Below, piece after piece: positions 1 to 64,000 of a DNA stretch of 64,000 nt (positions are counted from its first letter, which is position 1; every line of letters begins with the position of its first letter). The notes under the pieces are model-generated. The model was not told the DNA's origin. It searched no databases and worked only from the letters and a program-made list of their open reading frames with translations. The position numbers and the translations under genes are program-made. This DNA is from Octopus vulgaris. Lineage: Eukaryota. The stretch is from assembly GCA_951406725.2 (NCBI GenBank), contig OX597825.1, positions 41,044,001 through 41,108,000 on the forward strand, in the 5' to 3' direction.

Positions 1-290
1 CAGGCAAATGTCTCCAACAATAGCCTCAGCTAACCAAAGCCTTGTGAGTGGATTTCAAAGATGGAAACTAGAAGGGGCCCATTGTGTGTGTGTGTATATG
101 TGTCCCTCACCATTGATTCATAATTGGCATTGGTGCGTTTATGTCTATGTAACTTAGTAGTTCAGCAAGAGAAAACAATAGAGTAAATACCAGGCTCTAA
201 AAAGTTGAGTTGATTCATTTGACTAAAAATTCAAGTTGGTGCTCCAGCATGGCCAGAGTGTACTGAACGAAACAAGTAAAAGATAAAAGT
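1..290 (+). mobile_element. tRNA-derived SINE, 3' portion (abundant local family)
   Basis: Shares blocks AAAGCCTTGTGAGTGGATTT / GGAAACT / (TG)n / CCAGCATGGCCA with the copies at about 16965, 30270 and 58243. Confidence 0.8.
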
Positions 291-883
291 TAAAGGCACA
301 TATAGACTTGCCTATACATACCCAAATACTTACATTTATGAACACAGCATAGGTATACACACAGGTTTGTATACATACACAAATATATTTATATTCTCCT
401 AAGATAATTTCCATCATGAAGATCTTTCTATATCTGAATGTAGATGAATGTGTTAAATATAAATGTACACCCTTGTATTTCAATCACTGCTGCTTTGAGA
501 GCCTCTGGTTTATTAGAAACCTGTGACAGATAGATTTTGGAATACATAACTGTTGATAGGTAATGATGCAGACACACACATGTTCTATGATCTGATGTTG
601 TCTCTTTCCTCACAGAGACTGTAAAGATAATTCTCTCAGGAGACAATTTCTACAGCAAAAGTTTCACAGTGTCCAAAGCTACAAGAATATGTTAAATATA
701 ATCATACATACCTATATTTCAATCAATGCTATTATTTATAGCTTTATATGTATTTCAAGAACAAATTCCAAAATGAGAGTTATTCCATGTTCTCTTGAAT
801 GTTTTGTAAATTCTTATGATGTGAGCAAAATACAATTCTTGCTGATGAGAATAAAGTTTCTAAAATGGACAGAGAAGTTCTAA

Positions 884-953
884 GGATTGCTTTGGTACAA
901 TGGTAGCATGCTTGTTGTGTATACAGATGTGGGTTTGATTTTTGTGGGCTGCC
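884..953 (+). pseudogene. Decayed tRNA-like sequence (Thr-TGT-like), copy 1
   Basis: A-box-like TGGTACAATGG, anticodon arm CTTGT-TGTGTAT-ACAG, B-box-like GGTTTGATT, followed by a T-run. Confidence 0.45.
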
Positions 954-1158
954 TTCAATTTTTTTTTCTAACTAAAAGGGGATTTTCAATCCAATATTTA
1001 CATGTTGTTGCTTATAGCTATTATATGTACTTTGAGAATCAATTCCAAAATTCAAATAATCTGTGAACTCTTGGAAGTTTATAAATTCATATAGTGTCAA
1101 CTAAATACAATTCTCAAAGGTAAGAATAATGTTTCTAAAATGGCCAGAAAAGTTTCAA

Positions 1159-1231
1159 GGATTGCTTTGGTCCAATGGTAAAATGCCTATCATGTTCACA
1201 GGAAATGTATGTTTGAGTCCCACAAACATCC
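1159..1231 (+). pseudogene. Decayed tRNA-like sequence (Thr-TGT-like), copy 2
   Basis: GGAT...ATCC acceptor ends, A-box TGGTCCAATGG, CCT..(TGT)..AGG arm, B-box-like GTTTGAGTCCC, then TTTT. Confidence 0.55.
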
Positions 1232-1320
1232 TTTTAACTTTTCTATTCCAAAATGGGTTTCTCAACTCAATATTTATAACTTTATATATATAACATTATA
1301 TATAAGTGCATATATATATA

Positions 1321-1532
1321 GTACCTCCTGACTGGCCCTTGTGCCAGTGGCACGTAAAAGTATCCACTACACTCTCGGAGTGGTTGGCATTAGGAAGCGC
1401 ATCTAGCTGTAGAAACACTGCCAGATCAGATTGGAGTTGGTGCAGCCATCTGGTTCGCTAGACCTCAGTCAAATCGTCCAACCCATGCTAGCATGGAAAG
1501 CAGATGTTAAACGATGATGATGATGATGATGA
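1321..1532 (+). mobile_element. RTE-tailed SINE fragment
   Basis: GTGGTTGGCATTAGGAAG...CAACCCATGCTAGCATGGAAAG..GTTAAACGATGATGAT tail; related copies at 7550-7930 (-) and 56740-56950. Confidence 0.8.
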
Positions 1533-1536
1533 TATA

Positions 1537-2401
1537 CATAGGGTGATGGGTAAATTGTCACCATTTTATATCTTTAATTTCATGCATAGTTTGTTTTTGA
1601 CTTTATCAACTAAACAGTAAAAGAGGATCAGTTGGGCACTGTCCGGGAGAAAAACAGCACCATCACACAATTCACTCTGCCAGAAATTTGGGAACAACTT
1701 GCTGTACTGCTTGGCATTTGTGCAAGAAACTCCAATACATACATTTCAGAGTGTTTGTGTGTCAATCTGAGGACATGTACCAAGAGTGCTAAAATTGAAC
1801 ATCCAGTTAACATCATTGTGTTTGGTGTGATCACTAGTGATGGCAACGTTTTGCCTCCATTCATCTGCCTACATGACCTCACACTCTACACAAAGGCCTA
1901 CATTGAGTGCCTTGAGGAGGTAGTGCTGCCCTGGGTCAAAAGGGTGGCTGCTGGAAGACCATATGTCTGGTAACAGGACTCTGCACCATGCTATAGAAGC
2001 AGGAGAACCCAGTCATGGCTGTCAGACAATTTCTGCAACCACATCACCCCTAAAACCTGGCCACTTAACTCCCCAGACTGCAATACCCTTGATTATTATG
2101 TGTGGAGCACAGTTGAGTGAAAGACCAACAAAACTCCTTGTGACACCAAAGATAAACAGATTCAAGGATTATAGCAGCATTCACCATCTTAAACAAAGAG
2201 AACTTCTAGAAGAGTAACAGAAGATTCTGAAGTCGTCTGGAGGCCATGCTTGAAGCCAATGGCAATTTCGTTGAATAAATTTACTCTTTAGTATCTCAAG
2301 ATAATTTTATGTAATTTTTGTAAATTTATCTGTTATAATGAGACATCAGCATTATTTTAATTTCTGCGTAATTTAAATGACAACATATTCACCAAACCCT
2401 G
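1537..2401 (+). mobile_element. Tc1/mariner (maT/DD37D-like) internally deleted transposon
   Basis: TIRs CA(T/C)AGGGTG..GGTAAATTGTCA / TGACAACATATTCACCAAACCCTG flanked by TA. Broken transposase reads VFGVITSDG...YVW*QDSAPC...WPLNSPDCNTLDYYVW. Confidence 0.9.
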
Positions 2402-2455
2402 TATACATATATATTTATACATAATGTTTTCTTTCCTGGTGAAAGCTGGTTTGTA

Positions 2456-2514
2456 GGGTTACCTTGGGTTTCTTGTCCATAAAGGGTTTAACTTTATGGT
2501 GTGTCTTCAGACCC
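2456..2514 (-). ncRNA. Type I hammerhead ribozyme motif, canonical core
   Basis: Minus strand: GGGT-CTGAAGA-caca-CCATAAAG ttaaacc CTTTATGG-acaa-GAAA-CC caa GG-TA-ACCC. Stem I GGGT/ACCC, 8-bp stem II, GUA site. Confidence 0.8.
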
Positions 2515-2910
2515 CAAGACCTGTTTGGCCTATGACCTCTATAAAATATGGAAGGGGGCAAAGTGTGGATTATCTCCCTTTTCTAATGGATATTGACTTC
2601 CAGCCATACTGTCATCGATCAGCTATGTGGTTAACAACAGGGGATTATCTCTTTCTCCCATTAGCTATCAGCTTCCGGCAGTTCCCAAAAGGCCGGCACA
2701 AATCTCCTAAAACACAAACAGGAATTTTCTGCTGGCATTTTGGGAACTGCCAGAAGCTGATAGCTAATGGGAGAGGGAGATAATCCCCTGTTGTTTACCC
2801 TCATAGCTGATCGATGGTAGTACGGCCGGAAGTCAATATCCATTAGCAAAGGGAGATAATGCACACTTTTCTCCTCCATATTCTATAGAGGTCATAGGCC
2901 AACAGGTCTT

Positions 2911-2972
2911 GGGAACCTGATGATACGCCATAAAGTTAAACCCTTTATGGGCAGGAAACCCAAGGTAACCCC
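2911..2972 (+). ncRNA. Type I hammerhead ribozyme motif (stem I partly decayed)
   Basis: CTGATGA-tacg-CCATAAAG ttaaacc CTTTATGG-gcag-GAAAC-CCAAG-GTA-ACCC. Confidence 0.75.
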
Positions 2973-3149
2973 ATAAACCAGCCTTCCCCAGGAAATATAT
3001 AGACTGATCTACTTCTTAGAGTGTGCTACTTCTCTGGATTTATGTTTTTCGGAAAACAATACACACACACATAGACACAGAGTCAGATACTCGCACACAC
3101 AGACACACATAAATGTGTATAATATGTATGCATGTGTGTATATTTTATT

Positions 3150-3520
3150 TAAGTTCTTCTGAAGTGAGTTTAAGCCAGTCACTAAGAAATTGAAAAGACT
3201 TTTTGAGTTGACGTGTTCCAAGTTTCTCAAAAAAATGTTTTTGAGATGTTGTGTTAGTTAAGCTGTCATGTACACCCAAGCAAGTGCATCTATTCACCTA
3301 AAGAATCTTGATATGCACAAATGTGAATTAATTGTCAGAGTACTAGTGCTACAAGTTCCACATTAATACACCATAAATGTTCCCTTTTTTCCTAGACATT
3401 AGATTATATCTGGTACTTAAGAAGTTCCTGTCAGTCTGGCAGCTGATCTCTACAACAGTGTATGACTTTTGCTCCATGTTCCATACAACAATATCTAGCC
3501 TTTTGTGATTTATTAGAAGC
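3150..3520 (-). mobile_element. Non-LTR retrotransposon restriction-like endonuclease (REL) remnant, R4-like
   Basis: Minus-strand translation NHKRLDIVVWNMEQKSYTVVEISCQTDRN matches the RPD(I/L)V...(I/V)E(I/V)SCP REL motif. Confidence 0.65.
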
Positions 3521-6500
3521 TCTGAAACTGCTCACAGAGAGGTAAGATGCTATTCTCAAATCAGACACCTAACCTGAATGCTTGCCACAGAATGGACACT
3601 GTGAAAGGCAACTAAGAGACAAGTGGTGATGTTGAACTCTGCAAAGTGTTCAAACTACCACATAAATGAGCTATGACTGGATTTGAACTCAGAAAGAGCA
3701 AAGGACCAGGATAAATATAGAAACAAACAGCCCTTCCTATGATTTAGCAGGAATACAAAAAAGCCAAAATAAAAAATACTGCAAGGCATTTCATACAATA
3801 ACCTTAACACTTCTGTCAATTTGCCAAATCTGTCTGTCTGTCTATCTAACTCTTTCTGTGTATTTTTTATTTCACAGGGAAAGAGTGAATCAAGTGCAAT
3901 TTGTATACTCTTCAATGTTAAGCTATGAGAAAAGCTGTTCATTAATCAGTGGATGAAATGTATTAAACAGTGTGTCATGACATTGTGGGGGAATAAAATT
4001 GTAGTGGAAGAATAGGACAAAACAAGACACACGAAAAAGGGAAAGAAAAAAGATGAAGAACTACTGAAGCCATCTCTGGAAATATATATGTGTATAAGCT
4101 GTCAAGTTGCAATGAGGCTGGGTGAAAACAAATGGAGCTACACTGCACCATAAACCCTTCCATCTCAAGCAAAAAAAGACACACAAAAACAAAAAAAGAA
4201 AACATGATAATAATGACAAGCATGATGATGATGATGATGATGAAGAAATTAATGATGATGATGATTTACTTTATTATTATAAACGACACTGAAGTTTTCT
4301 TTCCTTTCTCCTACAATTCTCTCTCTCCCTCTCTCTTTTATTCCTTTCTTTATATCCCGTATGCAAACACACACACACACACACACAATATCAAATCCAC
4401 AAATTTGGTCATTTCCACGCTAAAGCTAAAGTCATCATATCTGCTATTGAAAATGATTACATTTACTATAACATCAGATTTACTTCCCATTATGCTAGAT
4501 TCACCAAAGCATAAAAATGAGGATATTATGGCTTTGAAAAGTTTGCAAAGTAATAAATATCTGATTTATATTAAATCACCTTAAATTTTATTGATTGAAA
4601 ACACAATGCCGGTGCAGCAGTGTGTACTGCTGTTAATTTTGAACAGACAGCAGATTTACCAACAACAGCCACATATATTTTCAAGGTTTATTGACACTTA
4701 GCAAATAGAGATAAAGCTTTTAAGGCACAAATGTAGATTGGAAATTGGAATTGAGTCTCTTTGACACCAAACCAAAATATTCTGCAGATGTTATGATTGG
4801 AGATATTAAAGAGCAGTTTCTGGCATCAACTAACTCTGAACAATGATCCTGATAAAGTACAGAATTTAAGCATTGCATTATTTATGCTAGTGTCTGTGTG
4901 TGTATGTGTTTACACCATATGACTATATATGTGCTTGTGTGTATTTTTGCAGAGTGTATATGCACTAGTCTTTTGTAATGTGAGTATACATGTGTGCATG
5001 GTGCATTATGTACATATACATGTGTGAATGTTTGTGAATGCGTGTAGTTTTGCACTGCTTATGTGTGCTATTTTGTTGTATGCATGCATGAGTGTATGAT
5101 TGCACTATGAGCATAAGCATGTACTTGTATGAAGTATATGTTTGTGTTTATGCACTGTGTATGTGTGTTTATGTATGTGTGTGTTATGCTATTTGGGTGT
5201 ATATCTATTTTTGCATTATATGTATATGTTTATGTATGTTAATGTTTTCTTCTTATTTATTTGTTAGGTCAAAAGAGGATAGTATCTATGACTCTCACAG
5301 GCCCTCCTGATGTGGTATTATTGATCTGGCCAATTCCTAATATGAGCATCTGCAGATCAATGTTTGCATAGAAATCTGTGGAGGAGATAGTAATCAGGTA
5401 GTGCATAGTTAATGCTATCATAAGTGTTCAAGGACCACGTTGTGGTATTAATATGTATGAATGTGTTGTGTGTGCATCAGTGTATTTGCATTTTATAATA
5501 AAACCTCCCTAGATCTCATAAAAAATAGCAAAATTTCATTATAGAATAAATTATGAAAACAATATGCATGAAAAGGTGAGAAATATAACTGAGTTTTAAA
5601 GATAGAATCATGCTGATGTGAAAAGTTTGAGATGCCATGGTGTGGGTGTAAATCATTTGGTATAGTAAACTTTCACCCTATATCTGTGAAGTATCTAATT
5701 TTCTCTGGTACTTACATCCCATCCATCCATCTCTCCAGCCAGCCATAAGTTCATCCAATTATCCATCTATCCATCCATCCAAATATCTATCTATTGCAGT
5801 CACACCCTTTCTTTATTTATTCTTTCACAATATGTGAATATAAATCAAACTCTATACTTGACTACTACTTCATTTCGTCAAATACAGGAGGATGAAAGAC
5901 AAAGTTGACATATACAAGATTTCAACTTTGCAAGTAAAGAGTTTTAAGTGAATACAACACAGTGTGTTGTTCAATGCTCTAAAGATTCTACCAATCCACT
6001 GGAAAAAGAAGTTCCAGACAGTGTAATGAGGGAGATATAGTCTACTAAAACCCATTGAGAGCAATGCTTTTATATAGCTGTAGACCAATAATTGAAATGA
6101 TGAACAGAATACACACGTATAATATAACAGAGCTATGTATATTTATGTATGTGTGTGTCTAAGTATATATATATATGCATCCGCTTTAACCACCATCACT
6201 TGTAATTTCTCTCAAGAGATGATGTTGAAATCATATATAAGTTTTGATTTATTTTTATCTCTTTTTATTCTTTCTTTGTAATCTTCCCTATAATGGACAA
6301 TACTGTATTTTCTACACCTTCTTGTACTTCCTTCTATCCATCATAATTGCTTCTTTCATTCATACACAGTCACTCATTCAATCTCTTTCTTTCACTCGTC
6401 TTCATGACATCACTTTTACGCTCTAACTTATTTCTGACTTTTTTCTTAGAATCTCCTGCTTCTATTTTCCAATAAACGGCACACAACCTACTTCTTACTC

Positions 6501-7549
6501 TTCAAATATCCTTTTTACAACTTCTTTTTCATTCAACTATTCATTTTCTCTCTCTTTCTCTCTCTCTCTCTCTCCATCTTTCACATATACGTGTATCTCT
6601 GTACGTTAATTTGATGCACACTAAACACCTATGAACGAAACATGATTATTTACTATGTACAGTCATACTTAATGTGTGTGAACATTTGGACATGGAAGGA
6701 CAATATGTTGCGCATGCTGTCCTGAAAGAAGAAATCCTCTTTAAAGACAATATGAGTGTAAACATACTACTACGCCATGAATGATGTCACCAGACCATAG
6801 GAAGCATATGTTTTTGTGTTGCTACACTCATTCAGCTACATGTGCCATCATTCATGACCACTAATAGCTGTTCCCTCGTATATTAGTATAGCAAAGGATA
6901 TATTTGCTAATCTGCAAAAGCTTTGTCTAGCTAGAATATATTTATCAGATGTGCACAAAATAGTGTTGAATGAAATATAGTTAAGTCATATTTAACAAGA
7001 TCACATACATTCAGACATGGAAAGACAAACATTTATTTTCTTGATACAGCTTGTATGCTCAGTATGACTGTACATAACTAGTTTTCAGTTAATGTTGTGT
7101 AGTACATGTCTAATTCCTATATTACAGCCTGACAAATCTTTACATACATCAGAAATGGCACCGTTTGATATTCTAATACAAGAGCAACCAGATCTTAGTG
7201 GCCATGAACCGTGGCTTATTATATATGTAGCTGATGAAATGTACCAAGACAGGAACACATGTCCTATGATTAGGTGATGTCACTTACAACTTGGTGGTGT
7301 GTTTACACCCATAGTGTCTATGAAAAGATTTTTTTCTCTCAACACAAATTGTGTAGTATATATGATATACATAATATTGTGGATACAAACTTGGAAAGGA
7401 AGATACCTAAAAAGAGATGCAAAGAGAGTTATGATATGAAATGGTAGTCAAAGAAACCAATAAAAAGGCAAGTGAATAGAAAGAAAGAGAGATAGAAAGT
7501 TAGATAGAGAATACACACACATGGATATATATATATATATATAATAGCA

Positions 7550-7930
7550 TCATCATGAATTATTATCTGTTTTCCATGCTGGCATGGGTTAAATGGAGCT
7601 TGTAAGCCAGAGAGCTGCACCAGGCTCCAGTCTGCTTTGGCTTGGTTTTTTTAGATGGATACCCTTCCTAATGCCAGCCACTCCACAGAGTGTGTTTGCT
7701 ATCTTTTATGTGTCACCAGCACAGGTACCCTTTATGTGATACTGGCACAGGCGCCTTTCCTATGCCACTGGCATGGATGCCTTTGACATGTGACCAGCAT
7801 AGCACCCTTTCACATGTCACCAATACAGGTGCCTTTCATGTGTCACAGGCATGGATGCCTTTCATGTATCACCAGCACTGGCCACATCCATGATTTCAGT
7901 TAGCTTGATGTGTTTTCTCAAGTACGGCAA
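7550..7930 (-). mobile_element. RTE-tailed SINE with internal tandem repeats of about 22 bp
   Basis: TTTCCATGCTGGCATGGGTT...CCTTCCTAATGCCA; repeated TGCCTTT(C/T)ATGTG.CAC units. Confidence 0.7.
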
Positions 7931-8169
7931 ATCAGCATACATACGCACACATACACACATGGCTATGTGGCTCAAAAGCCAACTTTTCAACCATGTAGTT
8001 TCAAATTTAAACCCAGTATATGAGGAAATATGTTCTACTATAGCCCACAACCAAGGTCTTATGATTGAATTTGTTGGATAGAAATTTGGAGATTGTGTGG
8101 GTGCCCATTATGTATGTGTGTGTATGTTAATATAAGTATGCAGGTATGTAAATAAGTATATGTGTGTGT

Positions 8170-8176
8170 GAGACAG

Positions 8177-8208
<32 letters not shown>

Positions 8209-8219
8209 ATAGAGAGATA

Positions 8220-8251
<32 letters not shown>

Positions 8252-8264
8252 TAGAGAGATAGAG

Positions 8265-8315
<51 letters not shown>
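8170..8315. repeat. (AG)n/(AGAT)n compound microsatellite
   Basis: Direct reading. Confidence 0.95.
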
Positions 8316-8317
<2 letters not shown>

Positions 8318-8612
8318 CTTCAGTCAGAAATGACCAAGAGATTGCACCTAGAAAGTTCCATTCTGAAGCACAAGTCCAGGTAAGTTTGTTTGTGGAAGAC
8401 TAGCAGTTACCTACGCATACCATGGGAAAGGTGAAGGTGTTGATACAGCTTGGCACCAGTAATTTTGCAACTCATTTTTTCTGCTCAATGAACTGGAGTG
8501 ATGTGAAATAAAGTGTCATTCTCAAGAATATGACACACAGCCCAGACTGGGAACTGAGCTCACAATCTCATGATTGTAAACTCAATGATCTAACAACTGA
8601 GCCATGCACCTT
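8315..8612 (-). mobile_element. SINE-like repeat
   Basis: Similar to 34940-35230 (ATTGCACC.AGAAAGTT...GTTT.TGGAAGAC...GAACTGGA..ATG.GAAATAAAGTGTC), with a tRNA-like head on the minus strand. Confidence 0.6.
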
Positions 8613-8644
8613 CATATATACATATTTATATATATGTATGTATG

Positions 8645-8676
<32 letters not shown>

Positions 8677-8677
<1 letters not shown>

Positions 8678-9232
8678 GGTGGCTGCCCCCTTGTCATCGA
8701 GTATGGCCATTGCACGAAGCTTAATCAATGTTGTTATCGTGCAATGCCTGTGCAAGAAAATTTTTTTAAAGTGAGGAAAGGCTGTGCACTGAGTCAATCC
8801 CACTCACTAAGCAACAGCAGCCATAATCCGAAAAGAAGAACAAGTCAACATCATCGATAACCACTGAGCCGCAGGTTTTATTTCAGAGTTATCCCAGTTA
8901 CCCGAGTTACCTTCTCCTAGAAGGATGCCCCAACAAAGGCTAGGAGTCCTTCACTTCCAATGGTTTAACCACGCGATCGGGTATTCAGTCCGATTATTTC
9001 TATGTCCCCGCGCATGATACAGCCTTAAGACATTTATTGGATGGCCTTTGACTCTCATGAGTTCCTCAGCCCTTTGACGGGCTTTGTTTTTCATACTGCA
9101 GAGTGACCAATAAACACCCTCCTCACCAAGCAAGCTTGGTGGGGTTGCCGGTTTAGTCGCCGACGACCCGACCATGCAACAGGTTGTACTGGGTTACATG
9201 TTACCAGTAGCACTCGAAAGTGACCGGACATA
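8677..9232. mobile_element. GC/CpG-rich insertion resembling an RTE-type LINE 5' UTR derivative
   Basis: Sharply higher GC and CpG, set between (TA)n and (CATA)n. Motifs GAGTTACCTTCTCCTAG..CAAAGGCTA and CCAGTAGCACTCGA resemble, from memory, RTE leaders. Confidence 0.4.
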
Positions 9233-9730
9233 AATATATACATATACATACATACATACATACATACATACATACATACATACATACATACTGATGATGA
9301 TGATAGTAGCATGATTTTACTAAAGGACTTCTTATATCAGTACATGTCCAGACATTTTCATACGAGAAATATAAACAATGCAGTGGATTCTAGTACATAG
9401 ATGTTACTTGTTTTATTGAACATGGAATAATAAAATGCCAAGTCAACATCATTGGGATTTCAAATTAAATTATAAATGGATGAATGTAAATACAGTCAAA
9501 CATTCTATCTGGCAATCTACAGTCTCTGACATTCTACCATTCTGATCTGAACCAATGTTATTCAATTGCATTTACATGAGGAATATCCTATATAGTTGCT
9601 GATGCTACAGATTTTGCAGCAAGTTGGATCTGCAGCAGCCTTGGATCCAGCAAAGTCTGTTCAAGAAATGCATTAAACTCTCAGTTGTTGAATCACTCTG
9701 CAAATTCAGTTGATTATTAATAAAAAAAAC

Positions 9731-9761
<31 letters not shown>

Positions 9762-10099
9762 AAATAGAGATACAGAGAGACAGACATGTGCATGTGTTTG
9801 TGTCTCTTTGAGCCATCTTGTGATAGCTGTAGTATAAGTGCCAATATTATACAAGCAGTGTCATTGATTTCCAGTATTCTATGAGAAAATAATGGGCCAT
9901 GGGAAAATATTGCTTGGAAACAGGTGAGAGATGGCAACAGGAATGGCATCTGGTGGCTGAATATCTGCCTCAATAAACTCTGATCTTTAGAAGCTTGGAA
10001 AGGGGGACATTAAAACAATGAAGATGATATACATGCACAAACATATTTACCAATACATAAAAATACATATATGCATATGTATTTCATTCCTCTTTCCCA

Positions 10100-10680
10100 T
10101 TTAACACTCCTTTCAGATATGCAGACATCCCCCCACACACACACACTCTCTCACAAGACAATGATAAAAAGGAAATCCAGACAATTTTTTGAAAAGTGAC
10201 ATTGTGGCACACCTTGGAGTAACCAGCTGGATTTACTATTGCTAAAAGACAAGAATTGATTGTTATTGACAAACTGACCAGCTGCAAATATATCAACCAA
10301 AATTTTTTCTTCTTTCTCTCCTTCTTCCTTTCCTTCTCTCTTTTTCTCTAACACCTCTTTCAGATACAAAAACACACACATACACACACACACGCGTGCA
10401 CATATACACGCACTCTCTCTCACAAGACAATGATAAAAAGAAAATACAGACAATTTATTGAAAAGTGACATCCCACCTCCTTGGAGTAAACAGCTGGATT
10501 TGCCATTACTAAAACCCAAGAATCCATTATTATTGACAACCTGACCAGTTGCAAAGAGATCGACAAAAATGTTTTCTTCTTTCTCTCCCTTTTCTTCCTT
10601 TCCTTCTTTTCCTTTAACACCTCATTCAGATACAAACACACACACACACATACACACTCACACACATGCTCTCTCTCACT
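10100..10680. repeat. Tandem repeat, unit about 250-266 bp, about 2.3 copies
   Basis: AACAC..C.TTCAGATA-(CA)n recurs at about 10102, 10350 and 10616; the downstream CTCACAAGACAATGATAAAAAG block is present in the first two units only. Confidence 0.9.
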
Positions 10681-10974
10681 CTCTCCCCATTCATCACCCT
10701 TTTGTACTATCTTATATCTCTCCTCGGCACTACACATTCAATAATACTATAAAAAGAGTCAAAATTCCTGCAAAAACTTAGTTCAATTTGAAGACTCCAC
10801 TAGAATGGACAAAAACGCTATTATATGATATATACTATATGATGTATAAAAACATGTAATATACTAATAAATATCTGTAAATGTAAAACTATCCAGATTT
10901 TTGAGTACCTCATTTCTTCTAATATGTAAAGATATATTTACATATATGCATGCACACAAACACACACACTTAAA

Positions 10975-11300
10975 TTCTTTCATTCTTTTACTTGTTTCAG
11001 TAATTTGACTGTAACCATATTCTATTTGCTGAACCACTTATTTACAGGAATGTAAACATATCAACATCGGTTGTCAAATGATGGTTGGGTGACAAACATA
11101 GACACAAAGACAAGTACACATAATATATACTTATACATGTATACGATGGGCTTCTTTCAGTTTCCTTCTATCAAATCCACTCACAAGGATTTAGTCAGCC
11201 TGAGGCTAATTGTAGAAGACACTTGCTCAAGGTGCCATGCAGTGAGATTGAACCCAGAGCCATGCGCTTGGGAAGCAAGCTTCTTACCACACAGCCACAC
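10975..11300 (-). mobile_element. tRNA-derived SINE
   Basis: TTTTACTTGTTTCAGT..TTTGACTG...AAATCCACTCACAAGG...TTCTTACCACACAGCCAC; reverse of the common family. Confidence 0.85.
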
Positions 11301-12559
11301 AAATATATATTCATCCAAACAAGATGACATCATAGTGGCAAAGATCAATGAGCTGGTAGGTAGGAAAGCCCTGAAATGCAAGTATGAGGTCGAGTGCTTT
11401 TTCTCTGAAGACCCTCCATTGTTCAACTCTCCCTAGAATTTCTTGCTACCTGTATACATACAAATATATAAATATCTTTATACACAAATTCATGTATACA
11501 CATATACATGCATATGTTCTATACTACATGTATAAATACATGTAAAAACATTTATATGTGCACATAAGGGAAGTTCTCACCTGCTGGCTTGCTTGGACCT
11601 CAGTTACTGCATTATATATACAAGTGTACAACTGTGCATAAAATTTGTTATTTAAATATCTCTACAAAACTACTTATGTTTGCACAACCATCAGATTCAT
11701 ATATAATACACACACACACACACACATACACACACACACACACACACACAGAGAATGCCAGACTGACAGATAGATAGATATTTTACTGTTCTATTGTTGT
11801 AAGATAAACAAAAAAATTGTACTCCATCGAGTGAGAGATAAATCTCATTTATGCAAATGTTATTAACAGCTCAAACGTGTTTGTGGCACATTCAAACCTG
11901 TAAGCAAGCCATTCACTGTGTTTCGTCATGGAGAAAAGCAAGCCACATCATTGCTTTCCACTCCCACCCAGTAAATTTCATTTAATGTACATAGTCTAAA
12001 GATTCAAGTACTAATAGTTTCTTGCCTGGAGATGCAGAGACAGGCAACTTTTCATAGCCCACTTTGTGTCTCCAAGCGATCTTTAGGCTCTCTGCCAGTG
12101 CTATCAAAGCCACTCACCTGATGATGTGCCAGTACTCAGTGGCAGCTGGATCGTATTTATTTATGCAATTATTTATAAAATAATTTATGTAATAGTTTGA
12201 TATGGAAAACTCAGCAACTAAAAACTACTTCCATTGCACAGAAAAAATTGTTGTGATTTGTTCATTCCATTTTCTTGTTTTAAAATTTTTATATAAATTC
12301 TGCATGCATTGAAAGAGTTCCACGTGTATATCCAGCCAAAAGGAATAATTATACTATGTGATGACATATGGTAGCCAATAACAGTATAGGAGCTTTGAAA
12401 TGCTTGTCAAGAGGTTATCACCCAGATGATAATCATCGAGATTATACATGTGTGTGTGTGTGTATGTATGTGAGTAAACACCAAATTATGCATAACACAG
12501 CATGGATAAATCAAAGGTAAAAACACAGCAAACGGAAATCATCAAAACATAACAAGCCA

Positions 12560-13566
12560 TAAGATGATGGTTCTGCTGAGACTTTTGTTGGCTTGTCAGC
12601 AGTATAATGCATCAGTTCTGGTGCAGAGCTCAGTTTTCCCTTCAGAGTCCGAAACACTGTTTCTTGAGGCAGGTCCCATGTCCAAGTAATTTCCTATTTT
12701 TAGTAGATCCTGAAGTGGTTTAGTCATCTCTGCTAAATTCTCAGTGAATTTGCCATACCGAGCAACCTTCTTAGCTCAGACACATTTTGTGGTCAGGTCA
12801 ATTCCTTTATTGCTTTTACTTTCTCAGGATTTACTCATATTTCCTTTTTTGGATACTATATGACTCAGAAATTTCACCTCACAAGCAGAGAGTATACAAT
12901 TTTCATTTAGTGTTACCCCTGCTGATTTCATTCTTTGTAGTACCTTTTGTACCCTCTGGTCATGCTTTTGTTGTGTTTTTCCACTGACCAGGACAACATC
13001 TATGTTACAAATGACCCCTGATATTCCTAACACAATGTGTGACATTTCTCTGTGGAAAAGTTCTAGTTTGGAGCTTATTCCGAAAGGTATCCGTAAATAA
13101 TAGAATCATTCATACGGTGTGAAGAAAGTGGTAAGTTCCTGTGAGTCTTCATGCAGGACTATTTGGTGGAAACCACTGTTACAGTCAAGTTTCATGAACA
13201 CTGTGGCTCCTTCAAGTTCAGCAAGAAGTTGATAAGTTGAAAGAAGTGGAAAATTTTCCCTTTTCACACTTTCGTTTAATTTAGAGTAGTTGACACAAAG
13301 TCTGACTTCCATCATTGTCCGGGACCACTAAAATGGGAGCACACCAGTCTGTCAGGAGCTTCAATGGATGGATAATTTTCTCTTTTTCCAATCACTTTAA
13401 ATCTTGCTGAACTCTCTTCTTCATGGGAAGTGGTAGCCATCTGGGGGCAGTGATTGAGAAAGGTTGAGCTGTTTCATCCAAAGGAATTTTGTATACATGC
13501 CTCAATTTCACTAAGCCTGTAAACACACTGGGTAATTTTTTTATAATATAGATTTTACTCAATAAA
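12560..13566 (-). mobile_element. Ty3/gypsy pol remnant (reverse transcriptase)
   Basis: VRLCVNYSKLNESVKRENFPLL...FMKLDCNSGFHQIVLHEDSQELTTFFTP and GVICNIDVVLVSGKT (decayed YxDD). Confidence 0.9.
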
Positions 13567-15047
13567 CTAGCTTAAGGTGACCCGCTCTATGCGCGGGTAA
13601 GAGTGTGGTTGTTACTTTCTGTTGCTTCCTTTCTGTTTTTATCACCACATTCTCCCTCTTTGTTTCTCTCTCCTTTCTCTCTTACTCTTCCTTGCTTTCG
13701 GACTATCGCTCGCTTTCTCTTACTCTCTGTCTTTCTCTATCTCTCTCTCCCATTTATAACCAACAAAAGATCTTGGGTAAGTTGAGAAATAAAAAATATT
13801 TTGAAAGATCACTCATAAATATCATGCAGTGACAACGGAAAGGTCTGCTTCAAGGCAGACAGCAAAACACTAACATTTAAAAGGGACAGAGGAACTTGCG
13901 AGCTGAATAAGAATGAAAAAATATTGGAAACCAAAGTTTGAAGGGATAGAATCTGAGGATAATAGAGTCACCATGGCAGGCATTTCTTAACAACGGACAG
14001 CAACGTAGTGGCAGTTTAACGGCTGGCGTAAAATTTTGAACTTGATGTAAAAGAAAATTCCTAAACATCAAGTTTTGAAGTGATTCTTTCACATGACAGT
14101 AGAGTCACCATGGCAAACATTCAAAACTTCTTCATCGTGGACGGCAACACATTGACGATTTAAAGGCTGGCACAAATTTTTTAGCTTGATGTAACAGAGA
14201 TTTCCTAAACAACCACTCCTGTAAATTTTAATCCCCTTCCAGCCCCATTTAGACCCCTTTTCACATTTTGGTTAATATAACCCGATTTCATTCTGGTCTA
14301 CTCGGGCCACATTTTATAAGATAAGGAATTTTGTCCTAGAGGTCATACCTTTCATTTGAGGAAAAAAAAATATTTGCCATGCAAACTCCCAGCACTTTTA
14401 ACATAGGTGTGTATATTTTCAGCTCAGCCGACCAGATAATGCACACACTATATATATATATATGTACATATATACGCATTGTATATATATGTGTGTGTGT
14501 GTACGCATTATATATACAAATTATATATATATATACATATATATATAAATACAGATATATACACTTTGTATATATATATATATTTATATATAGAACACAC
14601 ACACACATATATAAATTAACCCAATAAATATCTGATTCATAATATTTGTTCTCATGATTGTGTGGTGGTTGTGGCGATGACAATTCTCTCTATGAATGCA
14701 GACAAACGTAGAGAGAGAGAGAGTGAGTGACAACGCTGTTCGCAAGTGTTGGGGGAAAGATAGTGGACGCTGTCAAGCGACGTTATAGAGAGAAAGTGAT
14801 GGGAAGGGAGGAGACAGAGGAAGACAGGCAGATAAAAGAATGGGAGGAGACTTGTCAAAGTGTGCGTTTTTTGCCTTAGTGACCACAACTTTTAAGATAG
14901 GGATTTCTAAGCTAGCCCACTCACATCCCCACCTCATTTTACATGTCCCTGTAAATTTTGGAGTCAATCCGACAGGATCTAGTGCCCTTCAACCCGTTCC
15001 AATGCCAAAACCAGACAAACAAACTTTTCACATTTCAGATTTATAGA
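13567..15047 (-). mobile_element. Non-autonomous Helitron nested in the gypsy element
   Basis: Minus strand starts A|TCTATAAATC..GTTTGTTTG and ends with hairpin ACCCGC gcataga GCGGT-type stem (ACCCGC/GCGGGT), about 9 nt, then CTAG|T. AT target, no TSD; gypsy sequence resumes on both sides. Confidence 0.85.
13962..14210. repeat. Internal tandem duplication of about 137 bp within the Helitron
   Basis: TAGAGTCACCATGGCA...GGCTGGC...CTTGATGTAA...TTCCTAAACA occurs twice. Confidence 0.85.
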
Positions 15048-15507
15048 TATTGATTGAGAGCTTTGATTGCTAGTTCACCCAATAATGGTTCAACTAAGTC
15101 TTGCACAACATACAGTTCCTGTTGCAACATTGATTTCCCATAACTCAATGTGGCATCTATGTGTCCAAGTACTTTTATTTTGTGTTGACCTGGCTTTATA
15201 ACCTTTTGTTTGTAGGTTTTATTATTGGAGAATTCTTCCTGAAGAACCGGTCAGGTACTACTGTCACATCTGTGCAGATATCCAGTCTAAATTCGACAAT
15301 TTTGCTGCAGACTTTGGTGGTGACTTCTATTTTTGCTTGCCATTCTATCTTATTGTCTTCACAAACTGCATTTATATTTTCCAAAGAAACATAACCTAAG
15401 AAATGATGTTCTTCCTCTTCAACTACACAAACTCTTGAAAAGTTATTGCAAACATTTGTATAGTGTCCTATTTTCGAACACCCACTGCATCTTGTTGTTG
15501 AGGTGGG
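15048..15507 (-). mobile_element. Ty3/gypsy gag zinc knuckle and aspartic protease remnant
   Basis: Minus strand CSGCSKIGHYTNVC (CCHC knuckle) and IVEFRLDICTDVTVVP (decayed LDTGAD). Confidence 0.85.
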
Positions 15508-15860
15508 GCATGATCATCTTTGGGACATAAGTAATGTGTGTGTATAGTGGTGAAAATCGGTTGCGAATTGTGGAAATGTATGCATTCAGTGTTCCTAGTC
15601 AATTTAATCTCCATCGCAAGTGGACAGACGAAATAAATAGACAAAACCCTTTCGCTTTTATAAAAAGATTCAAATTTATGGAAGACCCTACATACAAAAA
15701 AACTATGTACATTTACGCAGGAGCTCTGGGCAAAATGTTATAGTGCATGACCATCCTTGGGACATAAGTAATGTGTGCATAAAGTTTGGTGAAATCAGTT
15801 GAGAATTGTGGAAATGTATGCATTAATCATTATACACACACATACTGTTATTTAGATACA
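15508..15860 (-). mobile_element. Two Helitron-like 5' terminal fragments in tandem
   Basis: CATGA.CATC.TTGGGACATAAGTAATGTGTG...AATTGTGGAAATGTATGCATT is duplicated. The first copy ends ...GCTTTTATAAAAAGA|T (5'-TC on minus). Confidence 0.5.
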
Positions 15861-16960
15861 TCAGATAAGCAAATTGAAATTAAAAACAGAAACAGGAAAA
15901 ACAACAAAAGTCAAAAGGACAAATACAGTGAATATATTAGTTTGACACTCAGAGATAGTTTAAGATGGAAAAAAGAGGGATGTGATGTTTCAAGCATGGG
16001 TCTTTGCCAGACAGAGGAAAGAAGTAAACGACCAAGAGAGAAAGGAAAGAATAGTCAGAGAAAAGCATGTATGTCATTTATTGGCAGAAGAATAACTGAC
16101 CAGTAGTGGAGAGATAAAGAAAGTGGTTTTCAAAGGGTGGAGAATGCAAAAATGGGCAGTGTGTGTGCACATGGGAAATATGTTTGTAGTATGAGGGTGA
16201 TGTAATTTATATATATAGGTGTGTGGAAGTGTGTAGAAGATAAATTAAGAATAAGAACATTTAAATTTTTTTTAATTAAAAACAATTAAAAAAGAAATTA
16301 TATTTGAATTTTTAAGTTAATTTTTAAATTTAATTTTAAAAAATTAGATTAGATTTTTAAATGATTAAATCAAATTTTTAAAAACATTTAATCAAATTAA
16401 ATTTTTTTAAAATCGAATTATATTTAAAAAATAATGGTAAAAAATAAAATGAAACAATAAAAATATGGAGAATGGAAGCTGATACAGGAAGAAGATAGGT
16501 GTTAAGTCCAAACAGTGTGTTTGGAGAATGAAGATGTAGCACTGTTTTTGGCCAAGTCAAGTGGTGGTGGTTTCATGGTGCAAGGATAGGCTGAAGACAG
16601 TGAGGTGTTCAGATGAGCGGCAGGGGTACTTTTTGGAGTTGGATAACCGATAGTTGTTCTGTAAATCTCTCAGCAAGATGACAACCAGACTGACCAACAT
16701 ATAAAGAGTCAAAAAGGGTGCAGTTGGGGCAAAAGACAATGACAGAAGAGATACATGGGAAAGTATCCCAATGCAAGTCGTGTGTTGGTTGGTTCCCGTA
16801 AAGGAGGTGGTGTTAGTGATGAACGGACGGGTGTGGTAATGAGGTCTGATGCAAGGGAAGGATATTGGATGGATGTGGGTGGGGAAGGGAAGGGCACTAT
16901 GGACCAGTAAGTCATGTAAGATGCATGCAGATTTCAAGGCTGGGATGAGGGAAACATGAA
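15860..16960 (-). mobile_element. Penelope-like element 3' remnant (GIY-YIG endonuclease plus pLTR with decayed HHR)
   Basis: Minus frame CISSVIVFCPNCTLFDSLYVGQSGCHLAERFTEQL. The terminal repeat is similar to 37790-37990, with a decayed HHR at about 15975-16018. Confidence 0.7.
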
Positions 16961-16964
16961 GGAT

Positions 16965-17465
16965 GGTAGTTAGCTTCCCAGCTACATGGTTCTGGGCTCA
17001 GTCCAATTGCATGGCATTTTGGGGAAGTGTCTTCTACTATAGCCTTGAGCCAACCAAAGCCTCGGGAGTGAATTTGGTAGATGGAATCTAAAAGAAGCCT
17101 ATCTTGTGTGTGTGTGTGTGTGTGTGTGTGTCTGTCTGTCTGTCTTCTGTCTGTGTCTGTGCCTGTCTCTCTTCTGTATGTGTGTCTGTGAGTGTGTGTG
17201 CATACATGCGTGTGTGTGTGTGTGTAGGAAGAGTTTTTGTGTCCATGTTTATCCCCTTTCATCACTTGACACGAACTGTTGGTATGCTTACATTCCCATA
17301 ACTTAGCATTTCAACAAATGAGGCCAATAATATATACCAGGCTTAAAAAAAGAAAAAGTACTGAGATCGATTTGTTCAACTAAATTTCTTTAAGATGATG
17401 ATGCCATAGTATGGCCACAGTCTAATGACTGAAACAGGTAAAGGAGAAAAAATAAAAGATAAACT
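16965..17465 (+). mobile_element. tRNA-derived SINE with internal (TG)n
   Basis: AGCTTCCCA..CATGGTTCTGGGCTCAGTCC...CAAAGCCT..GTGAATTTGGTAGATGGAA...ATGACTGAAACAGGTAAAG. Confidence 0.85.
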
Positions 17466-17737
17466 ATATACTTGTATCTGAGCAGAATCTATATGTTTAT
17501 TAATATTTCATTTGTCACTACGAGAGCAAAATTTCACATTCGTATTGACATTATGACTAATTGGTTTGTACCACCTAAGACCTGTGGAATATAAATTCTT
17601 TACTTGAAAAGCAAACCTGAGGGTTTGTGACAAGAAGAGAATCAGGCTGTAAAACCTAAGCTCTAACAAACTCTTGCCGAAAACGTTATTATGGACAGAT
17701 GGATGTTGAACAAACAAACCATTATATGTATATGTAT

Positions 17738-17865
<128 letters not shown>

Positions 17866-20060
17866 TAGTATTTGACTCATCGATCGTTTCTTCACACTGA
17901 TGCTACTTTCGCAGCATTGACATATCTTGTCAGCTTTCATAAACCCTATGTCCCACACAGATCAGCAAGCATTTTGATATGTGAAGAAAGGTGAAATATA
18001 AAATGCCTTACCAGAAAACCAAGTAAGGGGTGAAAAAGGAAAACAACTTTTGAAGCCACACAATACTGTATCTATAAGTCTTGCTCAACCTATGTCAGCA
18101 CAATAAAAGTAGGCATCAAAATAATATGGATGATGCATTTTCATATGCATCATCTAACAAAATCTAATGACAAGTTAATCTGATCTTAAGAATATATTGT
18201 AGAAAATAGTTGTTCCAAGTGTTGTGCACTGGAATCGAACTCATGACTATTAAGTTGCAAGGCTAACACTTTAACCACACAGTGAAGCCTGCACTGGGAT
18301 TAGTTCCAAGATATCAATGTGTTTAGTGGCTGTTAGTGTCGTTAGTGATGTTAGCATTTCCCACATTTCAATATAAACAGTTGCATCAATTCATTTTGTA
18401 AGAGTTTGATTTCTCTGTCTGGTATCATGTAGAGATAAACATTGCTAGACAATAATTTCACTTTTCTAGAGGGATAACAAACTGATAGATCTTACCATTC
18501 TTTAAATCAAGGTGATACTATCATGCTGATTACCTCAATTTCTTGTGAAATATCTAATATTCACAAGGACTGTAAATACCTCATTACTAGTTGTTGGCAA
18601 TCATTTAACAGATTTCTTTCTTTTTAGGAAGAAGAGATATAAAACTGCTGTTTTCTTAAAACCTTTCCAATTATCACAATAGTGATCCTGATTAATTGTC
18701 CACATCAAAGACAGAAATTACTTTTGCATAAAGAGCATTTTCAATTTTTACTATTTCATTTACTACAAGGTATAATACACATATAAACCTGTGCATGTAT
18801 ACATACATCTTCAAAGGTCTTTTTATTTTGTTTGTCCTTTGTATATAGCAGTAACTGAGTCTTTAATGATAAAAGTAAGATAAAATTGCTTGTGATTCAA
18901 ATTCAGATCAATGGCATATCAAAATAGAATGAAATATCCTATTCTTACTTCTGTTCCATGTTCTCCCTCATCTTTAAAGTAACTAAGCATCAACTACTAA
19001 ATTATTGCCATTGTTTGTAAACCTACATATTATATGGGATACTTTACAGTATCTGCGACACCAAAAGAGGAATTATTATTGTTGTTGCCATGCCAACATT
19101 CTTGATGTTGAAATATTCTGGCAACAAATACAAAAAATTGAAATTGAAGTAAATCATATATTATTTGTGCAAAGTTTCTGCATTTTGTCTTTCATTGAGC
19201 AATTTGAGATATGAAAGTGATGGTAAAATAGCACCACATTTGCCATTAATATCAATATCTTATACTCCACAATTTATTTTTATTTGCTATAATAAAGCAA
19301 AGTTTTAGATTTGAAAGAAAAAGAAAAGAAAAGAAGGAAGCACATATATAACAAGAATTGACATTTTTAAGAGTAATTGGTTTTGTTTCTTACAAAAAGG
19401 AAAGAACCGACTAGACAATATATGAGTCTGGTCACTTAGTTGAAAACAAACACTGCGTATAAGACTTATAGAATATTAAGTTATTTCTCAACACGTGTCT
19501 AATATTTTGAATTAAAACATATTTCGGAAGAAAATTTAGGATACTACGTGCTAGTATCACAGTGTTTGAATCAATTATTGAGAACATTAATGTTGACTTG
19601 ATATTTATTTATCACATTCAGTTTTGTTTCAGCAGCTGATTTAACATTCAAAAATATTTCTGAATGAGTACACCAGATACAGATTGTTCAATTTTGTTGT
19701 ATAATTATTGATGCCATAACAGAGATAATTTTGATTAAATGTAGTTACCATTTAAAATACCTAGTTAAGATCTCTCATGCATGCTTCAAAATCAGACAGC
19801 AATTCTCTCCTATGTTCTCCTTTGGTTGTATATTTTTCAACCTTTTCCTACTGTATATTAATAGTCTTCAGGTGCTTCTTTAAGTCTTTACTATTTAAAC
19901 TGGCCATATCTGGCTCAAATATTCTATCTGGTATATGTCCCAACTGACCAGATCCAACATCTCATACCTACCCTGCAATATCATTCTAGAAATAAATGAC
20001 AAATTCAAAATCTCCCAGCTACACGATTAATTTTTAAAAATGTGAATCTGACAAGCAACC

Positions 20061-20097
<37 letters not shown>

Positions 20098-20140
20098 TCG
20101 TCCTCTTTCATTTTAGAATCTTTACAAGAATATTTTCTTT

Positions 20141-20182
20141 GTATCTGATGAAATTCTCAGAAATTTGCCTGAAATGTTAGAC
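20141..20182 (+). ncRNA. Degenerate hammerhead motif in a pLTR-like fragment next to (TA)n
   Basis: GTAT-CTGATGA-...-GCCT-GAAA-TGTT-AGAC; the core boxes are present but stem II has decayed. Confidence 0.4.
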
Positions 20183-21731
20183 ATTCAACATTTTGGTAAT
20201 TTTTTTCCTCTTCATTTTTGTTCCACATAGTCTCTATTTTTTAAAGCCTAAAAAAGTTTGTTGAAGGAGATATTGCTGTATTATTGAGTAGATTGCCTAT
20301 TTAGATGTCATGTATAACACACACTACCTCATACTATTTCAATTAATGAAAATGTTATATACAAATAAAATAGATCAGAAATGATCACAATGTAATTTTG
20401 TTCAGTATTGTAATATTTCTTCTCTTGCCAACATCACAGTACCAAGGTCATATTAGTTATTTCACAAAAGGTTATATTTTGTGGTTTACAAACTGCAGAT
20501 CAATTTGTTAATTTATTTTATATGTATAATGAAACTGACCCTATTTAAATTATTTTCCTCCTATGTTAATAGAAAAATAAAACAACAAATAGCCAGTATA
20601 GAATTTCACTTTTCTTTTTTTATTCTGTTCTTTGCTACAGATATTTACTCAAATTACATGATCAACGATAAGAAAGCATAACTACTGGTCATGACCTTGT
20701 CATTATAATATTTACATCTGAAATAGTAGCATAAACCAGAAATGTTATAAATTTCATATTCAGAATTATTGATATTCTTTTTTATACAAACATATTAATA
20801 ACATTTATTTGGACTAAGATCAATATTTTACTTTTACATAGAAAAATTACATTTTTAAAAATAACTTTAATTATTTTTTCTTATATTTTTCAAAATCCTG
20901 ATCCTTGGTAAAGTATTGCAGTTGTGAAATGCATTACTGAAGTCAAGTACTGACTATTACAAGAGCTTGGTAACAAAAAGCAATTAGTTTTAAATATCTG
21001 TTAGCCCAGCTCATTGACCAATGACAACTAAATTGTTTCACTTTCAGAACAAAATAGTTTTAACTGATTCAATGAAAATGAGGAGGAGAGGCTAAAAATT
21101 GGAACAACTGTAGCACCCACATGAACAACATCAACAGTAATAACATTAGCAACAACCTCAATTTAATCATCAACCACATAGAAACTTATTTCAGCATCTC
21201 TTGTGAAAGTGTCGAAAATTAAAATGAAATAAAATAATCAAGAAACAGTGATTGGTTTATAAAGAAAATCAATAGATGCATAGGATGTATGCGAATGGGT
21301 GCATGCATGTTTGTAAATTTATCTCAGCATGTGTATGTGTATATATACATATGTATATAGATATACACACACGCACACACATATATATATATATAACAGT
21401 TCATATTATATGTGCCTCTGTGTGTGCATGTTTGAATATATGTCTGTGTATTTGAGTATGTGGGAATGGAATAGGAAAAAATCCATTCCATTTTAGTCAT
21501 ACCAGGAAAAGAAATTCTACCTCAAATCAAATTATTCTGTAAAGTTTATAAATTAAAAAGTATTTCCAAATGTCTCAGAGTTGTCTTTTTGAAAGGGAAG
21601 AATAAAACACCAATATAACCCAATATAAATAACTCCTTTATCTGTTTGTTGTGCTTCACTTTAATGCTGTTATCTTATCTGTTTATGTTATTTTATTACA
21701 CTATGTTCATTAACATATGATTGTGTTCTTT

Positions 21732-21782
<51 letters not shown>

Positions 21783-22544
21783 TTTTACGATTATCTTTTC
21801 TTATACAATGGCGGAAAGTTGATGGAGTAGGCAGAAGAAATTTGGCAAAAACACCTTGCATTATTAATTTACTTCCCTTTCCATTCTCAGTTCAAATCTT
21901 ACCAGGTTCAACATTGACTTTCACTATCCCAAGGTTAATAAAAGAACTACCAACCAAGTAAGCAAATCAAGAAAATTGCTAGGATGTAGGAGAGAAAGCC
22001 GAACATCACTACCATCAGAGAAGTGTCCATTCTACACGGGCAGAAAAAGAATAGCTATGAATTAAGTTCCATGTACCCAGTGTAAACTTACAGACATGTA
22101 AGAATAGTACAGGAAGCAAACTCCTACACAGAAGTAGTTAGCAGTATATGACTACATAAAATAAATGTTTCAAATTACATGAAAACTCTAGAAGTAGTTC
22201 ATAGTTTTTGTTAGTTACACTGGTGACGTGATTTGTGGGGGAGACAAGTGTTCTGAAAGTATTGTAATAAGAGTAAAAACAAGATGGGAAACTACTCCAA
22301 GAGTTATTACCTCAGCTGGTGACAAAGGATTTTCTTACAAGGAGTGAAATGCAGGTTATGTGATGTGTATGCATGAAATGTATTTTGCATGCAGAACTCA
22401 CCTATTGTATACTCCCCGACCCCAAAAATGTGAGAAATTGATAGGAAAGAAATAGAGAAACAGATGAGAGGACAGTTGCAGACACCAGGAAATAATGGAA
22501 ACAGCACTCTTGCAACAAAGAGGAAACTATAATTTCTTTAAAAC

Positions 22545-23200
22545 AAATTAAAAGCATCTGTGCCAGAGAGAAAAAGAGTGCAGCGTGCGAATCTCATTGA
22601 AATATTTCTCTTCTAATGGGGATGGCTTCAGTTTTTCTAATCCCCTCTTTTGTCTGTAGCTGGTGAACTGTTGGCCATTTATTCAGGACATGTTTTATAC
22701 ATCTTATTATTGTTGGTACTACCTTGTTCATAGCTAGTGTTTCCAGGTTACATGTGTGAGGACTACTGTCAAAAGCCTTCTGGTAATCAACCCAAGCTAT
22801 GCTTAGACTCTCCTTTTTTCTTTCAGTTTACTTCAGTTATGGCTTATTGCTCAATAACTGATTTTAACAGCCATATGAACCTTTATAGCATCCCTTTTGC
22901 TCTTCTGGAAACCGGTTATTTACTTCTAGATGCCTGCCCATTCTCTGTAATATTATTGCAGTTAAGGCATTGTGAATTGTAAGGAGACATGTTATGGGTC
23001 TGTAGTTTTGCAGATTTGTAGTTTCAATATATTTTAGAATTAGGATGTATTTTTCCCCTTCTGTATGCTATATTCAGTGTCATTTGTTGTGACTCTTGTA
23101 TTTCTTTGATATAAAGTACACAAATGTACAGTCAGAAATAAACCTGATAATTAAGCTCATGGTTTAGCTGCATCTTCTGTTTTAAAGATAGAGGAAGTAG
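22545..23200 (-). mobile_element. R4/Dong-clade LINE RT fragment
   Basis: Minus translation NPQNYRPITCLL...LEVNNRFPEEQKGCYKGSYGC...SLSIAWVDYQKAFDSSPH. Confidence 0.8.
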
Positions 23201-23305
23201 TGTTATAAATTTCTCCTTTCTCCTGATATGCCCAACTGAATATGTTGTACTACGTTATGTTAGACAAAATCTATTCTGCTCCAACTGTTCATACACAGAA
23301 ATATT

Positions 23306-23512
23306 TGAGGGGATGCTGCAAAGTTCCTGATTTTAAGGATATCACAAAAGACTGGTTGGAGGCCCAACCTTCCTGTTTCTTTCACAGGGCTTAGAAAAAT
23401 TTGAAGGAACACTACAATAAGTGAGAGGGAAACATGCTGAATAAAATCATAATTAACTTATCTGCACGTATTTTCTTTTAACCAAAGCCAGGAACTTTTT
23501 AGCACCACATCA
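23306..23512. mobile_element. Mariner-derived MITE
   Basis: TIRs TGAGGGGATGCTGCAAAGTTCCTG / CCAGGAACTTTTTAGCACCACATCA; about 205 bp, no ORF. Confidence 0.75.
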
Positions 23513-24149
23513 TATATGTTTCTCTTCAATCTTTATTGGATTAACTCCTATAGCAAATAAATGCTATTGAGTTTTACAAAATTCTCCCATCTACATTTTT
23601 CTTGTATCTGTGATTGGTCCAAAAAGCTTACCTGTTTATTTAATACTGAAGGAAGGACTACTGTCTTCACACAGTTTCTCTCTGAATTACCTACTGAATA
23701 TGAAATTGCATAAGAAATACTAGAGCTATCATTTTTGTTGATTTGGGCCCTGTTTCTATGGCTGTCTCCCAAATTACTTATTTGTGTATTTGGGACATTT
23801 TCTCCAGTTAAATTTTCAATATACTTTTCATTTTCATTTCTCCATTTAGTTGTGTTTGTCTACATTTAGCCATAGTAGATTTTTGCTGTGTGGCATAGCT
23901 ACACATTGTTACTTTTGGATATGAAAACACAATGTGTGTAAATAATAGTATAAAAGTTTGTGAAACAAATATCTTTTTATCAGTTGTTGTTTACCCCTGG
24001 GTATTGGGAGCAGGCATTCCATAGACAATTCTTTTTATAAGTCCAAAGAAATATTTCACTTGACAATGCTTGAATGAAATGTTTTCCAAAGAAGCATCAA
24101 AAACCACACTTTCCCACTACATGAGTTGAATACCACTACAATAGTAATA

Positions 24150-24615
24150 ATAATAATCCTTTCTATTATAAGAAGAAGGTTTGTAATTTTGGGGGACAAA
24201 GGGCTAGTCTATTACATTGACCCCAGTAGTCATTTGGTAGTTATTTCATCAACCCCAACCATTCAGCTGGTAGTTATTTCCTCACCCCCCAAAAAAAAGG
24301 CAAAACAGAATCTGAACTCTGAACGTAAAGACTGACAAAATGCCACTAAGGTCGGCATATTAACATTTCTACCAGCTCACCACCTTTACTACAATAATAA
24401 TAATCCTTTCCACTATAGGTGCAAGGCCTGAAATTTTGGGGTAAGGGGCTGGTCACTGTAATCGAGCCGTTGTTCAAATGGCACTTATTTTATTGACCCC
24501 CAATATGAAGAAAGGCAAAGCTGACCTTGGTGTTTGAACTCAGAATATAAAGATAGACAAAATACCACTGAGCATTTTGCCTGATGTGCTATTGATTCTA
24601 TCATCTTCTTGCCTT
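24150..24615. mobile_element. Two adjacent SINE copies flanked by (AAT)n
   Basis: TAATCCTTTC.A.TATA.G...ATTTTGGGG...TTGACCCC...GAACTC.GAA..TAAAGA occurs twice. Confidence 0.7.
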
Positions 24616-24619
24616 AATC

Positions 24620-24830
24620 ATCATCATCATCATCCAGTGTTTTAAGTCCAGGTTTTGTCCCTGTTAACAGGGGTGGTTTGATTTACCTCAATGCCATAGC
24701 AACCACCCTCACACCATCTTGCCATCTTGCTCTTTTTTAGGCGTCCTCCATTCTTACACCAGCCCACCCAATCTCCTCCTCCACCTGTCCTCTCCACGTT
24801 TTCCTCTGTCTACCTTGCTTTCTCAGTCCA
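24620..24830 (-). mobile_element. RTE-like LINE 3' end
   Basis: Minus strand has a basic RG.RG..RW C-terminus-like stretch followed by a (GAT)n tail. Confidence 0.5.
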
Positions 24831-25234
24831 TGATAATAACTACCTGGACCCATGAAAAATTCACGGAAAATATTAAAAATGTAAGCATCTGTAAATTATG
24901 TGATGGTGCCATGAGAAATGTTTCTATATTGTGACAGTTACAGAATATAGAAAGAAGTGTAAAACCGATAACTATATAATCCAACCAAAATATCTCAGTT
25001 ATGCAAACGTAAACAGAATTTCTATTTAGCCTTAAAATACATCATACATATTCAAAGAACCTTCTTGGTTTAATGGTACAGAACGCTCTTCCGATATTCT
25101 TTTATTCTTTTACTTGTTTCAGTCATTTGATGTTGGCCATGCTGGAGCACCACCCTTTAGTCAAAGAGTTCAACCCATGGATTTATTCCCTGTAAGCCTG
25201 GTGCTTATTCTATGAGATATATTACGGGGATACG

Positions 25235-25470
25235 ATATGCTAATGGCATGCATGACTATAGAGTACTCAGCTCTTAACTAGTAGTGGTTCTGAGTTTCGA
25301 TTCCAAGCAGTGACCTGAACAATAACAATAATAATAATAATAATAATAACATCAAAAATACCTTAGGAATGAAAACCCAGGTTTGTAATTTCCCCAAGAC
25401 ACCTGAAGAAGGCTGGAGGGTATATCAGACGAAACGTTGAGGACAAATATCCGTCGAATGTAAATAATGT
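25235..25470 (+). mobile_element. Penelope pLTR-derived module: tRNA-like box, (AAT)n, hammerhead motif
   Basis: TTCGATTCC.AGCAGTGACC, (AAT)n, AAAATACCTTAGGAATGA, then ACAC-CTGAAGA-aGGCTG..CAGAC-GAAACGTT at 25399-25438. Homologous to 52245-52480 (-). Confidence 0.75.
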
Positions 25471-28400
25471 ACAATGTATGTCATGTTGCAAACTAGGTAT
25501 CTTTCCTACCTAATAATTCAAACAGAAGAATTTTTCCAAGAACTTGTTTTGTATCTGCTTTAGTATAAATAAAGCATTAATGGCTTGACACCATCGTTTA
25601 ACCTGAACTGTAGTATACCAGCCCATGAGGGAAATGTCCTTACCTGGTCCATAATTCAAACACTTGCATTGTTTGATCCATTAACTACAGACCCCTGTAA
25701 TTTTGTTTCCTCAGTGCAACAACGCTCTTTTTCTGTTATTCTATGATGCAATTGTTAAAGGTGTTGTCCAACACCTATTGAGGATATCACCATTAACATT
25801 ATCCATAATCTAATTAGCTGATTAAATAACAGATCCCATCCCCTATCCACCAAGAATGCTTTTATACTAGTCTTAATGTACTTGCAAATATAATTATTAG
25901 ATATTGACACAGATTATCCTTGAAAATAGTCTGTTTCACCTTTGGGAATTAGCTGAAACGTTTGATTATCTACCACAGAGCATTCATTGATTTTAGATGT
26001 AAAACTAGCATAAAAGGGATAGAAAGAGGAAGTAGCTGGAGAAAGGATAGGAAGAAAAGGGAGAGTGTAATAGGGAATATGTGATAGAGAGAGTGGAAGG
26101 GAGAAAGGGATGTAAATGAAAGAGAAAATAATTCTAATTTCAGCATATTGTCAAAAGTTCACTTACTTCAAAGAGGATCAATATGTTTGTGGTGCTTGTA
26201 TTTACCAATAGAGAAATAATAGCTTAACAGCGCAATTAGGTTTGGCAGGTAATTATCACTGAATTCAGGTGAAATGATAGAAGGATGTGGTGAGTGAATT
26301 AAGCGCTTGTTTTGATCTATAAATACGAATCCATTATGAAGCATGACAATAGAGTATGTAAACATTGCAAAGAATGTGTCAACAAATAGAGGGACATCGA
26401 TAAATCTATTCCCATTGCGCTTCTATTCATAGTTGCACATTATCCTTTGCAGTAATTCATGCATTACACTGTAGACTGGCTCTTCTCTATTGTCTTTAAT
26501 TGTCATTGCATACAATGTCATACATGACATCGAGGTAGTTCATACGTGCCACCAAGGTAGTTTCTATGTCATTCAATCTGTTACAATTAGCAACCAAATT
26601 TCCTTGAAGCTAACTTTCTTTATAATAGCTCAGTTAAATGATAGAGGTAGTGATCATGATATTATTCAGGGCATGTAAGGCTGATAACACGAAGAAAGAA
26701 AGTAATCCAGAAATGTTAATCTGAATACTTGCGACAGTGAGTACTCCACTAAAGTACTCCAAGGCCTGGTCTTTGTATTAAACAGGTTGACTTATTTAGT
26801 GTAACAACCAAAAAGAGTAATTGTCCATCTGAATAACTTCCACATAATTACCTTCATGCAAATTACATGAACAAACTTTTGGTTGATTTGACTTACTGAT
26901 AGAAGATATTTGTACAAGGTGCCATGTAGCGAGACTGAACTTGACTACACAGCATAAATTTTTCCATCTAATGGAAACATTGAATAATATAGTCCTAGAT
27001 GCATTGTTAGAAATCAAGTTCAGATGGTCACTGATTGAATGCTTTGATACAATGTTTTGATTGGAGCTGACGTTATGGCTAAAAGGCAACAACTTAAGCT
27101 CATTCAAAATGGGTCTCTGGAGGTTCATGATGATCGTGATGATCAGCATTAGAGAGATGAAAAATAGATCCTCTAGTCATTGACAAGATGCCAAATAATT
27201 TAAACTAGCACGCTATTGCAATTTTTCTAGACATATAAAATATATCATAAAACATTAAATGGAGCGGGAGAGTTATATGTCCTGAACATACACTTAGCAA
27301 AATATATGCATTGTTTGAAAAGAGCCAAGAAACCACAAACCAAGATATCATATATGTGACTGTCAACTCTTTCACTTCATTTTTTACTTTTTGTAATTGG
27401 AAGGAAGCCAGGAATGTAACTTCTACATAGACATACAATTTTTAGCCATAGCAATGAAACCACCACAATTCACACACTAGGTCCTTAAAACTGAATGTCC
27501 ACATTGGACAGTATAGTCTCTGATATACAAGCAGACACAAAGGCCACAGTTAGAATTTTTTTATCATAACTAACCATCTACAGTTATGTAACAACAACTA
27601 CCATTGGTAATTTAGATATGATTTATACCCAGCAAGTTGTACATTCATAACTATGATATTTGTTTCTCTACAAACATATCTTCAACAATCTATATTCCTT
27701 TTCCAGTCAATTATTTTGAAAAATTATCAACATATTGCTTTTACTAATTGCAGAGTTACAAGTGTAAACCTTAGAATTGCAGGGGTCATGTTACATCCAA
27801 GAACAGAACATTAACTTTCTATAAACTTGCTGAAAGATGGATTCCACTATTATTTCACAGATAAAAATTGTGATAACTGAGGGTCTTTCATGTCAAGTCA
27901 AATACTTGTGTGGTATCTGAAAATCCCCAGCAGATGCTGCAATCAGCAATTCCAAGCAATTTTTTAGTTTCATGAAATTAATATATTTTTATGGAACATA
28001 ACACAATGCAAGGCCAATGCCATAATAGAATCTGTCAAATTCTTGATTAATTATACACTAACATATTTTACCAGTTACATAACTTCTCTAAAAATATACT
28101 CAAATGAGTTAAATAATAAACAAAAAACATAGCAAAAATAAAGCCAGAGAGAACATTCAGAATTCTGCTGAACCTTGAAGTGGAATATAAAAAATGTCAT
28201 GTGTAACAAAAAATTAACATGGATTCATTGTGGTTGAATAAACTCAAAGCAACAGTATTTTCGCAATGTCAGCATGATCTACAGCATTCTCTTTGACATA
28301 TAAAATTTTCAATAAATGTCAAAACAACTATGTGTGACAATGTGGAATGTCAGCATACTGGCATTTGTCAAATCTGGTTAAATCTATATAAATATATGTA

Positions 28401-29145
28401 ATACATATGTCATAAAATTAGAAAAAAAATATAATCTTAACAATAAGATTCTTTTAAATGATATCTGTCTATCAAGCAGTAATAAAATGATGATATTGAA
28501 AAATTAAATTAAATTCTATGAATATACACATAAATATATATATCTACATATGTGTGTATAAACATATATATATATATATATTATATACATTTAAATATAA
28601 GTATAAATGCATACGTGTGGTTTGTATGTATACACAAATACATACATGCATATACAGGCATGCATACATATATGCATGCCTGCATGATTGCTGCAACTAG
28701 ATTTTGAGCAATGATATCACTTGATTCTTCTCTTAAAGCAACACAAACGTGGCAACAATAAATGCCTCTTATTGCAGGTGTTCAGAGGGTTACCATCCAT
28801 GCAGGTACATGCCTTCGTTCCATCATGAAAGTTTTCATTGAGTTTTTTTACTTTTTCAGCTGCAACCAGATATGGCATGTGACACATAACAGAGATATTA
28901 AAAATCAAGCAATTCCTGTATATAAAACTTTTAAAGGGTCATTTCCACTTTCTGAACAATGTATGCATTCTCTCAAAAACAAAAACTAATCTATATCATT
29001 AGGTTCAAATGAAATCACAACTGTTGCATAAGATTTTAATCTCCTAGAAAGATGTCTCATCATTGATTAGAGGCCCCTCACTCCCAGCTATTTGATGAGC
29101 CCTGACTCTACAGAGGTCATCTACCCTCTGGCACATGCATAAATA

Positions 29146-29146
29146 A

Positions 29147-29228
<82 letters not shown>
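29146..29228. repeat. (TA)n microsatellite
   Basis: Direct reading. Confidence 0.95.
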
Positions 29229-29234
<6 letters not shown>

Positions 29235-29994
29235 CCATACATGCATATTCATACATACAGATAAATATAGACAGACAGATAGGTATAACAACAAATAATT
29301 CCACACCCACCAAGTTACGCTGGTTCTCACCATGTGCTCATGCTTTGTCATGTGAGTCACTATGAATGAAGGTGCAATATTATGAAAATCACACCTTTGA
29401 TTATGGCACTTGTGTCTCTTCTTTCCAAATATTGTGAAGACATCTTATGAAAAATTGTTTCATATAATTTGGACTTTCACTAAAACCTCAACCTCTGTCA
29501 CGAAAGGGCATCATTTGGTTTCATACACCCAGTGCACTGCAAATTTTGCCCCCATTGTTGTTCTTTGCATACAAAGAAAGCTGTCATGTGACCTTGGCAT
29601 TACACATGTACATACATTTGGTCACTTTTAAGATGGATTCTGTGAGGCAGGCATTTGTTTTCTAATTTGAAAGTGCATTTATGTAGATTTAGGTATGGTT
29701 AAAGTTTAAACGTTCAATTGAGCAATTATATGTACTGTTCATATTGTTACCAAATACATTGTCTATATCATTAAAACTTATTGCAAGTGTAAAATGAAAC
29801 ACAAAATGAAAATTATTTCCTTCATTTTTCTCTTGAAGGCAGAAAAGAATTGGAGCAAAATTTTAAGCACATCTGAATGAGTTTCAATGCAAAAACAAAA
29901 TGATAATAATAATAATAATTATTATTATTATCATTATTATAAAGATAACAACAACAATACTAATAAAGATAATGATAATAATAATAACAGTAAT

Positions 29995-30423
29995 AAATAT
30001 AGTGGAGTCATACCTAATTGGATAACTAGAGGGAGAACAGAAATCCTAACGAAAGACAAAAGCAAGAGCAATATAACTAATAATTAAAGACCAATCACTT
30101 GCTGTTAAAAGAAATGTTCTCAGAAAGCATTTATGACAACCACAATTTACTTCCAGAAGAACAGAAAGGTTGCAGGAAATAGGCTAGAGGAACACATGAT
30201 TTATGGAGACTGTCAGAATGATGTGGACGTCTCTGATGAGAACCCAATAATGTTAATCCTTTTAATATGGGTACAGAAGTGGCTTACCAACCACATGGTT
30301 GTGGGTTCAGTCCCACAGTGTGGCATCTTGGGCAAGTGTCTTCAACTATAGTCTCAGGTCAACGAAAGCCTTGTGAGTGGATTTGGTAGATGGAAACTGA
30401 AAGAAGCCCATCGTATATGCGCA

Positions 30424-30454
<31 letters not shown>

Positions 30455-32310
30455 GTGTGTATGTTTGTGTGTCTGTGTTTGTCCCCCCACGATCACTTGG
30501 CAACTAATGCTGGTGTGTTCACGTCCCTGTAACCTAGTGATTCGGCAAAAAGAGACTGATAGAATAAGTACTAGGCTTACAAAGAGTAAGTCCTGGGGTT
30601 TATTTGTTTAACTAAAGGTGGTTTTCCAGCATGGCCACAGCCAAATGTCTGAAACAAATAAAAGAATAAAAGAATAGAGAAAGCAGTTCTAAAGGAAGTG
30701 AAATCTAGGAAGAAAAGTTTAACAGTAGCTTGGATAAATTATAAACAAGCTGATAGCATGATTTCATAGCCATGGATAAGGGATATTTTTGAGTATATTC
30801 ATCATTGCAGACAACATAAGAGGGTTAATTAGCTTTAGCATGAAGGAATGGAAAGTAGATATTTACTCATGTGATACAACCTTAAGGAAAGTTAACATCA
30901 AGAAAGGAATTTTCAAGGGAGACTCATTATCCCCATTAATATTTGTACTATGTTTAATCCCACTCAATTCCTTATTAAGAAATACAAAGGCGGAGTATCA
31001 GTGTAGAGATAGTAAAGGAAAAATTAGCCACTTGCTCTACATGGATGATTTGATGCTTTTTAATAAAAATAAAAAAGAAATAGATTCCTTAGTACAAACT
31101 GTAAAACTCTTCAGCAGAGATACAGGTATGGGATTTGACATAGAGAGGTATACAATATCAGTCATAAAAAGGTACTCAGTTACCAGATGACCAGACCTTA
31201 AAATCATTGAAAGAGAGGTAAAGTGATAAGTACCTAGGAGTATTAGAATCTGACAGAGTAATAACTATAGAAATGAACGCAAAAGTTGAGAATGAGTACA
31301 ACAAAAGGGTGAGGAAGTTAATGAAGTCAAAGCTAAACGGTTTGAATCTAGTGAAGGCAGTAAATACTTGGGCAGTATCGTTACACAGCTATTCAGCAGC
31401 TTTTGTAGATTATAGAAAATCTGAATTAGCAAATCTAGACAGAACTAAAAAGGAATTCATAATGAATGGAGGACTTTGTCCTAGTGCAGGAGTAGCAAAA
31501 TTGTATTTACCTAGAAAGGAAAGTGGTGGAAGTTTGTAGAGTTAGCTAGAGTAGATATAGCTTCCTATGTAGGTAATAGTGAGAAATATGATTAAGAGTT
31601 GCTAGTTTCACAGTAGAAGATAAAGAAACCAAAAAGCCAAATATAGTTAAACACCAGAGAATAGAAACAAGATTATAAGACTGGCAAGACAAAGAGTTGT
31701 ATGCTACATTTCCAAAGATAATTGCAAAAAATAGTAATAATGGGACATGATTGTGGCTTCAGTAAAGAAGGCTGAAAAGGGAAACACAAGGTTTGTTAGT
31801 AACAGCACAAGATCAAACAATGAGGACTAAATGGACAAAAGCCGAGATATACAAACATCAGGTAGATTTTCAATGTAGGATATGTAAATCAAAGGAAGAA
31901 AGTGTTATTCATATTGTTTGTGTATGCAGTATGTTGGCACGGAAAGGAAGTATGAAAAGCCATGACAACATGGGGAGAATACTCCACAGGGAGTTATGTA
32001 CTAAGCTAGGATTTGACCATTCTGATAAGCAGTATGAACATGAACCTAGTAAAGTGCTAAAAAGTAAGAAATTTAAGATGTGGGATTCTAACATCCGAAC
32101 TGACAGAGTAATAGAAGCTAGACTGCCTGACAAAGAGAATCGAAAAGTACCAAATAACTGAGTTTACAGTCCCAAATGATGAGAAAGTTAATATAAGAGG
32201 TATAGAGAAAATAGCAAAGTACCAGGATCTAGCCATTGAGTAACAGAGGTACATTAAGTAAAATAGGAACTATTCCTAAACATTTGAACAGATAAATAGA
32301 GGAAACAGTC
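29995..32310 (+). mobile_element. R4/Dong-clade LINE (RT, CCHC finger, REL endonuclease), decayed and SINE-interrupted
   Basis: IPNWITRGRT...RPITC, LLPEEQKGCRK, KGIFKGDSLSPLIFVL, HLLYMDDL, AVNTWAVS, LYLPRKESGG, CRICKSKEESVIHIV, WDSNIRTDRVIEARLPD. Preceded by (AAT)n, the known Dong-type target. Confidence 0.92.
30270..30675 (+). mobile_element. tRNA-derived SINE inserted in the R4/Dong LINE
   Basis: CCAACCACATGGTT..GGGTTCAGTCCCAC...AAAGCCTTGTGAGTGGATTTGGTAGATGGAAACTGAAAGAAGCCC...AAAGAATAAAAGAATA. Confidence 0.9.
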
Positions 32311-33510
32311 CTAAAACCTAGTTTTCTCTCCTAGCTATAAATCCATATTGCAACTTTGGGACAATGATGGAGTACATCTGTGTCTGCCGGTGGTATAATA
32401 AAAATCTGGTGAATATCATACCAACTGATATGAGTGAGGAAATACACACAAAAATCACAGTCACAAAAATCAATGACAGAGTGACACACATGTAATCTAC
32501 ACATGCCACATTGGCCTACACATATACAGAAACTAGTTTGGTTGCATTATTTTTTTGTATCATTACAACATCATTCAGATGAAAGGAAGCTCTGTTTTGT
32601 ATCGAAAAAATTAGCATACAAAATATATGCTAATTCCAAAGACTTACTGAATAAATATACGTAAATCTAACTTTTTGATTTAAACGAGCCAATAATCTTA
32701 TCAATATTTACAAATATATTTCAAATGTCTTTATTTTAGTCTTCCAGCCATGACACATAACAATTATTTCAAGTATTCCTCTCTCATTTCTGTAATTTTA
32801 GAGCATATTTACATAATTTTCTGAAACAACTCATTCAGATAACAGAAATCTTTCTGAAATGGAGTTATCTGTAAATATTGAGCATAAAACACAGGAATTA
32901 AATTTGAAAATGGAATTATTAAAAGTAGAAACACAAAAAGAAATATGATTTGTAATAATTTCATGAAAGAAAGAGAAATGAACATTGATCTTCTAGCAGG
33001 CTTGTCTCCTACAAAAATAAATCCAGAACAATCAGCATTCAAACACACACACACACATGCACACATGCATGTGCACATACAGACATGCATACATCTGAAT
33101 TTATGTATGGTTGTCATTCATTGATGAAATTTCAGTCATTCAATCAATCAAATTAGCTGCTCCTGAATTTACACCTAAGCAGTTGTGTATTCCACAATGC
33201 CCTGCATGTATCATTAATGTATTACTCAGAATTTTCAGGACTGACAGTGTGACAATGCTTTATCCAAATTAAAGATATCTCTCCGAATTAAAGTTACATT
33301 ATGCTCGGTGAGTTGAATGTTTTACTCACAAGGTATAGTTTGAAACTGGACCCTCATAGTTGCTAAGTGAACTTTTTAACCATTTGGCCATACTGCACCT
33401 GTGTATAGGAGCTTGTCACGGTTCACAAATCATGACAAGTCACAAGTTAAAATTCCAGTAAACTGGACTTTTGAGAGGCTGTTCAGGTAAAAATGCCTTG
33501 TATCGATTTA

Positions 33511-34806
33511 TGAAGACAGGCTGAAAAGTTCATTGGCTGACTATGAAGGAGTGATACTAGAAGTGTGAAATCTTGCATACATTAATTTCACCTCTCCTTA
33601 TTAATAACTGCTTTGCTTTTCTCCAACTGACATTTGACTGTTCAAAGAAGACTTCAGAACTAACTAGTAATGACTTCTCTTGAAATGGACAAAATTTGGC
33701 ATTGTGATGTTATCAAGTCTCTGCAGATAAAGGGTTTAACTACCAACGACAGTAATGCTGACATGGTTGCCACCTTAAGTGATGACACTTTAGCTGTATC
33801 AGTAGTTCAAATATGGGCAGCTGAATTTAAGAGGGAAGAGAGAATGTTAAAGATGACCCAAGGTCTGAACATCCTGCAACTGCAGCCTCCAAGGAAAACG
33901 TTGATCATGTTCATCACATGCTGATGGATGACAGGTGATTGACAATAAATCAATTAATCAATGCTATTAGCATATCCAATGAGAGAGTTGAGAATATTCT
34001 GTATGTTGAACTTGTTATGACGAAGGTTGCTGCTGACACCTAATCAAAAGTGCATTGGCTAATCACATCATGGGTAAAATCTGACATTGCTTGAGGCAGA
34101 TCCAACTGGTTTCCTTAAATGTTTCCTTACCCAGGATGAGTGTTGAGTTCATCACTTTGAGCTAGAGACAAAGAGACAATCCATGCAGTGGAAACACTCC
34201 TCCCCACCTGCTCCAATGAAGGCCAAGCTCATTTCAGCGGTAGGGAAGGTGATGTTATAAGTTTTCTGGGATGCAAAAGGCATTGTATATATTGACTATC
34301 TCCAAAAGGATTATACTATCACTAGAGAGTACAAAGGGCCACACCATCAATGGAAACACTAGATCAACTTGCTGAGGCAGTTACGAAAGTCTATCAAGAC
34401 AAAACACCCAGGAAAAACTGATGAAAGGTGTCTTGTTTGATGAGGAAAATTCTCCAGCACACAAGTCCTTGCTTTCAATGGCTGCTCTGCATATCTGTGG
34501 GTTTGAACTGGTTGATCAGCCTCTCTGTTATCCTGATTTGGCCCCATCTGACTATCATCTGTTCTCCAGCATGGGAAACCACTTAGTAGGGAACCAGTAT
34601 TGCAGTGATGATGATGTCATGTCTACGGTTGATGACATTTTTGACCAACAGGATGAAAGCTTCTTCACAAATGGGATCGAAGCCCTGCAACACCGATGGA
34701 AGAGGTATGTGGAGTGCAAGGAGGACTGTGGTATAAACTAAACCTTCTTTGGTCCCATTCCATGAGAGTGTTTTGGTCGGTCTACAAACTTTTCAGCTGA
34801 CCCTTG
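33511..34806 (+). mobile_element. Mariner (DD34D) transposon, full-length and decayed
   Basis: About 1.3 kb; TIRs ..GGCTGAAAAGTT / AACTTTTCAGCTGACCCTTG flanked by TA. Reads WAAEFKR, TQDE, VFWDAKGIVYIDYL, DEENSPAH, YPDLAPSDYHLF. Confidence 0.92.
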
Positions 34807-35240
34807 TAATAAAGAGGTTTTGTCACTCTGCTCCATGTAGAGAACATTGTATAATAAAATAACATTTGCACCATGTCTGATAGTTATAGGTAGTGGGGTA
34901 CAGTTGGACAATAGTGAGTGACAAAAACTATATATGTAAAGACCCACTTCAGCCATGAACGATCATAGGATTGCACCCAGAAAGTTATCCACCAAGGAAC
35001 AATTCTGGGCAAGGTTGTTTATGGAAGACCAGCAGTTGCCCATGCATACCAGCATCCCCTCTCCACACCACCGATATTATCCAAGGGAAAAGCAAAGACC
35101 AATACGGCTTGGCAACAGTGACATCACAATTCATTTCTACAGCTGAGTGAACTGGAACAACATGAAATAAAGTGTCCCAGCCTGAAAATCTCAATTTCAT
35201 AATAGTGATCTGAACATTTTAACGCCAGGAATATATATAT

Positions 35241-35272
<32 letters not shown>

Positions 35273-35591
35273 TTTAACGTCCGTTTTCCATGCTAGCATG
35301 GGTTGGAAAATAAGACAAGGTAGAAAATGCTAAAATGTTGTTTTACACTGCTGCTCATAATGCACTTCCTCACATTATATTGTTTTAGCTGTTTTAGCAA
35401 TTATACTACAGTCATTTCAGTTGAAGACTTTGTCAAATGTGAATGTACATATCTTCTGTTGAAAGAGCTACACTGAGATCATACACAACCACACCACATC
35501 ATACACACTGGAGAATGAAGGCAAAGCAAAACAATGTATGAAAACAAGCATGAACAAGGAAATAATAAACACACACACATACACACATATA

Positions 35592-36466
35592 CAGGGTGCG
35601 GTGAATATATTGTCATCTAAATTATGCAAAAATGTAAATAACCCTGACATCTCATTTTAGCAGATATATTTACCAACATTACATAAGAATATCTTGAAAT
35701 ACTAAAGAGTAAATTTATTCAATAAAATCGCCATTGGCTTCAACCATGGCCTCCAGGCGACTTCAGAATCTCCTGCAACTCTTCTGGACAATCACATTGT
35801 TTAAGTTGATGAATGCTGCCTTTGTTCATCTTTGATGTTACAAGAAGTTTTGCTGGTCACTCACTCAACTGCACCCCATTCATAATAATCAAGGGTTTTG
35901 TAGTCTGGAGAGTTAGGTGGTCAGATGTTAGGGATGATGTGGTCGCAGAAATTGTCTGACAGTCATGACTGGGTTCTCCTGTTTGTGTGGCATGGTGCAG
36001 AGTCCTGCTACCAGACATAGCATCCTTCAGCAGTCACCCTCTTAACCCAGGGCAGCACTATCTCTTCCAGGCACTTGATGTAGGCCTCCATAGTGTGTGT
36101 GAGGCCACGTTGAAAGATGAACGAAGGCATAACATCGGCATCACTAGTGATCACCCTAAACACATGATGTTGACTGAATGTTTGATTTTTATCACTCTCA
36201 ATACATGTCCTCAGATTGCACTGTTCTCAGATTGACACTCAAACACTCTGAAATATTTGTACTGGAGCTTCCAGCATGAATGCCAAGCAGCATAGCATAT
36301 TGTTTCCAAATTTCTGGCAGAGTGAATTGTGTGATGGTGCTATTTTTCTCACAGATGGTGCTCAATTAAGCCTTTAATACTGTGTAGTCAACAAGATCAA
36401 AAACAAACAATGTGCATGCGTGATACTGAAAATGGAAAATTGCAATAATTTCCCCATTGTACCCTG
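35592..36466 (-). mobile_element. Second copy of the maT-like Tc1/mariner deletion derivative
   Basis: TA|CAGGGTGCGGTGAATATATTGTCA ... ACCCTG|TA; reverse-complement homolog of 1537-2401. Confidence 0.9.
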
Positions 36467-37260
36467 TACATAGGTATATGCAAAAATGTATGAAAACACT
36501 TCAATATTTGTATACATATATAAGTTCCTACATCAATATCAACTATGACTATTCTATTGCTTGAAGGATCTGCTTCTTGAACTAAACTATGAAATGGATG
36601 AGTATAATGCAGACATATTTAACTTAATTCTGAAATAGAATCAGTATGGCACATTATGTAACAGTGGTAGATCTTTAAGTTACAGGCATAATTTTCCATA
36701 ATTTTCAAGATGTACATTTTTTTTCTGAAAAGCACCTAAGGGTTTGAAGTTGTAGAATTTGTTCCAATTTACAAGATTTATACTTTCTAAGTTATTTAAT
36801 GTGAGCTGAAGTCATTCTGTTTATATTTTATATTTGTCTCCTAATGCTTAACAAAACAACGTTCTAAATTATCCAACAGTTTTTCTACTGCCTTGCTATA
36901 ACTCCATCTCAAACTTGTTGCTCTTTTGTCTTATTGTATTAGAAAATTCATTCTGCTTTCATATCTTATCTTACATGTAACAAAATGCAGTGAATCATTC
37001 ACATTGGACAAGAGAAACTAAAACAGCAAATTGAGTGGAAGTGAGTGACAGAGATGCTAATTGCTGGTGAACTAAATGCTATATTTTGTGAGGATTTGCT
37101 CTGAAATCATCTGTATTTTATCTAAGATGTAACTAGATCTTAAGCACAAACTATGTTTATTTTGTCAATTTTACATACACAAATATAAATGAAATTAAAT
37201 GTTAAACTTTTTTGTTTTCAAAGTACTATAGCTCATGTAACATTTACAAATTTCACATAC

Positions 37261-37264
<4 letters not shown>

Positions 37265-37295
<31 letters not shown>

Positions 37296-37350
37296 TGTAT
37301 GTATGTATGTATGTATGTATGTATGAATGTATCTATGTATGCATGTATGT
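37265..37350. repeat. (TATG)n microsatellite
   Basis: Direct reading. Confidence 0.95.
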
Positions 37351-37629
37351 ATTTATGTATTCTTTTATTTTTATTTTTTCTTGTTAGTCTGTTTTACCAT
37401 GCTTGCCCTTTCTGAAACTAACCCTTCTTCCTTTTTGCCATGTAAAGGATAACATATTCACACACACACATGTGTATTTGTATGCACATGCATAGATGTA
37501 CATATAAATATGTGTATGTATGAGTGTATGTATGTACATATGTGTATATGGCTGTGTGGTATGTCCATGGCTTGAATGAATGAATGAATGTCCATGGCTT
37601 AGTGATTATATAATTAACACTCTTAATAG

Positions 37630-37990
37630 TAAGGTTGTTTCAATACAGAGACCAATCAATACGATGTGTTCTTCAGAAAAACACTCCAATCCATTCAGTT
37701 GTCAAAAATAATCCTACCCACAGAGTCAGGGAAACCAGACTTATTAGCCCATGGCCCAAGAAGGAGATTTCATCATTTATTTTTCTGCCATGTAAGGACA
37801 CACATGCTTTTCTTGGACTATTCTTTTCTTTCTCTCTGGACTTTTCCTCTTTCAAGCAAAGAGCAACACTCAAAATGTCACACCCTCTCTTTTTGTAATC
37901 TTAAACTTTCTCTCAACATCAATCTAATACATTCACTGTCTATGTTCTTTTGACTTTTGTTGCTTTAAATGCTTTTATTTTTGATTTGCC
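37630..37990 (+). mobile_element. Penelope-like 3' end/pLTR fragment (same family as 15860-16100)
   Basis: ACATGCTTTTCT...AAAGAGCAACACTCAAAATGTCACACCCTC...ATTCACTGT..GT.CTTTTGACTTTTGTTG is shared with the minus copy. Confidence 0.6.
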
Positions 37991-38116
37991 TATATATATC
38001 TATATCTCTATATAACATATAGTATTTAATCATATCAAAGGGAAATGGAAATTAATTAAAATTTACATTTCCAGTGGTCTAATGTGTAAAAAAATTTAGT
38101 CAAAAAGACAATATAT

Positions 38117-38559
38117 TAGTCATACGATATAGTGTATATTTAAACACGTAAAGAATCCATTTATAGGGATTCTACACGCTAGAAAGAACAGCTAGGTTCT
38201 ATAACCACAAAAATTAGGGATAAAATTCGACAGGAATAAATTTAGAAATGAAAAACATTTACCATCCAGTTTCCTGGACCAATTGGTTTCTGATCTTATT
38301 TTAGTGAGTCAAGGAAAACTCACTAGGTTTGATCTTCCTCAGCAGTTCCAACCTAGGGTTAAACGTATACACACGGAATATTCAAAACTACTTGTCTTGT
38401 GTTTATATGTCCTAACTTTTTCAAAATTTATTGGTCAGTCGCAGTCCTGCGACTGTGCAGTAAATTTTTGTGGTTATAGAACCTAGCTCTCCTTTCTAGC
38501 ATGTAGAATCCCTATAAGTGGATTCCTTATGTATTTAAATATACACTATATCGTATGAC

Positions 38560-38561
<2 letters not shown>
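38117..38561. mobile_element. MITE/fold-back element with TIRs of about 100 bp
   Basis: 38117-38216 (TAGTCATACGATATAGTGTATATTTAAA...CTAGGTTCTATAACCACAAAAATT) is the reverse complement of 38461-38561; ends abut TA. Confidence 0.88.
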
Positions 38562-38592
<31 letters not shown>

Positions 38593-40504
38593 CACCTTTA
38601 ATGATAGACTCCTGGTTACAGCATGCATAAAAATCTATAGAAGTTTACATTTGGATTAAACCAGCTTCTTTGGAACCTGACTGTGATTAAACAAGAGCAC
38701 AACTATAACATTAGAAATTACTCCAGATTCTGGTAATTCTAAAGATAGATCTAAACAAAAAGGAATAAGAATAACTTTGCTTTGTTAAAGTAAACTAAAA
38801 TATTTATTTTCCACTTATCACATGATCTTGCTGTGAAAAATAAGAAACCTTTCAATTGTTTACACACACACACACGCACATGTGTGTGCATGTGTGTGTA
38901 TCAAATAATTCAAAACCATTTTCAGCTATGTTTTCTAAAGAATGTGATGATTTATGTAATATTTGTGTAATTTAATCAACAGAACAATAAATAGAAATAT
39001 GATTATATCTAATCATATTTTCACACAATAAAACCATATTGAAAGGAAAATCATGTTGCACTAGATACTATCTTTGGGTCTTTCAAAATTGTTTGCTAAA
39101 CTACTTGGCTTATCTTTGGTTTTAACATATGTTTATCATGGCCTACGTCCATTACAGTTTGCTGTATATAGTTGCAATTTCTACTCATACAATTAGATCA
39201 TAGATAATAATTTCTTAGGGAGATAAGTCTTGAAAAGAGAGTTTACTCAATATTGGATCAGTGACAATTATTAATTCTAACATGACAAAGGTGGGTATTG
39301 CAAAGCCAGAATAGCTTTTGTTGAATGAGATATGAAAATGGGATTATTAGATATTTATGACACTTCCTAATGAGAAATATAATTAGATGTCCACTCTTAC
39401 ATACCAGGAGATAATCAGCAATATAAGCATTTCCATAACATATACACATGAACAATTCAGATTCTCTATGTTAGGAAGAGATACGCTGTGATATTAAGAT
39501 TATCTTATCAAGTGCATATAATAGAAGTGTTTAGTTTGGTGAGAGGCTGGGAACAAAAGTTTGTACTATGCTTCAAGAAGATACAACACCATCAAACAAG
39601 TGGTTAAGAAGGTTTCTCTGCAAAATGGGTTTCTGTTTCGATTTTAATGCCCAGAAACTTGGGTAACTGACTTCTGCTGTGTTCTTGAGTTGACCAATAG
39701 CTTGTAAATAAAGCTTAGTAGCAATAAATATACTTAAGGTCTTTCTGCAAAGAGCAGACCAAAACAGGGCCACATTGCCAAGACAATGGATGATAAAAAC
39801 AGTAACACACCCTAACCAACATTATGGTTGAAGAAACATTATGGCAGCTATTATTGTTCCTGATCCAACAAGTCTCATATAAGCTTTGAGGTATCTCAAA
39901 GTGAACATCTTTTCTCTGTCGTTCATAGTAGAAAAAACATTTATTGCATTAAAAACCTCAGCAGAAATTGTGTTCTGAGACCGAATCATAGCACCATTTA
40001 TGCACTCACAAAAACTTATTACTAAATCTATCAATCTATTGTGTGTGTGTGTGTGTGTGTCCCTGTCCATTTTCTCGTAGCTTCTGAAGTTGTTGAGTAT
40101 ATAAGCAGATAGACAGCGTGTTTCTCAAGAATTAGTCAAGTTGATGTAGATGCCTTTGATGAGAATGCCGTAAGATTCAAAAATCAAGAAAGGTTGTTCA
40201 ACATTTTTTTAGTCAATAGAGAAACAGCTAAATTAACCCTGTTTATAAATATGTAGGTCATATATATCAGATAAAAGGATAAAGTTCCTTACCAATTCAT
40301 AGATCCAGTTTCTCAGTTTTCATGGCACATACACTTTCCACTGGATGGGACACCAGTCTGTCACAGGATTACTCATTTTTACCAGCTGAGTAAACTGGAG
40401 CAACATGAAGTGAAGTGTTTTGTTTAAGAACACAATGTGTTGCCAATTCAAGGAACTGAAACCACAAACTTATGATCATGAGTCTATAGCATTGATCTGA
40501 AACC

Positions 40505-40975
40505 TACCGACAGACATTCAGTCAGACAACCCAAATGAACAGCCATAGTTTCATCTGATGGGTCTATTACATGACCAATCAGTCTGAGGCAGAAGCAGGA
40601 TATGGTTTTCTTGAATGTTCTTCAGGTTCACTTTAAGAAAATGTTTTGGCATTCAGTTTATCACAGTCTCCCCCCGCCCATTTGCCATGGAGACAGTTCT
40701 GGATATTTACACAGACACCTCCAGGTTCCAGGTTCTTGGATATACCCATTCTGAACATTCACATAACATCTCATAAGCAACTTCTACAGATGTGCCATAG
40801 CTTTTGTCTTTTCCCCAAACAACAATTATTAATATTAGTCATTGTAAATAGCCAGTACCAAATATTTTTATGTCCATCAAAGCAGATTTCAGTTAAATAT
40901 TTTCAGGTTTGTTTCAGTTATCATTCATGCAACCAGCAAAATATGTTTTCATTTCTTTGCTACTTGAGCAGCAAC
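40505..40975. repeat. Diverged dispersed repeat, copy 1 (unclassified TE remnant)
   Basis: ACAGTT..GA.ATTT.CACAGACA.CTCCAGGTTC..CCATTCTGAACA..TCTCATAAG..CAATTATTAATATT.GTCA is shared with 42285-42735. Confidence 0.7.
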
Positions 40976-41099
40976 ACACAAGCAGTGGCATTGGTGGCCC
41001 TCAACTCAAGAAATAGCCAGTAAAATCACAAAATTGGTGACAACCGATTTTCATCGTTTCAATATTTGGTAATGTTCAACTCAAGAAAAAGCCAACAAT

Positions 41100-41950
41100 T
41101 GCTGCAACAATAGACCCAACTCATTAATCTCATGTAAATTAACTCGTCACCATTATAAACAAAGTGAATATCAACGAGCACAGAGAAACTGTTCATTACT
41201 CTTACCACTGCAATATCCTCTTGATGCTATAACATTATAAGACTATAAATGACTATAAATGGCTTAAATTATTTCTGTCCACGCGAAATAACAGTCAAAA
41301 CCAACTTTCAACTTCTAGGAAAATCATGTCTTCTTTCAAATGTGTGATTTAGGAGCAAATTTTATCCAGAAACTTCCTGATTTCACTGTAACAACTGGTA
41401 TTTGAGCTTTTCATATCCTTTCATTTGACTAATTCCAATTAATTTACATTTTAAATATAGCAACTTTATATGGTATCATGGATATTTCGCCATTCAACAC
41501 GTCTAAGCCAGATGTTTATCTTCCCACTTTTGTCTCTTTTATCTCCTCTGAACTGGCAATTTTTTGTAAAACGATTAGAGACAGAATTCATGCTATGCAA
41601 AAACCATGCAATGACAATGGCCTCGTTATCTTGCATGCTTATATTCTTGTAGCCAATAGTCTTCAAGAAATCATTTGTCCATTGCATGCAGCTATGTTCT
41701 TTCAAGTTATCTGTTCAAATACAGGAAATCAGCAGTTTCTTTAGCAGTTTGCATTTACACCATCCCTTGGAAAGAAGAATCTTCATCATGTACGCTGATC
41801 TTCAATCAATAGTCTGTGCATCATAATCCAACACGAATTAATATTACACAAGAGACATCAAACAGTTTAATGAAATTTCACAGTTTACTGTGAATATAAG
41901 TTATATCAAAGGAGCTGAAAATTTCTGCAACAGAAGCACTACCCCTTTTA
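41100..41950 (-). mobile_element. Probable hAT (Charlie-like) transposase remnant
   Basis: Minus-strand fragments loosely resemble the hAT motifs DVS..L, (H)CFLH and RWL.R (IAWFLHSMNSVS, IWLRRVE); heavily frameshifted. Confidence 0.4.
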
Positions 41951-42284
41951 TATATCAATATTTTACATTCTGGATACACTCAAACATTTTTTTCTAGACA
42001 AAAAAATTTTTCATTATACAGTACCCACTGCCCCTAAAAAGAAACAGAACTGTAGAACTTTGCATATCTTATGAGCTTATTATTGTTATATAGACATTTT
42101 TTCAGCATTTATTTTATGTTCAATGCATGTTTTCCTTATAATTGTTCTTTTTGAATTTGCATTGATCTATTATATTTTACTGCAAATTTTCTGTTTTATT
42201 GTTTCATTCTTTTCACTTTTACGTAAGAAACTGTCAACAGATGATTTGTTGTAGTAGTTCAAAATTTAACCATTAGATAATCTG

Positions 42285-42735
42285 TCAGACACTACAAGCA
42301 AACCCCCATAGTTTCACATGAGTGGTCTTTTAAGCTCCCAATCAGTGTGAAGCTGTGAGGTAAGATTGTTTTCTTTGATGTTCTTCTGGTCCCCTATATG
42401 GCACTCAGTTACCTGTAGAGTTTTGAAGGTGGTTGATTGACTTGAGTCTCCATTCTTGCTACGTAAACAGTTCCAGACATTTGCACAGACATCTCCAGGT
42501 TCTTGGATAGATCCATTCTGAACACAATGTCTCATAAGAAACATCTATGGAGACAGCATGGGTTTTCTCTCTTTCCAAGCCAGCAATTATTAATATTGGT
42601 CAGTGTGAATAGCCAACACCAAATATATTTATGTCTGGTAATAGATATTTCAGTTAAATGTTTGTGGGTTGGCTTCAGTTATAATTCATGAAGCCTGTGA
42701 AATATATTTTCATTTCCCCACTACTTAAGCAGCAA
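42285..42735. repeat. Diverged dispersed repeat, copy 2
   Basis: Same orientation as 40505-40975. Confidence 0.7.
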
Positions 42736-43494
42736 GCATCCAGCAACAAGTCCAACACCCAAATCACTAAGCCATGTGTCTACGCACACACACAGTGTGT
42801 GTGTATGCACAAAATTTGCGATATTGTGAGTTGAGAAACAGGAGAGAGCATGTGAGAGAGGGAAATAATAAAGAGAAGAATATGCTTATGTAAATGATTA
42901 AATAATTCTAAAATATATTATCATAATCAAACTCTTTCAAAGTAAATTACTTCATATTCTAATGCACATAATTACATATCAGCTATGTATGTGTGAAGAC
43001 GGGCAGTTAGCCTTCAGTTAAGATATATTGTAGTTTACTGAAACATTATGTAGCAAGAGAGGCAAAGCTACGAACATTAGTAATGTAAATTTGTTACAAA
43101 TAAACCTGGCAACAAGGCAAGATAGCATTAAATATTCGAAGAGAGACATATATTTTCACAAATGCTAATATTTAAATTATGTGCCATAATTATCTATTTA
43201 AACTTAGTTTGTACTTTTCAAACAAATGTTCCTTTCTTGATTCTTGTTCTATTGCATTTTCTGAACATCTAGTTAACAGTGTAGCAAGACTTGAAACCAA
43301 GTAGTCATACTGAAAAGTTAAAACCCTGGCATAGCAATAGCTTGTTTATGTGAAAGGCCAAGTTATGGACCAATCAGCAGCCAGGCTTCACATTGCAGAT
43401 CATTCTAGAACGTCCCTGTACAGGGGTTATAAATAGGCATGCTTTGAGTGCTAGCTTTGCTGAGTACTATTGGCATCAGAACAAAATGTTATCT

Positions 43495-43900
43495 CCACTC
43501 TTATCTTTGACTTGTTTCAGTCATTTGACTGCGGCCATGCTGGGGCACCACCTTGAAGAATCTTTTTTTGAAAGAATCAATCCCAGTATTTCTTCTTTTT
43601 TTTCTTAAGCCTCATACTTATTCTATCACATTCTTTAGCTGAACTGCTAAGTTACAGGGACGTAAGCACAACACCAATTGTCAAGAAATGGTGAGGGACA
43701 TCTTCAGACACAAAGATACACACACACACACAAACATATAAAGGGCTTCTTTCAGTTTCCATCTATCAAATCCACTCACAAAGCTTTGGTCAGCTTGACA
43801 CTATATTTGAAGATACTTGCCCAACATGCCACACAGTGGAACTGAACCTGAAACTATGTGGTTGTGAAGCCAACTTCTTACCACACAGCCACATCTGTGC
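43495..43900 (-). mobile_element. tRNA-derived SINE
   Basis: CTTGTTTCAGTCATTTGACTGCGGCCATGCTGGGGCACC...AAATCCACTCACAAAGCTTTGG...CTTACCACACAGCCAC. Confidence 0.9.
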
Positions 43901-45533
43901 TTATAAAGCTTATCTGTACAGCAACCAGCCAGTTCAATTTCACATGTCTCACCTCTTGTCTTAGTGTGAAGCAACATGCTGTCCAACTCCACACACACTC
44001 TTGCATTTACAATAGTTATTATCATGGTGCCTACTCAACCTTGATATGTCCTTATAGTTGGCCAATATGAATCCAATATGTATATTTTGCCCCTGTCTTG
44101 GCAAGTTTAAGTCTATAGTTTTTGTAATAAACTTTCGTGAATACAACAGAATTATTCTTTCTATTGTGCTGATTTGTTGTTGCAACTTTCTAATTCATGA
44201 CCAACCTGAAAAATTAGTTATATGACAAAATAAATCTTTTTAATTTATCACAAGTGTCGTGCATTCATTACACACACCCTAATTTCTACCAGCATCTCTT
44301 GTTTTACATCATAGTGTCTATCATAGAAAACCAGTGCCATATGCAACATCTCCTGTGATAACTTGTAAGCTGACAACACTGATTATAAGGATTTTTTAAC
44401 TTTGGCCACTGAGATTCCACACCTTAATCTAAATGTTCACTGGGTGAATTTTTCCAGTCTTCAGATCAATTGATTACTGTCAGTAAGCTGTCAACTGATT
44501 TTTAACATGGTATGGACAATGTAATTCTTGCCACATCTACAACAGGTTATAATATAAATTAGAATTGTGGATAAGCATGTAAATTTATTTTTTATTTAGA
44601 TATTTTGTCCTGATTTCGAAACAGAACACTGAACCTTCAGATGTATTAATACAAATTCCCCAATTTGATTTCCAGCATGATTTGACTATGAAGTTTGATA
44701 AAATGTTGGAAGGTAATTGGGCACTTGTAAATAATTTCTTTAGTGATTTGGGATGTTTTTTGCATTTAATTATCTGTCAGATTGCTAAAATGCTCCTCAG
44801 GTTTGGAATACATTTTAAAATGGGTAAATTTTAATTAGTTACCTTAAAGACCTTATTCACAGGGTTATATGTTGAAATGTAAAATGACACATTCATTTCT
44901 TTGATATTTGCTGTTCTTAAATCACTGACGTCAATTTCCTTTGCACTTTTTACTGTCAATTAATGATGAGGAATAAAACCCTTCAATCATATTATTTTGT
45001 TGTTCCTTTAGTCTTTTCCTTGAGTTTTCAGATTTGATATGATGGTATATATTCTTTTCATTGGATTAAAAAGAATATTGATTCTCATGTGTTTTGCAGG
45101 GCATAAGACATAAATATTGGCATGAGCCTGTTAGTTTCTAACACACATCTATCTTGATTCAATCCAGAGATTTTATGACCAACATGTCTAAGAAAAACAA
45201 GAGTAATTTTTCTTTGCTGTATTCCAAGGTATACTAAACTTTTATGCTAATACTATTTAAGAGAGATGAATTCAGAAAAGGTTATCCAAATTTTCTTCCA
45301 ATAAAATAAAACAATTGCCAAAATATTTTTCTCATTTTCCTTCAAATAACTGGGGAAAAAAATTATTCCTATATTTTTACCAAGATTTTTCATGTAATTT
45401 TATCTCAGAGTATCCCCTTACTAAATTTCAAATGCTTTGGGATAACTTTTGCCATGATATACAGTGAAAATAGTAAGGATTACACTGGTTAAACAAATAC
45501 ATTTATTAGAGAACAGATGATGATTTGAGTAAA

Positions 45534-45577
45534 TCAGGGTGAGTAAACGTCATGAGTATGACATTTACTCACCCTGA
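45534..45577. repeat. 20-bp stem / 4-nt loop hairpin with Tc1/mariner-like CAGGGTG ends
   Basis: TCAGGGTGAGTAAACGTCAT-GAGT-ATGACATTTACTCACCCTGA, one mismatch. Confidence 0.85.
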
Positions 45578-46234
45578 ACACTAAAAACTTCCTCACAGGG
45601 AATAGTAATATTGATCTGCAGGTCACACAACAACCAAATTTTGAACTCTTCTAATTACACCAATGCACAGGAAATTGAACACAACGACAAAAAAACATTA
45701 GAAACGATTTTATCAAAATATATAAATCGAGACCAAATAAATAATGGTGACACATATTTAATTCAAATACTTTTATGAAAATATATCTGTTCCACTCTCC
45801 TCTAAAGTCACTTCCCATATTACAAAGTGTACTTATACCAATTTAGATTACTAATGAACAAAGTATTAACCCATCCCTTGTTGTTAATATATCAATTCCA
45901 AGGCTACCTTAAGTGGATATACTATTATATACATCAACTTAAGGCTAATAGAAAACATTTTATGTACATATTACACTGACTATCAGATTTTGATACAATC
46001 TGATTGCGATAATAAATTTAGAAACAACTTTACATACAAAATAAAACGATCTAAGCAATCTGCATATATTATTTTTCCCCAATATCTTATGACCTGTCTA
46101 GGATATTTCAAACACTTTTTGATGGTGTATGTGTCTGGACATGTGCATCATATTTATGTGTATCTGTGCCTCACATACATACATAAATACATACATATAT
46201 ATATCATCATCATTTAGCATCCTCTTTCCATGCT

Positions 46235-46293
<59 letters not shown>

Positions 46294-46396
46294 TAAATAT
46301 ATATACATACATATACACACACTCATAAGTAAGCACATAAATGTAAAACACGGTGGAAAAAATAGTACTCAAATACTAAAGGTAGATTTATATGTC

Positions 46397-46532
46397 TTTA
46401 CTAAAGCTTCCAAAACATCACAAACTATTACTCAGAGTTTTACATTCCCAGACACTTGTAATCACAACTGTCCAACAAATGGTAACATGAAGCTAAGTAA
46501 CAATTTGTGAAGATTTTGGAGCCTTAATAAAA
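46397..46532. repeat. Decayed short palindrome, pLTR-like
   Basis: TTTACTAAAGCTTCCAAAACATCACAAACTATTACT matches the reverse complement of AGTAACAATTTGTGAAGATTTTGGAGCCTTAATAAAA. Confidence 0.65.
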
Positions 46533-46544
46533 GTAAATTTATAG

Positions 46545-46825
46545 TCAAGTTAACAGTTCCTCATGAAGATAACGTGGATGCCGCTCAGGCTCAAAAGATT
46601 GACCATTATGTAAACCTCCTCGAGGAATGTGAAAATGCAGACTGCAGCATTTTCCAGTCGAAGTCAAATGTAGAGGATTCATTGGACACAATGTGAGGTG
46701 AATGTTCTTATTGTTAGGCCTAACTCTCAAATACCACCATGAGTGATATCCAAATTACAGTGGAAAAAGTGAGCCATTGGATCTGGTTGAAAAGAGACGA
46801 TGAGCATTGGCTAGAAGAATATTAA
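46545..46825 (+). mobile_element. HERO/NeSL-type LINE 3' REL endonuclease fragment
   Basis: KLTVPHEDNVDAA...FPVEVKCRGFIG...VEKVSHWIWLKRDDEHW. Confidence 0.75.
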
Positions 46826-46829
46826 GCTA

Positions 46830-48672
46830 CATCTGATAACCAATTATCTAGCAAGCAGGGCCTCATGTCAGTGAGAGGTACTAGTGTGTAATGATGTCGT
46901 CAGAAGGTAGGCCCTGAAATGGCACACCTCTCCTAGCTTCCAATATGCAGAGCTTTTTTCAATTGGATGCACTTGCATGTGCAAGTTGTTTGCAAAACAT
47001 CAAAGAACTTGTAGTAGGTAGCTACTGACATACCAGAATAACGATTAGGCACCGTAGAAAGATAAGAGGACTGCTCAGAAAGATGAGCTGACAATGGTAA
47101 AGGCTATTGTGGCCAGGAAAGACTGGCAGAGGCTGAAGACTTACAATCCTCACCTCTGTACCATATTGTAACAACTACCAATGAGAACGACTGTGCCATG
47201 ATTGACTGAGAGTGGGGAGTCAAGAATCAATAAAAGCCAGTTAACACGGAAATAACCTTGGACATGAATATGGTCATTCCTCTAAACAGCGAATGAAGTG
47301 CAAACAACTTTGGATGCAAGCTGTGCCATAGGACATTTGCAACTGGAGAAGCTTAGAAATACATCAAGGAAAGACTTGTAAGAAGAGGAGACAGAGCAGT
47401 GTGGATTATCTGATCGTAAAAGACATGGAAACTGCAGGTTATGAGACTGGTGCATCAGATAGTACTCAGAAAAAAACTGAGGGTTCTGTGGCCTGCAGTT
47501 AATGAGAAAGGAAGATATAAAGAGTTTGAGAACAAGGTATGTCCAGCTCTTAATAAAATGACAGCATCTGCAGTGGAGCAACTGGGAAAGTTAGCAAGCT
47601 CAGTATATTATACGGGAAAGGAAATATTTGGAGTGAAATATTGGACCCAATTAATGAAAGAAAAGTATGGACTAAGTTGAAGGGTGAGGAAAATGAAACA
47701 TTTGACGGGGAAAAGAACAGCCTAAGAAAGCAATGGAAATGTGTGGAGGAAGACGAAAAACCTGGCCTCGTGCAGCTGTACGAAGATTTAAAAAGGAAAT
47801 GCAATTATGTGCAATGGCATATCTGCCAATATGAATGAAGAAAAGAAAGCAACATGACTCATGAACAGTTTCTGAAGGACCTGTATGGGGTTACTAAGAA
47901 GCTGTTCACTGAACTGAAGAGTGGCACCTTATTGTACACAAACAAAAAGGACTTGGTTGCTCATATCAAAGAAATCTACAGGCATCCAAACCAGCCATTT
48001 CCACCTATAAATGGGCTAAAGCATCTCTTATCGAATTTGAATTTGGGGATATCAGGGAGAAAGAGGTGAATGATTTTGTGAGCTGGAGCAAAGGAGGTGA
48101 TAGCATCTCGTATAAAGTATATGAATATTGCAACCATCTACAGAAGAAACTCTTTGTCCTCTCTGACAGCTGTGGCATGAAGAGACTCTAGTAGAAAACT
48201 AATGTATGGCAGAAGGCATATACCTGACAAAGGAGGTCAATGTAGAGAATATTAAACAGTTTAGGCCGATATCCTTATTGAATGTGGAAGGCAAGATCTT
48301 TATGGGAATTCTCTCAACAAGAATGGTGGCATATATACCGAGTAATGGATATGTTGATGAATCTTTTCTACAGGCCAGAATCCTTGGAGTTCCTGAATGC
48401 ATTGAGCATTGTTTTTCCAATCTGGAAAGTGATCCAGGATGTCAAACAGAACAAGACAAGTCTGAATATGGTATGGCTTGATCTAGCTAATGCATATGGC
48501 TCAGTGCTACACAAATTACTAATGAGAGCCATGTACCACTTCCATATTTCAGACAAAGTAACAAGATTAATGAGAGTATATTATGACAGTTTCAAAATGA
48601 GGTTTACAGCTGGAAAATTTTGCAACAGATCAGCTCTGATTGGGTGATTGGTATTGCTCCTGGATGCACAAT
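46830..48672 (+). mobile_element. HERO/NeSL-type LINE, 5' region to mid-RT, decayed
   Basis: VLWPAVNEK, AEGIYLTKE..NIKQFRPISLLNVEGKIF, GVPECIEH, VWLDLANAYGSVLH. Confidence 0.85.
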
Positions 48673-48739
48673 ATCTGAGATGTTCCATCTTACTAGATTT
48701 GTAGGTGATGACAAGACATTGTAGGAGGAACAAATCAGA

Positions 48740-49579
48740 AAACCTCCATATCTCATTCCATATATATATTAAAAGTGGCCATGAAAGTCTCAGATACAAG
48801 CCAAACTGCAAGCACCATATTTTATATTTACCTGGTAGCTTTGAATTATCTATTGCTGTTAATCCATCCTTGGGTTGTTTCATAATTTGCATTCCATGAC
48901 TCCTATCTCACAATATTCAAGCATATACATACCCCAAGCTCTTGGCAGGTTCTTTATTGACTGTTGGAATGCTCTCTTCAGCTATTTGAAATTTAACATC
49001 TTTTTGTACTCTCATAATAAACATCAGACTATACAACTTTTTTGCCCTGAATCGCATCCTTGACCACTTCATAAGCTCATATAGCCTCAAGAGGGCACTC
49101 TTCATCATTTGTTTGTCTGTTGACAGAAGTGTCACGTCATCTATGATTTCTTAGGTGATTGTACATGGGCGAGTTGTTCTGTAGAGTTCACTGCTTTCAA
49201 AATCATTTCCATGACTAGAATAAACCATGTGGCAAATATTATGCAGCCAGCAGCAATGTCAATCTCCAATAGGTGCCAATATGTTGTAAAATCTCCAGCT
49301 GTAAACCTCATCTCGAAACTGTCGTAATATATTCTCATTAATCTTGTTACTTTGTCTGAAATATGGAAGTGGTACATGGCTCTCATTAGTAATTTGTGTA
49401 GCACTGAGCCATATGCATTAGTTAGATCAAGCCATACCATATTCAGACTTGTCTTGTTCTGTTTGACATCCTGGATTACTTTCCAGATTGGAAAAACAAT
49501 GCTCAATGCATCTAGGGACTCCAGGGATTCTGGCCTGTTGAACAGATTCATCAACATATCCATTACTCGGTATATATGC
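48740..49579 (-). mobile_element. Inverted HERO LINE RT segment
   Basis: VWLDLTNAYGSVLH...IAAGC...DDVTLL...WSRMRFRAKK...IDNSKLPGKYKIWCLQFGL. Confidence 0.85.
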
Positions 49580-49617
<38 letters not shown>

Positions 49618-49779
49618 GTGAGAAAGTTGGTGTGTGAAAGCACGTGGTTGAATATATAGAAAATAGTAAAAAGGGAAAAAACTACAGAAGGCTTGTTTTA
49701 AAAGGTTAAAAAATATTTTTTTGAGTCATTATGTCAGAAGAATGTTATAAATTTTTTTCATACAATGACATAGTTTTTG

Positions 49780-49819
49780 AAGAAATGACCGGTTTCGCGT
49801 TCAGCTTTTCAAATTTCTT
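49780..49819 (-). ncRNA. Minimal hammerhead variant (U3-A8), left arm
   Basis: Exact reverse complement of 50976-51015. Confidence 0.8.
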
Positions 49820-50403
49820 ACATCGTTATGTTTTCGTTGAGAAGTGTAAAGGAGAGTTCCAGGTAAGGGGAGGTAATAAGTGATTTCTTCTGGTGTAAGG
49901 GAGATAATCGCTTAATATTTCTTGCCTTTTTTTGGGGGTGAGTTTCTCTGTATAAGAATGTTGGAGTGGTTAAGTTTGGGCTTATATTTTTCAATGAAGA
50001 ATGTTTCCTTGTTTAGTCTAATTTGTGTTGGTGTTCCGATAGCACATTGGTAAAATGGAAAGATTAAAAATTGTAGTAGTAGTTGCTTTGCGCATTTCTC
50101 AATGTGCTCACTAAAGGGTATCATTCTGTATTCTGGGAATGCAATCTGTTGTCGATGCAGTGTGCATCTACGTCTGAGTGATAGAAACTTTGAGAAAAGT
50201 TCAATACAACAACACACCTTCCCCGAAAATACTACCCTACATATCCACATACAACCCCAGAAACAAAGAAGCCTTCACCATCATCACCCAGAATTTACCA
50301 ATACTTCATAAGGACCCCAAATTAAAGGAAATTCTAAATAAACAAAATCACTAAAAGCTACAAACAACCTAAATCACTTAAAAAGATTCTCACAAAGGCA
50401 AAA

Positions 50404-50883
50404 TTGCTTTCTGAAATTACGGATGCAAAAGTAAAAAAATGTGGTAGACCAAACTGTGCAACATGTCCAAACCTGCTAGAAGGATCAGAATTCCCCTTCA
50501 AAGAGAGACAGAAATTCAAGATCAAATCTAATTTTACTTATGCTTTTGAAAACATAATTTATGTCATAAGATGCTCGTGCTGCCACCAAAACTACGTGGG
50601 GTCGATAGGACTATCACTCAGACGTAGATGCACACTGCATCGACAACAGATTGCATTCCCAGAATACAAAATGATACCCTTTAGTGAGCACATTGAGAAA
50701 TGTGCAAAGCAACTACTACCACAATTTTTAATCTTTCCATTTTACCAATGTGCTATCGGAACACCAACACAAATTAGACTAAACAAGGAAACATTCTTCA
50801 TTGAAAAATATAAGCCCAAACTTAACCACTCCAACATTCTTATACAGAGAAACTCATCTCCCAAAAAAGGCAAGAAATATTAA
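50404..50883 (+). CDS. GIY-YIG endonuclease domain of a Penelope-like retroelement (C-terminal part of the ORF; TE-derived)
   Basis: KCGRPNCATC (CxxxxCxxC linker), NIIYVIRCSCCHQNYVGS, R..LHRQQI, HIEKC, KETFFIEKYKPKLN. Confidence 0.9.
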   Translation: MLSEITDAKVKKCGRPNCATCPNLLEGSEFPFKERQKFKIKSNFTYAFENIIYVIRCSCCHQNYVGSIGLSLRRRCTLHRQQIAFPEYKMIPFSEHIEKCAKQLLPQFLIFPFYQCAIGTPTQIRLNKETFFIEKYKPKLNHSNILIQRNSSPKKGKKY

Positions 50884-50975
50884 GCGATTATCTCCCTTAC
50901 ACCAGAAGAAATCACTTATTACCTCCCCTTACCTGGAACTCTCCTTTACACTTCTCAACGAAAACATAACGATGT

Positions 50976-51015
50976 AAGAAATTTGAAAAGCTGAACGCGA
51001 AACCGGTCATTTCTT
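50976..51015 (+). ncRNA. Minimal hammerhead variant (U3-A8), right arm
   Basis: AAGAAAT-TTGAAAA-GC tgaac GC-GAAA-CCGG-TC-ATTTCTT: 7-bp stem I, palindromic ACCGGT stem III, GUC site. Confidence 0.8.
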
Positions 51016-51133
51016 CAAAAACTATGTCATTGTATGAATAAAATTTATAACATTCTTCTGACATAATGACTCAAATATATATTTTTTAACCTTTTAAAAC
51101 AAGCCTTCTGTAGTTTTTTCACTTTTTACTATT

Positions 51134-51179
<46 letters not shown>

Positions 51180-51183
<4 letters not shown>

Positions 51184-51359
51184 ATAAGCAACAAGGCTAT
51201 ATATAGATCGCTAGCCACTAAACCTTTTTCTATTTTCTCTCCTTGTATATTTCTTTGTTCCTGTTTGTCAAAGAGCATAGGCTTAAAATGTAAAAGACTT
51301 TCTCGTTTCTGTTTGTTGCTAACACACCTGTCTATGTCTTTTGATTTTTTGTAAATTCT

Positions 51360-51365
<6 letters not shown>
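51180..51365 (+). mobile_element. pLTR-like fragment, family B (decayed HHR), inside (TA)n
   Basis: TTTTCTCTCCTTGT...AAGAGCATAGGCTTAAAATGTAAAAGACT...GTAAATTCTC; homologous to the copies at 62209 and 63595. Confidence 0.7.
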
Positions 51366-51412
<47 letters not shown>

Positions 51413-51749
51413 ATATATATGCATATTTATGTATATGTATATATATATATATGTATGTATGTGTGTAGTTTAAATATACATATATACATACACACCTATA
51501 TGTATATATAGGATATAAATATACATATATACACACATATATATACGTATATACATATCAACAAATAAAACCACTTGGGCTATATATTGAAAACACAGAT
51601 GCATGTATACATGTAAATAGAGATAAAAGAAAGACTGAAAATATTCATATGATGAGTATTCCTGTAAAAGTATATAGATAGAAAGTATGGTGTTAAAGGT
51701 CTGACAGCAGTCTGTGGGGCTTGGAATTACTTCATGATGATGGTGGATG

Positions 51750-52150
51750 TCGTTTGTAAAAACTGTCAAGGATATGCAACCAGTAGTGGAAGTATATAAC
51801 ATTAGGTAGAAATGTGAACTTTACATTTCTATAATATCCTCCACAATATGTTGTATTCCATGGAACTTTCTTTCAATGAACATATGTACTTGGCCAAGAT
51901 TGTCGAGTTCCATCTCTCTGGGATTATGCCTGGATGAGAAAATAGGCATATTAAAGAAATCTCAACACCCAGGCATCTATCCAAATAGCAGACACAAAAT
52001 TTCACAGCACTAGTATGGTTCCTCTATAGTCAGCCTAAGAACTTTTCAGCTTCACCTCAGAAGTGGGTCGATCTCGATATGTGGTAAATATTGCTGAAAG
52101 ACTTGAAGACGATATCCCAACAAAGCAACTATCCAATAACTGACACCAGT
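51750..52150 (-). mobile_element. Penelope-like GIY-YIG C-terminal remnant (third family)
   Basis: Minus frame NSTILAKYICSLKESSMEYNILWRIL resembles the ST.LSKYIW.LK...Y.I.W.IL motif of PLE endonucleases. Confidence 0.55.
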
Positions 52151-52244
52151 AAAAGAATCACCACAGTAAATAGTTTCTAACCCCAAATTCTCATTTTTTT
52201 CTAATTCACCATTTACGTAGTTTTGAATTTTTTATTATATAACA

Positions 52245-53095
52245 TATATACATTATTTACATTCGACAGATATTTGTCCTCATCTTGCTTGTTGTTAACA
52301 TGTTTCGGCTGATATACACTCCAGCCTTCTTCAGGTGTCTTGGGGAAATTTCAAACCTGGGTTCTCATTCCTAAGGTATTTTTCGATGTTATTATTATTA
52401 TTATTATTTAGGTCACTGCTAGGAATTGAAATTGGAATCTTAGGGTTAGTAGCCCGCGCTCTTAACTACGCCATATGACTGTGGGCAATTATGGAGTGAA
52501 TTTTATGGCTTATAAGTCTAATATTTTTCTATCCTTCCTTAATACCGGTTCCCATATTCTGCTCATATCTACACTCAGTCTGCTTAGGAGGTTGTTGTGT
52601 TCTAGCATACATGCTGTTTCTTTTAGTTTTCATATTTTCCAGAGGTGTTATTTTAACTTCATCCCACAGGGGGAGGTGGTCTCCATCTTTCCATACATGA
52701 TCAGCTATATCCGATTTATCAATATATCCTCGTGTCACAGCTTGGCAATGTTCATCTACCCTTATCTTGAGGGGGTGGCATGTTTCACCTTTGTACAACC
52801 TTCCATAGCTGCATGGGATGGAATACATGCAGTCTTTGATCAGACTCTCTTCTATTGGTGGTTTTACTCAAAAGGAGATACTTACGAAGTGTTGAATGTC
52901 CTGATGTCATAAGGGCCACATATCTTTTGTATCTTTTCAGAGAGGCCTTTCACACAGGGTAGACAGACTGTGGACAGTTTATTGGCCTCATCCTCTCTCT
53001 TCCTCATACTTGGAGTGGATAATATACTTTTGGGGGTAGTTGTTGCTTAACAGAACATTATTGAGCTTGATCATTTCTTCATGGTGTGTATACCG
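52245..53095 (-). mobile_element. Penelope-like element 3' part: GIY-YIG ORF, tRNA-like box, (AAT)n, HHR
   Basis: EMIKLNNVLLSNNYP...CLPCVKGLSEKIQKI...YSIPCSYGRLYKGETCHPLKIRVDEH..IADHVW; HHR core CTGAAGA-aGGCTG..CAGCC-GAAAC at 52297-52339. Confidence 0.85.
52412..52479 (-). promoter_or_regulatory. tRNA-like (Pol III A/B box) module in the PLE 3' UTR
   Basis: Minus strand GTCAT-A-TGGCGTAG-TTAAGAGC-GCGGG CTACTAA CCC...TTCAATTCC..CAGTGAC: acceptor-like GTCA/TGAC ends and an anticodon-like loop. Confidence 0.55.
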
Positions 53096-54746
53096 TATAT
53101 AATTGTAGGTGTCACAATATATGTAAGAATTATGCTTCTGAACCATATGAGTTTGAGTACAGTCCCACTGTGCAATGTCGATCAAAGCTTTGTGAGTGGA
53201 TTTAGTAGACAGAAACCGAAGCCCATGATATTTTTGTATCTTCTTGTCTTGACATTATGTGACAGATGTAAATGAGTATCATCATCATACAGATAGAGCC
53301 CTTCCTTTCCAATCTTCCAGGAAGACACACTTGGTCTTGAGGAAATATTACCTTACTTAGAAACAGGTAAGTGACAGTGACAGGAAGAGCATCCAACCAC
53401 AGAAAACCCACCCCAGTAAATTCTAGCCAGCCCATGTGAGTATAGATCTGTGGATGTCAAAATGATGATGCTATCTCTACCTACTTTCACCCAACGATTT
53501 TTATTCATTTTATATTATGTTATACCATATTTCCTTGAAGTATAGAAAATAGAAAGATAACGTAAATTTCAATGCTAAAATGATGTTAGGCAGTGCTCTG
53601 ATAACCTTAGGAACATAACAATATATTACTGATTAGACTTAAGTTATAAAAGTATTTTAATATCTCACTTGATAATTTTAATTTCCTCTGAACATTAAGC
53701 CTGGCAGATGAGTATATTATCATATCTTGCTTAACATTGCATACAAAATTTGTCTCATTTCAGTATTTAACATTTCTATCTTTATTTAACAAATCTCAGA
53801 CTAATACATTGTTCATTGTATTTCTCTGATTACCCTTAGCTCTGACGTGAATCCCCAATTATGAATTCTTCATATAACACTGGCCTGCATATGACCTTCA
53901 ACAAAATGATGATCTCTTTATAAAGGCATTTTATTTAAATTCATAGTGAGACTGCTATTTAGTTCTCTTTGGAATTCTCTCCATGTTTGCTATTTCATGA
54001 TTCAATACATTGTATTTTGAAAAGTGTCTGTCACAATTGACTCTTTATCTTATTTTAATTCGAAAAGATTCAAAATTTATGTCTCAATAAATACCCTATA
54101 GTCTGCAGCAGTATGCTCTATTGTAACAGGTGAACAATTTCTATTAAAATAGATTTCTTCTGATGGGCTGAAACAGAATCGCTGATTATCATTCTATTAT
54201 TTAGGTGTGCATATCCTAAAATTGGAACAGGATGGAGTTTATTCATGCCATCATATCAAAGCAAAATATCTGCTGGTGGTGAAGTTGTTGTTGTTGTTGT
54301 TGGTGGTGGTGGTGATGATGATGGAGAAAGTAAGACAGTGGTGTTGGTGGTAGTGGTGATGATAGAGATCTTGATAGGGTTGGTAGCAGCGATGGTGGTG
54401 GTAGTGGAGGAAGTGACTGTGTGAATCTAGTAAATTATCATTTCCTTGTATTGTGGGCTTGAACTCTTCACCTATAAGCTAATATAATCAGTTCAGAAGC
54501 ACAGTAATTTGATTTGCCAAAAGGAAGAAGGAAAATCTTTCTTCTGGGGGTAAGAGAATTATGATTAGGCCCAAGCCAGTTATAAACGAGCAGGTCTTAG
54601 ATAAAAGCAGCATTGTCAACTATTGTCTTTATGTCAGGTGTCATATAAGAGGATTTGGCAACTATTTCTAGCAGTCAAGCACAGACATAGACAGTCCCTC
54701 ATTGATGTTTACTGAAAATATCAAAAACAGATTGGCTGAGATAAGT

Positions 54747-54786
<40 letters not shown>

Positions 54787-56564
54787 GGTGGTGAAATAAT
54801 TACTGAAGCAGTTACAAGTTTGTAGTGGTAAACAAAAGTAATCAACAAAAACGTTTGCAAATAAATAAATAACAGGAAGGGTTTACTGTGATGAGAAAAG
54901 AATACAACTGGGAGATTACTTATAGATAAGAATACTGTCAAACTGAAAAGAGGGGTACAGAATTTGAAAAGCAAGGGAGGAAGAGACCCTTGAAGAAAAG
55001 AAAAATAAATAGAGTATGTGTGTGTGTGGTGTGTGCCTGCGCATGTGTGTGCATGTGTTTGCTTGAGTGAGACATACAGAGGTGGTCTACGGAATGCCAT
55101 GATGAAGTGAAAATTCTTACTACTTAAGAGGAATGCTTGTATGTTATTTTGAAAATGCAAAAAAACAAGCAGCACTTAATGTTCAGAATTGGAAGCATGA
55201 ATGGGTTAAGATACAAAGGTTTGAAAATGATGGAACAAATAAAATTGGTCATTTGTAATTTGGAATTTTGCTTTGGTCTGGTTACAAGTGTTCTGTTGGA
55301 GATAATTGTTAAGTGTAGCAGCATTTAGAACATCAGCATCTGCATGATAGAGCTAAATGCCTGTTCCTAAGGTTCTGTATTGAAGCAACTCTCCCTCATG
55401 GTCTGGGCCAATAAGATATGATAGAGAGATGTACATCAGTTAGAAGCATAACAGCTGCTTTGAGAAAACTGTGAAAATTATCTGGTTTACAAAGAGAATT
55501 CATACAAATGAAAAAGAGAGGTGTTAGTGCATCAAGTGCCACAATGCAGAGACTGCTCCAAGTGATGAGATATATAGGCCTAGCACTAAAGTTTCTTCAC
55601 AACATTATATAGAATCAAAATTAGTTGACTTGGGCCAAGGAGAAGCAGAAATGGAATGTTAATTAGAGGCGCTGAGTGTTAGTTATTGATGATAGCAAAC
55701 TTTACAAAACTGGAAGGGAGAAGAAGTATAGAAACTTTAACCGATGGCAAGCTAATGTTAGGTTCTAGATGTCAGTGATGGTTTAGGGTGCCATGTTGTG
55801 GACAGGTGTTGAACCATTGTGTTTCCTCAGTCAATACCTGTTCAACAGTCTAGTAAACACTTCTTTCTGCCATCAATTGACAAGACTTTTAGTGATGTTG
55901 AATCTCTATTCCAGGAGTGGACATGTTACGAAGAAGAAATGTTCAGATAAGCAACTTTGTTTTCACATAAAAGAACTGCTTCTCAACTTATTTCATATCA
56001 CCAATATTATCTATTTATAAAGCTATGTTTATTTCCATGCTGTATGTTATAGAAAAGTTAAGCAATCCCAATGTTCCATTCTGTTTTTTCTCCTGTAGCT
56101 CTAATTTTCAAAAATTTAAAAGCCGTGCAAGCTACATCAAGCGAACTTAGTGAATTTTTGTCTCTTTGTTTTTCTTTGTTTCGTTCCTTGCTTTATTTTA
56201 TTTCATTCACATTATGTTTAAAACATCACTTTTTTCCATGCTATATATTAAATAATAGCTTTCACTTTGTTTGGATATTTTATATGGCTTTATCTAGGGA
56301 ATGGGACATCCATGCTGTTTGGTCATTTGTAGTGCACCTGCCCAACCCACCCTTTTTTACCTCTACCAGAAGTCTTTCTCCTAGAACCTCTATCAGAAAC
56401 CTATAAGGAATGCTCTCTCCCTCACTTTCACCTCTATCTAGTGGCTATCTCCTGGTAAACATGGCAAGTGTGAAGTAATAAAATGATGGTAAAGTAAATA
56501 CAGGTTGAAACCTCTCTGCACTTATACAATTTGTCTGAGAAAAGTACATGTGAGCTTTCTTTTC

Positions 56565-56660
56565 AGATGCAAAATGCTGTCCCCCATCCCTGTGTCTCCC
56601 CCACTCACACCTTCCACACCCTTAGAGTTGGCACACTCAATGTGAGCACATTGACAGGTA
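56565..56660 (+). mobile_element. RTE-type LINE ORF start (APE endonuclease N-terminus) remnant
   Basis: HTLRVGTLNVSTLTG matches the (I/V)GT.NV.TL motif of APE endonucleases. Confidence 0.55.
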
Positions 56661-57168
56661 TATTTATCAGTTAAAATTGCTGTCATCCACACATATTGCT
56701 TTATCTTTTCAAGTGCTGATGTCACATAAAAATCATTCGTGTCAATGCTGCATATATGCTCACGTGCTGGTGACATGTAAAAAGCACCCAGCACACTCTG
56801 TCAAGTGGTTGGCATTAGGAACAGCATCCAGCTGTAGAAACCATGCCACAACAGACAAATGGGTCTGGACACCTCCCAGATGGCCAGCTCCATGTCACAC
56901 CATCCAACTCATGACAGCATAGAAAGCTGACAAACGATGATAATGATGATGAATCAGAGACAAACCAGCCACTGTCTGGTTTATTAACTATCACATCAGT
57001 GTATTTATATTAATATGTCTGCCTTTTCACTATTAATCCTGAAGATTTCTACTTGAGCCACGTTTATGTATTTGTTTTGCAAGATTCCTCATATGGAATT
57101 ATGTATTGAAACAGATATTGGTATATTAGGGTGTTATCATTTTATTTTTTTTTATTTTTATTTGCCAC

Positions 57169-57476
57169 TATATACTCGTACTTCACTTAAGGTTCATTAT
57201 TGTTCATATTTTCGTATCTTTTGTCTGAATTCTTTCATCACACATCCTGTGATCTTTTCAGCAACTCTCCATTCCACATGTCTTCCTCTGTTCTGTTTAG
57301 TCCATTCTGTCTTTGTTTTTAAATTCCTGTAACTGTGGTTCATTCAGAAAGACAGTATGGGCTAAACAGAACATGAAGAGTTGCTGAAGAGGTCACAGGA
57401 TGTGTGATGAAAGATTTCACACAAAAGATAGTAAGATAAGAATAATTATAAAACTGAAGTGAACAAAAAGTATATA
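57169..57476. mobile_element. About 310 bp palindrome with an HHR-like core in each arm
   Basis: Arms are reverse complementary. Right arm: CTGAAGA-g-GTCACA ggatg TGTGAT-GAAA-GATTTC (57384-57418). Left arm carries the mirror on minus (57227-57264). Confidence 0.8.
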
Positions 57477-58242
57477 ATGCATGTGGTTGTTTGGCGAAAG
57501 AAACAGAAATGACCATCCCCAAATATATGAGTTCTTTTCGAGTAAAAGTCCTTTTACAATTGTGCAATTCATGAAAGGTTATTTTTCTCACTGATTTCAC
57601 TAGTAACATAACAAATTACAACCAGCTAAATAAATGCATTCTAAATGTTCACTTACAATTTTAACAATTAATTCAAAAGAATGGTGATTATCCCATCATC
57701 TTCAATATTGTTTTAACTCAACAGAACATCCATTTGTTTCATTGAATATAATAGATTCAAGAGTAAATAATGATGGTGGTAATACAAAGATAGTAAACAG
57801 CAACAATATACATAGCCAAGAGCTGTTATTATACACTCTCGAAAATTTGATGGGTTCAGTAAAATAAAATGACTGTTCCATTGCATTAATAATCAGAAGG
57901 AAAAAGAAAAAATTAACACTCTACATGTTTCCTGGTATTGACTTTCCAATTATAACAATATAATGTGAATTTATTGCATATTGAATAAAGTATAATTCAA
58001 GTTTATATTTGATGTGAGATTCAACATCAAAAATACATTAATATTAGACATGTGCTTGCCTTAGTTCTAAGGTATCAAAAATGAAAATTAAACATTAACA
58101 TGAATTGTAGTTATTGAGAGACAGTCTGTTTAACCTACAACTTAAATGTAGTTAGCTTACAGTAAGGGAGAAATACAAGAGAGAAATCTGGATTTAGATA
58201 ATAACTTCATTAAATTAATGGTGTAAAAATTGGAAGGTTGGA

Positions 58243-58610
58243 CAGGCATGGCTCTGTGGTAAGAAGCTTGTTTCCCAATTACATTGTTCCAGGTTCAGTC
58301 CCACTGTGTGGCATCTTGGGCAAGTGTCTTCTACTATAGTCTCAGGCCAACTAAAGCCTTATGAGTGGATTTGGTAGGCAGAAACTGAAAGGAGTCTGTC
58401 ATGTGTGTGTGTGTTCTTGTCTCCCACTTCTGCTTGACAACTTGTGTTGCTTTGTTTATATCACTGTGTCTCAGTGGTGCAGTAAAAAGAAACTGATGGA
58501 ACAAGTATCAGACTTAAAAAAAAAGTACTGGGGTCAATTCATTTGAGTAAATGTTCTTCATGGTGGTGCCACAGCATGGTCGCAGTCTTATGAATGAAAC
58601 AGATAAAAAA
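58243..58610 (+). mobile_element. Near full-length tRNA-derived SINE
   Basis: CAGGCATGGCTCTGTGGTAAGAAGCTTG...GGTTCAGTCCCACTG...CAGCATGGTCGCAGT..ATGAAACAGATAAAA. Confidence 0.9.
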
Positions 58611-60211
58611 ATACTTAGACATCACATAGAGGAAATAAGGATTTACATCTTTATATTGATCATTCCTTGAAACAATATTTTCGAGTTTTGCTGTATGCAT
58701 AAGAGATTATTTTGAAATGTAGTGACAAGTTGCAAGGTAAGTGGATCTACAATGAATTAACCCTTGAATAACAAAACTAAAGAACTTTCACTGAATTTTC
58801 ATGTGGTATATAATTCAATAAGAGGACAAAGATGGATTTAATCAGATGTCAAAGTTTTACTAATGCTTACGTGAATTCAACAAAATTTCTAATTGCTTTA
58901 TCGGGAAAGCAAATAACTCTTGTGAAATCAAGTACATGTCTGTAAGTATTCAGTACTAAGAGTGGCATGCTATTCTTTCTATCTCACTGCCTTATCTCTG
59001 TCTCTCTGCCATACATGAAGATATTTAAAAGTTAGTTTTGTTTATTTTAAATGTATAATGTCAACATCATACAACTGGTAGAGTCAACCATCAGAGGCAT
59101 TGTTGGCAAGATATGTTTTTCAACAGCAATAAAGTGGCTACTGTATTACATACAGTTTCTCAATTGTCCTAAGGTTTCTATGTGCACAAAGGAATGTAAA
59201 TGTAGAACAGAAAACAAAGGAAGTGCAGGAATCAGTTATAATATATATTACTAATGTTTTGATCAATAAAAGCAAAAGCGGTCATTGTTATTGGAGAAGT
59301 ATTTATTTTCCAATCAACTGTACATATCAAACAGAGAAGCTAAAGAAAATTGAATGTCAGTAAAATAACAAATTGAGAGTTTAGGACCATTTAGAAACAA
59401 TTTAGTTGGATCAAACTGTATGTAGGAAAATGTGTGGTAACTGCTGTAAGATGATGAGCTGAATAACAGTATTTGAGAAGATGTTAATATAGTTTATTTG
59501 ATCCTGTAGATAATTGCAATGGGAAGTACAGCAATGTCTCAATATTAACTTGTCAAGAAAATGACAAACACATATAGAGAAAAGCCAATTATATAGATAT
59601 TACTCAGGTTGTAAAAGGAAAATAGCATTGTCTTTAAATAGATATTGAAGGAAGTTGGAAGAATAAAAATGTTAAAGAATATCATTTAAACGATTGGCTT
59701 CTAAAGTGATTGACGTTAATATGACAATACAGGAGACTGTATTAAAGAAACATAGTCATGGACATTAGCATCTATACAATACTTTAAATTCCAGTTTTGG
59801 ATGCAAATATCCAAAAATATTAGCCATGGTACATCTGGCTAATAAGTAATGAATTCAAGTTGACTACACATGCGCTATTTCTAAGAGCAAGGCTTCTTAG
59901 TTACTTCTTGGTTCACTTAGCTATGGAGAATAGAAAGCAATTTTTCATCGGAAAGTTAAAATCACTAGATTAGCATGCTACCTAGTGGTGGATTTAATAG
60001 CTGAATTAAAATTTGTCATTTGTGAAAGGATTTTGGTTACACTGAAGTCAGGTTAAAGTTCTGTATTGTTCAGTATTTTCATTTTAAATAGAATTCTCAG
60101 GAAAATTCACATACTCATCAGTTTGTTATCCACTTATAACATTACATAGAAAAAAGAACCACCACCACTAGTACCAAAACTATATTCATTCATGTGCACA
60201 GTAAACAGATA

Positions 60212-60310
60212 TTAGGTTGGCAAAAGTGTCAGCCAGTCTGCAACTGTAGGTATAAGCAACTGTTGCTTACACCAACAGTTGGAGAGCGGCTGATACTGCT
60301 GCTAATTTAA
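60212..60310. mobile_element. Made1-like palindromic mini-MITE of about 100 bp
   Basis: Starts TTAGGTTGGCAAAAG (mariner-like TIR); the core 60225-60297 is an imperfect 36-bp hairpin centred on AAGCAAC-T-GTTGCTT. Confidence 0.65.
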
Positions 60311-60562
60311 CATCAAGGAGATTCAGTAAGGTAATGGAATCAGTGTAACTGGATATTTCCTAGACTGCTTCCTTCTGAGGACAGGCCTTTGTACCTGAAA
60401 TATAAAGGTTTTTGTAAAACTTTCTGCATTGTTAGGAGCTTTTATATTTTCCCTTTTCTTTTCCTTGTAAGAGGATTTGCTGTGGGACTTGAAAATGTAA
60501 TTCTCTCTCTCTCTTTTGATACACACACACACATATTTTCTGAAGTGTACAGTAATATTTAT

Positions 60563-60668
60563 CCATTATAGCTGATCTTATCAATCGGTTTCACACTAGG
60601 GATTCAATGGAGTGTTAAATAACAATCAGATTATGTAATCCTGTGCTCATCAGAGGTAGCCATTATGG
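60563..60668 (-). ncRNA. Hammerhead-like motif with long stem II
   Basis: Minus strand CCATAATGGCTacct-CTGATGA-GCAC aGGATT...AATCCcta GTGT-GAAAC-cgatt-GATA-agatc-AGCTATAATGG; stem III is mutated. Confidence 0.55.
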
Positions 60669-60699
60669 AATGAAATATGTATGTGTGTATATATATATA

Positions 60700-60865
60700 T
60701 CTTTACGTAGTTAAATCTATGTCTACTCATTGGATGACCAATGGTTTTGCATCCACAAAGGGCTTAGCCCCATGGATATCTCATCAGACTCTAAAGCTGA
60801 AGACCTTTGTGGATGTGAAACCATTGGTCCCTCAATAACTGAACATAGACTTAACTACATATAAA
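60700..60865. mobile_element. About 165 bp palindrome with an HHR-like core
   Basis: GTAGTTAA.TCTATGT...GACCAATGGTTT..CATCCACAAAGG pairs with CCTTTGTGGATGTGAAACCATTGGTC...ACATAGACTTAACTAC. Right arm: CTGAAGA..GAAAC-CATTG-GTC (60797-60829). Confidence 0.75.
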
Positions 60866-61459
60866 TACATTACTGCTTTAGAGTGTGCTTCTTTTACAGA
60901 TATATGATATATTGACAATATATATGTGTGTATATAATCATGAATAGGGGCAGTTATACTCCATCTATAGCACAACTATTTAGTGCTTGAAGTTCAAAGT
61001 TAATTGGGTTATTGAAATATTATGGAAGATTTTGGATTTGCGACAAAATTTTAAGTTATCAGTCCATGTAAAAAAAGTAAAACTTCAATCCTTTAAATGC
61101 TTCATAAAAATATATATGTAAAATAAATATTTCGACATGAGAGGCAAATATACACATTGAAACAATACATATTCAGTGATATCATAGATACAGGATTGGT
61201 TCATTGCATCAAAGGTGCTAATATTAAAACTCATAAGAGTAGATGGAAAGATTGACAGAAGTTTAAATTAAAATCCAAATGTGAAATTTAACTTATACAT
61301 CCTACAGCTTTTCAGGAAATATAATGGTACGAGCAGATTTCAATTTAAATCCATTCCAGAATCATTATTTCTTTCGTCAGTGATATTAATATCTCACATA
61401 GATCACATTTGGCATATTTGTTCATAGACATCAAAGATCAGTTACACTATACACTACAT

Positions 61460-61529
<70 letters not shown>

Positions 61530-61549
61530 TGTATAAGTATATGTGTATG

Positions 61550-61760
61550 TATCTTGTCTGTATCTTCTTCCCACTGCTTGGCAACCAATGTTGGTCTGTT
61601 TATGCCCCTGTAACTTGGAGGTTCAGCAAAAGAGACCAATAGAATAGTACCAGGCTTACAAACAAGAACTAAGGTCACATTGTTCAACTAAAACTCTTCA
61701 AGGAGGTTCCCAGTATGGCCACAATCCAATGAGTGAAACAAATAAAAGATAACAGAAAGA
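61550..61760 (+). mobile_element. SINE 3' fragment
   Basis: GTAACTT.G.GGTTCAGCAAAAGAGACCAATAGAATA.TACCAGGCTTAC...ATGGCCAC..TGAAACAAATAAAAGA. Confidence 0.8.
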
Positions 61761-61807
61761 TATATTTAGGTATAATATGAATGTATATATATATATATAC
61801 ATTGCAT

Positions 61808-61848
<41 letters not shown>

Positions 61849-62208
61849 AATATATATATATATATAGTGATGATGTATTACATAAAATATATATATATTC
61901 CTGGTAATGAAGATCATTAAACTCCAGCATGTAATTACATTGCAATAAATCCAGGTGGAATGAAGATTGTATGTAGATGCATAATTAACTGAAATGATCC
62001 TGAAGAAAAGCATAAATTTCAGAGATAAAAATTTAATTACTTTCCAACAGCCATTTTGTTAGAAATAAGCATTATTCATTCTATAATTATATAATTAAGA
62101 TATATAATTAATTGATAAAAAATGATCTCAAACATTTATCTTAAATCATCAGGAATATTATAGGCTACTGTACCCATAAGCTGTTATGAGTTCAAATATG
62201 AAATGGAG

Positions 62209-62370
62209 AATGTTTTTCTCCTTGTTTCTTTCTGTGTTCCTTTCTGTGGAAGAGCATACGCTTCAAACGTTAAAGACTTTTTCAATTCCCGGACGTTATT
62301 CTAATACATCTGTTTGTTTTCTACACCACCTGTCTTTATCTTTTTCTTTTTTCGTGAATTCTCCCTCTAT
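62209..62370 (+). mobile_element. pLTR-like fragment, family B (decayed HHR 62239-62276)
   Basis: TTTCTGTGGAAGAGCATACGCTTCAAACGTTAAAGAC; ends at a (TA)n tract. Confidence 0.75.
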
Positions 62371-62519
62371 ATATATACATATATATATACACACATATAT
62401 ATATACATATATATACACACACACACATATATATATACATACATATATATATATATATACATATAAATATATATATGTGTCTGTGTGTGTGTGTTTGTGT
62501 GTGTATATATATATATATA

Positions 62520-62700
62520 TGGGGAGAATTCACAAAAAAAACAAAAGATGAAGACAAGTAGTGTAGACAACAAACAGATGTATTAGTATAATGCTCGGGA
62601 ACTGAAAAGGTCTTTAATATTTCGAGCCTACACTCTTCTACAGAAAGGAACACAGAAAAAAACAAGGAGAGAAAATAAAGAATGTGTAGTGGCGAGCAAA
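62520..62700 (-). mobile_element. pLTR-like fragment, family B (HHR variant 62611-62648)
   Basis: Minus strand CTTT-CTGTAGA-A-GAGT gtag GCTC-GAAA-TATT-AAAG. Confidence 0.75.
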
Positions 62701-62711
62701 GGCTGGGTTAT

Positions 62712-62766
62712 GGGCTAACCTTAGGTTTCATGTCTATAAAGAGTTTATGGCATATCATCAGATCCC
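62712..62766 (-). ncRNA. Type I hammerhead motif (family A)
   Basis: Minus strand GGGAT-CTGATGA-tatg-CCATAAA ctc TTTATAG-acat-GAAAC-CTAAG-GTT-AGCCC. Confidence 0.72.
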
Positions 62767-63489
62767 AAAACCTATTGGCTAAAGGCCTCTCTAGCAAGTG
62801 GACTCTCAAGAGTATGGAGGAAGAAAAGACCCTACTACTCCATGTCAACAAAAGGAATTGTCTCCACTAGGCTATCTATTTCTGATGTCACCAAAGGAGA
62901 TTGTATCCCTTTAGCTATCGATCACCAGTGACCCTGTTATCCCATGGGTTCCAATAGGCTAGCAAGAATTTCCTGAAATGTAAGCACAGTTTGAAGACCT
63001 CCATTCTGACGTTCAGGATGTTTCTTGGGTTGAGGAATCCTTTAAGGTCCTCACCCATTCCGCTATGCATGATTTACAATGATTGGTCCTTTTAATGTAG
63101 GGGCCTGGCTTTTCTAGGATTCTCCATGATATAAAATCCTGTTGTCTATTAGCTGCCATACATAGCTGGCTATTAACATAATGAATCTCCTTTCTGGCAT
63201 CCTGCAGGAGGATCTGTGGTTGGGGAGACAATGTTTGAATGAGTTCCAGAAACAGCCAATGTATCTCCATGGTCAGGAGTTGGCAGTGGTGTGTCTGTTG
63301 GTGTTGCTACAACCGCTGTTGCTGGAATTGACACTATTGGTGCTGTCACTGCTGGTGTTGGCATCAGTGGAGGTGATGATAGTGTTGGTGTTGGTGCCAT
63401 TGTTGTTGTCGACATTTGAGTAATGGACTCCTGTTCTCCTCCATCACTAGAGAGGTGACTTGCTAGAGAGGCCTTCAGCGAACAGGTTT

Positions 63490-63550
63490 GGGATCTGATG
63501 ATACAGCATAAAGCAAAGCATTTTATGGATATGAAGCACAAGGTAATCCC
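63490..63550 (+). ncRNA. Type I hammerhead motif (family A; GAAA mutated to GAAG)
   Basis: GGGAT-CTGATGA-tacag-CATAAAG caaagca TTTTATG-gatat-GAAGC-ACAAG-GTA-ATCCC; perfect 5-bp stem I. Confidence 0.7.
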
Positions 63551-63584
63551 ATAAACTGGCCTTATCTAACTTTAATATATACTG

Positions 63585-63762
63585 GTCCAGTATATATTTT
63601 TTTTCTCTCCTTGTTTCTTTTCTGTGTATCTTTCTGTTGAAGAGCGTAGGCTCGAAATGTAAAGGACTTGTTTTATTTCTATTCCTGAGCGCCATACTAA
63701 TACAATTGTTTGTTTGTACTCCACCTGCCTTCGTCTTTTGTTTATTTTCGTAAACCTTCCCG
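63585..63762 (+). mobile_element. Family-B pLTR-like fragment inserted in the family-A tail with a 14-bp TSD; HHR variant 63629-63666
   Basis: TTTAATATATACTG at 63571-63584 and 63763-63776; CTGTTGA-A-GAGC gtag GCTC-GAAA-TGTA. Confidence 0.8.
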
Positions 63763-64000
63763 TTTAATATATACTGTTCTATAACTTAGAGTGTGCTTCT
63801 TTTTCTCAGATTCATGTTTACGGACAATCCAATATACATACACACACACACACATATATATATATATATGAATAAAATAAAATAAAAAATACACTTTACA
63901 GGACATTACCAATGAGTGAAAAATACATAACACATGAGAGAATAGTACAGGACAAAATACCAAATGTCGGACTGTTTATTACTCCCTATTTCATGAGTGC

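Follow-up and report, generated by a model that had tools for sequence, protein, structure and literature searches.

Penelope-like elements (PLEs) of metazoans carry hammerhead ribozymes, in places as opposite-strand pairs lying about 100-700 bp apart, and minimal and variant forms of these ribozymes are reported to have low activity in vitro (Cervera and de la Peña 2014, PMC4209133). Craig et al. (2021, PMC8557442) list, within the Hydra clade, Penelope-13_HM of Repbase, which includes an inverted 5'-truncated copy and has one hammerhead per strand; Files S1, S2 and S7 of that paper include Hydra-1_Obim, a Hydra-clade PLE of Octopus bimaculoides. The combination of an inverted 5'-truncated copy with a one-sided tail has precedents in the same paper and among the Penelope insertions of Adineta vaga (Arkhipova et al. 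2013, PMC3846280), where self-priming was proposed to account for inverted copies. The tail of PLEs has been described as the stretch bounded by two reverse transcriptase (RT) start sites (Frangieh et al. 2024, PMC11167929), and the origin of tails and inversions is presented as an open question in both PMC8557442 and PMC11167929.

The palindrome at 2432-2995 of the window (the whole 64-kb stretch of octopus DNA analysed) is very probably an old Hydra-clade PLE insertion, now decayed, in which two copies of the 3' end of the element, each heavily truncated on its 5' side, stand head to head. By homology it most likely belongs with Hydra-clade PLE insertions, as an ordinary product of Penelope-like retrotransposition. 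Its two hammerheads, 400 bp apart, fall within the range published for metazoan PLEs and share with the D. virilis variant of PMC4209133 a long, bulged helix II with one additional base on its 5' side and a small palindromic helix III. They depart from the hammerheads of that paper in that the first pair of helix II is A-U rather than G-C in both arms of a sister copy, and in that the palindrome's own copies are decayed. In contrast to Penelope-13_HM, whose consensus is 3 kb long and includes RT, the palindrome is a 0.63-kb stub truncated in both arms, and its helix II is longer and bulged. The Adineta insertions resemble it in their head-to-head junctions, one-ended tails and N-rich ORF inserts, and Anolis Poseidon (PMC11167929) in its two-RT-start tail, AT-rich targets and protein-assisted hammerhead; however, both represent other PLE clades, and their tails measure 30-40 bp, as against ~65 nt in the palindrome. 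Target-site duplications of 8-10 bp accompany some Adineta copies (PMC3846280), whereas none was found at the palindrome, where the longest exact word in common is 7 nt and lies within the tail; an old duplication could have decayed.

The palindrome and its hammerhead cores

The features of the palindrome are the following.

2432-2708, minus strand: left arm, in which the element's 3' end is inverted, lacks the tail and is truncated on its 5' side (self-comparison, alignment)
2456-2514, minus strand: type I hammerhead core, Penelope/Hydra-type, with helix I 5/5 and core-proximal helix II 0/3 paired (descriptor, alignment, pairing probabilities)
2709-2719, no strand: fold-back centre and inversion junction (fold; bridged in 4/4 runs)
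2720-2995, plus strand: right arm, a sense copy of the element's 3' end (self-comparison, alignment)
2720-2767, plus strand: likely the last ~15 codons and stop of a Hydra-type GIY-YIG ORF, beginning RNFLLAFW (likeness to the sister's endonuclease end)
2746-2860, plus strand: degenerate internal duplication in the 3' UTR, 2746-2784 and 2822-2860, 72%, 76-nt spacing (self-comparison)
2912-2972, plus strand: type I hammerhead core (2917-2967), paired at 2/5 positions in helix I and 1/3 in core-proximal helix II (pattern, alignment, pairing probabilities)
2996-3060, plus strand: one-sided tail of ~65 nt, containing a short, degenerate stem-loop (3006-3022) and the common motif (3017-3027) and running into an (AC)n tract (sequence)

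An earlier note on this DNA had described a near-complete palindrome with arms pairing nearly to the centre, and blastn, fold and bridging contigs bear it out. When the window is compared with itself by blastn, 2432-2995 forms an inverted repeat (85.8% across 569 columns), in which arms 2432-2708 and 2720-2995 align with 244 identical positions, 30 substitutions and 5 gap columns (89% identity) around an unpaired centre of 11 nt. The predicted fold, a check that the note had proposed, reaches -448 kcal/mol (z -46), a stability equalled by none of 20 shuffles. Contigs covering 2465/2473-2755 cross the centre in all four DNA runs, with 0, 2, 2 and 4 differences, so the palindrome is not an assembly fold-back; the runs carry four organism labels, and one run may be the source of the window. 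The arms have diverged by 11%, and the changes do not favour preservation of the hairpin: mismatches of the G-U kind (11) are about as frequent as those of the A-C kind (9; p 0.82). On the left the palindrome stops ~28 nt past the hammerhead cleavage triplet and adjoins a TA-rich run, and on the right it enters the (AC)n tract. A repeat at 1546-2405, presumably Tc1/mariner-like, 79% identical to 36457-35588 and without a Pfam match, stops ~25 bp to the left; the insertion is located in the TA-rich run beside it.

The same note had seen two canonical hammerheads in the arms. Both cores are indeed present, with the conserved letters CUGANGA, GAAA and NUH intact: the minus core (2514-2456) reads CUGAAGA/GAAA/GUA and has helix I fully paired, and its plus-strand mirror has its core at 2917-2967. 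A loose core pattern occurs six times in the window, as against a mean of 0.48 and a maximum of 3 among 200 shuffles. It is the word canonical that does not hold, for in neither copy do three helices close on the core. The 8-bp stem, taken in the note for an intact stem II of the minus copy, is detached from the core by unpaired bases; in the plus copy the mismatches of helix I are the three pairs adjoining the core; helix III amounts to 3 bp with a 3-nt loop. A strict hammerhead descriptor matches the minus copy and not the plus copy, and Rfam returned no hammerhead at the gathering score nor any among 11 matches at E<=10 (matches to miRNA hairpins were generic and below the gathering score). 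The pairs that close the core have a predicted probability of at most 0.004 in both copies, and in a read-through transcript 57-59 of the 64 hammerhead bases are predicted to pair with the opposite arm. Both hammerheads are thus predicted not to fold into a cutting shape. Because the cores lie on opposite strands, one transcript holds one sense core only; a dimer of the two in cis, which had been entertained, cannot form, the more so as most bases of each would be engaged with the other arm. Covariation, another check suggested earlier, could be examined on the four arms of the window and was uninformative (two double changes, equalled or exceeded in 144 of 500 shuffles).

Most likely, the hammerheads are passengers inherited from the pseudo-LTR of the parent element, in which such motifs are likely weak ribozymes, helped by dimer formation or by proteins. 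The family majority letters at 2916, 2951 and 2503, taken from the 40 differences listed of 232, restore one pair of helix I, the bulge in helix II and the additional base, all of which the sister arms show.

The sister copy and the endonuclease link

A second member of the family lies at 62.7-63.9 kb in the window.

62699-63269, minus strand: long arm, with the C-terminal half of a Hydra-clade GIY-YIG endonuclease, broken by frameshifts (63269-62954), a 3' UTR and a hammerhead core at 62761-62717 (blastn, tblastn, pattern)
63400-63852, plus strand: short inverted arm, with a hammerhead near 63497-63545 whose core is mutated to GAAG and the same tail as the palindrome, split by another repeat at 63587-63766 (blastn, pattern)

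Hammerhead and tail are those of the palindrome; the centre of this copy differs from the palindrome's and is asymmetric. Its 97-residue minus frame has four protein matches among 1.84 billion, three of which (P0001, which is O. bimaculoides XP_014771448, P0003 and P0004) are GIY-YIG C-terminal fragments, the fourth (P0002) being an unrelated repeat protein. A search from P0004 led to 10 proteins, among them full ORFs with RT (P0009, P0010 and P0014); when 10 of these proteins were compared with the window by tblastn, three collinear HSPs appeared on the minus strand at 63263-62954, with E values of 2.5e-7 (P0013, P0006), 5.2e-6 (P0010) and 8.7e-19 (XP_014771448). The sister copy reads C-K-S-C-I-A-E ... 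L-N-V-R-M-E ... C-L-H, and the matching proteins have both motifs. P0010 has RWK, DKT, CxCX5C, CxxC..E, CxH and YRDD, so that those of the diagnostic Hydra-clade motifs in section 11 of PMC8557442 that were searched for were all found. Membership of the Hydra clade is thus assigned by homology, and not from a family tree, the RWK, DKT and CxCX5C parts and the CCHH-free stretch between GIY and YIG having been lost from both window copies, though present in P0010; the Nematis clade, considered first, gave way to Hydra on these published motifs. A DIRS-type element with inverted terminal repeats, or an ORF antisense to the hammerhead (the Thr/Pro-rich frame 63176-63565), was also considered and rejected, as the endonuclease is in sense with the minus-strand hammerhead. 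The sister copy thereby has the endonuclease upstream of the 3' pseudo-LTR that characterizes PLEs with an endonuclease, and a type I hammerhead lies in sense downstream of the ORF in the sister and of the likely ORF end in the palindrome.

The earlier statement that no RT or endonuclease coding is evident stands for the palindrome itself, in which tblastn and hmmsearch found no endonuclease; it does not extend to the sister, and the palindrome centre likely keeps ~15 endonuclease codons, a reading that rests on position. There RNFLLAFW faces RKFLLAYW of the sister (19/27 nt, 6/9 amino acids, four synonymous codon differences), and the ORF end would precede the hammerhead core by 177 nt, compared with 192 nt in the sister. 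RNFLLAFW is the best of 807 8-mers from the element, and 51 of 37,880 background 8-mers score equally, which makes about one equally good 8-mer among 807 the chance expectation. At the nucleotide level the likeness is weak: 10 of 2,000 random 150-mers match the sister's endonuclease end as well as the centre does, and the best local match is a different 14-mer. No RT-coding part of the family was found in the 64-kb window and no full-length protein among the proteins searched, the latter being weak evidence; Pfam on 8 window ORFs and 9 matched proteins yielded nothing informative. P0009, P0010 and P0014, full Hydra-clade RT-endonuclease ORFs, have no Pfam match at E<=0.01, from which it follows that Pfam-based annotation misses this clade. 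XP_014771448 is annotated 'uncharacterized protein DDB_G0287625-like'; it is likely part of a Hydra PLE endonuclease, preceded by 228 residues rich in N, S and T, a stretch comparable to the N-rich inserts of Adineta PLEs (PMC3846280).

Hydra-1_Obim (PMC8557442) is among the nearest known systems. By eye, its endonuclease ends in HFRKFLL..W (RKFLLQNW at the equivalent place), like HFRKFLLAYW of the sister and RNFLLAFW of the palindrome centre; a sense hammerhead follows ~125 nt past the stop, the consensus ends ~35 nt past the cleavage triplet, its first ~35 nt resemble the tail of the palindrome, and its targets are (TA)n. The hammerhead helices I-III and the 3' UTR differ in sequence, which makes the palindrome a member of a sister family; in this family the N/S/T-rich stretch ahead of the YIG motif also appears to be longer, with N, S or T at 35 of 56 residues in the sister copy and at 124 of 228 in XP_014771448. 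It is probably an uncatalogued octopus Hydra family. The literature searched contains no description of it; Repbase, Dfam and the supplementary repeat library of PMC13282606 may include it.

A family of variably truncated and inverted copies

The existence of a family, foreseen in the earlier note, is confirmed by the sister copy and by contig depth. Contigs were counted at a likeness to the element of at least 80%; their depths were summed, which does not amount to counting copies. This depth in run X1 is 62,662 over the hammerhead (2936-2979) and 1,069 just right of the centre (2716-2759), a ~60-fold drop; across the tail it is 13,218 at 2980-3023 and 5,184 at 3024-3067. Locus-specific contigs of the same run have a depth of 49-63, and the hammerhead stands ~1,000-fold above such single-locus contigs. 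The profile has the same shape in all four runs. Six opposite-strand joints, among the 15 listed of 136, use six distinct position pairs. Loose ends lie at 3048 and at 2990, the mirror position of the left end; those at 2990 enter AT-rich DNA in 50-62 contigs per run in three runs and, together with the TA-rich left end of the palindrome, agree with the insertion of Hydra-clade elements into (TA)n. The family is 3'-anchored, variably truncated and variably inverted, and the depth gradient with strand switches at varied places argues for 5' truncation with inversion rather than for a fixed MITE. In viral contigs the family pattern was found 0 times.

Relatives of the element have the same layout. 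Eighty metagenome loci encode the related endonuclease; they are partly redundant, and the counts that follow are not independent. Where the endonuclease end and at least 500 nt downstream are available, 23 of 46 loci have a sense core 68-303 nt after that end (median 169) and 1 of 46 an antisense core, while 5 of 41 copies truncated within a contig have an adjoining inverted ORF piece. In these relatives as in the family, the endonuclease end is followed by a UTR, a sense hammerhead and an optional tail.

The symmetry of the palindrome, near perfect from its termini to its centre, could nevertheless be that of a self-propagating, non-autonomous unit of the MITE or fold-back type, begun as a PLE stub and copied whole, with hammerheads kept for function; such a palindrome of ~600 bp, bearing hammerheads at both ends, would be transcribed from either strand and recopied whole by the Hydra RT-endonuclease. 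If true, this mobile palindrome would be the first ribozyme-bearing palindromic non-autonomous retroelement. We consider it very improbable in either wording. Across 2584-2715 the X1 depth, at 250-590, exceeds that of locus-specific contigs severalfold, which means that a few other copies reach the inner arm; however, uniform full-length copies with a fixed interior are not what the inward fall in depth and the varied junctions describe, and the sister, tied to an endonuclease, has a different, asymmetric centre. All invariant core letters are kept in both copies, but this survival is unremarkable (with ~5.5% decay per arm, all 26 bases would stay intact with a probability of roughly 0.2-0.25), and the helices beside both cores are broken. 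No target-site duplication was found either, and the view implied earlier, of a MITE-like unit with two working ribozymes, is not supported.

A hairpin RNA of whatever origin, retained by the host under selection as dsRNA or as a substrate for small-RNA production or ADAR, is a still less probable account. The fold is very stable, the left arm and centre show no more than 0-4 differences across the runs, which carry four organism labels, and octopus is rich in dsRNA-forming loci with strong hyper-editing (PMC5625713). Yet the flank at 2998-3400 is about equally conserved between runs (1-8 differences), so the conservation of the arm reflects close kinship; mismatches lack the excess of G-U over A-C, and at least six other fold-backs lie within the same 64 kb. 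The least probable reading is that of a non-LTR retrozyme-type element replicating through circular RNA. In its favour, the repeat is short and non-coding and its type I hammerhead has a weak helix III, and animal retrozymes have been argued to stem from PLE pseudo-LTRs (10.64898/2026.07.22.740005). The same source defines retrozymes by head-to-tail tandem units with same-strand hammerheads, whereas the cores stand head to head on opposite strands at both family loci of the window, with no tandem unit, and a remnant of endonuclease lies upstream.

Insertion, tail and meaning

For the decayed Hydra-clade insertion that we prefer, the following course is proposed. Each arm represents the 3' end of the element in the order seen in the family: an ORF ending in the Hydra-type GIY-YIG endonuclease, a UTR of ~180 nt, the sense type I hammerhead and the optional tail. 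The parent's RT-endonuclease would cut TA-rich DNA, as PLE work suggests, and RT would be primed at one of two internal starts downstream of the hammerhead, leaving a tail-less left and a tailed right end. Synthesis would halt after ~280-340 nt, barely inside the final codons of the ORF. Self-priming or template switch would add another truncated copy, inverted, to the 5' end, and every insertion would thus make its own mirror arm. The 11% divergence of the arms and the broken helices beside both cores mark later decay. Truncation at the 5' end, an adjoining inverted truncated copy and a one-sided tail, as found here, are the recognized traits of PLE insertions.

The unpaired right-side tail, noticed earlier, is real; an 11-nt motif of it occurs in the window at 3017, 60879 and 63787 only (chance 0.09), each time behind a hammerhead core. 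The family majority in the contigs of the DNA runs restores a C at 3007 in the tail stem-loop. By eye, the motif is similar to the start of Hydra-1_Obim, which would be expected were the tail the beginning of the 5' UTR of a next tandem unit. Among the related loci, a GCTC...GAGY motif occurs no more than 170 nt after the cleavage triplet in 10 of the 23 with a sense core (background 113 of 2,000); by eye, the tailed loci end ~30-45 nt after it, and most of the remaining ones stop in AT-rich repeats 30-55 nt past the triplet, just ahead of its place. The palindrome has both types of end, a tail-less left arm and a right arm with the degenerate stem-loop at 3006-3022. A GCTC...GAGCAC stem-loop is a candidate mark of the pair of RT start sites by which the tail would be defined. 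Hydra-clade 5' UTRs contain two copies of a GCTC(N6-22)GAGCAC-type stem-loop; it lies between hammerhead and ORF start in L008, L012, L014, L020, L022, L053 and L055, and 3' ends fall just before the first stem-loop or ~30-45 nt beyond it in L003, L009, L010, L019, L025, L029, L046 and L061. An intron running from the cleavage triplet (AAG|GTAA) to the tail was considered and discarded: related Hydra hammerheads mostly lack the donor context, the palindrome copy lacks an AG, and Hydra-1_Obim, by eye, lacks one at the equivalent place and has its ORF start ~175 nt in.

Other elements of the window have similar shapes. At 49652-51143 lies the young 3' end of a PLE, which we take to be Neptune-like, with a GIY-YIG ORF piece (50338-50883, plus strand) that has two cysteines between its motifs; its 533-bp, 98%-identical inverted 5'-truncated copy is a textbook case of the palindrome's geometry. 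A smaller hammerhead palindrome of another Hydra-like family (60695-60905) has the tail motif at 60879. Another repeat family (63571-63780, 62213-62697 and 51210-51521) is inserted in the sister's tail and adjoins the sister's left end; in the tail, an AT-rich word of ~14-18 nt is duplicated at 63571 and 63763, a case of PLE-into-PLE nesting. Further fold-backs lie at 38112-38567, 48329-49579 (with RT-like frames), 57166-57479 and 62213-62674, and a single self-BLAST filter gives seven in the 64-kb window. There are also a hammerhead-like core at 38342-38277 (minus strand) and a decayed Hydra-type endonuclease fragment at 51975-51805 (minus strand; tblastn E 0.003, profile iE 3.7e-5).

The palindrome as such has little wider meaning; it adds one probably uncatalogued Hydra family to those of octopus. 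Should the stem-loop prove to mark the RT start sites, it would provide a defined cis-element for the way in which PLE tails and inversions form. And if they are transcribed, fold-backs at a density of seven per 64 kb would be self-contained dsRNA and a candidate source of the excess of hyper-editing in octopus (PMC5625713).
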